Assembly: GCF_009914755.1 (NCBI RefSeq)
Contig: NC_060925.1
DNA: 64,000 nt
From: the human T2T-CHM13v2.0 reference genome, Homo sapiens
Strand: one strand, 5' to 3'
In this document: positions 1-64,000 of the stretch, piece after piece
Layout of the letters: each line of letters opens with the position of its first letter
Numbering within the stretch: position 1 is the stretch's first letter
Position numbers and translations under genes: made by a program
Notes under the pieces: generated by a model
What the model was told of the DNA's origin: nothing
Seen by the model: only the letters and a program-made list of their open reading frames with translations
Database searches by the model: none

Positions 1-511
1 AAAACTGATATTTCCCTTGAGGAACTAGTAGAATAAATATTTATTCTATTATAAAATATATTTAGGCATTAAATATTTAAAAATTAAAATATTAAAAGAT
101 CATTCTTTAGATGTCATGGGTTTCCATCTGTTTACTTAATCCGTTAAAAAATGTATCCTTTCTTGTTGAGAGAAGAATGGGGAATAGAATATGTGACACT
201 GACCTAATTAATAAGTATGTGGGATTAGACTAGGAAGTGGGTTGAATTCGAGTCACTTCAGATTTTTATTCTAAAAATAAACTTTCACTTACAATTGAAC
301 CAGTTTTCCAGAGATTGAGCATCTTGGAATTGGCCACCTTTCCCTACCCTTCCTGAATGATATCATATTCCTTATATATGCATTATGAATCTTTTCATCA
401 ATAGGAAATGTAGGAGAAGTGGTATTAATTAAACAACAGCATAAAAATGAAATACAAAAAATAAACTTTGGAAGATTATTTCTACATGTTTGGATAAAAG
501 ATTTTTTTAAT

Positions 512-546
512 GTATTTTTTTAAGACAGGGTCTTGCTATGTTGCCC
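512..546 (-). mobile_element. Short Alu/FLAM 3'-end fragment with T-tract
   Basis: tttttttaagacagggtcttgctatgttgccc is the reverse complement of an Alu monomer end plus A-tail. Confidence 0.6.
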
Positions 547-567
547 TTCAGATTTCCCTTTTCTGTT

Positions 568-701
568 GGAAGGAAGGAAGGAAGGAAGGAAGGAAGGAAG
601 GAAGGAAAGAAGGAAGGAAGGAAGGAAGGGAGGGTGGGAGGGAGGGAAAAAGAAGAAAGAAAGAAAAGAGAGAGAGAGAAAGAAAGAAAGAAAGAAAAGA
701 A
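568..701 (+). repeat. (GGAA)10-AGAA-(GGAA)4 microsatellite grading into GA-rich low-complexity sequence
   Basis: Read directly; explains the ORFs at 507-813. Confidence 0.97.
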
Positions 702-717
702 CAGACGAACTAGGTAT

Positions 718-1065
718 TTCCACACAAGAAAATACTACTCAGTGATAAAATGGACTGATATACTCACCAGCATATGTAATAAATGCATCATGCTAAGTGA
801 AACAAGCAAATAAAAAGTATACATATGTATTCCATGATTTCATTTAAATGACTTTCTGGAAGAGACAAATGCATAGAAGAAGCAGAAAGCAATGCAGTGT
901 TTTCCAGAGGACAGAACGGGGATAAAGTTGACTAAAAAAGGACATGAGATAATATTTTGGGTGATGGAAATTTTCAATATCTTGATGGTGCATTTGTCAA
1001 AACTCACTGAATTCTACACTCGAAAGCATACATTTTACTGGATGTAACTTATATTTCAGTAAAAT
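718..1065 (+). mobile_element. Old L1M (L1MC/L1ME-like) 3' end fragment
   Basis: Typical L1M 3' motifs: catgctaagtgaaa, ttttgggtgatggaaat, tttgtcaaaactca, atgtaacttatatttcagtaaa. Confidence 0.75.
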
Positions 1066-2175
1066 ATACTGGGAAAGTCCATTTGTTAAATCAATCAATC
1101 CTACAATCAGTAAGTTAAGAAATACTGATGTGTCACTCTCAGGTATATGATTGATATTTTGGCAGTAATATTATAGTGAAAAATCAATATGATAAAATGT
1201 GTGACAACATCTCAATTTATATGAATTTCAGATTATGTTACTTTTAATTATCTTCCTACAGTAAAGTATATCTGGTGCAAATATATAAGGGGACAAGAGA
1301 AACTTGGATGGTAAATTGCCCAAATAAGAAAATGGGTTTTTGTGTTGGCTTTAAATCATGGATACACATAGCAGAAAACTCAGTAATGAGGACTTTATCT
1401 AAAAGGCAATCCATAGCTCTGCTAGAGTAATTCTGAGTCCTTCTGTTGCCTGTGCTGGGTAAGAGGGGAAGGTCTATTTCTCATGAGAGAACCTCAATGA
1501 TTAACATGTGAATACAGTGACAGGCAGTCTGGAAAGTACATACATGCATCTATTAAATATATCAAATATTGGTCTCTGTGACCTTCAAGAGATGATATTA
1601 AGAAAAAAAATCCAAAAAAGTTGTAAAAGAAGAGAACACTCTTCGCTCCTGTACACTCCCAGAGCAGTCATGCCGGGAGCTTTGCTTCAAGCAACACACT
1701 TACTCACAAAGCACAGGCAAGTTTAATTGCTCCCCTCAGGCACTAGAGATCTGAAGGCTTCAAATTTCCCTTTCCTATTTAAAATAAAAATCTGAGCATT
1801 TTCTATTTTATAAAATAATGAATAATTAAATGTTGACATTTATCTTCCATTGACCTTTCTGAAGCACCAACAGATAGACACCTCCCTCTGCCTTTCTCAC
1901 TCTCTGGTGTTCCAGGTTTTCCAAACAGTGTTCTTGCTTGGGGTGTTCCGTGAAGTGGACAGGATACAACTGCATACAAATAGCAGTTTTTTAATGCTTT
2001 TGTTTTTTTTAGCATGAAATCAAGCTTAAATCAACAAATTATAATCTGACAAAACTTTTAAAATAATCTTTGTGGTACATAATATTAAAAGTGTAAAAAT
2101 TTTTGTCATAGTAAACATATGTGGCTCAAAAGATAGGTATGGTAACGAGAAGGCATGAACATAATCTCTATTTTT

Positions 2176-2367
2176 GGGTTGCAATTTTTGAAACAGGGTC
2201 TTGCTCTGCCACCCAGGTTGGAGTGCAGTGGTACGATTATGACGCACTGCAGCCTCCACCTCCTGGTCTCAAGTGAGCCTCCCACCTCAGCCCCAGAGTA
2301 GCTGGAACTACAGGCATGCACCACCATGCCTAGATAATTTTATTTAAATTGTATTTCCCAGGATTAA
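2176..2367 (-). mobile_element. 5'-truncated AluJ / FRAM (right monomer)
   Basis: Alu right-arm sequence; flanking 13 bp direct repeat aatctctattttt at 2163-2175 and 2368-2380 (TSD). Confidence 0.9.
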
Positions 2368-3606
2368 AATCTCTATTTTTATTAGCCATCTCTGAATAAA
2401 ACATCCTTTGCTGTCACCCAATTCCCTTTGTTTTGGACACCATGATCATAAGTAACTGTATTCGTATGAAGCTTTTCCAGATATAATACAAAATAAAACA
2501 TGGATTTTTACACCATCTCTAGTGGGTTTCATTAGCAAGTGCCACTTCCTAAGGGCATGAGCTCCTCTTAGAACACTGACACAATTCCATTTCTGGATGA
2601 AAAATTCTGAAGGACGTACCATGGTTTCTGGAGACAGCACCAAACACTGCAGCCATAAATGGCCTTGCCAGAGCAGCAACAAGTCCCCCATAGTAACCCA
2701 TTCTCTTTGGAAGTGCAATGGTATTCTTGCTTTCTTCACTATAAATATACATCTGTACTGTCAAATCTCATGCAACAATAGTATATTTTTATTGCTTTCA
2801 ACAAAAATGTAATGACAAAAAAACTAAATATAGGAAGGAATTTTTGGCTTTCAGATATAAATATGGATGGTGCATATAAACACTTCATTTGAAAGAGAAA
2901 AAAAGCAAAACCTCTAAAATCAATAAAACCTTTTGCAAAATTTTTGCATTTTTCTTAAATTGATGTGAAATTCTCATGCAACAGTACAGAGACTTTAAGA
3001 GTACCATGCAATGATTGTACGTACACTCTTGTAACCATCTGACAATAAAGATATAAACCATTTTGTTCATTCCAGAAGATTCTCTCATGCCCACCTTCTA
3101 GTCAGTTTCTCTACTCCATACATAGAGGTCATTACTGTTCTAGTTTTTTTCTCCATAGCTTAGCTGTGTGTATCCCAGAACTTCATACATATAGATTTTA
3201 TAAGCATGTTCTCTTTTGTATTGGATTCTTTTGCTCTAATGTTTCCAGTCATCATCCACGTTGTTGGGTGCATCAATAGGTCATTGTTTTATTGCTAAGT
3301 AACCTACACCAAAGTTAGTTTATTCATTAAAATATTGATGGACATTTGAGTTATTTCTAGTTCATGATCATTTAAATAAAGTTTCTCTTTGTGGGCATAT
3401 GTTTTCATTTTTCATGGGTAAATGCTAAGATTGGAATTACTGGATATGTGTATGTTTCACGATATCTCATTGTGGTTTTACACTATGAGTAATGAAGTCT
3501 TTTCAGAATTTCTCTTGTGCAGTGTCTGTTCAAGTATTTGATTGTTGATTATATTGAGTTGTGTCTTCTTATTTATTTTTAGAAGTTAATGATAAATCCT
3601 GACTAC

Positions 3607-3629
3607 AATATGTATGTACATATATACAT

Positions 3630-3661
<32 letters not shown>

Positions 3662-3662
3662 G
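3607..3662. repeat. (TA)n/(CA)n compound microsatellite
   Basis: Read directly. Confidence 0.95.
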
Positions 3663-3825
3663 AAAAGGCAATTCATGGAATGGAAGAATATATTTACCAT
3701 ATATTGTGTGTCTTGAAGAGCTGAAATTTTAAATTTTGATAAAGTCTTTTATGGTTAGTGCTTTTTATATTCTAAGAAAATTTTGCTTACCTGTGTTCAT
3801 AAAATTTCTGCTGTGCTCTCTTCTA

Positions 3826-4049
3826 ACTGCAATCTCCACCTCATGGGTTCGAGCGTTTCTCCTGCCTCAACCTCCCGAGTAGCTGGGATTACAGGTGTGC
3901 ACTACTACACCCAGCTAATTTTTGTATTTTTAGTAGAGACAGGGTTTCACCATGTTGGCCAGGATGGTCTCGATCTCCTGACCTCATGATCTGCCCGCCT
4001 TGGCCTCCCAAAGTGCTGGGATTACAGGCGTAAGCCACCATGCCTGGCC
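3826..4049 (-). mobile_element. AluS (AluSc-like) lacking its 3' ~50 nt and A-tail
   Basis: Alu consensus match from ggcc at 4049 down to actgcaatctcc; caggatggtctcgatctcctgacctcatgatc is Sc/Y-like. Confidence 0.92.
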
Positions 4050-5164
4050 AAGGCTTCATATTTTTAACCTTCAGTGTTTGGTCTGTGATCAATGTCTAGT
4101 TATTTTTTGTGCATGATAGGAGATAAGGGTCAATACTTATTTTGTCCTATATGGTTATCAAGGTGTTCCAATGCTATTTATTGAAAAAGCTATAGTTTGC
4201 CCCTGGAACTACCTTGACATTTTTGTCAAAATCAATTGATCATAAATATGAGAGCCTATCATTGAATTCATCTCTTTCATTGACACACTTATTATCATTG
4301 TGCCAACTCCATATTGCTGCTAACTGTAATATAACTTACATGTGAAAAAAATCTTGAAATTATATTTTGAATTTTCATTCAAATTTGAGGCATGAAATTG
4401 CCCTAGTTTTATAGAAAGAAGTGTAAAGATGCATCTGTATTTTGAGTCCCATGCATGATCTGTATATCCGACAAATAATGGAAGGAAAGAAGAGAGTAAA
4501 AACAGTGAATATGAGGGGCTCACAGGACCAAGAGGAAATACAAACTAGCTACCTCTTTCCTAATGCTAGTGAGTCACTAAAGCATTAGTCAATTAATTGT
4601 CTTGATATAAGTCATCAATAGTCTTCAGAAAACTTCTCTGGGGAGCAGCTTTTATATTTTAATGCAGAAACCAAAAGTGGAAATCAAAATTAGGTGAGGA
4701 CAATAGTGTTTTCTCATAATATGTAGTATATAACAAATGTAACATAAACTTTTTGATATGAAGAAGATTTTCATTTACCATTGTAAAAAATTTGTGATAT
4801 CTTCATAGTTTCCATCTTTTTAGGTTGTTTTCCTTGTGACTCAAATGAGGAAGAATAAACTTGGTTTAGGACTATTCAATGCCAGTGTTTTCAGATGGTG
4901 AGTAATTGTAATTATCAAGGACTCTGGAGTCCTGGTTTAAGGGGATATTGAGTGAACTTCTGAGTGAGAATCATGAACCTTTTCAGCATTTTGGTTTTAA
5001 AATATTACAAGTAAATGCCTTTTCTTGAGAAAGCATTCCGCAGAAGGTATTTATGTATTTTTTCCAGGTGAATTAAGCTCTAGTTTGAATGACTATGAGC
5101 CTGCCTCTGCTAGACATCAATTCCTACTTCATAGTTCTTCTCTTTTTGTTCTTTTGTGGTTTAT

Positions 5165-6065
5165 TTAATTTTTTAAACTTTATTTTTAATGATAAATAAT
5201 AATGAGCTATATTTATGGGGTATAATGTGATGATTAGATATGGGTTTACAATGTGGAAAGATTAAATCTGGCTAATTAACAAATTAATCACTTCACAAAC
5301 ATTACTTTTTTATAGTGAAAACATTTAAAGTCTACTCTTTCAGCAATTTTGAAATATGCAGCATATTATTATTTATAGTAATCACCATTCTGTAAAATAG
5401 ATCACCAAAGCTTATTCCTCCTCACTAACTGAAACTTTGTACCCTTTAATAAACATCTTCCCCTTCCTCATTGATTCTTCTCCCCCAGCCTCTGGTAACC
5501 ATCATTATACTCCCTATTTGTGTGAGTTCAACTTTTTTAGATTTCACATATGAGAAAGATCATGCAGTATTTGTCTTTCTGTGCCTGGCCTATTTCACCT
5601 CCGGGTTCATCTATGTTATCCCAAAAGACAGGGTTTTCCCCCTTTCCAATGCTAACTAGTATTCCATTGTGTATATATGCTACATTTTCTTTATCCATTC
5701 ATTTGATGATAGACACCTAGGTTGCATCCATATCTTAGCTATTGTGAATAACATTGCAATGACCACAGGAGTTCAGTTATCTCTTTGGCATACTGATTTG
5801 ATGTATATTCCTTTGGATAAACACCCAGTAGCAGGATTACTGGATTGTGCAGTAATTCTATTTGTAGTTGGCTGAGGAGCCTTCATCCTATGGCTTTGTT
5901 CATTTACATTCCCACCGACAGTATACAAGGGTTCCCTTTTCTCCATACCATTGCCAACCCTTGTTACATTTCATTTTTTAATTAATGCCCATTCTAACAG
6001 ATGTGGTTTTAACTTGCTTTTCCCTGATGGTCAATGATAATGAGCATTTTTTTATACCTCTGGCT
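5165..6065 (-). mobile_element. L1MA-type 3' end fragment
   Basis: L1MA 3' UTR motifs (aaagtctactctttcagcaattttgaaatat, cccagcctctggtaaccatcatt). Confidence 0.85.
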
Positions 6066-6086
6066 TTTTTTGTTTTATGAATGCAC

Positions 6087-9000
6087 TTTTTTTTGATATT
6101 TATTTATTTTCTTTATTTTTGCATGTTTTGGGGTACAGGTGGTATTTGGTTACATGAGTAAGTTCTTTAGTGGTGATTTGTGAGATTTTGGTGCACCCAT
6201 CACCCAAGCAGTATACACTGCACCATATTATTTAGTCTTTTATCCATCGCCCCCCCCACCCTTCTCCCCAAGTCCCCAAAGTCCATTGTATCATTCTTAT
6301 GCCTTTGCGTCCTCATAGCTCAACACCCACACATCAGTGAGAACAAACAATGTTTGGTTTTCCATTCCTGAGTTACTTCACTTAGAATAATAGTATCCAA
6401 TCTTATCCGGGTCGATGCAAATGCTGTTAATTCATTCCTTTTTATGGCTGATTAGTATTCCAATATATAAATATAACACAGTTTCTTTATCCACTCGTCG
6501 ATTAATGGGCATTTGGGTTGGTTCCACAATTTTGCAATTGTGAATTGTGCTGCTATAAACATGCTTCTGCAAGTATCTTTTTTATATAATGACTTCTTTT
6601 TCTCTGGGTAGATACCCAGTAGTGGGATGGCTGGATCAAATGGTAGTTCTACTTTTAGCACTTTAAGGAATCTCCACACTGTTTTCCTTAGTGGTTGTAC
6701 TAGTTTACATTCCCACCAGCAGTGTAGAAGTGTTCCCTGTTCACCACATCCATGCCAACATCTACTGTTTTTTGATTTTTTGATTTTGGCCGTTCTTGCA
6801 GGAGTGAGATGGTATCACATTGTGGTTTTGATTTGCATCTCCCTAATCATTAGTGATGTTGATTATTTTTCCATATGTTTGTTGGCCATTTGTATATCTT
6901 CTTTTGAGAATTGTCTATTCATGTCCTTAGCCCACTTTTTGATGGGATTGTTTGTTTTTTTCTTACTGATTTGTTTAAGTTCATTGTAGATTCTGGATAT
7001 TAGTCATTTGTCAGACGTACAGATTGTGAAGATTTTCTCCCACTCTGTAGATCTGTTTCCTCTGCTGACTGTTCTTTTTGCTGTGCAAAAGCTCTTTAGT
7101 TTAATTAAGTCCCAACTATTTATCTTTGTTTTTATTGCATTTGCTTTTGGGTTCTTGGTCATGAAGTCCTTGCCTAAGCCAATGTCTAGAAGGGTTTTTC
7201 CAATGTTATCTTCTAGAACTTTTACAGTTTTAGGTCTTAGGTTTAAGTCCTTAATCCATCTTGAGTTGATTTTTGTATAAGGTTAGAGATGGGGATCCAG
7301 TTTCATTCTCCTACAGTGTCTTGCCAATTATCCCAGCACCATTTGTTGAATAGGGTGTCCTTTCCCCACTTCATGTTTTTGTTTGCTTTGTCAAAGATCA
7401 CTTGGCTGTAAGTATTTGGCTTTATTTCTATGTTCTCTATTCTGCTCCATTGGTCTATATGCCTATTTTTATACCAATACCATGCTGTTTTGGTGACAAA
7501 GGCCTTATAGTATAGTTTGAAATCAGGTAGTGTGATGCCTCCAGATTTCTTTTTGCTTAGTATTGCCTTGGCTATTTGGGGTTTTTTTTTTTGGTTTCAT
7601 ATGAATTTAACAATTTTTTTTTCTAATTCTGTGAAAAATGATGGCTGTATTTTGATGGGGATTGCACTGAACTTATATACTGCTTTTGGCAGTATGGTCA
7701 TTTTCACAATATTGATTCCACCCATCTATGAGCATGGGATGTGTTTCCATTTGTTTGTGTCATCTATGATTTCTTTCAGCAGTGTTTTGTAGTTTTCCTT
7801 GTAGAGGTCTTTAGCCTTGTTGGTTAGGTATATTCCTAAATATTTTATTAATTTTTTTTTTGCAGCTATTGTAAAAGGGGTTGAGTTCTTGATTTGATTC
7901 TCCATTTGGTCACTGCTGGTGTATAGAATAGCTACTAATTTGTGTACATTAATCTTGTATTTAGAAACTGCTGAATTTTTTAATCAGTTCTAGGAGTTTT
8001 CTGGAGGAGTCCTTGGGGTTTTCAAGGTAAACGATCATATCGTCAGCAAACAGTGACAGTTTGACTTCCTCTTCACTGATTTGGATGCCCTTATTTCTTT
8101 CTCTTGTCCAATTGCTCTGGCTAGGACTTCCAGTACTATGTTGAATAAGAGTGGTGAGAATGGGCATCCTTGTCTTGTTCCCAGTTCTCAGAGGGAATGC
8201 TTTCGACTTTTCCCTATTCGGTATTATGTTGGCTGTGGGTTTGTCGTAGATGGCTTTTATTACATTGAGGTGTGTCCCTTGTATGCTGATTTTGCTGACA
8301 GATTTAATCATAAAGGATGCTGGATTTTGTTGAATGCTTTTTCTGCATCTATTGAGATGATCATGTGATTTTTATTTTTAATTATGTTTATGTGGTGTAT
8401 TACATTTATTGACTTGTGTATGTTAAACCATCCCTGCATCCCTGGTATGAAACCCACTTCCCACTTGATCAGAGTGGATTATCTTTCTGATATGTTGTTG
8501 TATTTGGTTAGCTAGTATTTTATTAAGGATTTTAGCATCTAGGTTCATCAAGAATATTGGTCTGTAGTTTTCTTTTTTGGTTATGTCCTTTCCTGGTTTT
8601 GGTTTTTGGGTGATGCTGGCTTCATAGAAATAATTAGGGAGGGTTCTTTCTTTCCCTATCTTGTGGAATAGCGTCAAAAGGATTGGTACCAATTCTTCTT
8701 TGAATGTCTGGTAGAATTCTGCTGTGAATCTGTCTGGTACTGGACTTTTTTTGTTGGTAATTTTTAAGTTACGATTTCAATCTCCCTGCTTGTTATTGAT
8801 CCGTTCAGGAGTACCTAATTCTTCCTAATTTAAACTAGGAGGGTTGTATTTTTCCAGGAGTTTATCCATCTCTTCTAGGTTTTCTGATTTATGTGGGTAA
8901 AGGTGTTCATAGTTGCCTTGAATGATCTTTTGTATTTCAGTGGTGTCAGTTGTAATACCTACTGTTTCATTTCTTAATGAGGTTATTTGGATTTTCTCTC

Positions 9001-10205
9001 TTCTTTTCTTGGTTAATCTTGCTAATAGTCTATTAATTTTATTTATCTTTTCTAAAAACCAGCTTTTTGTTTCATTTATCTGTCGTATTTTTTTTGTTTT
9101 AATTTCATTTACTTCTGCTCTGATCTTGGTTATTTCCTTTCTTCTGCTGGGTTTATTTAGGTTTGGTTTGTTCTTATTTCTCTAGTTCCTTGAAGTGTGA
9201 CCTTAGCATGTCAGTTTGTGCTCTTTCAGTCTTTTTGATGTAGGTGTTTAGGGCCATGAACTTTCCTGTTAGCACCGTCTTTGCTGCCTCCCAGAGGTTT
9301 GGATAGGTTGTGTCATTATTGTTCAGTTCAAAGAATTTTTTAATTTCCATCTTGATCTTGTTTTTGACTGAATGCTCATTCAGGAGCAGGTTATTTAATT
9401 CCCATATATTTGCATCGTTTTGAAAGTTCCTTTTGGAGTTCATTTCTAGTTTTATTCCACTGTGGTCTGAGAGAGTGCTTAATATAATTCAAATTTCTCA
9501 AATTTATGGAGAGTCATTTTATGGGCTATCATATGGTCTATCTAGGAGAAAGTTCCATGCACTGTTTAATAGAATGTGTATTCTGTGGTTGTTGGATGAA
9601 TTGTTCTGTATATATCTGTTAAGTCCATTTTTTCCAAGGTATAGTTTAAATCTATTGTTTCTTTGTTGACTTTCTGTCTTAATAACCTGTCTAGTGCTGT
9701 CAGTGGATTACTGAAGTCCCCCACTATTATTGTGTTGTTATTTCATTTCTTAGGTCCTATTAGTAATTGTTTTATAAATCTGGGGGCTCCAGTGTTAGGT
9801 GCATATACGTTTACGATTGTGATATTTTCCTGTTGGATAAGGCCTTTTACCATTATGTACTATCCCTCTTTGTTGCTTTTAACTGCTGTTGCTTTAAAGT
9901 TTCTTTTGTCTGATGTAAGAATAGCTACGCTTGCTGGCTTTTGGTGTCCATTTGCATGAAATACCTCTTTTCACCCCTCTACTTTAAATTTATGTGAGTC
10001 CTTAAGTGTTAGGTGAGTCCCCTGAAGGCAGCAGATAGTTGGTTGGTGAGTTCTTATCCATTCCACAGTTCTGTATCTTTTAAGTGGAACATTTAGACCA
10101 TTTACATTCAATGTTAGTATTGAGATGTGAGGTACCATTGCATTCATCATGCTATTTCTTGCCTAGGTGTCTTGTTTTTTTTTGTTTTTGTTTTTTTCTG
10201 TTTTT
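6087..10205 (-). mobile_element. 5'-truncated L1PB (L1PB1-like): near-complete decayed ORF2 plus 3' UTR
   Basis: ORF fragments carry L1 ORF2p motifs: ORF2 start near 10150 (MMNAMVPHISILTLNVNGL), [23 protein letters not shown]-terminal [13 protein letters not shown]; T-rich tail near 6087-6120; many stops and frameshifts. Confidence 0.95.
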
Positions 10206-10209
10206 GAAT

Positions 10210-13200
10210 AGAAGCGGTGAGAGTAGATAACCCATCCCAAATCCCCTCACGGGCTGCTGCTTGTCCTGTAGATGGAGAGCCGGAGCATGGACCTGCCTGA
10301 CCCAGACCCCACCCGGCTTTGCCTTCCTTCCACCCTAGTAGCTTAACACAAAAGACAGAAACTTTTGGGAATTGATGGCCCTGTCCATCACCCCAGAAAA
10401 CAGAGTACCCCTCTGGGTAGCATAAGGCAAGCACAAGTCCCACCATGGCTACTGCAGCTGGTGTTCTTTTGCAAGTCCCACTTTCTGGATGGAAGCCAAC
10501 CAACATAGTCCGTTACAGCATCTCTAGGTAGAATAACACCACACTCAGGAAGGAGAAAACTTGTGTGTAACCTCAGCCATCACCATTGCCTGCAGCACTG
10601 TGGCTAACTAGGAAGTCCTCAGTGTGTCCATGTGACCAGATCTTTACTATAATCAGCATCTGAGAAAGCCAACACACTAAGGCTGGTTATAACCAAGGAA
10701 TATCACAGAGCCTACATCACTCCCCTACCACCTCTATCAGAGCTGGTGCTGGTACCCACTACTGGGACACTTGAGGACAGGTCACATCACTGGATCCCCA
10801 GCAGACATTCTTCAGCACCAGCCTGGAGTGTGGCAGCCCCACTGTGTGGCTAGATCCAGAGGAGGAGCAGCATTCACAGTAGGCTGGCTCTCAGGGACTC
10901 TCACTCCTAGGGGAAGGGGGAATGCACCATATCAAAGAAACATCCTCTGGGGAAAAAAGAATCCAGACAGCAGGCCTTGAGTCCCAGAATTTTCCACAAT
11001 TGGGAAGTTTATTTCAGCAGAGGCATAGGTGCAGTGCTGGGCTCTGTGGCAAAGTCTGCAGCTCTACCCCAAGTCAGGTAGGCTTGGACTCAAGGGATCT
11101 TGGAGAAGAGGACTTCTCTTCCCTCTTATCCACCACTGCAGACACAGCTGTAGTTTCTCCCATGGGATCTCAGCATGGGTGCACCTATAGACAGCCTTTC
11201 TGGAACATTTCAGGGTGACTGCAGGTCCACAAAAGTGATGTTCCAAATAGAGAGGAATTGTCACTCTACCCTTTGTTCAAGCTTGCACAAGGGGCAGAGT
11301 CACAATTCCTTTCTATTGGAACATCAACATTCCTGCAAATGAAAAGAGGTGCCTGTCCGATCTGAATTGCTGAAGCACTGGGTCAGGAGTGTGTCTTGGA
11401 AGTAGATCACTTTGTTGCTCGGCTGGCAGGGGAGCTGAGATGACTCCCACCGTTCCCCCTCATAAGACTTCAGTGTGTTTCATTGAGAGCTCCCCCAGCC
11501 ACCTCTGTCAAGGCTTGGACCTCTGTCCACCATTGGGTATTGCAATTTCCCATCTGCTTTAGCCACATCTGGTCTCTACCCAAGGACACCTTCCCTACTG
11601 ACCCAAAGACTGAACTAATAATCAATAAATAAGTGCACACCACAGGGTAATAAGATAATCTTCAAGTGATCTCTGCCATTCCAACCTTGGAGGAGACCAT
11701 TAAATTGCTCACACACTGAGCACATTGCTACCACAACCAGCATCTGAGAAAGCCAACATACGAAGACTCTCTATAACCAAGGGACCCATACAGAGTCTTC
11801 ACCCCTGAACGCATCAAGAGTCAAATTAGGCTACAATAAACTAAAACCATTAAAATCACATCCTTAAGCAAGAAGGAAGGAAATTAAACAAAAAACACAG
11901 TTAAATAAAAAATGAATGCAAGAATATTTAGAACAAATAGTCTACCAAAATGAAAAGAAACCAGAAAAACAATTCTGATAATATGACAAAACAGGGCTCT
12001 ATAATATCCCCAAAAGATACACTAAGTCCCCAGTAATAGATGCAAACCAAGAGGAAATCTTTGAAATACTAGATAAAGAATTCAAAACGTTTATTATTAG
12101 GTTACTTAAAGAGATGCCAGAGAAAGGTGAGAACCAACATGAAGAAATTTAAAAAGCAATTCAGGATATGAATGAAACCTTTCCTAAAGAGATAGATATT
12201 TTAAAGAAAAACCAATCAGAACTTGTGGAAATGAAAGACACATTTAGGGAATTACAAAATGTAGTGGAAAGTAGTAATAATAGACTAGACCAAGTAGAAG
12301 AAAGAATTTCAGAGCTCAAAGACAAGGCTTTCAAATTAACCCAATAATACAAACATAAAGAAAAAAGAATGAAAAAACAAGCAAAATCTCCAAGAAATAT
12401 TACATTATTTGAAATGTCCGAATGTAAGAATAATTGATGTTCCTAAAGAAGAAAAGAAAGCACGATATTTGAAAAGTTATTTGAGGGAATAATTGAGGAA
12501 AACTTCCCTGGCCTTGATAGAGATTTAGATATCCAAATACAAGAAGTTTAAAGAACTCTTGGGAGAATCATTGCATAAAGGACATTTCCAAGGCATATAA
12601 TCTTCAAGCTATCTAAAGCCAACATGAAGGACAGTATTCTAAGAGCAATGAGACAAAAGCTTCTGGTAACCTATAAAGAAAAACCTATCAGACAAAGAGC
12701 AGACTTTGCAGCAGAAACCTTACAAGCCAGAAGGAATGGGGTCTTACCTTTAATCTCCTTAAACAGAAAAACTGTCAGTCAAGAATTTTGATTCCAGCAC
12801 AATTAAGTTTCATAAATGAAGGAGAAATAACAACAACAACAACAAAAATGCAGAAGGAATTTGTTAGTACAAGACCAGCCCTATGAGAAATGTTAAAAGG
12901 AGTTCTAAATCTTGAAAAAAAGTTTGATATGCACCAGAATAGAACCTCTTGAAAGCATACAATTTGCAGACCGTATAAAACAATAACACAACAAAGAAAA
13001 CAAAGTACCTAGGTAACAAGGTGATGACTGGAACAAAACCTTACATTTCAATATTAATGTTGAACATCAGTGGCCTAAATGCTCCACTTAAAAGATGTAG
13101 ATTGGTAAAATGAATAAAAATCATAAACCAAATACCTGCTATCTTCAAGAGACTCACCTAACATGTAAAGTTTCATATAAACTCAAGGTAAAGGGTGAAA

Positions 13201-13588
13201 AATATATTCTGTGCAAATGGAAACCAAAAGCAAGCAGGAATATCTATTCTTATATCAGATAAAATACACTTTAAAGTAACAACAGTAGAAAAACGAAAGG
13301 TCACTGCATGATAAGAAAAGAATCAATTCAACAAGAAGATATTAGAATCCTAAATTTATATGCACCTAACTCTGGAGTGCCCAGATTCATAAAACATTTA
13401 CTGCTAGACCTCAGAAATTGGATAGACAGCCACACAATAGTAGCAGGGGACTCCAACACACCACTGACAGCACCAGACGGATCATCGAGACTGAAAGTCA
13501 ACAAAGAAACTATGAATTTAAACTACGCTCTGGAACAAATGGACCTAACAGATATTTACAGAGCATTCTATCCAAGAACTGCAGAAAA
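10210..13588 (+). mobile_element. Second L1PB-type element: 5' UTR (L1PBa-like), decayed ORF1 (from ~11950) and ORF2 endonuclease region (from ~13023), 3'-truncated
   Basis: ORF 13308-13673 contains EN motifs (IQQEDIRILNLYAPNSG, AGDSNTPL, MDLTDIYRAFYP); ORF1-like lysine/glutamate-rich purine tract. Confidence 0.92.
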
Positions 13589-13699
13589 TCATACAGGATG
13601 TGAGGTGAGCATGCCCTGGTCTTTCTCTCTAGGTAAATTAGGAAAAACAAAACAAAAAAAACCTGGCGCATAGTCTCCCCAAAATCTGACCTTTGGTAA

Positions 13700-14168
13700 A
13701 CTACGTTTCTGATGCTGCCTTAACAGATTATCACAAACTTGGTGGCTTCAAGCAGCAGAAATTTATTCTCTCAAAGTTCTAGAGGCCAGCAGTTCAAAAT
13801 CAAGATGTCAGCAGGGCTGAGCTCCTTCTGGAGATTCTAGGGGAGAATTCTTCCTTGCATATTCCAGCTTCTGGTGGCTCCAGGTTCTCTTGGCTTCTGG
13901 CTGCATAATTCCAGTCTCTCCCACTATTGTCACATGGCTTTCTTTTCTCTGTCTGTGTCCTCTCCTGTTCTTATAAATGCAACTGCCATTGGATTTCCCT
14001 GCACCCACCCCACATTCCGGGATGATCTCATCGGAAGATCTTTAAAGTAATCCTATCTTCAAAGACCCTTAGTTCATATAAGGTCACATTCATAGGTTTC
14101 AAGTGGACATGACTTTGGGAGTTGGAAGTGAGGGGGGCCAGGCAGTGTTGCATAACTCAACCCATTAT
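13700..14168 (-). mobile_element. MLT1 (MLT1B/C-like) solo LTR, ERVL-MaLR
   Basis: cacaaacttggtggcttcaagcagcagaaatttattctc...aaggtcacattcatagg matches MLT1 consensus in reverse. Confidence 0.85.
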
Positions 14169-14662
14169 GGGAAATAGAGCTCCTCTCTACAGAAATATGG
14201 TAGAATAGGGAATGAGTTTTTCTGCAAGTTTGGGGCAATCAAACCCTACTGACTGAAGACAGAGTTTACATTTTTCCTTGTCCCCAAACACAATAAATTG
14301 TGGGCATTCAAATGTTCTTACTGGGTCTCCATATCTTTAATACTTCTGCCAGGGGAGAGAAATAAACTGAGTCAAACTAGTATCAACAGAATAATGTAAT
14401 TGTCTGGATATTGTCATTAAGGAATAGAGAGGAGCCAAAAAGTTGCTTACGTTTCTTGCTTGAGAAACACAGTTCACCAAGGCCCGAGTATATTGCAGAA
14501 GGCACATCGTTGTAGGGCTTTGTGTATTAAAGAGCAGAATTTAGGAATGGTATTCATGAACTTACAAATTCATTGAAAAATCAAATTGATTCTACAATTA
14601 AAATAATTTCCATTTAGCTAAATAATTAAAACTTTAATACTGTATACTTACAGCCTTCCTCT

Positions 14663-14876
14663 AAGTGGTTCTCAACTATTGGGTAATTTTACCTCCAGAG
14701 GACGTTTAGCAATGTTTGGAGACACTTTTATTTGCCATGACTGGGTAGGACGTGCTACTGGCATCTGGTAGGTAAAGGTTGAGGGCGCTGCTAAGCATAG
14801 TTCAATGCATGGGCAGCCCCCATATAGAAGAATGATCTGCTGCAATATGTTAGTAGTGCTGAGGTTAAAAAGCCCC
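14663..14876. mobile_element. MER20 (hAT-Charlie) DNA transposon
   Basis: agtggttctcaac...gcaatgtttggagacacttt...gtgctactggcatctggtaggta...gtgctgaggttaaaaagccc. Confidence 0.88.
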
Positions 14877-14962
14877 CATCAAAGCTTTGCTGTGAGACAC
14901 AGATATTTCACATTTGCAGTAGTTAAATCTTGCATTAAACCTCTACTTTCCTCTAGGACAAA

Positions 14963-15075
14963 GTCATTCATTCTTTCTTTTAGTCAGTTACTTAGAAATT
15001 AAATATTTACTGAGTGTTGAATATGGTGCCAGGTGTGATTCCAGGAGCACCAGTGAACAAGAGAGATCAAAATAT
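14963..15075 (-). mobile_element. L2 3' end fragment
   Basis: cattcattc...aaatatttactgagtg...tgccagg. Confidence 0.55.
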
Positions 15076-15999
15076 TGTTGTGGCAGGAACAACATAGTAA
15101 AACATTAAGGAGGTTCAAAAAGCGAATGCATACATGTATGTGTGTATATTAACACATATAGCATATATAAGTATATATATCTCTATATATATGCTAGTGT
15201 ACACTCACATACATATATCCTTGTACACACTTATCTATCTACCTTATTTTCTCTGTGGCTTCTCAGATTAGCTGTTCACATCCCCTTTTTATTACTGCAA
15301 TACATATAGGAGATGAAGTTCCCCTTGTAATGCACCCAGGTGGGTAAAGCTAAATTCCAGGACACTTTGTTTCCAGAAACAAAATAAAGGTTAAGGTAGG
15401 TGCCAGTTTGCAGCATGCTAGCTCTACCCAATTGAGAATGTCTTTTTAAGAGACACTGCTCTGAAACCATTTTAATGGAAGGAACTCTTTAATTTGTAAT
15501 CTGAATATTTTATGAGTTGTGACAAATTAGTCCCAATATATCTTACAAATGAGCATAATACATCAGAATGTCCCAAAGCCATGACTGAGATCTGCTGAGG
15601 TAAAACACAAGATTTCTCAAATTCTTTTGAGTCAAATTTGTAAGTAGCTGAGGTACAGATGTTGCAGCCAACTCTGATCAGCCTGCCTACAGATGTGGGG
15701 CTTTGCTCTGGAGTATCTGGTACTCCTTCTGATGCTACTCTGAGTATTAGAAACAAACAGAACAAGCAAGCAAACAGAAACACCTGGAGAGCTATGTCCC
15801 ATAGAGGTAATTTAATAACATGATTCTCATTCACTGTGTGCATTTCTATGGAAATCTCAATCTTGCAAAATCTAGAGCTAATGATCTCAATTATTTTTTT
15901 TTCCACATCCATTATTAGGCATGGAGTCATGGATGAGTAAAATAGCTTTCCTTGGAATTCACTCTTTTTATATTTTGTTTCCTGCAAAATAAATTTTTA

Positions 16000-16216
16000 T
16001 CTTCCTCCTTCATTTTTCTTCCTACCTTAGCCAGTAAGCTCCATTTCTCTAAACTTCCAAAGATCACCTTGAAGGAAAAAAATATGGAATGTGTCAACAG
16101 GCGTATTGTAAAGGTTAGGTGATTACATGCTATGGTTTACTCAGATACATTATACATGGGTTATCTGCTCGCTAAACTCCCAAGAGGGTGTAGAAAACTG
16201 AATAGGAAATCTTGCA
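16000..16216 (+). repeat. Left arm of ~200 bp inverted duplication
   Basis: Reverse complement aligns to 17240-17455; about 14 differences over the 202 nt core by manual alignment. Confidence 0.95.
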
Positions 16217-17239
16217 GACTTTTTTATTCCTATAAATTTTTCTTTCTGTTTCAATTTGTGATAAAATAATGTGAGAAAACCCTTATTTATTTTTTTTATC
16301 AAGTAGTCAGTGACTCTCAGTAATTCTTAATGACAAATAAAAGAAATTGAGGGAAGGATAAAAATCCACAGATGTAAAGATTATTTGGTTAATAACAATC
16401 TAAATAATTCTTAATTATCTCATAAGCTAAGCTCAAGTGGATATTTTAATGTATTTTATGTTTCATTTGAACTAGTTTGCTTATATATAAGATATTTATA
16501 TGGTAATTTATATACATATAAATCATTGTTGAATTTACAGTTATCCATTTAAATTATGCCACATTAAATAATGTTTACTTATGCTTGTATGCAATTTTTC
16601 CAGTGGTATTATTTTCTGAGGTTGAGTTATCACCATATACAATTTGCAAGAGAGGTGTATACAGATATGCTTAATATGTAAAAATATTTAAGTATACAAA
16701 TAATTACTATGCCTACACTTATCATAGTATAACTTACAAACTGATAAAAAGAAAAAAAATGAAGCAAGTAACTGACAACGTATTTGGCAAACTTTTAAAT
16801 GATAATGTTAGATAAAATATTTCCATGTATATGGAACTCTGTGAAACAATAATTATAAACATATGAGTTTTTTATTATATGAAAAGCCAGCTGGTTATGT
16901 ATACAGTATAAATATAATTTTATATTATAAATATGGAGTCTGGCTTATTTAATAAAAGATCTATTTGTTGTTTATTTCCTTCTTTTTGTTTGACTTTAAT
17001 TTTAACTGAAGCTGTTATTTACAGATTCATCTGCATTACCTTGTGTTTAAATTTTCAATTACTCCATTGTTTTTCACATTGACTGCTATATGTACATGAC
17101 ATCTTGAGTTTTCTACAGTTAGGAAGTGTCTGTAATTATAAGTAAATTTTTTTCTCATTACAAATATAATACACATTCTACTTTATACATTCTTAATGTA
17201 TATGAATGTATATAAGATATATATGAATGTATATAAGAA

Positions 17240-17455
17240 TGGAAGATTTTCTATTCAGTTTTCTACACCCTCTTGGGAGTTAATGAGCAGATAACCCATG
17301 TACAACGGTATCTGAGTAAACCATAGCACGTAATCACCCAACCTTTACAATACGCCTGTTGACACATTGCATATTTTTTTCCTTCAAGGTGATCTTTGGA
17401 AATTTAGAAAAATGAAGCTTACTGGCTAGGTAGGAAGAAAAATAAAAGATGAAGA
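17240..17455 (-). repeat. Right arm of ~200 bp inverted duplication
   Basis: Reverse complement of 16000-16216. Confidence 0.95.
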
Positions 17456-17831
17456 GAAGGAATAGAATACATATTCTATTTTATACTCAGTATAACCTTT
17501 TTCCTTATTGCATAAAAAATGGTTTGCTTTGTATTCTCCCTAATGCAGACCAATATGGTATTTTTTATAACACGTATTTTAAACAAATTATAAAAATCTA
17601 GACATGGCTTCAGTAAAATTACCTCCCGACTAGTTTAGTGTGATCATCATTCAGATATATGATTGACCAGATCATACTGTTTGATAAAGTCATCATGATA
17701 AATAATACACACAAAGACAATTAGTTTTTTTCAGTAACTACAAAAAAGGGAAAAATGTAATGATTAATTTTCAATACAGTATACAGATTGAAATTCAGTT
17801 ATAATTAACTACCAAATAGTGTGTTTCTGTG

Positions 17832-17856
17832 CACACACACACACACACACACACAC
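17832..17856. repeat. (CA)n microsatellite
   Basis: Read directly. Confidence 0.95.
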
Positions 17857-19863
17857 CCGGGTTGCAGGAGAGGGTGGTTAATCAGTAAGAGAATGGAGTT
17901 GGCATGTATTCCTCACAGCAGGAGGAAAAGAAGCAATGGCCCCTTAAATTAAAATTATGTAAACCTAAAAGTAAATTGGAGCCTGTGGGGTTTTGGAATT
18001 TACTTTGAAATAATTCGTTTCTAATACCTTGTCTTCAAAACTGAGTTGGAGAAATTAAAACAGGAAGCTAGTATTATATAATCGTTTTGTCTATCAGAAT
18101 TTGAAACAGGAAATTTCAGATAATTTAATAAACATAAAATGGAATGATAAAAGGAACTCAATTATGAGAACGAACTCTCTCAACCATCAGCAAGGAATAC
18201 CAAGATAATTGAATAATTCCAAAGAGTATGAATGGCAAACTTTAAATAGCAAATCATTTAATGGTACTTCAGAATGATTGAAAAATAAAGAGAAATTGAG
18301 GAGAAGGTTATTTGACTGTTTACAAAACTATAAAGTTAACTTCTGGGAAAGATAATTTACGAGAATGTAAAAATATAGATGTTCTGCTTCAGTGAATATG
18401 AAGAGCAAAAACACAATAAGTAGATAGCTAATGATGGATTTGTTCTGGTCACTGAAGTCACTCTGGTTAATCTCCAACTAAATTGCTCATTTCCATTTTG
18501 CTTTGCTCTGCTTCCTTGCCTACTTCTCTTCACCAAACCTATGTAAAACAACTAATCTTATGATCCCTATGATTTTTATTTGTCCACTTTTGAACTTTTT
18601 CCTATTTATATTTTGCCTGTCAAATTCCATCTACTTATGGAAATATGCTACCTTCTATTTCCATGCATTTTCTCGTGTGTTTCAGCTCTTCCTTAAATAT
18701 GTAAACATTTTATCAAAGGCAACTATGTACATGACATAATTCTATTTTATACTTTTCCCCCTTAAGTTGAAGTATCAGGATATTTCCTTACATAATCCAG
18801 AAATTCTATTCCTTGTCTTTTTTGGGAAAAACACACAGACAAAAAAATCCTAAACTTTTCTCATTTGCACATTCAATGATTGATTAAATTCTATTTTAAT
18901 CAAAAGCCCTTTGAGGGCTTTCACTGTAACACCATGAATTGATTCACAACCAACCTAAGAATAAGAGATCTTTGATATTATAGAGGGATTAGCAGGCACA
19001 CTGAGACACATTGCCCCAGACCAATTAAGAATAGCAGTTACAGCATGCTGACTACCTCTGCCTGCCAGCACCTCAGCCTGCCTAATCCCATAAGATCAGG
19101 GCAATCTGATTGCTTTCAATTCATTGCTCTGACACAGTTGATTAACACATAATTTTGTTCTATTTATCAACCCAAATCTTTGTTCTTCATTGTAAAGCCC
19201 CATATTTAATTATGAGCTAGTTACTTAAAAAGGTGAAGCATACTAAATTATCCACAGGTTTTTTTATGAAGTAGTTGATTAAAATAATTTCAAGCTTATA
19301 TCACTCCCACTGTCTTGTGGACAGCTGAAATTCAATAAACTATCTAATTCTAATTATAAACATCAAAATGCACTTGGCCAACTTTTCTCTAATAGTTTTA
19401 TGTAAATGTCCTCATCTTCAGATTGGCAAGACTGTAGTCATGCACACGTCATTAATCACATTCCAATTATGTAATTGAAATATAATTTTAAGTGATTTTT
19501 CTTCTTTACCTTTATTCCATGACTGGCTTGTTCCCCTTCTTAATGAACAAAAAAATTGATCTAATGTCAACATGAAACTCCATCAGATGCCCAGTGAGCT
19601 TTAGGCTAATAGTACTCTTCTCTCTGTCATCAGTTGACTGTTGCCTTTCCCTTAAGAATCCTTCACATGTCCCCATTGCACTGTGGATACTATCATAGAT
19701 CTTCCTATAGATTTCTTCTTAATTGATGCTCTTCAAGATACTATATGTACTCTAATACTCTTTTCATCTTCTATATCTTATACTCATTATTACTTATTCT
19801 GAATACATTTGTTTTACTTCTTACAGTGTCTTTTGGTAATGTTTATCTGTGATCCAAAGACAG

Positions 19864-19864
<1 letters not shown>

Positions 19865-19912
<48 letters not shown>
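19865..19912. repeat. (TG)~24 microsatellite
   Basis: Read directly. Confidence 0.97.
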
Positions 19913-19913
<1 letters not shown>

Positions 19914-20464
19914 CGTTGGGGGCTGGGGGGAGGTATGGTTCAGTGGCAGATGAATATCATTCACCCATCCATCTTTAATTATATGTATCAAAGTAATTTA
20001 AGCACTTTAGACATTGCTTTTAGTGGAACACTTGAAAGCAGTTATTTTATTTTATTGAAGAAATTTCATTTAATTATTAATTTTTCTAATCCAAATGCTA
20101 CCAAACTAAAGAAATGTTACTGGAGATAAGACTAGTTTTAAATGAAAACTCTCTTGGTAATGAAATAAAGGAGATGATAATATTTACACAAACTGCTTAA
20201 TGTCGTTCCTAATACTGAAAACTCTAGGAACAATTTGATAATAAATTAACCTAACATGTAATTAATAGCAGTGAACCTCTTTGACAGTATTTCCTAAGGC
20301 ACTAAAAAAATCAATATACGTAAAAATGATTATATTGGGAAGGCTACCATTATGTATATCACACTAAATATTATAAGGAAAAACACAGAGGTATTGTTGA
20401 AAGACATACTGGAAATTTATATAAGGCCAAAAGAATGTGATTTTTCAAGAAAAGAAAAAACTTC

Positions 20465-20630
20465 ATTCAAATTCCCACTTTGTTATTTGTCATTCTCAGT
20501 CATTTTATTTTGAGCTTCCTGAATTTCCTCATATGTTAGTTGGAGATAAAAATATCTAAAAAACTGTAACTTCAGTTGTGTGAAAATTAAATGAATTAAG
20601 CTGCATAAAATCCCTTTGGAAAATTAAGAT
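20465..20630 (+). mobile_element. MIR-family SINE fragment
   Basis: ttcaaattccc...tttcctcatatg...gttgtgtgaaaattaaatga resembles MIR core. Confidence 0.55.
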
Positions 20631-20809
20631 GATATGAATATATTAGTTATAATCAAGTTTGTATGTTGATATTTAATGAGTGCTTCCTGCATTCATTTTA
20701 TTTATTTTCCATCACAATTGCATAACAGAATCTATGATATTCCATAATAAAATATTATAAAGACAGAGAAATGTGCGTATATTAGTATAGCAATTCCGGT
20801 TTATTCTCT

Positions 20810-21110
20810 CATGTATCCATCTGTCTTTCCATCCATCTATATACTCATTAATCAAAGCAATCATGAAGTCATCTATGTTTTCATCCAGTTGGTGTTTATT
20901 GAGCACTTACTCTATGCAAAGTTCTGATGACAAAAAACTATGAATATGATTTTCTCTCTACCTTCAAAACTAGTCATGGACCCATTTTTATAGAACAAGG
21001 ATATTATAAGACAATAAATGACCGGTGGAAAGTTTTAGCAGAGGTGTAACAGAGCTATTTTCTGTTTGTTTGTTTTGTTTGTTTTGTTTTTGGAAGCAAG
21101 TAGAGGATGG
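20810..21110 (-). mobile_element. L2 3' fragment
   Basis: tttattgagcacttactctatgcaa; the L2 appears to resume near 21575-21760. Confidence 0.55.
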
Positions 21111-21149
21111 GCTGAGTGAGAGGACAGACACAGCACTCAAAGTTTGGAG

Positions 21150-21572
21150 ACGTTATCAGTAATGAGTCAGTGTAGCATAGAAACTATTCTAGGTATTTTA
21201 ATCAAGAAGGGAATTAGTACAGAAAATAAGGGCTTACAATAACGTTGGAAATTGGCTAATGGGGCTTGTTCTAGGCAAGGCTACCACAAATGATTTCCAA
21301 AATAATAGAACTTTAAGATTGCCTCTAGCCCACATTGTCCTTGATTGACAGCAACACTAACCAACTGCTAAAAGTAAGGGATATTGCCTCTGCCACACTT
21401 TCGCCTTCCTAAGATCATGTGAGTGCATCCAGTTGGCTGATCCCATGGAGATTCCAGACTCCTGGCTTCAAGGAAGTCTAGGAAATGTATTTTCAGCTTT
21501 CTAAATTCTTCAGTCAGATTGAAGAAAAAAGTTGAAATTGAGTTGGGTCAGCCAATCAACCTTCTCAGCACA
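21150..21572. mobile_element. Old MLT1-family LTR inserted in L2
   Basis: agaaactattctaggtatttta...; ggcttcaaggaagtctaggaaatgtattttcagctt. Confidence 0.5.
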
Positions 21573-21837
21573 GAGGACATAGGATGGGTGGGAGATCATG
21601 AGTGCCTGAATTAACCTAACAGTAGTTGAAATGAAGAGGAAGGAATAGATTATTGTAACATTTTTTAGTGAGATACTTCTTGGAATAAAACAGAGGATTC
21701 AGGTAGACTTTGGGTTTCTTATCGGAACATGAAGGCATTAACTGAAATAGAGAATGTATAAAATGGAATCATGGCAGACTGTGAGTTCTCCATTTGCAAA
21801 ACATTTTAATCAGATAAAAGGATAAATCATTGACTTT

Positions 21838-22300
<463 letters not shown>

Positions 22301-22489
22301 TCCATGCCCTTAATTGAGGATGTTTGGTACATTTGTACTGCCGTTAGATTCTGTTGTCACAATCTGCCTTTCTTCCTGAGATATTGTGGCCTCTTACTGA
22401 TTTTTAAAACTTCCATACATTACTAATGGTTCACCCTTTGTGCTATAAACATTATGGGTTTTGACAAATCTATTATGTCATACATCCTC

Positions 22490-22849
22490 TGTTAAAGGGA
22501 AAACTTTTACCGGATTAAGTGTAAAAGAGTTTAATGGAGCAAAGAACGATTCACCAATTGGGCAAGGGTAGGCTCAGAGACTCCAGCACAGCCATGTGGT
22601 GAAAGATTTATGGACAGAAAAAGGAAAGTGATATACAGAAAATGGAAGTGAGGTACAAAAACAGCCAGATTGGTACAGTTTGGCGTTTGCCTTATTTGAA
22701 CATGGTTTGAACAGTTGACTACTTTTGATTGGCCAAAATTTAGTGATTGGCACAAAAGTAGACCTCAGTCTGTATAAAATTCCATTTAAGTTATAGTTCA
22801 TGATGTGCAAAGAAACTTTTAAGCCAAACTTAAAATATGTAAGGAGGCT
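22490..22849 (-). mobile_element. MER57-family ERV1 LTR (slightly truncated)
   Basis: Reverse strand reads cctccttacatattttaagtttggc...aactgttcaaaccatgttcaaataaggcaaacgcc...ttaaca. Confidence 0.8.
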
Positions 22850-23937
22850 CTCCTTACCTATTTGTAATGTAGCTCTTTCAAGCTGGCATCTTTCACTTTG
22901 CAGTATGAATGTAAAGTTCCTCCAAGTCTTTGTGTGACTTACTAACTCCTTTCTTTGTGTCACTGAATAATACATTGCATAGATGCGCTACAGTTTGTTT
23001 AGCCTTTGACTTATTGAAGGATATGTTGGTTGCTTCCAGATTTTGGCAATTATAAACAAAGCTACTGTAAACATTTGCATGCAGGATTTTGTGCTTCAAA
23101 ATTAATTCAATTTATTATTCAATTGAATTATATACCTAGAAGCACAATTGTTGAATTTTATGATAAGACTGTGTTATCTTTGTAAGAAACGTACAAGCAG
23201 TCTTCCAAAGTGGCTGCACCATATTGCATTCTCATCAGCAGTGAATGAGGGTTCCTGATGCTTTTGGTCCTCACTAGCATTTGACAATGTCAGCGTTTTT
23301 TTGAATTCAGAAACTGTTATAGTTTTAATTTGAATTTCTCTGATAACAAATGATGTTAGGTATCCTTTGCCATCTGCACGTCTTTGGTGACGTGTGTGTT
23401 TATATTTTGGCCATTTTAAATTTCGGTTGTTTGTTTTCTTGTTGAGTTTTAAAGTTTCTTCGTATATTCCAAATGCAAGTTCTTTATCAGGTATGTGTTT
23501 TGCAAATACTCTCTCCCCATATCTAGCTTATGATTTTATTCTCTTAACACTGTGTGTAGCAGAGCAGATGTATTTACTTTTAATATAGCCTAATTTATCA
23601 ACTTTTTGTTTCATAAATTATGCATTTGAGGTTACATCTAAAAACTCACCACCAAATCCATGGTCACATTCTCCTAGATTTTCATCTGCAAATATTGTAG
23701 TTTTGCATTTTACTTTTAGGTCTATGATCAACTCTAAGCTCATTTTTTGAAAGGTGTAAAGTCTACGTCTAGATTTTCTTTTCATATTGATATTCAACTG
23801 TTTCTGCACCAATTATTGAAAAGACTATTACCCAATGACTTACCTTTCCTCATTTGTCAAAGAGCAGTTAATTATATTTATGTGAATCTATTCTGATCTC
23901 TCTATTTTAGTATATTTATTTATGCATTTTCCCCGTA
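22850..23937 (-). mobile_element. Old L1M (L1MB/MC-like) ORF2-end fragment
   Basis: ttccaaagtggctgcaccatattgcattctcatcagcagtgaatgagggttcc and other L1 antisense motifs. Confidence 0.85.
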
Positions 23938-23941
23938 GTGC

Positions 23942-24814
23942 TGATAGGGACAGGTGGCAGAGATATTCCAGGCAGAAAAGGGCAGGGTCCTTGGTGAGAG
24001 CTCCCCTCCACTCAAGCCTGGAACTGTGGCCCAGAGTGAGAACTTTACATCCCTGTTTTCCCATTGGAATGTTGCCTTTTCCAAAACCACCCCTCACTTG
24101 CTCTGCCCCCAATTCTGTACCTGTAAAAACCCCAGGCTCCACCAGCAGAGAACAGAGAAGGGGAGAAGAGGAAAAACAGCTGGACGTCGGGGACTGCGGT
24201 TTGACGTCGGAGAGAAGCAGCTTGACTTCAGAGGGACAGCTTGACCGCTTTGCTTTGGAGAGGAGTCTGGCTGGGGATGGCTGGACTCCAGGGGAAGATC
24301 GTCTTCCTGTTCCATCCCTTTTCCAGCTCCCCTCCCACTGAGAGCCACTTTCATTGGCAATAAAATCCTCCATATTCACCACCCTTCAATTCGTTCATGC
24401 GACCTGATTTTTCCTGGATGCCAAACAAGAGCCCAGGTGCCACAGGTGTGGATACTAAAGGCTGTCACACTGACCCTTTGCCCTTGCTGGCAGAGAGCAA
24501 CCACTTCATGCAAAAAGGCAGAGGGCCCACTGAGGTATTTAACACTTAAGCTGTCCGTGGACAGCCAAGCTAAAAGAACACTGTAACACACTCCCTCTGG
24601 GGCTTCTGGGGTCCCTGGTATTCCTGACGAGACACTGTCATGGGGCCTGCAGGGAGTTTTGCTCCTGCCAACACCCAAAAGCACTCTTTCTGGCTCCTGC
24701 ACCCGCTCACCTGCGTGCTTCCCCTTCCCTCAAGGGCTTGAGAGCTGCAGGCTGAGTAAGTAGGCACCCTTGTCACGAGGTCCAAAAAGGGATCAAGGAA
24801 AATTTCCTGTTTCA
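23942..24814 (+). mobile_element. ERV1 solo LTR (LTR27/LTR28/LTR1 group)
   Basis: TG...CA termini (tgatagggacagg...cctgtttca), internal AATAAA near 24359, perfect 4 bp TSD GTGC at 23938-23941 and 24815-24818. Confidence 0.88.
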
Positions 24815-25201
24815 GTGCTTTGGCAAAAACTTGAGTCAATGATACAGAAAAGTTATGAGAGTTGAAATCCTTGTCTAGTTCCCACTCATAATTCACTGAT
24901 TTTTATTTCTGTAGTTTATAATCTGAGGTTAATTCTATCCAATAATATTTTCATTGTAGTAATTGGGTAATTTTTATATTTAGATATTGCTTTTGGTTTC
25001 TTTTTTGTAACGTCCAGTTCTCCATTTTTTTGGTACATATAAATAAATATAATAACTCTTTTAATGTTATTATTTGATAATTTAATCATCTCTGTCAATT
25101 CTATGTTTCTATTGACTATTTCCCCCCCAATCGTAAGTCTAATTTTCTTGTTTGTATGTGCAGTAGTTAAAAAATTCAAATTAAAAATATTGCAAATTTC
25201 T

Positions 25202-25465
25202 GGCCAGGTGTGGTGGCTCATGCTTGTAACCCCAGCATTTTGGGAGGTGGAGGCAGGCAAATCACTTGAGGTCTGGAGTTCTCCAGCCTGGCCAACAAGG
25301 TGAAACCTGTCTCTACTAAAAATACAATTAGCCAGGCATGGTGGTGGGTGCCTATAATCCCAGCTACTCAGGAGTCTGAGGCTTGAGCCCAAGAGGTGGA
25401 GATTGTAGCGAGCCAGGATCGCCCAACTGCACTCCAGCCTGGACAACAGAACAAGGCTCTGTCTC
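25202..25465 (+). mobile_element. Alu (S/J) with small internal deletion
   Basis: ggccaggtgtggtggctcatgc...ctctgtctc; aggagaatcgc segment missing. Confidence 0.92.
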
Positions 25466-25490
25466 ATATACATATATATATATATATCTG

Positions 25491-25533
<43 letters not shown>

Positions 25534-25632
25534 TGTATATATATGTGTGTGTGAGTATATATGTATATATATGTGTGTGTATATATATGTGTATATATAT
25601 GTGTGTATATATATGTGTATATATATGTGTGT

Positions 25633-25687
<55 letters not shown>
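25466..25687. repeat. Complex (TA)/(TG) microsatellite occupying the Alu tail position
   Basis: Read directly; explains ORFs 25383-25696. Confidence 0.97.
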
Positions 25688-27092
25688 GCAATTTAGAATA
25701 TTTACCTTCTAGAATATTTTCTGGCCAATAGATAAGTGACTTCTAGATTACCTGTATGCTTTTGAGGCTTGCTTTGAAGCTGCTTTTTTGGTGGGTTTGG
25801 AATAATCTTAACTCTAAGGCTAAGTTAGTTATATTTCTACGATGTGGCCATTCTGCTGTGTCTACTATAGATCCCATGTGCTCAATACATTTTAATTTAA
25901 ATTATTCTTGGCCGTCTGTGTGCTATGGGAATTACTAACCCTACACTTTCCAGGTAATTGTTTTTTCCTCAGAAATATTTCTTGCTAGGTGGCATGGGTT
26001 TTCATTCTATGCATGCACAGATTAGTGGTCTGCTAATAACTCAGTGACACACTCTGATAATGTCTGTTCCTCAAATCCTAGATATCTGGCCCTCTCCTTG
26101 TCTCCTAGGGATGCTAGATTTCATTTTGCGCTGCAATGCAGCAGTTTTCTCCAGTTTGAAGTATCAGCAGTGGCAAAATCTTCTTCATTTTCTTTTGTTT
26201 TCTTAACAGTCACATAGTCCTATGATACAAATTGGCCAATGTTTGAGTTCTTTCTTAATATTTTTCAGCTTTCTAGTTGTTTCCAGTTAGAGGACAATTT
26301 GGTGCTTTGTTTTTCTCCCACAGTTGGAACTGGAAATTGCCCTGAGCACTTCCTTTGAACTTCCTTCACGTATCAGGAAAATTTTGTCCATTATGAATGC
26401 AATTGTTCAAAATTTGAAACAATAGCTCATTTCTCATTTTTAAAAATTATTGCATAGACATGAGACTTATATTCTGTAAATAGTGATTTTAAATAGTAAT
26501 GTAAGAACATCTGTATTCAATGAAATCCATTTTCTGGATAAAGTTAAATAGACATTCTGAATTTAGGGTGTGCTATTGCCGGAGTTTCTGACATTCAAAG
26601 CCAGAGTAGTTGCGGAACTATCTACAGCAATGGAGTTTTCCTTGAACAAGTACAGCTCAAAAATGGAATTAATATTGTATTTGGAGGGCTGATGAAAACA
26701 GTAATTTTTAAAATTACACAGTATATAGTAAACTATCAATAATTGGTAACTTTTATTGCATAATTGATAGGATGATGGTGTTTAGGAAAATAAACCTTAA
26801 TTTTCAAACAAAAGCTAAATTTTGTTTTGTCTGTTCTGTTACCATTCTTTATTTCTTCCTCACTCTTTCCCTTTCCCTTTCCTTCCTTTTTCCTTTCTGT
26901 GCTCCTTTAATGAAAGCTGTGGATTGGTTCCTTTGTGCCTCTTCTGTCTACAGCCTGTGAAATTAATTAAACTTTGCAAATTTAGCATGAATTCCAACTG
27001 AAAGATGACACTTTTTTACTTAGTATGCTATTTTCCCCAAATACAAGCAATGCAAAGTAAAGCTTCACCTGAGTGGTGAATAGAAAAAGCTC

Positions 27093-27161
27093 TGAGACCA
27101 GCCTGGCCAACATGGTGAAACCCCATCTCTACTAAAAATACAAAAATTTTAGTAGAGATGG
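27093..27161 (+). mobile_element. Isolated internal Alu fragment ending in a fold-back
   Basis: tgagaccagcctggccaacatggtgaaaccccatctctactaaaaatacaaaaa followed by inverted copy ttttagtagagatgg. Confidence 0.9.
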
Positions 27162-27768
27162 ATCTTCGGATTTAGCAATCCAGTACTCCCATTGTTCTTT
27201 GAAGAGGCCGTCTTATACTGTACAAGCCCCTTTATCCTGCCCTGAGTAAGTTCTCTGCCTTGTTAACTCTAGGGTCCCTCAAGCTCTAGTGTCCTATATT
27301 GACGGTCTTTTAGATTGGAGAAAGATGGGGCAGGCACATCCGCATTAAATCATATACTTGCTACAACACAGTTATGTATGAACTCAGGCATTGGATTTTC
27401 CACTCTTTCATAAGGTCTCTTTGAAGTTTCAGTGTGGTTATCAGTCCTGGTGAAGATCTATCAAAGCCTTATATTCTTTAGTTTCCTTCACAGCATTGGG
27501 AGAAGTTGACTTTCTTCATTAAAGATCATTTATTCTGTAAGAATCTTAGTCATAATTTATTGTTAATTGAATTTTTGATTATTGAATAAATTCATTCATG
27601 CATATATTCATTTCATGCGCTCATAAACTGTGTACATTATTGTAATGTAAAAATAATGAAAAAACATAAAATACAAATTCCTCAGAGGAGTTTGTATTTT
27701 ACGTACTCTATATTAACTTAAAATAAATTTTGTTTCATTCTATAGGGATTTCCAAATCTCCCTTTCTT

Positions 27769-27772
<4 letters not shown>

Positions 27773-27806
<34 letters not shown>

Positions 27807-27807
27807 T
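27773..27807. repeat. (TG)n microsatellite
   Basis: Read directly. Confidence 0.95.
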
Positions 27808-30800
27808 TCCTGTCAAATTTATGTCACAATATTTTTACCCTACATTTCAATACTTGATCAAATAATGTCACATCCAATCTATATTTCTTATTATCTCATA
27901 CAAAAATTCTCTAGAGCTGCCTTATAAAATTTAAAATGATTCTGACATATTTTGAATAAAATTGATCAAAAATGTCTTTTTTCTCCTAAAAATGTTTGAC
28001 ATCATTTCTATGCACCTATAAATGTGATCTATATATGTATGTGTACATATATATACATTTTTATATATTATGGATATATGTAAAATATTTCATGTATATG
28101 ATATATAACACATACCTATATGTATATATCCATACACACATATATATTATTTACATATCTATTTTTCTATAGCATTTGCCTCTTTCTAAGTTAAAATTTA
28201 TCATGTTAAAATAACTATTTATTTATAAACAGCATTTAGTAGTGTTTCAAATGAGAAAATGATGGCATTGCCCTAAGTGAATTAATTCCCCCTAACACAA
28301 CCAGTCTGGTGTTTCAAAAAGTGTATAGTTCTCCTGAGTGTGTTAATGTTTTTAAATTCAATAAGAAATATCTGGCAAATAAAAATGCAAATAAACCATA
28401 CATATGATTTATAAAATAATCCTATTCCATTGAAAACATTTTTTCTGCTTAAGAAACTGAAGATCTGCACAGAATTAAGAGTTTAGAATATATTTTTCTA
28501 TTTCCTAATCAAACTTTATATTGTTTATATTAATTATAATGAGTCTCAGAACCATTTACAATAAGCTGTTGTTACTTTCTTTCATATTAATGCATTCTCT
28601 CCAAAATGTTACATCTCCTCTTTTCTGCTAATCTGTTTTTCCACTAATTATTTACATTTTTCCTAGAATGTTCAACATAGTAAGGGACTATATATTCAAA
28701 ATGATAACTTTGTATTATGAGGGATTCTGAAAGCATATTCCTCATACTGCAGAGTTATACATATACACATATATATTTTAATATATGCATATATATGTAT
28801 CCACATTAATCCTAGGGGAGTATGGGTTGCAATTTACATGGAATGAATTTTAAAATTGGAAGTAGTTTTGAAAGAAAGGCAACATATCACATCCTACATG
28901 CTAAGCATGGATAGACAGCACTAGAACATAAAATGTCATAAAATAATTTTTAATTATTTGCAATCTAAATAACCAAATTGTTAACTAAAGCAACATAGTA
29001 ATTAACAATTGTATTGAATACAAGCAATAAATGAGTAAAGCCTCAAAATGTGGCATTCTTTTTATACTGAATCCTTGATATCCCTGATACATTGATTCTA
29101 ACTCCTAAATCCTCAATACACATTATTTTGTCATTACAATATTTTGTGCTATATTATTTTCAATAATATACTCATATGAGCATCAGTTTTCTAATTTCTT
29201 AGTGCCACACATTACATCCTGAGCTATCGTACATAGTCTTCTCTACCTGTTCTTACCAAGCTAGTGAGAATGCTTTTCACTTTTCCTCCCAATACTTTGT
29301 TAAGACCCAAGGTTAGTTTGAGATTTAAGGAAGGCATTCTTGGAATAGGAAAAGGATATCTCTGTTTTCTGTGGCTAAGCACATTGAACTTCTACTGTGA
29401 ATTTTGAGGAAAGGTTTCAGCTATTGATAAAGTGTGACTTTATTTTTTATTAGGTGGTGCTATTCCACATACAGAACATATATACATTTACAAGTTCTGT
29501 ATACATATGTTTACATATTTATACATTTCCTCAGGGGCATTAAAACAAAAATAATTTGTTTAGGATAAACAAAATTCTATTGTCTGCTATTATCACATAA
29601 CACTAGTAGTCCATTTTGTATATTAACAATGAGTAGGATCTATCTATACATCATATATATATTACTTATATATAGTATATGTATATATAATAAGGTTATT
29701 ACAAACCCTACTCTGACTTAATCTTTTTTCTATTTCATTTTTTTCTTTCAATATTCTAACGTTTGTTTGCTTTAAATTTATCTAAGTTTAGTTATAAAAA
29801 TCAAGCTAATTTATTTAAATATTAAAAAATTATACTTATAAATCTCAAATTCTTGCCTCAAGTATCTAACATGAGCCTCACCTGCAGATTACACCAAATG
29901 ACAATGTGGGTACAAATAAAATAAGAGACAAAGTCTATGCTTCCTAATTATTGGATTTCACAATGTTTAAATGATGACAAGTCGAGGTCTCACAATCTAA
30001 GAGGAATTCAGATATGGTTGCTGTTCAGGTTTTGTCATAATGTCTTTGTTTCTAAAAAGAAAAAATAAAATTAATTTTAAGTAAGTCATTTTGTTTGATG
30101 AAAGAGTAACTCTAGATATTATTTATGGGGAAGTTATTAAAATGGATGTAGAAAGTTAATGAATTTAAATGAGTAATATTATCTCTATGTCTTAATTATA
30201 GCCAATGCATTTACACATCATCAAGAAGTTGATAAAAAATGTTTGTGGCCAATATGAACATTACAATAAGTTATTTAAAATTATTTTTATTAAATTTTTA
30301 TTTTGCTTACATAATCCAGAAAATTTGACTGATTGCACTGATCTCTTAAGTCTCTTAAATTCACTTATGGGCTGAAATGACAGCTGAGCTAATGAAATTT
30401 ATGAATACTGCCTCAAAGCATGAGCAGTGGGTGCCATAGCCAATTTCTTCCATTTGCATAGTTTCTATATAATTTTGTCTCTAAACTGTAAACAGCAGTT
30501 ACAATGGGCCATAACTTATTTTTCTACCATAGGAGATCACTGAAAGTATAAAATACAAGTTGTAAAATATGCATTCAAGTCAAACATGTAATGTATGTAA
30601 TGCCTAGCCACATTAATACTTCCACTGTCAGGCATTCCTAAGGGGTTGCATCAACTATGATGCATAATCAGAAATGTAAAAATTATTCTACATTAACACA
30701 TGAATTATTCATGTTTGCAGCAATAAATAGATGTTTTTTTCTTACCATCTGAATTAGTAAAATGAGAAGTAACATGTTTGATAATTAAGATTCCTGTGTT

Positions 30801-31027
30801 ATTATGTTGGTGTACCATTAATACATAAAGTTAATCTGTAGAACTGGTAATACATGCGTGATTATGATTTATGAGCATAAATCAATTTACAGTTTATGTA
30901 GTATTGATTTATTTCAAAAGAAAAATAACTAAGAAATTATCTCAGAATTATTTATATAAGGAAAAACTTACATAACACATAGCAAAAACATTTCATTGAA
31001 TCCTTTTTAAAAATGGAACTATCTAAA

Positions 31028-31122
31028 TATTCTGAATCTGTAGTCTGTTATGGAACTGGTGCATACATATTTTGAAAACTTCCACAGGTAAATGGTAACC
31101 ATAATCTAGGTTGGAAACCACA
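31028..31122. mobile_element. MER5-like hAT fragment
   Basis: attctgaatctgtagtctg...ttccacaggt...aggttggaaaccac. Confidence 0.5.
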
Positions 31123-33218
31123 GCCCAGACATAGTGTCCAAAAGAGAAATTCTTAGGTGGAATGGTCTTGAATAAGATATAAAATATAATCACATGTAGG
31201 AGACCACAAGAAGAGGGGTGACTTTATCTTGGCCAGAAACAGATAGTCTGGCTATCATTGCAAGCTGCCAGGAAAATAAAATATTCATTTAGTACAATAA
31301 TAAGACATTTTTTTCCTGGTGAAAAGAAATCAAGGAGCAATTATATGCTTGAGGCTACCGCAGATATTGCAGCTTCATCTGCCAAGGGTCCCTATCTCTA
31401 AAAGCATAATACAGTAGTTATCGACCATATGTTTAATGAATTGAATATATCTGAAACAGTGCCAATAGTTATGTACATTCTACAGAAAAAGACTGCTGGG
31501 CAAACATGATAAGTGCCAACAGAAGTTTGGAAATTTCGCAATATATTACAAAGTTTTCCAACTATGAATTAAATAAGCTTTAATTATTAACTGTAAGACT
31601 CAGAAATCTGGAATTATACGTTTTATGAGAGTAAAATATAGCATTTCTTTTATGGTGAAATGAGATTTTCATAGAAGAAGTAGGTTGGGAATTTTAGTAA
31701 TTTCCATTAATTTACCAAACAATCCAGGGCACAAGTTCTCCCCAACCATCTTCATAAGAAGATAACCTTTTTTTCCTTAGCCCCACTGGAAATGGACCAA
31801 AGAAAATAGAAAAACTGTGAAATGTGGATTTGCTTTGTGGGATAATGTGGTTATATGATTTAATTTTACATTGCTGTGCTATATTTTCTCACTTTGATTC
31901 TTTTAAAGATTGGAATGGGCTACAAAAGGCATTTCAGCCCCAATATTACAAAAAATGTTTTTGAGTTTGACAGGGTAAAAAGTACAAGGCTACATGTGTA
32001 AAATTAGTAATTTCATTAAGTTATTCATACCAATAAAGTATAGCATATATTAAGCATTTATTGATTATTGAGAAAATGAGTTCTTTAGAAATTTAAAGTA
32101 AGGAGCTGTTTCAGAGAGTTGAATATATTTAAATACATATGTCTAATTAAACATTCGAACTGGGAATCCGATAACAGGTAGGACTAAAGTAAATGTTTCT
32201 TATTAAATTGTCACCCTTCCCCTTTTTATGTTCTAATGAATAAAAAAATTCTTTCACCTTTTGTATGTTTAAATTAATGTAATTACTGAGATGATGACCA
32301 GAGGCGTAGGGTGAGCCTAAAATCTACCAACCGACTTCGGTAGAGTCGGTTCAGTTTTTGTCCTTTATTTTCTTGGGTTACAATAGTAATCTAATCTATA
32401 CATTTGTGATGAAAAATATATAAGATGTGACTCTGTTAATTGGGGCTAATCCTAAATTTTGTGGGCAACAGTGATACCCCACATTTTAATCAAAATGATT
32501 ATATCTCAAACATAGTCAATCTCTTTATCTTAACTACCTATACAGTAATCCATCAGGTTGCCAACAACACTAATAAATTATACACTTGTATAGATAGATA
32601 GACAGTTTGATAAATAGTATTGACTTGCTATTTTGACACTGTCCCATCATACTGCTGTAATCGTATTTTCACAGTTTAAATGCACCCTCTTCAAAAAATT
32701 GTTAGATTCAATATTCTCCCCTGGCAATCCCCACAGATTTTTAAAAAATGTTTCTTTTAAAATGTTAAAAATATTTGGACTTCAAAAATAACAATGTTTC
32801 AAAGAGAAAATAGTAGCCAATAAAAACTATAAAGGAACTATTAGGAAAACAGTAACCATCAGAGAAGATTGCCTTTATGGTATGTTTTTAGTTGAATCTG
32901 TGTCTCTAAGGTTATGACCTCAGGCCTTGATAAGCAAGCTATGTTTTGATTGATAGCTTCTTTCTTTTATCCTACAAGTATGTATCATGGACCTATTATG
33001 TGCTTATATTCTAGTGGGGTGACACAAAATAACTCCATTAGTCCACAAATAAATGTGGAGTTTCTCAGTGAGAAATCTGTAAACAAAACAAAACAAAAGG
33101 AAAATAATACAGATCAGTTCCAGCTAGGAAAATGGATTCCTCTTTGTTTTCAATCAATCATTAATATATTTTTACTAATGATTTTTCAATAAGATCGTGA
33201 GTATTTGATTATGATGAT

Positions 33219-33555
33219 GGATATGGTTTGGCTGTGTCCCCTCTCAAATCTCATGTTGAATTGTAATAATCCCCACTTGCCAAAGGTGGGGCCAGGTAGA
33301 GATAATTGAATCATGGGGACAGTTTCCCCCATACTGTTCTCATGGTAGTGAATAAGTCTCTTGAGATCTGGTTTTATAAATGGGAGTTCTCCTGCACAAG
33401 CTCTCTTGCCTGCCGCCATGTAAGACATGACTTCCGCCATGATTGCAAGGCCTCCCCAGCCATGTGGAGCTATGAGTACATTAAACTTCCTTTTCATTCT
33501 AAATTACCCAGTCTCGGGTATGTCTTTATTAGCAGCATGAGAATGGACTAATACA
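33219..33555 (+). mobile_element. THE1 (THE1C-like) solo LTR
   Basis: gatatggtttggctgtgtcccc...gagaatggactaataca; 5 bp TSD atgat/aagat with one mismatch. Confidence 0.93.
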
Positions 33556-33619
33556 AAGATGATAGTTACGGCACATGGCTTTCTTATTTTCTGATAGAAA
33601 ATAATATTTCTGAAGAGAA

Positions 33620-33718
33620 TTCTGAGATTTGTGAGGACAGTATTTTTTTCCCAGTGATTAAGTCAATGATTGACATTTAGTAGATTCTCAATAGTGTTTG
33701 TTTGTTGAATAAATGGAT
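33620..33718 (+). mobile_element. L2 3' end fragment
   Basis: tagtagattctcaatagtgtttgtttgttgaataaatg. Confidence 0.5.
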
Positions 33719-36700
33719 CTAGTGTGTTTTGTGATAAATAAAATACTCAGCTATGTACATGTGAAGGGCATCCATTTTTATTTTATAATGTCAATAAGAA
33801 ATTTCAATTATATAATAATTCACCCTGTTGTTAACAATCATAACAATATAAAATGAAAGTAAAAGGAAAGTTTTTTACATAAAATATGTATTCAAACTGG
33901 TTCAATAAATTCTATCATCAAATTCTATGTTTATAGAATTTGTTATTGTACTTTAAGAAGTTCTTAGAAACTTTGGACATAATTATAGCTTTAGAAGTCA
34001 AAGTGGACTATGGCTGTGACACAATATATTATTAGTATCCTAAGTAGCATACCCTAACTACCTAGACTTTTAAAAATTGTTTTGTAAACTTAAATATGGA
34101 ATACAGTGAAAATGTTTTGCATGCCAAAAGTATATGTTGTGTGAGCTTTTAAGTTAGCTAAAAATGAGCTAAACAAATGTAGAAACAAATATTCATTATT
34201 CTGCAATAAAATGCAAGATCATAATACACTAACTATTCTTTGCAGTCTATGTTAGTCTTGTATTCATCCTTATTCATATAAATGAACTTATTACTGTTAT
34301 GAAATGTATAATGCATTACAATGTATGATTCTAAAACTTTTCTGAATTTCCATTTACAATGCAGCTTCTAACTCATTTTTAATTGCTTAGAAAACTATGA
34401 CTAAAAAGAAAAATGCTCCAAGAGGCTCTTTTATTTCAAGTCACTGACAATATGAATTCTCAGTGTAAATATTCATTATTCAATGACAATCAAGACAGAG
34501 GAATGTTCAACCAGATCGCAATTCTCATTCAGTATCTCACACTGCCTCTGTAAAAGCTTTTAAAACATGGATATTTAATCATTGAGAAGATGTTGCAGAG
34601 GCTGAATATTTGAGAAAGAATATTTGGATATTAGAATGCAAGGATGCGTTATTATGCAGTTATTTTTCGTGAATAAGTCACTCGTGCATTTTTAGTGTTC
34701 TAATTTCAAGGCTATAATTCCTTTGTAGAGCTGTATTTAGTAAGTGCAAGCCTGAAAGTTCTGTCAAATTTAAAGAATTGTCACATAAAAACTCTTCAAG
34801 TATACCATGGCTACACTCCACTGAGGCTTATGTTCATTTTATCATTTAATCACATAATTTCAAAGTAAGCAAAAAATACTTTTAATTCTCTAGACTGTGG
34901 ATTTCCAAATTGCTGATGACCATTTCCTTGCCCATATTTCAACCATATATAATGTTGCTGTATGTCGTGTAGAACATAAACTGTGGAAAATCTAGGTACA
35001 TACATATCTATTCAAAACCAAGGATAGTATTGGTGCACTTTGAAATCCTTAAGATGAATTTCTAAAAATAATAAATTATTTGTAAAATACCATGTGACCC
35101 CAAGGAAACCAGATAGTAAAATGTGGTGCAGCCTTTGATTTAATGAGGAATCTTTTTATCACATGAATAAATCTCTTCCAACACATCTCTTCTGTAAAAC
35201 TGATATTTTTTAAAGGAGAAATATTGAAAGACAGAGACATGTATCTTAAAAGCAGAACTGGGTGATTCTAAGATCTGGGCCATGTTGCAGCCATTGCAAC
35301 AAAATCCTCCACGTCACCTTCTGTGAACCTGAGAGAGGCACCTAATAATTTATGCAAATGCATTATCAGGAAACTGCTACCCAATTGCTGCTACCAGTGA
35401 ATAAATCAGGCCTCCAAGGTGTATTTCCTATTTTCTCTCTGATATTAGACAGAAATTTTGATGCAATGGGAGGGTAGGTGATGCATTCCAGCACCATCCA
35501 ATGGGAATCAAAAATTAAATTTAACATTCGAAAAAATTAGATTATTTATCACATTTTGGCCCTGCTGCATATTTACTGTTATTGAAATTCAGGCTGCTTA
35601 TTGTGATCTGCAACTTGAGAGCAGGTTTGCAAGGAGTTTCCAAATAGAATTATGTGTACAACTATTAAAATAACCCACACTATTTGCTACAGTGGGCTTG
35701 GTGTTTGCTCTCTGTAGCTCATTTGTCAGTAATCTCCATCCCCTTTTGCACCTATTTATATTTTTACCCTGAAGCATTTGTTTGAAAACAATAGGAAGAC
35801 ATCAAATTTTAAAAATTATGCTGGAATATTAAAGTACCAGCATTATATAAAGCTGTGGAATCCTATATATGGTATGTAGAAATCCATTTAAATATTTGCT
35901 AAATTAGAAGTAATGTGAAGTGAACTTTGGTTCAGGTTTTTGAGAAACATACATAAAAATAGTAGAAGAAAATGCATTTTATCAGCTGGAAACTTCCATG
36001 ACTTTAATTTTGATGGTGGTAATGCAGATGAGCAATAATGGACTATGTGACTGGACACATGCACCTTTCATGCCTGTGTCAAATGAGAATATTGATGAAG
36101 TTACTTCCATTACTGAAAGCTTGTGACTCATCTCTTCCCCATTCTTACTTTGAAAATTCAATTTGAAAATATTTGAGAGAATCTTATAAAATGCAACCCA
36201 CAATTTTTTTGCCCTATAAAAATACTTTATCTCAATACAGAATGAGATAAAATGATGTATGAAATCCTGAGGAATAACAAATGGAAAAACAATCTTTAAA
36301 GAGATAGGCTTACATATGTTTCTACAAATAGAAAAGTGTGTTGAAATACCAACTACCTAGCATACCAAATATTCTTTGATAATTACTAAACATTAACGAT
36401 ATATAATAGGTTGCATTTTAAAAATAAAATTCTAAAGCACTGTTTTCACGTTTCCTTAAATGGATAGCATTCATTGTAGCCAAGTGTGTATTTGCTTAAG
36501 AAGCTTAATGTGCTGAGGGAAAGTAGCTCCTTTCCAAATCTTGAGCTTTGATTTATCTACAATAGTAACCAAGAGAGCAAAAATTAACTTGTGTATGTTA
36601 ATCCCAATAAATTAAAATTGACAGTTTTCTATGCTGATATGTTAAGAGCCTACTTTCCTTTCCCATCTAAGCTCAGACATGCGAGCTAAGCAAACATGCC

Positions 36701-36777
36701 AAAATTGCTAGTCCCGTAAATCTGGACGTTACTAATGAATAAACCGTGATCCTTATAGCAAGGTGAATAAACCTATT

Positions 36778-36826
36778 TATATTATATTATATTATATTAT
36801 ATTATATTATATTATATTATATTATA
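36778..36826. repeat. (ATTAT)~10 pentanucleotide repeat
   Basis: Read directly. Confidence 0.95.
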
Positions 36827-38913
36827 GAGGAACATAAGAATAAATATAAATCATAGACTGAGAGCATAACCTATTCTAGAACACATTATTTTCAAGTACT
36901 CTGGAGGAATTTTAGTTCAAAGAAAAGCTAATGAATATTAGATATATCGTTTGATATTTTAATTTAAATTCAGCATATGCACTTTAATAACCAATGAAGG
37001 AAGTAGGCTTACTTCAAGATATTACATGTTGTAAAAATAGGTAGGTATTATTTTAGAAAGTCAAAGGAAAGTCCCATTTCTTTCCATTAAGCAGATCAGG
37101 AAAAGGATATGATGAAGGAAGAACCTGACTAGTACAGATTACTTCAAGAAGACATGTTGGTGCCTGTTGCTTCTCTCCCTTGTCATTTGAGTGTTAAAGG
37201 AAAATGTACTAATCTTTTTTCCCTCAAATTTAATTGTACAGATTTGCATCTTTGAGCCAATATTTGTTCCAGGCAACAAAAGAAAATTGAAATAACAAAT
37301 GCATTACTGTCTCAAGAAGATTACATAATACCTAGAGTTGATGAGTAAGAAAGATCAAAGATAACACAAGACACATCTTATACTAATAAAGCATTGGCAA
37401 GTTTAAAGAAATAATGAAACCTTTGGAATTTATTATTAGAAGTTCTCAAGAGCTAAATCAACATTTTCTAACATAAAATTTGGTTGTTCTGAAAACACAC
37501 AAAATCAAAAGTCTGTCTAGAACACTCTCAAGAAGTGAATTAGCATCCTCCACACAGAACTCTGTGCTCTTTAGGGATATAAGTAATCAATTTATCTTCT
37601 GTTTACTTGTGAATGTATTAATTATTTACTTAGTTTTCTGTCTCACTGAAAGAATCATATTTCCTCTTAGCAAATCTAAAATCACTTTACCTTTTGTTTT
37701 GACCTGATTCTTTCTGTCACATAAAAAATATTTATTAGCCTCATATGTTCAATATATGTTAGCACTGCTATCTATCAGAAAAGAAAAACAAATCCCAAAC
37801 CATTATTCCATTTTTTTCACATGATTTCAGGCCATGTCCAGAATTAGGAAAGTAAGAGTTTGAATACTGTACTTTAAATCAACTAGAACTGGAATAACAT
37901 TGATAAACATACAATTAGATTATATTAGGTTCTTGACTCGCCAAAAATACCCTCCGTAATAAATATACAGAAATAATTTTATACTTTGAACATCTTATAT
38001 GTCCTTTACATTACCTTTGCTGTTTCCATAAGCTATATTTCAATAGCATGCATATTGGAGTCAACTTTTATTATGTGAGAAGAATCAGATGCTTAATATT
38101 AAGCAAATGTATTACTTGAAGGAATTTTATAGTCTTTCAGGCAAATAGTTTTTAATTTAACCCCCCAACAAGACTATTAAAAATTAAGAAATGTAATTTT
38201 CCATTCTTACCAAGAAATACTGATATTTGCCAGCAAATACGTGAGTAAATACCAGGGTTGCTGAATTGTTTGTATTAACAGCATTTTCAGCAAGCATTGC
38301 TACAGAGATGTTTCAGGCAAGAAAACATTTCTCAGCAGCCGAGCATTTTTGAACTTGCCCACACTGCTTACTCTATTCTACAGGATCCTATGGGAGAAGG
38401 AGTGTGTATGAAAAAGATAATTTGAAACTATTGTAAGTGGTACAATGGAAATAAATTCAGTTGGAACTGGTTCATTTCAACATTAAGCAGGCTTCATGGG
38501 GTGCTTCCTCAGCGACAGAAAAGATTGCCCAGGGAACAAAGCCTCATCACAATGCTGGTAAGGGAAAAGCGTTTCTATGCTACAAAGCTGCAGCTGAAGT
38601 ATTTACTGGTCGAGAGAGGCAACTTACCTTTCCTAGAGTCAAGGAAGACATCTGTTTTTCTACTGTAGAAAGCAAGCATTAAATTGCCTAGTTACTCTCC
38701 GGTTAGCTGAACATCTGGCATCAGTTGTATAAGTTGATCAGAAATCATTTGTTTCTCTTGGTCAACTGTTTCACATACTCGAAAATGCTTGATAGTGCCA
38801 ATGTCTGAGAGAGTATTTGAGTGACAGAAAGCCATTTCTTGACCAGAACAGCCATGGCACTAGTAGATATGTTACTGTATAGATGTATATCGATATGTTA
38901 CTATATGGACATA

Positions 38914-39396
38914 CAGCTGACCCTTGAACAACGTGAAGGTTAGGGGCTCCAACTCCCATGCAGTAGAAAATCCACGTATAATTTTTGACTCCCCAAAAAT
39001 GTAACTACTAATAGCCTACTGTTGACCAGAAGCCTTACTAATAACATAAACAGTCAACACATAGTTTGCATGTTATATGTGTTATATTATTATAAGAAAG
39101 TGAGCTAGAGAAAAATAAAACATTTTTAAGAAAATCATAAGGAAGAGAAAATATATTTACTATTCATTAAATGGAAGTGAGTCTTCATATACATCTTCAT
39201 CCTTGCTGTCTTCACATTAAGTAGGCTAAGGAGGAAGAGGAAAAGGAGGAGTTGGTTTTGCTGTCTCAGGGGTGGGAGAAGTGGAAGTGGAAGGGGAGGG
39301 AGGAGACGCAGGCACATTTAGAAGTTTTATTGAAAAAAAAATCCCCATGTAAGTGAACCTGCACAGTTCAAATCCATGTGGTTTAAGGGTCAACTG
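38914..39396. mobile_element. Tigger2a (MER28-like) TcMar DNA transposon
   Basis: Terminal inverted repeats cagctgacccttgaacaac / gtggtttaagggtcaactg; TA on the left flank. Confidence 0.9.
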
Positions 39397-39786
39397 TTCT
39401 GTACGTCTAGAAGAATCACTAGTGAATATTGGGCATGCTTTATCTTATAAATAAAGGGTGGGGGAGAAAAAACACAAACCAAGGCCCATTATGTTAGGCT
39501 TTTACAAAATGCAAATCTGTCTTGATTTTCATTCAGAGTTGCTTCTAAGACCCTTCTCCGAGCGTGTCCCTTTTACCTGCTCTTGTTGCCCAGTACTGTC
39601 AGCCATAGTCCTCTAAGAAGGCAGATTGAGGTGCCTTCTTATTCAGAGAGATTATTCATGTGATGATGGGCACATGCCAATTCTTATAGGCATCAGATAA
39701 AAAAGTAGAAAGAGAGAGAAATCCTGAAGAATTAGTGTCCTCACTTTTGCAAACCAGTATTTTTAAAAACTTAAAGGAGAAAAAGT

Positions 39787-40321
39787 TTTCACCAGTAAAC
39801 TCTGGTCCTTTCCTACTTTGTATTGATCGCAAAGAACATTCAATTGGAAAGGCGATCAGATTTTATTCAGTGGCCAAAGAATGAAAAGGAGCTTATGCTC
39901 CAAAGGCACCTTCTCCCCGGGCAGTGGGAAGTATGGGAGTTTTAAAGAGTTGGATGCAGGTTCGGGTAGGAATGTAAGTATGTACAGGGTGGAGTTCCAG
40001 ATATTCAGGTCTAGTTAATGACATGCTTCTTCATACATCACGTGTACACAAAATGGCAGCAATCTTCTATTGGGGAAGAGCTTTTTGGTATTATAATAAT
40101 ATGTTAATGATCCAACAGTAACTGAAGGTCACCTTCTCTGGTGTGCAGCAATATCTAGCAGGTCTGGACGTTTGATATTTCGCATGGGGTCAGGAGAGTT
40201 AGGCAGTTTCTGGCATTCAGGCCACCTGGTTTCCATAAACGGCTGTGTCTATAGATAAACAGACTAAAGAAAAACTGTTAAAGTTTTTCTACAGTCTCTG
40301 CTCTGGTTTGTCCCAGTGACA
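39787..40321 (-). mobile_element. ERV1-type solo LTR, subfamily undetermined
   Basis: About 535 bp, minus-strand AATAAA (tttatt near 39861), caaaatggcagc core, ends gtgaca; near-TSD aagt/aggt. Confidence 0.6.
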
Positions 40322-40472
40322 AGGTTAGGTTTGACTTTACTTAGGATTTGCTTTAAAGTTTCATTGCTGGTCATTTGGGGACAATAAATAACCTTCCCGT
40401 CGACTCTGGCCTGAATGAATCTAATAAATAAATAAATATTGGAGTTTATTTAATTTAGTTTTTTTATAATTT

Positions 40473-40759
40473 ATTTTTTTGAGATGTAGTCTCGCTCTGT
40501 TGCCCAGGCTGGAGTGCAATGGCATGATCTCAGCTCACTGAAACTTCCCTCTCCAGGGTTCAGTGATTCTTCTGCCTCAGCCCCCCGAGTAGCTGGGACT
40601 ATAGGCATGCACCACCATGCCTGGCTGATTTTTGTACTTTTAGTAGAGATGGGGTTTCACCATATTGGACAGGCTGTTCTTGAACTCCTGACCTCGTGAT
40701 CTGCCCGCCTCGGCCTCCCAAAGTGCTGGGATTACAAGCATGAGCCACGGCACCCAGCC
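40473..40759 (-). mobile_element. AluS (Sg/Sc-like), full length
   Basis: Alu consensus; TSD tttataattt at 40463-40472 and 40761-40770. Confidence 0.95.
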
Positions 40760-40844
40760 ATTTATAATTTGTTATTCTTTTCAATTGCTAATTGCATTTG
40801 CCGTAAATTGCACTTATCTGCAAAATTGATGGCTATTATAATTT

Positions 40845-40940
40845 ATTTTTGAGTTTAGGAGTGGAGGTTTAACAGGCAAAAGAAAAAAAAGGAGAACAAC
40901 CCTCTCTCTTCCAAGAGAGAGGGGCAGCCAAATGGAAATC
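40845..40940 (-). mobile_element. ~90 bp ERV1 LTR fragment (LTR19-like) with short A-tail and TSD: processed LTR retrocopy
   Basis: Minus strand ...cttttgcctGTTAAAcctccactcctaaactc-aaaaat; direct repeats tggctattataattt (40830-40844) and tggcaattataattt (40941-40955). Confidence 0.7.
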
Positions 40941-40979
40941 TGGCAATTATAATTTTTAAAAATGTATCTATCATATTTT

Positions 40980-41100
40980 GGACACCACTACACACCAGAC
41001 ACTGTGACAGGTCCTTTGCATATATTTCCTCTAAGCTTCTTAACAAAAAAATTAGGTAGGTATTGATAACCTCACTTTAAATATCATAGGCCAACCAGGA
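40980..41100 (-). mobile_element. MIR fragment
   Basis: tttgcatatatttcctctaagcttcttaacaa...taggtagg...ctcacttta. Confidence 0.5.
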
Positions 41101-41109
41101 AATTGGTTA

Positions 41110-41940
41110 TTAATTTATGTATTCATGTACTTCTTTCATTTATATTAATTTTTTTTGTGATAGACGAGGGATTTAATAGGAAACAAATGTTTGTCTTCAT
41201 GAGGTTTGCATTGTTGTTTTTGTTGGGAAGCAGAAATAACTCATAGTCAAGCAAATGAAATAATTACAAAATATAATAAAGGCTGTAGAGGAAATAAAAT
41301 GGAACTCAAAAACTTTAATGGGAGCAACTTGTTAATATGAAAATGTTTCATATTAACCCATTTTCGTATTAACAAGTTAATGTTCATATTAACAAGTAAC
41401 ATTTAAGGGAACTAATAAATTGATAGCCAAAAAACAGGTTGATATGTAATTTGGGGAGAAGGAAAGTATAGGCAATGTAAATAGCATGGACAAAGACCCT
41501 GACCTATACAAAAGCATGGCAACCTCAAACAACAGAAAGAAACCCAAAGTGGGTGAGGAAGAGTGGCACACTATGAGGGATTATTAGGATAGTAGGATGT
41601 GCTGTCAAGCCGGGCCCTCTAGGCTGTAAAAGTACTTCAATTTACTGAGGCCTTAATTAGGACAATGCTATGGTCTTATTCAAATTTTTAAAAACATGGA
41701 TCTTGCTACTTGGTGGAAAATAGCATGACACAATCATGAGGTTAGAGGACTCACTAAAACAAGGGCCTAGGAGCAGTCCTTGAAGAGTAATGTCATGTAA
41801 AAGTTGGATGGAGTGGAGAACAAGGGAGTATCAGGAAGAACAGGAAACAGAGGTGACATTAAGACCAAAAATCAATAATATTTTAAGGAAAGAGTGGTCA
41901 TCTGTAACATTATGCTAAGGTCACATAATAGTAAGATAAA
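41110..41940 (-). mobile_element. L2 fragment(s)
   Basis: Purine-rich L2 antisense motifs (ggcaatgtaaatagcatggacaaagaccctga). Confidence 0.55.
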
Positions 41941-41948
41941 ACAATTTA

Positions 41949-42317
41949 CAGTAATCTCCCCTTCCCCAAGGGAAATACGTTCCAAGGCTCGAAGTGGTGA
42001 CTGAAACCTTGGATAGGACCAGCCCCAGTTTACACTATGTTTTCTTTCAATCTGAGAACCAAGAGAGCTGCTAAGTGACTAAGGGGAGGATAGCATCTAG
42101 AGAGTGGATCCACCGGACAGAGGTAGTTGACATCCTGGGAAGGACAAAGCGGGACAGTGAGAGATTTCATCATGCAAGTCAGAACAGAGTGGAATTTAAA
42201 ACTTAGGAATGGTTTATTTCTGGAATTTTCCATTTAATATTTTCAGACCATACTTGACCATGGGTAACTGAAACCATGGAAAGTCAAATTGCAGATGAGA
42301 GATATGGGGGACTACTG
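41949..42317 (-). mobile_element. MER44A-like (Tigger7 group) DNA transposon
   Basis: Terminal repeats cagtaatctccc / gggggactactg; internal ttatttctggaattttccatttaatattttcagacc. Confidence 0.88.
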
Positions 42318-42600
42318 TGCATCATCAAAGGTATTTTTACAATGAGAACATCAGTTTCAGAGACTTGAAGGTGTGCGTCTGGTAAGGCACAGCCTACTCC
42401 CATAGGATAGGATCTTCTTTACTACCCACACTGCACATGATCCCCTCCCAAACCCCGTCCGACTTACCACTTGCTTTCTTGGACACTCCTGGTACTAACT
42501 GTGGAGTGCTGGGTTCTTTGGAAATTGAAGCTGAGATAGAGTTAGAAGTGTAAAAGATTTATTGGAGATCAAAGCTCCATCTTTCATCCCTCAGAGAGAT

Positions 42601-42686
42601 TTTTCTTTCCTTTCTTTCCTCCCTCCCTCCCTCCCTTCCTTCCTTCCTTCCTTCCTTCCTTCCTTCCTTCCTTCCTTTCTTTCTTT
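42601..42686. repeat. (TTCC)10 / CT-rich repeat in the tail position of an Alu monomer
   Basis: Read directly; (TTCC)10 at 42636-42675. Confidence 0.95.
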
Positions 42687-42805
42687 GTAGTGATGAGATC
42701 TCGCTATGTTGCGCAGGCTGGTCTCCAATTTCTGGCCTCAAGCAATCCTCCATCCTTGGCCTCCCAAAATTTTGGGATTACAGGCAGGAGCCACTGTGCC
42801 TGGCC
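42687..42805 (-). mobile_element. FLAM / Alu left monomer
   Basis: tctcgctatgttgcgcaggctggtctc...gagccactgtgcctggcc. Confidence 0.88.
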
Positions 42806-43109
42806 TAGAGAGATTATTTCACTAAGAAAATTAGAACAAATAAGAAGAGAAAAGAACTAGTTCATTTGTCCACCATCAGCATAATCAGAGTTAGTTTTTT
42901 TTTTCACTTTGCTGGTGGATCATTTCTGTTAAATAATAAATAGTGCAATGTCTACCAGTAATTTTGTTTTCACACTTGGTGCCCGTATACCTCTAGTTTT
43001 TTCCATATTTCTCCTTTCCCTTTGGAAAAAAATGTCACCAAATGTGTCACCTTACACCCGACTTTCCTCCTACCCTTCCGAGTCCCTTACATCTCCATTC
43101 CTCTAAAAT

Positions 43110-43490
43110 GTAGGTGTCCGATGTGGTAGCCACTAGCCACATGTATCTAATTTGATTTGAAATAATTAAAATTAATCATATTTAAAGTGAGGTTCCTGAG
43201 TCACCTATGAATCACATTTAAAGTGTATTTATGGCTGGGCACAGTAGCTCATGCTTGTAATCCCAACACTTTAGGGGGCTGAGGAAAGAGGCTTGCTTCA
43301 GGCCAAGAGTTTGAGACAAGGTTCAACATAGCGAGACCCCATCATAGTGACCTCAACATAGCGAGACCTCATCTCTACAAAAAATAAAAAATAAAAATAA
43401 ATAAATGAATCAAGTGCATTTAATTACCCCATGTGCCTAATGAATGCTCTGTTGCCCATTTCTGTCACTGCACCAAATTCTGCTGGACAG
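43110..43490. mobile_element. MER33/MER3-like hAT element split by a FLAM
   Basis: gtccgatgtggtagcccactagccacatgt...aaattctgctggacag. Confidence 0.7.
43233..43408 (+). mobile_element. FLAM / AluJ monomer with internal duplication
   Basis: ggctgggcacagtagctcatgc...; tcaacatagcgagacc occurs twice; A-rich tail. Confidence 0.88.
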
Positions 43491-43499
43491 TTCAGAATA

Positions 43500-44485
43500 T
43501 CACCTACTCAGAATCTCAACTGATATGTTATTAAAATACCCACAGCTAATCCATCACCATCAGAAGTCTGTTTACCCCTTCGTCCAGATTGTCATGGCAT
43601 CCCTATCTCATTAAATGGCACCAGCAGCTACCCAGTTATTCAACACGCCCCTCCCACAAAACAACAACAACAACAACAAAACAGGTTTACTGTTGTTTCC
43701 ACTTCCCCACTTACCACCTGACATTAAATTTATCAGCAAATCTCGGGAGCTCTACCTTTAAAACATATTCAGCATTCAACTAGATCTCATTAACTTCATA
43801 GCCAAAATTTGAATTAATCTACCATTATTCTTACCTAATAACATTCTCATCTGCATCCATTCTTCTGTTCTCTTCTATACTCTTTTTCATACACAGCAGC
43901 AGAGCGATCTTTCAAAAATGTAAATCAAACTACATCATTTGCTTTTTCAAAACTCTCCAAAGGTTTGCCAGCATATTTGGGGGAAAAAATCCAAACTGTG
44001 CACGTAGCTTATAAATTCTACATAAAGTTGTCCTTTCCTAAATTCCAGACATCTTATGCCACATGCGAGCTCTTGCCCAGCCTTGTGGGCTTTCTGTTGG
44101 TTCCTTTAACACTTCCTTGCTTAGGACTTTTGGGCTGGCTCTTCTCACTGCCTGAACTTTCTTCCCCTGAACTAGATCATTATCTAGTTTATTCTTTTAT
44201 TTTAATTCAGTCTCTGTTTATATATTGTTTCCTCAGAGTGGTCTTCCATGAGGACACCATGTAAAATAACATTTCCTCCATTTGGGTGGGTAGCTTCACA
44301 TTAGTTTACCTGTTTCATTTTTCTTCTTAGCACTCATCACTTCCTTCAGTTATATTTCCTTATTTACTGCCTATCTCTCACACTAGAATGCCAACCCAGA
44401 AAGAACTGGAACTTTCCCTTTCTCATTCAGTGTTGGCTTATAGTATGTGCTCCATAAATATCTGTGGCATTACTGAGTGAATGAC
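43500..44485 (+). mobile_element. L2 fragment including 3' end
   Basis: cacagcagcagagcgatctttcaaaaatgtaaatca; ends gctccataaatatctg...tgagtgaatga. Confidence 0.8.
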
Positions 44486-44669
44486 AGCGTTACCATGGGA
44501 TTTTAGAACCCCGGTGAAAGTATAGAGGATAGTCCAAGGAGACTTGCATCCTTGGGATTTTGTTAGACTATTAACAGAAAATGAGGCGTCAATCTGATTA
44601 ATGCTAAAAAAGAGAAGATCAGTTCCTTTCCTGTTTGTCTGGTATAGCTTTGTGTTTCTTATTCTTACA

Positions 44670-44935
44670 TTTTTCTAAATTTTATCTTATTAAATATTGA
44701 CAAATTATAATTCTATACATTTATGGGATACCAAGTGATGCTTTGATATATGCAGATAATGTGGAAGAACTGGCCCAAGCTAATTAACATACCTTCCACC
44801 TCACCTACTTACCATTTTTTCATCCTTTCTGAAACTTTGTGTGCTTTGAGTAACACTTCCCTATTCTCCCCACCCCCAGCCTCAGGTAACCACCATTCTC
44901 TTCTCTGCCTTTAAGGATTCTTTTAGATTCCACAG
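44670..44935 (-). mobile_element. L1MA 3' end fragment
   Basis: cccagcctcaggtaaccaccattctc...ttttagattccaca. Confidence 0.75.
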
Positions 44936-46519
44936 ATTTACATTCCAAAATAAAGGTGTCCGTGCTTTGGACTCAAGGCCATATACAGTGTGTTGTTGTT
45001 TTAAATAAAAACACTAGAATGGAAGCAGTTGTTATAACTGATGAATACCAGATGTTACATTTCTCACTAGTCTGTAAGACCAGACACACAAAGACCTAAT
45101 TATGTCCCATCGCTTCGAGCAGTGTCTGACTGTTTTACCCATGAACAACATCCTGCATGGATCTCCCTGTGAATAGCAGAAATTCTAAAGAGTTAAAAAC
45201 TGCTGAAGTTAGAGGGAACTATTTTAAAAATATTTTATTTTACAGTGATAATTATTATTATAATGACGATGCTGTCCATACCTTATTTTCAACATGTATT
45301 ATTATTAGTAGCAGACAGAGCTTTGTGTTTATGCTCACTTAGAGTCAGGTTGGTTATTTAAAATAATCTAGACCCAAATAATTAGATAGACTTCTACATT
45401 GTATTGTCTATAGGAAAGATAATTACATCCATCCAGTGCGCACGTTTATTATTAGCTGATAAAAAGGAAATGGCAAAGGGAAATTGAATTTTTATGCATA
45501 AATGATTGCTAACAATCTAGAGGATGTGAGTGAGATTTAGGATTCTTGGCTTCTTCCAATTATTTTCTCCAGTTTCAAGATTCTAGAATCATTCATTTTC
45601 CTTCTATTACATTACTATTAAAAAGCAGACTTTAGTTAAACCATTTATATTCAATGGTTCATTCAACAGATAAAATAAAGATGAGTTTACTTTAAGTATT
45701 ATTCCATTTTTCCACCCCCGAGACAAAATAAAACCTGAAAAGAATATAGACATTCCATAATGTCAAATTTTGTTTTTAAGTTTGAAAAATGCTTTGATAT
45801 TTATGGCCTGAAACCCTCATTACCACTTGTTTAATACGTGTCAACTTTTATTTTGTATGAGGAAAATCACTTGTTTAGTTTAGAACTGATTTAATATAAG
45901 ACGTTGAAGCCCTGTCATATGATAGAACTTGGGAAAATAATCCATTGAATATTTTTTACAGAGCATATAGGTGTTAAAATGCAGAACCAGAAACACATTA
46001 GATTTGAAACTTAACATGCAAAATGAGGATATTTGTTTTTCTTTCTTAAAGCTACAGTTCAGAGCTTGGGAATGCTAACAGATGACTCACTCTTAGAGCC
46101 ATTGGTTCTCGATTTTCTCCCCCAGATTAGATGTCTCGAATTATACTTGCAGTTTTATGGCTCCCAGTGTTTCAGTCTTTGTTTTAGCTGTATTGTGCTT
46201 GGAATGTCAAATTATTAGGACCCTGTATAGTAAATCATCGGGGGGAACCTTCGCCTGATGCACCATTGTCTACAGTTTAATTACCTGCCATACATGGTAG
46301 AAATTAGAATGAGAGCTTTACCTGCTTAAGCCTTACATTCTAGCATTTAAAACTTAGTTAAGATGGAACCTAAAAAGCACAGAAATAATGCAAATGTGAG
46401 AATCATGTAGTGACAACTCCATTGTAAAGCTTCTTACCCTACCCCCACGGTAATACTATACAAAATGCATAAAGCTCATGAAATGCATACAACAGTTTAA
46501 AACTTTTATACAGATAAGG

Positions 46520-46735
46520 ATGTTGCGTTAGGAAGAGTCCTGAAACAAAGTCAGAATCCCTGGGGTCCAGTTCCATTCCTGCTTCTGAAAGGGTATATGG
46601 CTGGGTAAGATGTTAAGCCTTTCTTTCATAAACTTGCTTTATGAAAGAAACTTTCATGAAAACTTTGTTTCCATATGAGCTGTAAGTTTTCACATGAGTA
46701 AAATAAAGGGGGTGACTAGATTTCCCCAAAGGTTG
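46520..46735 (+). mobile_element. MIR fragment with palindromic insertion
   Basis: gtcagaatccctggggtccagttcc...cacatgagtaaaataaagggggtgactagat. Confidence 0.55.
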
Positions 46736-49105
46736 TGATCATTTTTAGAACCTAGTGGGTACATTTAACTGAGCCCGAGGCTGCACCTGTGCTATCAAGA
46801 ACACAAATGGTGGAAAAAAGAAAATGAATACAATCTTGGGGTTCTCCTTGTGACATAAAAATGTATTTCAGACTTGGAAAAAGATAAAACGAGGCTAACA
46901 ATATATGTTTTTTATAAAGTTCATGCATGTTCTGATAAGTCTGCTTGTGTGTCATCTGATATTTGTTGTGACAGTTAATTTGGCCAACAGTCCATAGTCA
47001 AGGTTAGAATTTAATCTGCAGAAATTTATAAAATGCTGTGATTTCACAATCTGTAAAAAGTCAACCAGTCTTCTAACTAATTTAGCAATTTTTTTTACAC
47101 ATCCCTTACACAAATGACTATATAGATCTCAGTTTTTTCAAATGCTGTTGGATATTCCCCTTAATCTACCCTCTGGTTCTTTCATTAATGAGTTACATAA
47201 AGTGTTGACAAGCACAAACAAATACCTTTTTGCTTGAGAACTGTACTTTATCAATATTCTGGATCCACTTTGCACCAAATGCCATTTAGACTCTATTCAC
47301 TAAATAAATTAACCTATTGTCTTAGCATAATGATGCTTTGGCATGATGACATTTGCCTTATTATAATTTATTTAAATATATGCGTGTGTTAAAATATTTC
47401 AGGGAGCCAAAATGTTGTTCCCTAAACACATCAGCACAGGCCAGGTACCAGGGCCACTGTGTGTGAATTTGCCTTTTCTCTTTCAAAGCTGATTTTTTGA
47501 TGCTGAGAGCTTGACCGTGGTGTTGTGATACGCCAATATTTAATTTACAAATAGCGTTATGTCTTGATTCTGTCACCCTGCATGTCTGGAGGTGAAGGAC
47601 TGAGGTATGGAATTGAAGTAGATCCTTTCCACATACGGGGATCCCCTCCACATTCCTGCAGTGCTCAGCCATCCGTGAAAAGCATTGTCTTGCTGTGTTG
47701 TGAAATGTGCATTTACTATCTGTTTTCCCATTGCTAAATTGTGTAACTTCATTGTATAATGAGAAACCAAGAGCTTTGTAGTGGTAGCACGGAGAAGAAA
47801 TACTTTTCTTACAATTTTGGACTCTTCCCATTGTTCGTTCATTTTTTTTTCTTCCACAGAATCAAGGGTGGCCACCCTGTTTTATGAAGAGAGTGAATTA
47901 GGTGTGAAGTACTGGAATACAACACACCATTACAGACATGTCCCCCTGGCTTCCTGAAAGCCTGATTTGACTTGCCATATGGTCAACATGACAGAGAGAG
48001 TGAACATTGAATACTGATAGAGCCCTGACTGCAGACTCCACTCTGCCACTCCTGGCTCAGTGTCCTTCTAATGACACAACTTTTCAGTGTATTTCCAGGC
48101 CAATCAATTTCATCTTCTCCTCTACAGTCACATGTGTGCATTTAAAATGTCAAGTATATGTTCTAGATTGAGCTTCCTATCTTATCTGTCTTATTTCTCC
48201 TTACCACCCAATGTTGATTCATCGTCCAAGCAAAAATGTTTGTGGAACCATAATGATGACAGGTTCCCTCTGTTTTCTTTATATCTGTTACTGTAGGAAT
48301 AGAGTAGAGTTTATTGCGGCAACCCTAGTACCTCGTTCAGTGTCTTCCATTTAGTGTACCTGATATGTATAAATTAAATTGAATTTAATTCTCTTTTCTA
48401 TAGCAATGGTTTTTGTTTTCTTATTGCAATGTCATATTTTTCTAATTATCCTCTGTCTACTCTTCTGTGTCTTTTACCTAGGCATTATTGGCATGGAATG
48501 CCAACTTTGGATATGTTTTTCTCATTTTGTACTTGTTTCTGTGTTTTATGTTTCTGCTTATATTGCAAAGGCTTTCAATTCATGACACTATCTTTAGCCC
48601 TCTCATTACTCAGTTTAGTGCACACTGTATAATGGCCATTCTGTATATTGTCAGGATGACATACTGCTGTATGAACATAACCCAAGCTTTTTCATTCCCA
48701 AGTTTCACTTTCATTTCCTTTCTGATTCATTTCAAGTCCACCCAATACTCCTTATTTCCAGGAATCGTTTTCTGAAGCTGTGGATAGACTTCAGGAGACA
48801 GCTAATTTAGTATGCCTAAAGCAGCATAATTGAACTGTGGAAGGCACTGTTTTTGTATTCAGTTGGTTAATGAATGTACTTTTTCAATGCTGAAGCAGGA
48901 ATAGTGCCAGCAAGCAAACTTTACGGAGAGTACATGACATGCTTTTCTGTCTTCTAGTTTCTACTGATTCATCAGAACGGGGCATTGTTCTGTGATCCTT
49001 CCTGCAGTTTCAAAACAGATCTACATTCCATAGCTTCCTCATTTCAAATGGCCAATTTATCGCTAACTTCAAAAACGTGCTCTGTGTCACTTTTTAAAAC
49101 AAATC

Positions 49106-49252
49106 AGCAAGTCACATCTTACATGGATGGCGGCAGGCAAAAAGAGAGCTCCTCCTTGCCTTCCGCCATGATGTGAGGCCTCCCCAGCCATGTGGAACTG
49201 TATAAGTCCATTAAACCTCTTTTGAAAATTAAAAAATAAATAAATAAATAAA
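49106..49252 (+). mobile_element. Processed THE1(A/B) LTR retrocopy with 5' inversion, polyA tail and TSD
   Basis: Inverted THE1 piece 49106-49150, sense piece 49148-49230 with ATTAAA at 49210, A-rich tail, TSD taaaacaaatcag at 49095-49107 and 49253-49265. Confidence 0.88.
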
Positions 49253-49889
49253 TAAAACAAATCAGAATCTTCCATGTTCTAACTTTTCCATGCTTTTGAA
49301 GTTGCTAGAAACTTGATAACATATCTTCTGTAACTCTTAGCTCTCTTTATTTCTAGAGTACAGCATGGTATTGGCAAATACAACCATTTAATATTCTAAC
49401 ACTTTGTAGCTAACTGAAAGAAGGGGATCTGATTTTGCAAGGAAAAACCCAGAAAATGTATCACACATCAGAGGATAAGCAAGTTCTGCCTGAAAGCATT
49501 TCAAATAATATTTAATGGAAAAGTTAAAAACAAAACTACTGAATTGATCTCTCAAAGCAGATTTCTAAGTTACAAAATGCAAAGGATTAATACTGTGTGA
49601 AGTACTAGAGTTCTGTTGTATGAATATGGTAGCTCAGAGCTCAAAACCCACAGTAATGTGGATTTCACAAAAGGCCTTATCATTTATTTGGGGAGATTTT
49701 TTTGCACAGCCGACAGTGTTCCATTAAGGTGTGTTTGTGAATGCTGTCCGATCACCCCACAGACGGTGAAAATGTGTCCTCCTTCTGAATACGAAGCAAG
49801 CACTCTGCAGGGGATATAGGAGGGTTTGAGTTCTAATTGGAGGCAAGTAGTTCTATATCTCCTGGTTTACCAGCACATTCATGGAAATC

Positions 49890-50055
49890 TTTTTTTTTTT
49901 TTTTTTTTTTTTTTAAGAGAGAGTGTGTCACTCTGTCACTGAGGTTGGGATACAGTGGCACAATCACAGCTCACTGCAGCTTTGACTTTCTGGGCTCAAG
50001 CGATCCTCCCACCTCAGCCTCCCAGGTAGCTGGGATTATAGGCACAAGCCACTGT
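49890..50055 (-). mobile_element. AluJ right monomer / FRAM with long T-tract
   Basis: T~25 then Alu right-arm sequence (gctcactgcagc...tcaagcgatcctcccacctcagcc). Confidence 0.88.
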
Positions 50056-50886
50056 TTGTGGCGGGAAATCAATTTGGAGACAAAAAGCTACAAAGTTGAC
50101 CTATTTTCTTATCCAAGGAATCAATAGTATTTCAAAAACCAGTGAATATTTATGCGTGAGAAAAGTGTTCCTCATTTTTTCCTTGTCTCTCTCTGTGCTA
50201 ACTGAACTGAGAATCTAGGTCTGAACAACTGCAAAGGACCTTTAAAGTTAAGCACTTTTAAAAGCCTTGACATTTGGTATAATTATTCAGATGGACTGCT
50301 TGTTCACATTTTTTAAAGGTATTGATAGTTAACTGGATATCCGCAAGTCTGATTCTCTCTACTATAAGTGGAAAAAGAGACTGGAGAGTAATGAGTTTCT
50401 ACAAGACTTAAAGGAAACCCTCTATGTATTGATCTATTCTCATACTGCTGAGTTCTTTGATAAGTTCTTAGAGACACAAAGAACTCTTGGGCTAGTTGCA
50501 TAGGAAGTCTGCAGTGAGCTCCTGAAATCACATCTTTAAGAAGGCAGCTCAGAACATTGGCTGTTTGTAGAAAGCACGTCCTCCTAGGGAGAAAGGGCAA
50601 AACTTCTCCTGAGCCTCATACTGTTAGATAGATCCCCAAGCAACGGAAGCAGCTTCAAATGTACTTGCTATCCATAACTGGTCATTTTCTCCACAAAGCA
50701 AGGTGACGTGATTTGGAACTCTCTATGAGAAGCCAAGGAGATAATTCTGAATCATGTCATCTCACAAAGTTATGGCAAGAGCATTCTGTAGGGGAGAACA
50801 CATAGTTTCTTTTCTTTCCCTTTTTGGGTTCTTAGTTGAGACACTCTGCTGAAAACAAAAGTCAGTTTAAGAAAACAAAAACAAGT

Positions 50887-51222
<336 letters not shown>

Positions 51223-51308
51223 TCATGCAGGAGAGAGAGACCTCAGCTCAAAAATTGTTTCTCTTTCAAGTCAGCGGCTTAAGGGCTTTGCTCAAATAGT
51301 TTTTTTTT

Positions 51309-51783
<475 letters not shown>

Positions 51784-52099
51784 TGCTCCAATAGTATTTA
51801 AACAAAGAGCCATAAAATCCTATATAGCAACAAGACAAAGGAGAGAGCAGTTCGAGTGTTTTAAAAGATAGTAAAATGTGGGAAGTTAGTGAAATCTGTT
51901 CTCAGATTCCTCCAGTGCCTGCTGGTACCTTTTTTGGGTCAATAAACAAGTGCCGTCTCCAGTAAGGAAGGATTGGTGTCCTGTCATCAGGCAAATAGAG
52001 GCTGAAACAGTGTCCCCCTATATTTTCTGTGTCTTTAACAGCCCTCAATATGTTGGGGAGAAATATTTTGATTTCTTTCAATTCCTAGCGATCACTTTT

Positions 52100-52222
52100 A
52101 CCAAGTAAAGAGTTGGAATCTCAAGATTCTGGGAGACTTTCCCATGGCCGCACTGTTAGGGAATGTTGAAGGTTTTCAGTATCCTGGTCTCCCAAGGCAG
52201 GGCTGCTTCACCACATCATGCC
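52100..52222 (-). mobile_element. MIR fragment
   Basis: gactttcccatggccgcactgttag...ctggtctcccaaggcagggctgcttcaccac. Confidence 0.45.
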
Positions 52223-53003
52223 CATTTTCTTACCCAGGAGGTAGTCTCATGTAAATTAAGAGAAACGTCTCTTCCAGCAAATGCTTGTCTCCTAAGGCTG
52301 TCCACTTCCTTAGTTCAGGCATCTGTGGGGAGGTTTTTGGAATCCTGGAGGGAAGAGTTGGCCAAGCTTTAGGGTGGATCAAGGAGGCCACATCTCTACA
52401 TAGTTACCTGCTTTGTATCCATTGCTCCAATAGGGTCTTCTACCTTCTGGTAGTCTCCATAATACCAGAGGGATCAGGATTACTTCCTTGTATGCAAGTC
52501 TTCACTAAATCCCAATGCTTACTGAAGGAAGTGGCAAACCTCTTAAGCTGATTTTTAGTTTTTTAGTTTAAAAGACCTCTCCAGCTACTTTCTTTAGATA
52601 AATTATCGTTTAATATGTTGGTTTTTGCTCCCACATCTTACCATAACTTCCGTATTCTTCTCTCTGTGAATTCTATAAAATAGTAAGAATACACAGTACA
52701 AAAAGGCACACTCAAAGCCAGAGAGAGACAGTGAAGAAGAAGAAGGAGGAGAGAGAGAGACAGATTGAGAGAGAGAGAACTTAGGAGAGAGCTATAAGAT
52801 GTTGTAAAATTGTGAAATGATACTTACACTCTCCCAAAAAAAGAGTGTGGCAGATATGAATACTTCCTATTCCTCATGCACCCACAACAGACTATGATCC
52901 CTTTGCCTTTCTCAATTTCCCTTGAATTTCTCTTGTATATTTTCTGACATTTGTGCAAATTAAGACAAATTATTGATACCCAACATTCTCTAACAAATAA
53001 AAA

Positions 53004-53006
<3 letters not shown>

Positions 53007-53043
<37 letters not shown>
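53007..53043. repeat. (AT)~18 microsatellite
   Basis: Read directly. Confidence 0.97.
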
Positions 53044-53046
<3 letters not shown>

Positions 53047-54744
53047 AGCCATAACCGGGTAGATAAAAATTATATAGATGTTTGTGTTTGCAATGAACAG
53101 ATAGAAATATCCACTGATGTTATTATCTAGAAAAAAAATTTGTGATGACCTGCCTAGTTTTCCAAAAATTTACAACACAAACAACAAATCGATTTCTTTT
53201 TGCATAATTCACAGCTTATTTTGGCATCACACAAACTGCATATTAAATCAAACGTAACATTTTGTCATTGTAGTGAACATAACATTAAATTAAGTATGTT
53301 CCTCTTGGGCTTCACATTATAAATAATAGCATCAATGATATTCTAATTCCTGGTTTATTATTATTTTTTTAAAATGAACAATGATATGAAAATTTATGGT
53401 AGCAAGACCATATCACCACATAATTCTGTTGAGTGATATAAAAGATCCATTTATTGATTGTGATAATCTTAGAGGCCTATGTTACTTTATCGTCAGAATT
53501 TTAAAATAAGTAAGAAAGGAGAGATTTCTCATTGGAGCCTTACTGAGACAGTTTCAGGCATATGAGAATTAAAGGAATGCATTAAACTTGAAAGTCAGGC
53601 TTAATCTATCTAGTGGAAAAAAAATCTTTTTAAAAGGTTCCAAAATACTCAACACAGATCAACTCACTGATAAAATTATAATATTTCTCATGTATCCTAT
53701 TTTATTCACCCAGCAATGGGGATCCCTGAAATCTTGGGTCACCCTATTATGATTGCAGTAGCTGCACATGGGCGGGGTCCACTCTTTTTTTTTTTAAAAA
53801 AATAATTCTTCTTAAACAGCCTACCAGGAAAGAATAAAGACAACCCAGTGAAATGTGTGACAGATGGAAACCCAGATGCAAAGCTAAGTCACAGAGGAGT
53901 CAAGATTTCATTGGAGATGAATTTGGTTGTGCTCCCAGGGACAGAGATTAAACCACTCAACCATAGCACTCAGTGCCCAGATAAAGGATTCAGATTCATT
54001 TCAGGTCCACAGAGGTGGAGGAAAAGATTTCAGAATCTACCAAACAGGCATAAAAAAACAGATGTAAATTAAATATGTTAAATACTCAAAATACCCAATG
54101 AAGAGATTAAAATTTGCTTGTATTAGAATATACAGAAAATATTTTTGCATCACTGTTCTCAAAGGAGGCCAAATGTTTAAAATATTGTGTTAAAATAGTT
54201 TTTCCCAATTATTCCCTACTATACCAATTGCAAAATTTCTCCCGTTTCTGTGTTTAATAATATGTAGTCAAAAATGATAAAAATTCTAAAACCAGCATCT
54301 ACACAGAAGCTCTTTTAACATCAAATTGAAAGCTTGATCCTTATCATTTAATAGGAATTTAATAGGAAATGAACGATTTATTTTTTGAGTTAAGAAACTG
54401 TTTCTTAAATTTAATCTTCTATTTTTTAAAACAATGCCATGAGTAAAATTTACTTGAAGCAATTCATTGCTAGAATCATCATCTCTTGGCATTTCAACAC
54501 AATGAAGCCTATAGTTTGTAATAAATATGTCAATTCTACAACTTTTAAGAGTAGATACTTTAAACCATGTGTAAAAAATGAATCTCTACAATGTTTTCCT
54601 TTAGTTACACTTGTGAAGCATTTCATATTCTCAAACTTGAGGTGGAGAAAACTCTGATTTCCTTAAAACATCTTAACATTTAACAACTTTAGTCATACAT
54701 GCAATGTGAATAAATACAATCTCTGAATAAATGTAATATTCCAA

Positions 54745-54797
54745 ATGCCTTTCATAGTACCTGGCACATGATATATGTTCAATAAATGCTTATTAAA
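54745..54797 (+). mobile_element. L2/MIR 3' tail fragment
   Basis: catagtacctggcacatgatatatgttcaataaatgc. Confidence 0.55.
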
Positions 54798-56293
54798 AGT
54801 AAAATTGTCTCCTAGATACAAAGATGGGAAGAGGTGGCATTAGGAAAATGCCATGTACAGAGATTTACGGATTTGTGTGTGTATTGATTACTATGTCTAA
54901 CGGGTAAAGCATTTTAGACAGTCATTTGAAGCCAAAAGAAACAGGAAACTGTATCATCTCTCTTTTACACTTGGGCCAAGAGATAAAGGGAATCTACTAT
55001 CACACAAAAGGAAATAGTAAAACTTATGCCTGAGGAACTATAAACTCATATTTTACAAACAGGCATTATCTTCTCTATTAAATTTGTGTGTGTGCATCTA
55101 TGAGTCAATGTGCATATAATTATCTGATAAAAAACTATTTAAAATGTGTATGTATATATTAATGTGAATAATGGGGATAGCTTCCCAAGGATATATATTT
55201 GGAACCTATTTCTTTAACAAAATTATTTTAAATACCCCGTAGCTGCCTTGATAAATGGTAGCGCTTTAGAGAAAAAAGATTATTCTTTGGCTGAAGCTCA
55301 TTACTGTCTCTTTATCTAGGACTTAGAAGAACTGCTAGCCGGGCTAAATCTCTCTGAATATATATCTTATGCTGTCTGAGGAATAAATCACGCCCTAACA
55401 TTTCTAACTCTGTGTAACTGTTTGAAGGGTTGCATTGCATGTTGCACATTCTATAAGTGCTTCTCTTCCTTATTATTCTTCACGAAGATGTAAATGGACC
55501 ACAGGTGGACAATAGCAGGTGCCTCCTTCATGCATCTCTCCCATATGAAGAAAAGCAAACGTCTCTGTCTAGTGTACTTTGGGACTGGATAATTGCCCTC
55601 TCTTCTCGCTAAGCTAATTTTATATAAAATGGACTCAAGTATGACAGAAAGAAAAACAGAAAGGGATTCTATGAGAAACAGCACAAAATTGAAGTGGATT
55701 CTTTGGGGAACCACAGTGCTGTAGTAAATTAATGAAAATATATTTTCATTCTACTTATGTGCAAAGCATTATCTTGTGTTTCCAAATCATTACTGCGTAA
55801 AAAACTCCAGTTTATGCCTTACCTTTGCCTGCTTTAAAAACGTTACTATTAGACAATACAAATTATCAAATCAAATCAGAGTCACAGGAATCATAGATCT
55901 AACTAATACCAAATTTTACGGATAATGTGAAGGATACTGGTAATTATAACAAACAGAAAAAAAAATAGAGAAATTTGACCAACAATGCAGGTGCCCTTTC
56001 TTCTTCTATTAACACATTTTTTATTTCAAAATTAACATGTAAGGGGCTAATACATGCATCAGGACATTACTTGCACAAAGGTAACCCTTTTGTTAAGGAT
56101 TATTTCCTATTAACATTTCATTAGCCTGTGTAGACCAGGTACAACCGGCTAGAAGCATTTCATATGTAAGGATTCTATTACTACCACATATTGTTACTGT
56201 ATTGCCATTAGCAATTTTGCAAGAGTTTTTGAACAAATCATCTTTTTCTGTCTTTCCCAGGCACCTCCTGTAGAGAGAGGAAATAGATTAGGC

Positions 56294-57120
56294 TGTTAGA
56301 GCTATAAAAATACCCTAAAAGTGTTTTTTCTACTCTCTACTCTCATGCGGTCACATATCTGGTATCAGACGATACCAGACCAGATATGTGAGGCATGTTT
56401 CCCCACACACCAACCAATCAATTCTGCAGTGGATACCAGCCAGATGTCTTTTAATTTAAATCAATTGTGACGCTCTCTATATGATGAAGGCTTAGTCTCA
56501 CAATACAGTCCCCCACTTTAGACCGCAGTTGCAAGTCTGGGCCACCACAAACTTCTGACCAACTGGCTATAAATCAGGGTTCCCACAACTTCCTCCTTGG
56601 GTTTGATTCATTTGCTAGAGCTGCTCACAGAACTCATGAAAACACTTTTGTGTATTGGTTGATTATAAAGCATATTACAAAGAGTGTGGATGAATGGCCA
56701 GAGAGCAGAGTTGCAGAAGGCAGGTGTGTGGGAAGAGCTGCCATGCCCTTTCTGGGCAGGCCACCCTCCAGGAAGCTCCATGAGTTCAGCTATTTGGAAG
56801 CTCATTGGACCCAGTCCTATCAGGTTTTTATGGAAGCTTAATTATATGGGCATGATTGATTAAATCATTGGCCATTGGTGATCAGCTTAACCTTCAGTTC
56901 CTTTCTGTCCCCAAGGCTGGGGATGGAAATGAATATCCCAACTCTCCAATTATGCCTTGGTCTTTCTGGTGACCAGCCCCCATCCCAAGCTATCTAGCCT
57001 CTCCTACCATCAGTCATCTCATCAGCATACAAAAGACATCACTCAAGAGATTCCAAGGGTTTTAGGAGCTATATGTCAGGAAACTGGATAAAGACCAAAT
57101 CTATGCTTCACAATATCACA
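56294..57120 (-). mobile_element. MER21 (A/B-like) solo LTR
   Basis: tgttag...cacaatatcaca termini; perfect 5 bp TSD TAGGC at 56289-56293 and 57121-57125; MER21 core cttctgaccaactggctataaatcagggttccca. Confidence 0.9.
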
Positions 57121-57870
57121 TAGGCCTTCCACGCTAACCCTTTTTTCCACAACCATAACAAGCTTTTTTACCTCTTAAAAGTTGGGAGTTTGTAATTTTT
57201 TCTTATTGTAAAATCACTATACAAACATCACAAATTTGGAAATCCTAGAATGTATTAACACTGAAAAGTTAAAAAAGAGAAAAATCACAGTTCTATATCT
57301 ATGGATAAACTAGTAAAACATGTCTCCAAAACTTGTGTGTGTGTGTATTGATTTGCTTTCTACTTATCATTATATCATCATTGATATCAATGACATCAAA
57401 ATTTCATTGCCTTGTATTCCAATGTGTAGACCTTCTTTCATCTATCATCATTTTAGTTGGTTTGCAATATTTACTTATTTATATAGCACTCTAATGAAAA
57501 CTTTCAATCAGATATCCCTGGGGACATCTCATGATTTTTATTTGATACATTCTTATATGAAACATGTGCAATTAAGGGATTTTAATTAAATATTATAGAG
57601 TGTATAAATTTAAACCACCACTAAAGTATAGTGGTACCATTTTATTATAGCCATTTTATAATCGTATATTCTCTTTGTAAAATATCTAAAGATTTAGAGT
57701 GTTAATACTTTCCATTATGGCTAAAGAATGTGGATAATTAGTTTATTCTTCATGGTCTTTCCTAAATGAGTCTTGAAGATGCTACATCATTTTCATACTA
57801 ATTTGAAAAAACACCACATATTTTAAGATGTTACAATTTTAATAAGTAATATTTTATAATGTTTTATATA

Positions 57871-58098
57871 CAGAGAAACCTGATTTAACAATAGTTTGAC
57901 TTACAAGTTTTCAGTTTTACAAAGGTGCAAAAGTGATATGCATTGAGATGCTCCTCAACTTATGACGGGGTTATGTCAGGATAAACCCATGATAAGTTGA
58001 AAACGCTATAAGTAAAAAAGTGTACATTTGATTTAGGATATTTTCAACTTCCAGTGGGATTATGGAAGAGTAACCCCATCAAAGTCAAGGAGCATCTG
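57871..58098. mobile_element. MER47/Tigger5-family DNA transposon
   Basis: TA-cag...ctg-TA ends; agatgctcctcaacttatgacggggttatgtcaggataaaccc. Confidence 0.8.
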
Positions 58099-58556
58099 TA
58101 TCTTCATAACAGTATATTTTATAATAAAATGGGATGCTTTTGCATAATCCATTGTATAATGGTGCATAGCATATTTATATATCATAAAGTGATATATGTA
58201 TTTAATGCTTATGATATATTGTATTATATGCGGTACATATGAAATATGAAATAGGTATTATATGTTATTTTATGTATTGTCTGTTTATGATCTATATTTT
58301 ATTTTTATTGGTAATAACAATTTTACATAATATATGCTACATAAAATATTTCACTTTTACAATAAATTTTGCAAATTATTTTTCTACTTATTCTATTGCT
58401 ATTTAATTGATTTTTTCACATACTTACAAATTTTATATATTTAAATAAATAATTTTGTACTCTGTTCCCTTTGCATTTCTTCTTTAAAATTTATTCAATT
58501 CAAATAGCTTAAAAAATTTATAATTATATTTGAGTAATATAATTGATTCACTAGTC

Positions 58557-58880
<324 letters not shown>

Positions 58881-59604
58881 TAATGCTGTTATTTCGTTGG
58901 AAATAATTTGACTGCCATTAGCTAGGGAATATTTTTTCAATATCATTATAACTATTGTTTTTATTACAATATTTATAAGAGGTTACCTCTCACTATTCTA
59001 AAATCTTATTTGATTATACACTTGTGTTTGTTTCTGGGATTTTTTTTCTATTTTATTTTTGTCTGTGCAGCATTTCTACAGTATTGATAATTGCTGCTTA
59101 ATAAAATATTCAATATCTGGTATTAGAAATTTATTATTGCTTTTATTTTCCAAAGTGTGTTAATTATCTTTAAGTCCTTCTTTGTCCAGAAATTTAGAAT
59201 TATGTAGACATGTCTTCCCCATTCCTTCTACCTTTAAGACTATGTTGGAACTTCCATTACATTTCTGAATCAATTTGAGGTAAAAAATTACAAACAGAAA
59301 ACAGTACTGTTGACTCTGGTGGGGTTTAGATTTCATCTTGAAGATAAAGCTGGTTTTCTTTCAAAGGGAGGAGTTGGATGAAAATTGGGAGACTTTAGAA
59401 CAATGTAAATTTGAAATCATAAGTTGTTTTCTTAAAGGAAGCTAAAGATGCTTCTCCTAACTCTCAGCTTTAAAGTATGGGAGAGGAAGGAGTTAGGGCT
59501 ATTTGTTAAAAATAGATCAGCATTCTAGATTCAAACCCCTCCCCTTCCTGTATGGAAGGAGAAATGAACAAGAAAGAGACTCTCAGGAAGTTACCAGGAT
59601 GATG

Positions 59605-59606
<2 letters not shown>

Positions 59607-59647
<41 letters not shown>
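59607..59647. repeat. (GT)~20 microsatellite
   Basis: Read directly. Confidence 0.97.
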
Positions 59648-59649
<2 letters not shown>

Positions 59650-59929
59650 GCAGGAAAGAGACCACTATTAGTCAGTAAATATTTAGCTCTAGCTAACGCA
59701 GTGAGTATGCCTTTTTTCATACCATTACATCAAAAAACAGGTACTGAACCTCAGAAGGGAGAAATATTTTTCAGGTAGAAATCCAGCACAAGAATGAAAA
59801 AGTCATACACATTTCAAAAATCTTCGAAGAAAATTAAGGATAATGCATTTTTATTTTAATTGAGGAAATATTTATTTAAAAGTTATAATAATTATAGCTA
59901 TAAAACATGAAACTAATTTTACTGTTAAA

Positions 59930-60600
59930 ATTGTAAAAGTACTAAATATGAAGAAGCTATACAAAATAAATATATTTGTAACACATACAACAGACAAAAT
60001 ATTGGTTTCTAGAATATGTTTCAAAACCACTACAAATTAATAAAATCAACAGAAACATTAACTGAAATTCATGAGAAAATTAACAGGAATATTCAGTAAA
60101 CATATGAAAACATATTCAACCTCAGTAATAATCAGAAAAATTTAAATTACTACCAAGTAAATTAGTATTTTTTACATATTGATTTTAAAATAAAATGTGT
60201 GATAAGACTAAGTGTTGGCAGGTTATGTAGCCACAGACATCATTACATATGGCCAGAGCGAGTCTACCCTGGTAATCTCCACCTTAGACAAATAATTATA
60301 ATCTAGCATTGCAAAAAAGAAATAACACATATCTACCAGAGATATACACAACAATTTCATACCAGCATTGTTAGTAATTAGAAGAATTATAAGCAATCTA
60401 TGTTGCAACAGTAGGAAAATGGATAAATGAGCTGTAGTACATGTATAAAAGAGTCAAAACAGAGAAAATGAATGAACTAGAACTACATCTTTAACATATA
60501 TGAATACTTTTCAAAAGAAAACAATCTGCTTGAGATTATATACAATATTTTCCTATTTATACAAGGTTTAAAACAGAGAAACAATATTATAAATGTGCAG
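59930..60600 (+). mobile_element. Old L1ME-like ORF2-end/3' fragment
   Basis: aaacatatgaaaacatattcaacctcagtaataatcagaaa; aaaatggataaatgagctgtagtacat. Confidence 0.7.
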
Positions 60601-60609
60601 TGATACCTG

Positions 60610-60934
60610 TGTTGCAGGACTTTTCCTCAGTCAGCTAAAGGCATCTTTGTCCGTCCCACAGCCACAAAAATTTAGGCTTGCAGATGGTTTGAAGGGTGAG
60701 TGAAGCAGGGTTTTATTGGGTGAAAAGGGAAAAACGGGGAAACAGGGATGCTCTGCAAAGCCGGAGTCCCTGCTAGAGCGCTTCCTGCCAAGCCAGTGGA
60801 ATTTCAGGTTCCACACAGGAAGAGGAGGGGCCAGGCTGCTCCCAGCTACAAATGTCATCAACTTCCTGAGGTTCCACCCTAGTGCACAGGCCAGATGGAG
60901 TTTTCCAGAGACCCCCTCCCACCTGGCTGTCTTA
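60610..60934 (-). mobile_element. MER61-type ERV1 LTR (3' LTR)
   Basis: Minus strand taagacagccaggtgggagg...cccAATAAAaccctgc...aaagtcctgcaaca; polypurine tract (minus strand agacgggggaa) directly adjacent at 60935-60945. Confidence 0.85.
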
Positions 60935-63900
60935 TTCCCCCGTCTAAAGAAGTACATATAACTGCTGTTAGAATAAGGATAAGCGTAAGAATGAAGACCA
61001 GTGTTAACTGCTTCCTGATGACAGGGGGCACTGTTTTGGGGAAGCATCAGTCAGAGGCCCATGTAAGGGTTCCCCGCAGAAGGGGCCATCCTCAGAGGCT
61101 CTGGTTGGGTGACTGGTTGGAGTTTGATGGCCTGAAGGCAAGAACAGACGAACCAGGTTATTAGAAAACATGTATCAGAATGAAACAAGGGGAGGGGTAA
61201 GGAGAGCTCAAAAATCCCGAGGCCTTTTACCAGTTTGCAAAGGGAGAAGGAGGCCAAAAGCTTGACCGGTAAAAAAAAACTTCACCCTTTTGCCGGCACA
61301 CTGGGCTTCTGTGTTCCCTTCCCCTGAGCCTAATCTCAAGCCAACCAGTTCAAGGTTTGGGAAATTAACTCTTTCCAGTTTGGAGGATGCATCTGAGATG
61401 AGTGTCCCATAGTACAGGGACACAATTACCTATCTGTGAAAAAAAGACAGAGAAGGGGAAAGGAAAAGAGAAGGCATTTTTTAAAGGAGTCCCAGGGATT
61501 CAGGATGCATTTGAAAGCGGTACAGAGTGAAGATGAATGGCTACCCATCTAGAAAGGTGAGCAGGCATCCATGGTTCCCTTCACTTCCTAACAGATACCC
61601 GGGGTACTTCAGGGAGTGATGGAAGAGCGTCCTTTTTCCATCTGCTGTCCTTGCATCCCCAAGTTCTGGACAACTTGGCAAGTGCCACCATGAGTACCAA
61701 AGCGGCTTGCACCCATGAAGCTGGGGGGCCTAGAGAATAGGAATTATCTGCTTTCACCTATACCTCTATCACCCCTACTGTAAGTAGCCTTGGAGTTCCC
61801 TAGACCTCTTTCATGCCATGGATATTAACGTGGCCTTTATCCATGAAACAAGAAGCCTGGGTTGGCTTAATGGGCAGGAATCAGCTACACTCACTTGTGC
61901 TGTGCCTTTTAACTTCCATTATTGTCTGCCTCCGGATCCCTCAGATCCAGTTTGACCCAAAGCTTGGGATTGCATGGACTCCTTATGATAAGCTGAATGC
62001 TAAGGTAAAGCTGTGGAAGTGAGTCCTCTTCCAACAAGGGAGAGAAAAGGATGTCTTGTGACACACCCAGATAACTGGTGGCTATGGTTATGCCTGCTAG
62101 GGTTTCGGTGCGTGGTGCTTGGCTTTGGTTAGGGCTCTTGGTCTTACTCTCCCAAAAAGGAAACTTGCTAGTGATGGACATTCTATTTATTCCCATCACC
62201 TGGCAGGATTTGCAGGATAATTGCTCAGAACTAGAATATTGATCCAGATTTCTACATTACCAGATAACACCCCTCTTGTTCTTTCTGAGCTGCAGCTGGG
62301 GATTGCTGGTTGGTTCACAGGAATAAGCAGGGTTAGTCTAAAAATGTAGGCAAAAACTTAAAAACAACTAGTGAGTTTAGAATTTAATGACAAATGTATA
62401 ACTTTTGAAACATAATTTCTCTCCAGTCCTCACTTTTGTTAAGAAAAAAAAACCATGATAAGACCGAGTGTTTTGCAAAATAGACTTTAGCCTTATACTT
62501 GGCCTGATTATTTGCATAATAATTATTTCTACACAGGCCTTTTAGATTGGCTTTGATGGAACTCTGTTCCTCAAGGGATCTCAGATAAGACCTTTTAAAG
62601 CCATCCTAGCCATGGGTTTATTCTCAAATACATGTGAGTTGGGTCATCCTCTCCTCTTACGGTCCCAAGATAAACTTGGAGCTCCTGGACCTGTTAGAAA
62701 GTGACACTCTTTACTGATCACAGGTCAGGAACCCTATACAGGGACTGAGTATGAGGACAGCTTCCGCATGGGGCTTTTATTGGCTCTGCAAGTCAAGATT
62801 GACTCCGTAAAGGGAAGTATGCCCTTCCAGTCAAAGCCTTGGTAAAATAACCAGTTTTTCCAATTGTTTTCTGTTGCAAAAGAAAAATGGATTCTTATTG
62901 CACTGATGCAAACAACTATATTGCCATAAGAATACTCACAGGTAGTTTCCAAATTCTAGAGGAACCAGGCAGAGAGAAACAAACATGCTACAAATTTTGA
63001 TCACAGGAGTGTATACTTTCCTTATTAATGACTGTAAATAGTTCAAAATAAGTTTCCTTGACTGTGAAAAACAAAACAAGGATCAGCAATATTCCAAGCA
63101 AAAGTCAAAAAGATTTGCTTCAGCTTCCTGAGTTCAGTCCATCTAGTTAACTCGTTTTGCTTGGTATTTGTGAATATTTCAGCTCTTTATGAGCCCCATA
63201 AATTTTCCTTTATTTCAATGTTACAATCTCAAAAGCTTTCAGAAGCCTGTATTTGAGAGCACCACCTAAAGTTCTATAGCTTATTATAAACCATCTTTTG
63301 AAAAGGATTAAAGCAAGACAACAATTGTCTGTGAATAGCAAAATGCCCAGGGTAGTGACAGTTAGAAACACAACTGACAAAAATGTTTGGGTATCTCTGT
63401 GGTTTGCAATAACTTAACCTTAATTATGATTGGTAGCATATACTTAGACATTAGAATTTTAGAAATCTCATACAATGTTGGAACATATATTAGCATTATT
63501 TACCAAGATATAACCTAAAGAAGACTGAACATCATTTTGGCAATCCCATGTACCTAAACATGTCAAATAATTCTGTTTACCTCTCTTCTCTGGACACTTC
63601 AGGGGCCCTGTCAAACTACTCAAAAAGCCAGGTGCCGGGGAAGACAATTTTGAAGCTCAAGTTTGATTTTGGGAAGGCTGTTAAATGTTCAAGGTTTAAA
63701 ACACTTGATATTATGAAACAGAATTCCAGATTACCACAAATTATTTGTTTTGCAAAAATGATGACTCAGAAAACGTAAAGAAGCAAAAACCTTTTATAAC
63801 CCTTTACAGATTTTGCCAAAGAGCAGCTAATGCCATAGGAAACCTTTGTTAGGCTTTTATTTCAATGCTCAATTTACAGAAAAACCATATAATACGGTTT

Positions 63901-64000
63901 TTTGAATTTAGTCAATATGTTCACACAGAGAACCTCTTCGGCAAGGTTAATTTTCACAATTCTTCCATCACTTCTTTGAACCCTCAGCTTTTTAATAATT
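60935..64000 (-). mobile_element. ERV internal region (MER61-int / MER4-group, non-coding, decayed); continues beyond the window
   Basis: Adjoins the polypurine tract and LTR; MER4-group internal motifs (cccttccagtcaaagccttggtaaaataaccag, aattctagaggaaccaggcagagagaaac); no intact gag/pol/env ORF. Confidence 0.8.

What the first reader, a model, noticed from the sequence alone, without database searches (positions are those of the whole stretch)
49091..49265. THE1 LTR transcript retrotransposed by L1 with a twin-priming 5' inversion
Seen, in order: TSD taaaacaaatcag (49095-49107) at a TTTT-AAAA site; 45 nt of THE1 in antisense (49106-49150); the directly adjoining THE1 sequence in sense (49148-49230), through ATTAAA (49210) and stopping 15 nt later; an A/TAAA tail; the second TSD copy (49253-49265). 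The two pieces are contiguous in the THE1A/B consensus as I recall it (...atgtgacttgct|cctccttgcc...). They show gct microhomology at the inversion junction and ag overlap with the TSD end. Established: this is the geometry of L1 twin priming. Inference: a polyadenylated THE1-terminated germline RNA was used as an L1 substrate, an LTR sequence spreading by a non-LTR route.
Basis: partly seen in the sequence, partly recalled or inferred. Interest (0 to 1): 0.78.

Follow-up and report, generated by a model that had tools for sequence, protein, structure and literature searches.

The report
L1-made inverted copy of THE1 LTR RNA
A 124-base piece of a THE1 retroviral-type repeat was copied from RNA into chromosome 1 by the LINE-1 machinery, with its front part flipped; this is a clean example of a well-known process, not a new one.

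Summary
An exact 13-nt target-site duplication (49095-49107 and 49253-49265) lies at a T5/A4 site. It flanks 45 nt of LTR in antisense, the adjoining 82 LTR positions in sense, ATTAAA at 49210, an end 15 nt later, and an A6(TAAA)4 tail.

One complete 363-nt solo LTR on chr17 (C17:66833289-66833651) is the only other place in the genome with an exact match to both the 45-mer and the last 23 nt. There the two pieces are colinear (LTR 189-233 and 231-312). That LTR continues with U5 sequence where the chr1 copy has its A tail.

So this is an L1 target-primed retrocopy of a polyadenylated RNA, with a twin-priming 5' inversion.

New here are the likely source locus and the 5' end. The copied RNA starts about 24 nt after the LTR's TATA-like box. 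Two other TSD-flanked MaLR retrocopies, without inversion, start at the same LTR position. The template was therefore probably (about 55%) an "R-only" RNA, running from the LTR's own start site to its own polyA site.

The mechanism is textbook: processed pseudogenes, HERV-W pseudogenes and retro-DNAs all arise this way. Interest is modest. Age and the empty site could not be tested.

The parts
49091..49095 (-). T-run of the L1 endonuclease target (top strand TTTTT/AAAA; first nick on the bottom strand)
   Evidence: sequence. Identifying it as the L1 EN consensus TTTT/AA is established knowledge (TT/AAAA motif as quoted in PMC11195612 and PMC5537654 passages).
49095..49107 (.). Target-site duplication, 5' copy (TAAAACAAATCAG). 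The first T could belong to the target T-run instead, which would make the TSD 12 nt.
   Evidence: family D2; chance control.
49106..49150 (-). Inverted 5' segment: antisense copy of chr17 LTR positions 189-233 (45/45). Its first 2 nt (AG) are shared with the TSD end and its last 3 (GCT) with the sense segment.
49148..49230 (+). Sense segment: chr17 LTR positions 231-312, from the inversion junction to the RNA cleavage site. It differs from the source by CACG>CATG, a 1-nt deletion and a TA duplication.
49210..49215 (+). ATTAAA polyadenylation hexamer of the LTR (LTR 292-297). Cleavage is 15 nt after it.
   Evidence: The source continues GCCAAGTC... where the copy has A's.
49231..49252 (+). Degenerate poly(A) tail, A6(TAAA)4
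49253..49265 (.). Target-site duplication, 3' copy
   Evidence: family D2.
49127..49169 (.). 14-nt inverted repeat (49127-49140 / 49156-49169, 93% complementary). It is a by-product: a near-direct repeat inside the LTR R region became inverted when the 5' segment was flipped.
   Evidence: pair I5. Both arms are seen as direct near-repeats in the chr17 LTR, positions about 202-215 and 241-254 (print).

Best explanation
A short polyadenylated RNA ending at the polyA site of a THE1-type solo LTR was reverse-transcribed into chr1 by LINE-1 target-primed reverse transcription. The most likely source is the LTR at chr17, C17:66833289-66833651.

Proposed sequence of events:
1. L1 endonuclease nicked the bottom strand at TTTTT/AAAA, and the T-run primed on the poly(A).
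2. The first cDNA copied LTR 312 back to about 234.
3. After the top strand was cut 13 nt downstream, its 3' end (...CAG) annealed by 2 nt (AG on CU) to the same RNA at LTR 232-233. It primed a second cDNA that ran to LTR 189-192. This is twin priming.
4. The two cDNA ends were joined over a 3-nt GCT/AGC microhomology. The result is the inverted 5' segment, a flush junction and a single pair of 13-nt TSDs.

Shown: the anatomy, the colinearity in the source, the end at the polyA site, the tail, the TSD and the target motif.
Inferred: the order of priming events, and L1 as the enzyme source.

Sub-claim (about 55%): the RNA was the LTR's own R-only transcript, about 124 nt, from the LTR's start site (about 24 nt after its TATA-like box) to its own polyA site. 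On this reading the second cDNA ran to the RNA's 5' end.

The insert carries no U3 promoter, lies between two lncRNA genes (hub annotation), and is most likely neutral.
For: Anatomy.

Source locus:
- The 45-mer has 541 genome matches at 3 or fewer mismatches (reversed-pattern control 0). Only 2 are exact: the window itself and C17:66833477-66833521. A further 33 have 1 mismatch.
- The terminal 23-mer has 14 matches at 1 or fewer mismatches. Only 2 are exact: the window itself and C17:66833578-66833600. The other 12 all carry T where these two have A.
- No locus other than chr17 appears on both lists at 1 or fewer mismatches.
- Over both pieces, chr17 differs by 3 events and the next best of the 118 held loci by 7.

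RNA intermediate: the source LTR continues ...GAAAATT|GCCAAGTC... into U5, where the copy has its tail.

L1 signature: 13-nt TSD, T5/A4 site, A-rich tail. The flanking 300 nt are single-copy.

R-only sub-claim:
- LTR 189 lies 24-25 nt after the T of the TATA-like box.
- Of 6 well-supported TSD-flanked, A-tailed short MaLR retrocopies (WIN, L035, L063, L075, L085, L094), 3 start at the same LTR position, (A)GCTCTC. These are WIN, L085 (TSD 11 exact) and L063 (TSD found beyond an Alu in its tail).
- The chr17 LTR is solo: flanks GAATT/GAAGT and no internal sequence.
- THE1B CAGE start sites are focused, with a TATA box 25-35 bp upstream (PMC5932608, passages). The THE1A start lies upstream of THE1B position 204 (PMC10735291, passages).
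Against: - No outgroup or population data, so the empty site and the age are untested.
- The chr17 R region is only about 3% from many other copies: 96-97% over about 116 nt. Source assignment therefore rests on a few positions. Only part of at least 3457 first-look candidates was compared. A lost or unsampled source is possible (about 15-20%).
- The 2- and 3-nt microhomologies are short enough to arise by chance.

Against the R-only sub-claim:
- The chr17 copy's TATA-like box now reads TTTTAACAAG, not TTTTATAAAG as in other copies.
- 24-25 nt is at the short end of TATA-to-start spacing.
- The furthest-upstream 5' RACE clone of a DUX4-driven THE1B-HEY1 transcript starts upstream of the TATA box (PMC3836709 Dataset S1). 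THE1 LTR transcripts therefore do not all start at one place.
- The three other short retrocopies start elsewhere: L035 is truncated, L075 starts about 10-13 nt upstream, and L094 was not placed.
- No RNA data for the chr17 LTR were available.
Confidence: 0.86

Rival explanations
1. Same L1 twin-priming event, but the template was a longer RNA (a host or intergenic read-through transcript, or a spliced lncRNA) that merely ended at the chr17 LTR polyA site. On this reading the 5' end at LTR 189-192 is just where the second cDNA stopped.
For: Most L1-mediated copies are 5' truncated: 74% of somatic processed pseudogenes (PMC4151081, passages). In my survey L035 and L083 are truncated inside R. 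Other A-tailed copies include U3 or sequence upstream of the TATA-like box: L073, L067, L086, L089. The chr17 TATA-like box is degenerate today.
Against: The 5' end coincides, to within 1-3 nt, with the 5' ends of two independent un-inverted retrocopies (L063, L085) and with the expected TATA-to-start distance. A random stop would hit a 5-nt window in about 5% of cases.
Confidence: 0.3
2. Orphan L1 3' transduction. An L1 upstream of the chr17 LTR read through its own weak polyA signal and used the LTR's signal. The L1 RNA was then retrotransposed in cis and truncated or inverted so severely that only LTR sequence remains.
For: Four loci show an L1 3' end, then an A-run, then a MaLR LTR part ending at the LTR polyA site, then a tail: L049, L068, L096, L099 (read by eye). 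An L1 ORF1 fragment lies on the same strand about 7.2-8 kb upstream of the chr17 LTR (L090:2035-2792; Pfam Transposase_22 E=4e-24, Tnp_22_trimer E=2e-7).
Against: No L1 ORF2 domain turned up in any + strand ORF of 40 aa or more in the 10 kb upstream. Between them searches covered all 58 such ORFs; the 11 minus-strand ORFs of 80 aa or more also gave nothing. No L1 3' end abuts the LTR (flank). The 5' end coincidence is left unexplained.
Confidence: 0.07
3. Not an RNA-mediated event: an ordinary THE1 LTR integration later rearranged (U3 and U5 deleted, 5' part inverted, microsatellite grown), or a DNA fragment captured at a break. On this reading the flanking repeat is chance.
For: None specific. 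THE1 fragments in both orientations are common, and the 45-mer has 541 near matches.
Against: The TSD is 13 nt, against the 5-bp duplications of MaLR integration (GAATT/GAAGT at the chr17 LTR). The copy ends exactly 15 nt after ATTAAA and has a tail absent from the source. The pieces are flush in the source. The copy shares the chr17-only base in the last 23 nt. For repeat-by-chance expectation.
Confidence: 0.02

Closest known systems
L1-mediated processed pseudogenes / retrocopies with twin-priming 5' inversion (Ostertag & Kazazian 2001, recalled, paper not held; Kazazian 2014 review PMC4151081, passages read)
   Same: TSD of 5-20 bp, TT/AAAA-type target, poly(A) tail, an end at the RNA's cleavage site, and an inverted 5' segment contiguous with the 3' segment. 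The review reports such inversions in 20% of somatic processed pseudogenes.
   Different: The template is not an mRNA of a gene. It is about 124 nt of a solo LTR, so repeat annotation would show it as two opposed LTR fragments plus a simple repeat, not as a retrocopy.
HERV-W processed pseudogenes (PMC5537654 and PMC5016936; abstract and passages of the first, listing only of the second)
   Same: RNA of an LTR element mobilised by L1. The hallmarks are an LTR cut at the R boundary, a poly(A) tail, a TT/AAAA motif and a 5-15 nt TSD.
   Different: HERV-W copies are R-U5-internal-U3-R, made from proviral transcripts. Here there is only R from a solo MaLR LTR, with an inversion. The review calls HERV-W the sole HERV group mobilised by L1, so MaLR/THE1 examples lie outside what it lists.
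Retro-DNAs: DNA-transposon sequences retrotransposed by L1 (PMC11195612, passages)
   Same: A fragment of a non-L1 repeat class that carries L1 hallmarks (long TSD, polyA tail after ATTAAA, TT/AAAA site) instead of its own class's hallmarks.
   Different: The source class is an LTR element with its own promoter and polyA signal, so the template may be the element's own short transcript rather than part of a host transcript.
L1 3' transduction, including orphan transductions (recalled; no paper read)
   Same: Flanking sequence ending at a downstream polyA signal is carried by L1 machinery. MaLR polyA sites do serve this role at L049, L068, L096 and L099.
   Different: No L1 sequence is present in the chr1 insert, and no L1 3' end was found upstream of the candidate source.

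Membership tests
L1 (TPRT) retrocopy / processed pseudogene | Target-site duplication of about 5-20 bp flanking the whole insert | tested here: met
   13/13 exact at 49095-49107 and 49253-49265. Markov control mean is 0.67 such repeats per window.
L1 (TPRT) retrocopy / processed pseudogene | Insertion at a TTTT/AA-type endonuclease site | tested here: met
   The pre-insertion site reads ...CACTTTTT/AAAACAAATCAG....
L1 (TPRT) retrocopy / processed pseudogene | 3' end at an RNA cleavage site 10-30 nt after a polyA hexamer, followed by a poly(A) tail that the source DNA lacks | tested here: met
   ATTAAA at 49210-49215, end at 49230, tail A6(TAAA)4. The chr17 LTR continues GCCAAGTC....
L1 (TPRT) retrocopy / processed pseudogene | An identifiable source locus elsewhere in the genome | tested here: met
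   C17:66833477-66833600 is the only other exact match for both the 45-mer and the 23-mer. It is the best of 118 held loci, 3 events against 7 for the next. Sampling of the family was not exhaustive.
L1 (TPRT) retrocopy / processed pseudogene | Empty (pre-insertion) allele in an outgroup or in the population | not testable with these tools
   No primate genomes or human variation data are held. The left flank has no paralogue in this genome.
Twin-priming 5' inversion | 5' segment inverted, 3' segment in sense, the two adjacent in the template with only a small overlap or gap | tested here: met
   LTR 233-189 antisense, then LTR 231-312 sense, with 0-3 nt overlap.
Twin-priming 5' inversion | One TSD pair encloses both segments; the inverted segment abuts the 5' TSD copy and has no tail of its own | tested here: met
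Twin-priming 5' inversion | Microhomology between the target 3' end and the internal priming site, and at the inversion junction | tested here: inconclusive
   AG (2 nt) and GCT (3 nt) are present. Matches this short are expected by chance at about 1/16 and 1/64.
THE1 (ERVL-MaLR) LTR | Sequence similarity to the family's LTRs, which are about 350-365-nt units that can flank a roughly 1.5-kb internal region | tested here: met
   541 near matches of the 45-mer. Full LTRs were printed. L102 holds two LTRs, 84% identical to the chr17 LTR, flanking 1.53 kb.
THE1 (ERVL-MaLR) LTR | Assignment to a named subfamily (THE1A/B/C/D) by a curated library | not testable with these tools
   No Dfam or RepeatMasker is available. 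The chr17 LTR keeps the roughly 10-nt stretch before GCC that copies such as L003 and L008 lack. That place matches the 303_312delinsTT listed as THE1A-specific in PMC10735291, so it looks THE1B-like. This is an inference.
HERV-W-type LTR-element processed pseudogene | R-U5 ... U3-R structure (copy of a full element transcript) | tested here: not met
   Only LTR 189-312 is present, with no U5, internal or U3 sequence.
Orphan L1 3' transduction | A same-strand L1 whose 3' end lies upstream of the transduced sequence at the source locus | tested here: inconclusive
   Only an ORF1 fragment about 7.2-8 kb upstream. No ORF2 domains were found in any of the 58 + strand ORFs of 40 aa or more. An old, decayed or since-deleted L1 cannot be excluded.

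The most novel reading that the evidence does not exclude
Solo MaLR/THE1 LTRs make capped, polyadenylated R-only RNAs of about 120-140 nt, from the LTR's own start site to its own polyA site, in cells that contribute to the germline. L1 has retrotransposed such RNAs repeatedly. This would leave a small uncatalogued class of 'retro-R' copies: this inverted one plus at least L063 and L085. Current repeat annotation reads them as LTR fragments, yet they record the LTR's start and cleavage sites at single-nucleotide resolution.
Probability: 0.5. Interest if true: 0.45.

Novelty: new member of a known kind. Interest (0 to 1): 0.33.

Why it matters
The finding has three modest consequences.
- It gives a source-resolved example of an LTR sequence spreading by the non-LTR (L1) route. 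That route is described in print for HERV-W and, by analogy, for DNA transposons, but I did not find it described for MaLR/THE1. The searches were made, covering only the held open-access library.
- Such copies inflate and confuse LTR fragment counts and LTR-based dating.
- If the R-only reading holds, these copies are fossil evidence that solo LTRs fire and terminate within themselves in the germline or early embryo, and they map the start and polyA sites. No effect on a gene is expected here.

Tried and rejected
- Ostertag & Kazazian 2001 (PMC311219) is not held, so the defining features of twin priming are recalled and taken from PMC4151081.
- The THE1B-HEY1 5' RACE clone (PMC3836709 Dataset S1) was read to place the LTR start site. 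It starts upstream of the TATA box (DUX4-driven), so it does not fix the canonical start.
- The figures of PMC5932608 and PMC10735291 that show the start site are not held. Their supplements were not opened and may give coordinates.
- A search for a paralogous empty site with the left flank found only the window's own locus.
Stop-free ORFs were scanned instead.
- I tested whether A-tailed U3-R 3' LTRs preceded by internal MaLR sequence are HERV-W-like pseudogenes. The loci were L037/L104, L047/L103, L055/L107, L059/L105 and L084/L106, found among 17 screened. No convincing TSD was found for the four tested (L103, L104, L105, L106). L104 and L107 have an ordinary 5' LTR, and L055, L059 and L070 are followed directly by L1-like sequence (by eye). 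This is unresolved.
- No antisense LTR hit abutting the copy, the sign of an inversion, was seen in the 27 survey loci BLASTed. The 10 loci of the second survey were not BLASTed this way.
Full report
WHAT IS THERE

The sequence at 49091-49265 reads, in order:
- a T-run (49091-49095);
- TAAAACAAATCAG (49095-49107);
- 45 nt that match LTR copies in antisense (49106-49150);
- 83 nt that match in sense (49148-49230), containing ATTAAA at 49210-49215;
- A6(TAAA)4 (49231-49252; Tandem Repeats Finder period 4);
- TAAAACAAATCAG again (49253-49265).

The 13-nt direct repeat is exact (D2). Outside one TG/TA microsatellite, the real window holds 8 exact direct repeats of 13 nt or more at spacing 60-400. 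Thirty first-order Markov simulations gave a mean of 0.67. This repeat sits exactly at the two edges of the block. The 300 nt to the left are single-copy in the genome.

IS IT TWO CONTIGUOUS PIECES OF ONE LTR?

I did not use a remembered consensus. I searched the window's own genome instead.
- The 85-nt sense piece gave 974 first-look candidates, of which 40 were scored. The best hit other than itself is C17:66833519-66833600, 95% over 83 nt.
- The 45-nt antisense piece has 541 matches at 3 or fewer mismatches (reversed-pattern control 0). Only two are exact: the window and C17:66833477-66833521, on the opposite strand. Another 33 loci have one mismatch.
- The last 23 nt before the tail have 14 matches at 1 or fewer mismatches. 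Only two are exact: the window and C17:66833578-66833600. The other 12 all carry T where these two carry A.
- No locus other than chr17 is on both lists at 1 or fewer mismatches.

The chr17 unit is a complete 363-nt LTR (L002:1271-1633). Its flanks are GAATT and GAAGT (a 4/5 match, as for a 5-bp integration duplication), and there is no internal sequence on either side, so it is a solo LTR.

Pairwise alignment places the antisense piece on LTR 189-233 (45/45) and the sense piece on LTR 231-312. The sense piece differs by one substitution (CACG in the source, CATG in the copy), a 1-nt deletion and a 2-nt TA duplication. The pieces are thus colinear and flush. The 3 nt GCT could belong to either piece, and the AG at the TSD edge could belong to either the TSD or the LTR.

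Counting substitutions, gaps and unaligned ends over both pieces, chr17 scores 3 events. The next best of the 118 loci I held scores 7. Those 118 include repeated fetches of the same places and some non-LTR loci.

A caution applies. The chr17 R region is itself 96-97% identical to many copies (3457 first-look candidates, 40 scored). The assignment therefore rests on a few positions and on incomplete sampling. I put it at about 80-85%.

WHY AN RNA INTERMEDIATE AND L1

In the chr17 LTR the sequence continues ...GAAAATT GCCAAGTC... into U5. In the chr1 copy the same GAAAATT is followed by the A-rich tail. The end lies 15 nt after ATTAAA, the usual cleavage distance.

A 13-nt TSD and a TTTTT/AAAA target are the L1 signature, as quoted in PMC5537654 and PMC11195612 (passages). 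MaLR integration makes 5-bp duplications.

The inverted 5' segment abuts the 5' TSD copy and is contiguous with the sense segment, and one TSD pair encloses both. This is the geometry of twin priming. That mechanism is recalled from Ostertag & Kazazian 2001, which is not held. The review PMC4151081 (passages) reports such inversions in 20% of somatic processed pseudogenes.

The flush junction is what one expects if the first cDNA ran up to the place where the top-strand primer was already annealed on the same short RNA. That step is inference.

WHAT WAS THE RNA?

The copied stretch begins at LTR 189-192. In other copies a TTTTATAAAG box sits so that its TATA starts 24-25 nt before position 189. 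The chr17 copy now reads TTTTAACAAG there.

To see whether this 5' end is special, I surveyed the genome for LTR ends followed by A-runs.
- ATTAAACCTCTT, a 3-18 nt gap and A8 gave 88 raw matches, which collapse to 42 places (reversed control 15 raw). A stricter A12 form gave 2.
- By eye, 15 of the 42 are ordinary LTRs that continue past an A-run. One is not an LTR, 3 are ambiguous, and in 23 the A-run is followed by unrelated sequence.
- An AATAAA variant with A10 gave 14 places. I fetched 9 of them. I left out 5 whose matched strings did not look like MaLR ends; these were not checked. A (TAAA)-type tail pattern added one more place.

Well-supported short retrocopies with TSDs are:
- L035, 18-nt TSD, truncated inside R;
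- L075, 16-nt TSD;
- L085, 11 nt exact;
- L063, TSD found 329 nt beyond the tail, past an Alu;
- L094, 13-nt TSD;
- the window's copy.

L083, L073 and L092/L093 are weaker. L092 and L093 are one event present on chr9 and chr17.

In the alignment, L085 and L063 begin immediately after their TSDs at GCTCTCTC, the same LTR position as the window's AGCTCTC. That makes 3 of 6. L075 begins about 10-13 nt further upstream in a different MaLR subfamily. L094 was not placed.

Published CAGE work reports focused sense-strand start sites in THE1B, with a TATA box 25-35 bp upstream (PMC5932608, passages; figure not held). Another paper places the THE1A start upstream of THE1B position 204 (PMC10735291, passages).

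Against a single start site, the furthest-upstream RACE clone of a DUX4-driven THE1B-HEY1 transcript starts upstream of the TATA box (PMC3836709 Dataset S1).

Weighing these, I give about 55% to an R-only template: the solo LTR's own start site to its own polyA site, about 124 nt. I give about 30% to a longer read-through RNA that was truncated.

ORPHAN L1 TRANSDUCTION?

MaLR polyA sites do terminate L1 read-through RNAs. L049, L068, L096 and L099 each show an L1 3' end, an A-run, an LTR part ending at the LTR polyA site, and a second tail (by eye).

Upstream of the chr17 LTR I found only an L1 ORF1 fragment about 7.2-8 kb away on the same strand. No ORF2 domain turned up in the + strand ORFs of 40 aa or more (58 ORFs in all) or in the 11 minus-strand ORFs of 80 aa or more. 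I give this rival about 7%.

AGE

The copy and chr17 differ by 1 substitution in about 123 aligned positions, at a CpG, plus two small indels, all on the copy's side where other copies agree with chr17. The TSDs are perfect, and the tail has decayed to (TAAA)n.

This points to an event long after THE1 amplification: the copy shares chr17's private base. It is probably within the ape lineage. With one substitution the interval is very wide, and no outgroup genome was available.

COMPARISON AND VERDICT

It works like, and meets the tested criteria of, an L1-mediated processed retrocopy with a twin-priming inversion. It is not a HERV-W-type R-U5...U3-R pseudogene, because only R is present. It is the LTR counterpart of the 'retro-DNAs' of PMC11195612.

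I found no description of L1-mobilised MaLR/THE1 RNA in the held library. A HERV-W review calls that group the sole HERV group mobilised by L1 (PMC5537654, abstract).

The mechanism is textbook and the insert is intergenic (hub annotation), without a promoter. This is a new member of a known kind, of modest interest. Its best use would be as one of a set of R-only retrocopies that map LTR start and polyA sites.

Noticed in passing
L063 (C5:70170624 +) and L085 (C16:64097401 -): Two TSD-flanked, A-tailed MaLR LTR retrocopies without inversion. Each begins right after its TSD at GCTCTCTC, the same LTR position as the 5' end of the RNA copied into the window. L063 has an Alu inserted in its tail.
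   Followed up: partly
L049 (C4:38500689), L068 (C6:82872124), L096 (C1:33539860), L099 (C2:126300249): Each shows an L1 3' end plus A-run, directly followed by part of a MaLR LTR that ends at the LTR polyA site with a second A tail. These look like L1 3' transductions terminated by MaLR polyA signals. In three of them the LTR part starts at the same place, just after the TTTAAAAG box. Read by eye only.
   Followed up: partly
L092 (C9:115379539) and L093 (C17:77461405): The same short THE1-type retrocopy with near-identical flanks on two chromosomes, so one event was later duplicated. Its cleavage site is after GTAAATT, the same position as in the window's copy.
   Followed up: no
L035 (C9:93924419): An 85-nt, 5'-truncated THE1-type retrocopy with a pure A21 tail and an 18-nt TSD (AAGACTAGAGGCAAATTA). 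It looks young.
   Followed up: partly
L103 (C3:166642245), L104 (C1:7977771), L105 (C5:54238094), L106 (C16:62549787): Internal MaLR sequence followed by a 3' LTR that stops at the polyA site with an A tail (U3-R-An), as at the 3' end of HERV-W processed pseudogenes. No TSDs were found. L104 has an ordinary 5' LTR, and L105 is followed by L1-like sequence.
   Followed up: partly
window 273-285/457-469, 2163-2175/2368-2380, 34187-34201/34467-34481, 40464-40478/40836-40850: Other exact direct repeats of 13-15 nt at spacing 184-372. The pair at 2163/2368 brackets the masked stretch 2182-2385, so these may be TSDs of other retro-insertions.
   Followed up: no
L090:6360-6743 (about 3.3-3.6 kb upstream of the chr17 LTR): A 71-nt tandem repeat, about 5.5 copies and 75% matches, of unknown identity. 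An L1 ORF1 fragment lies at L090:2035-2792.
   Followed up: no
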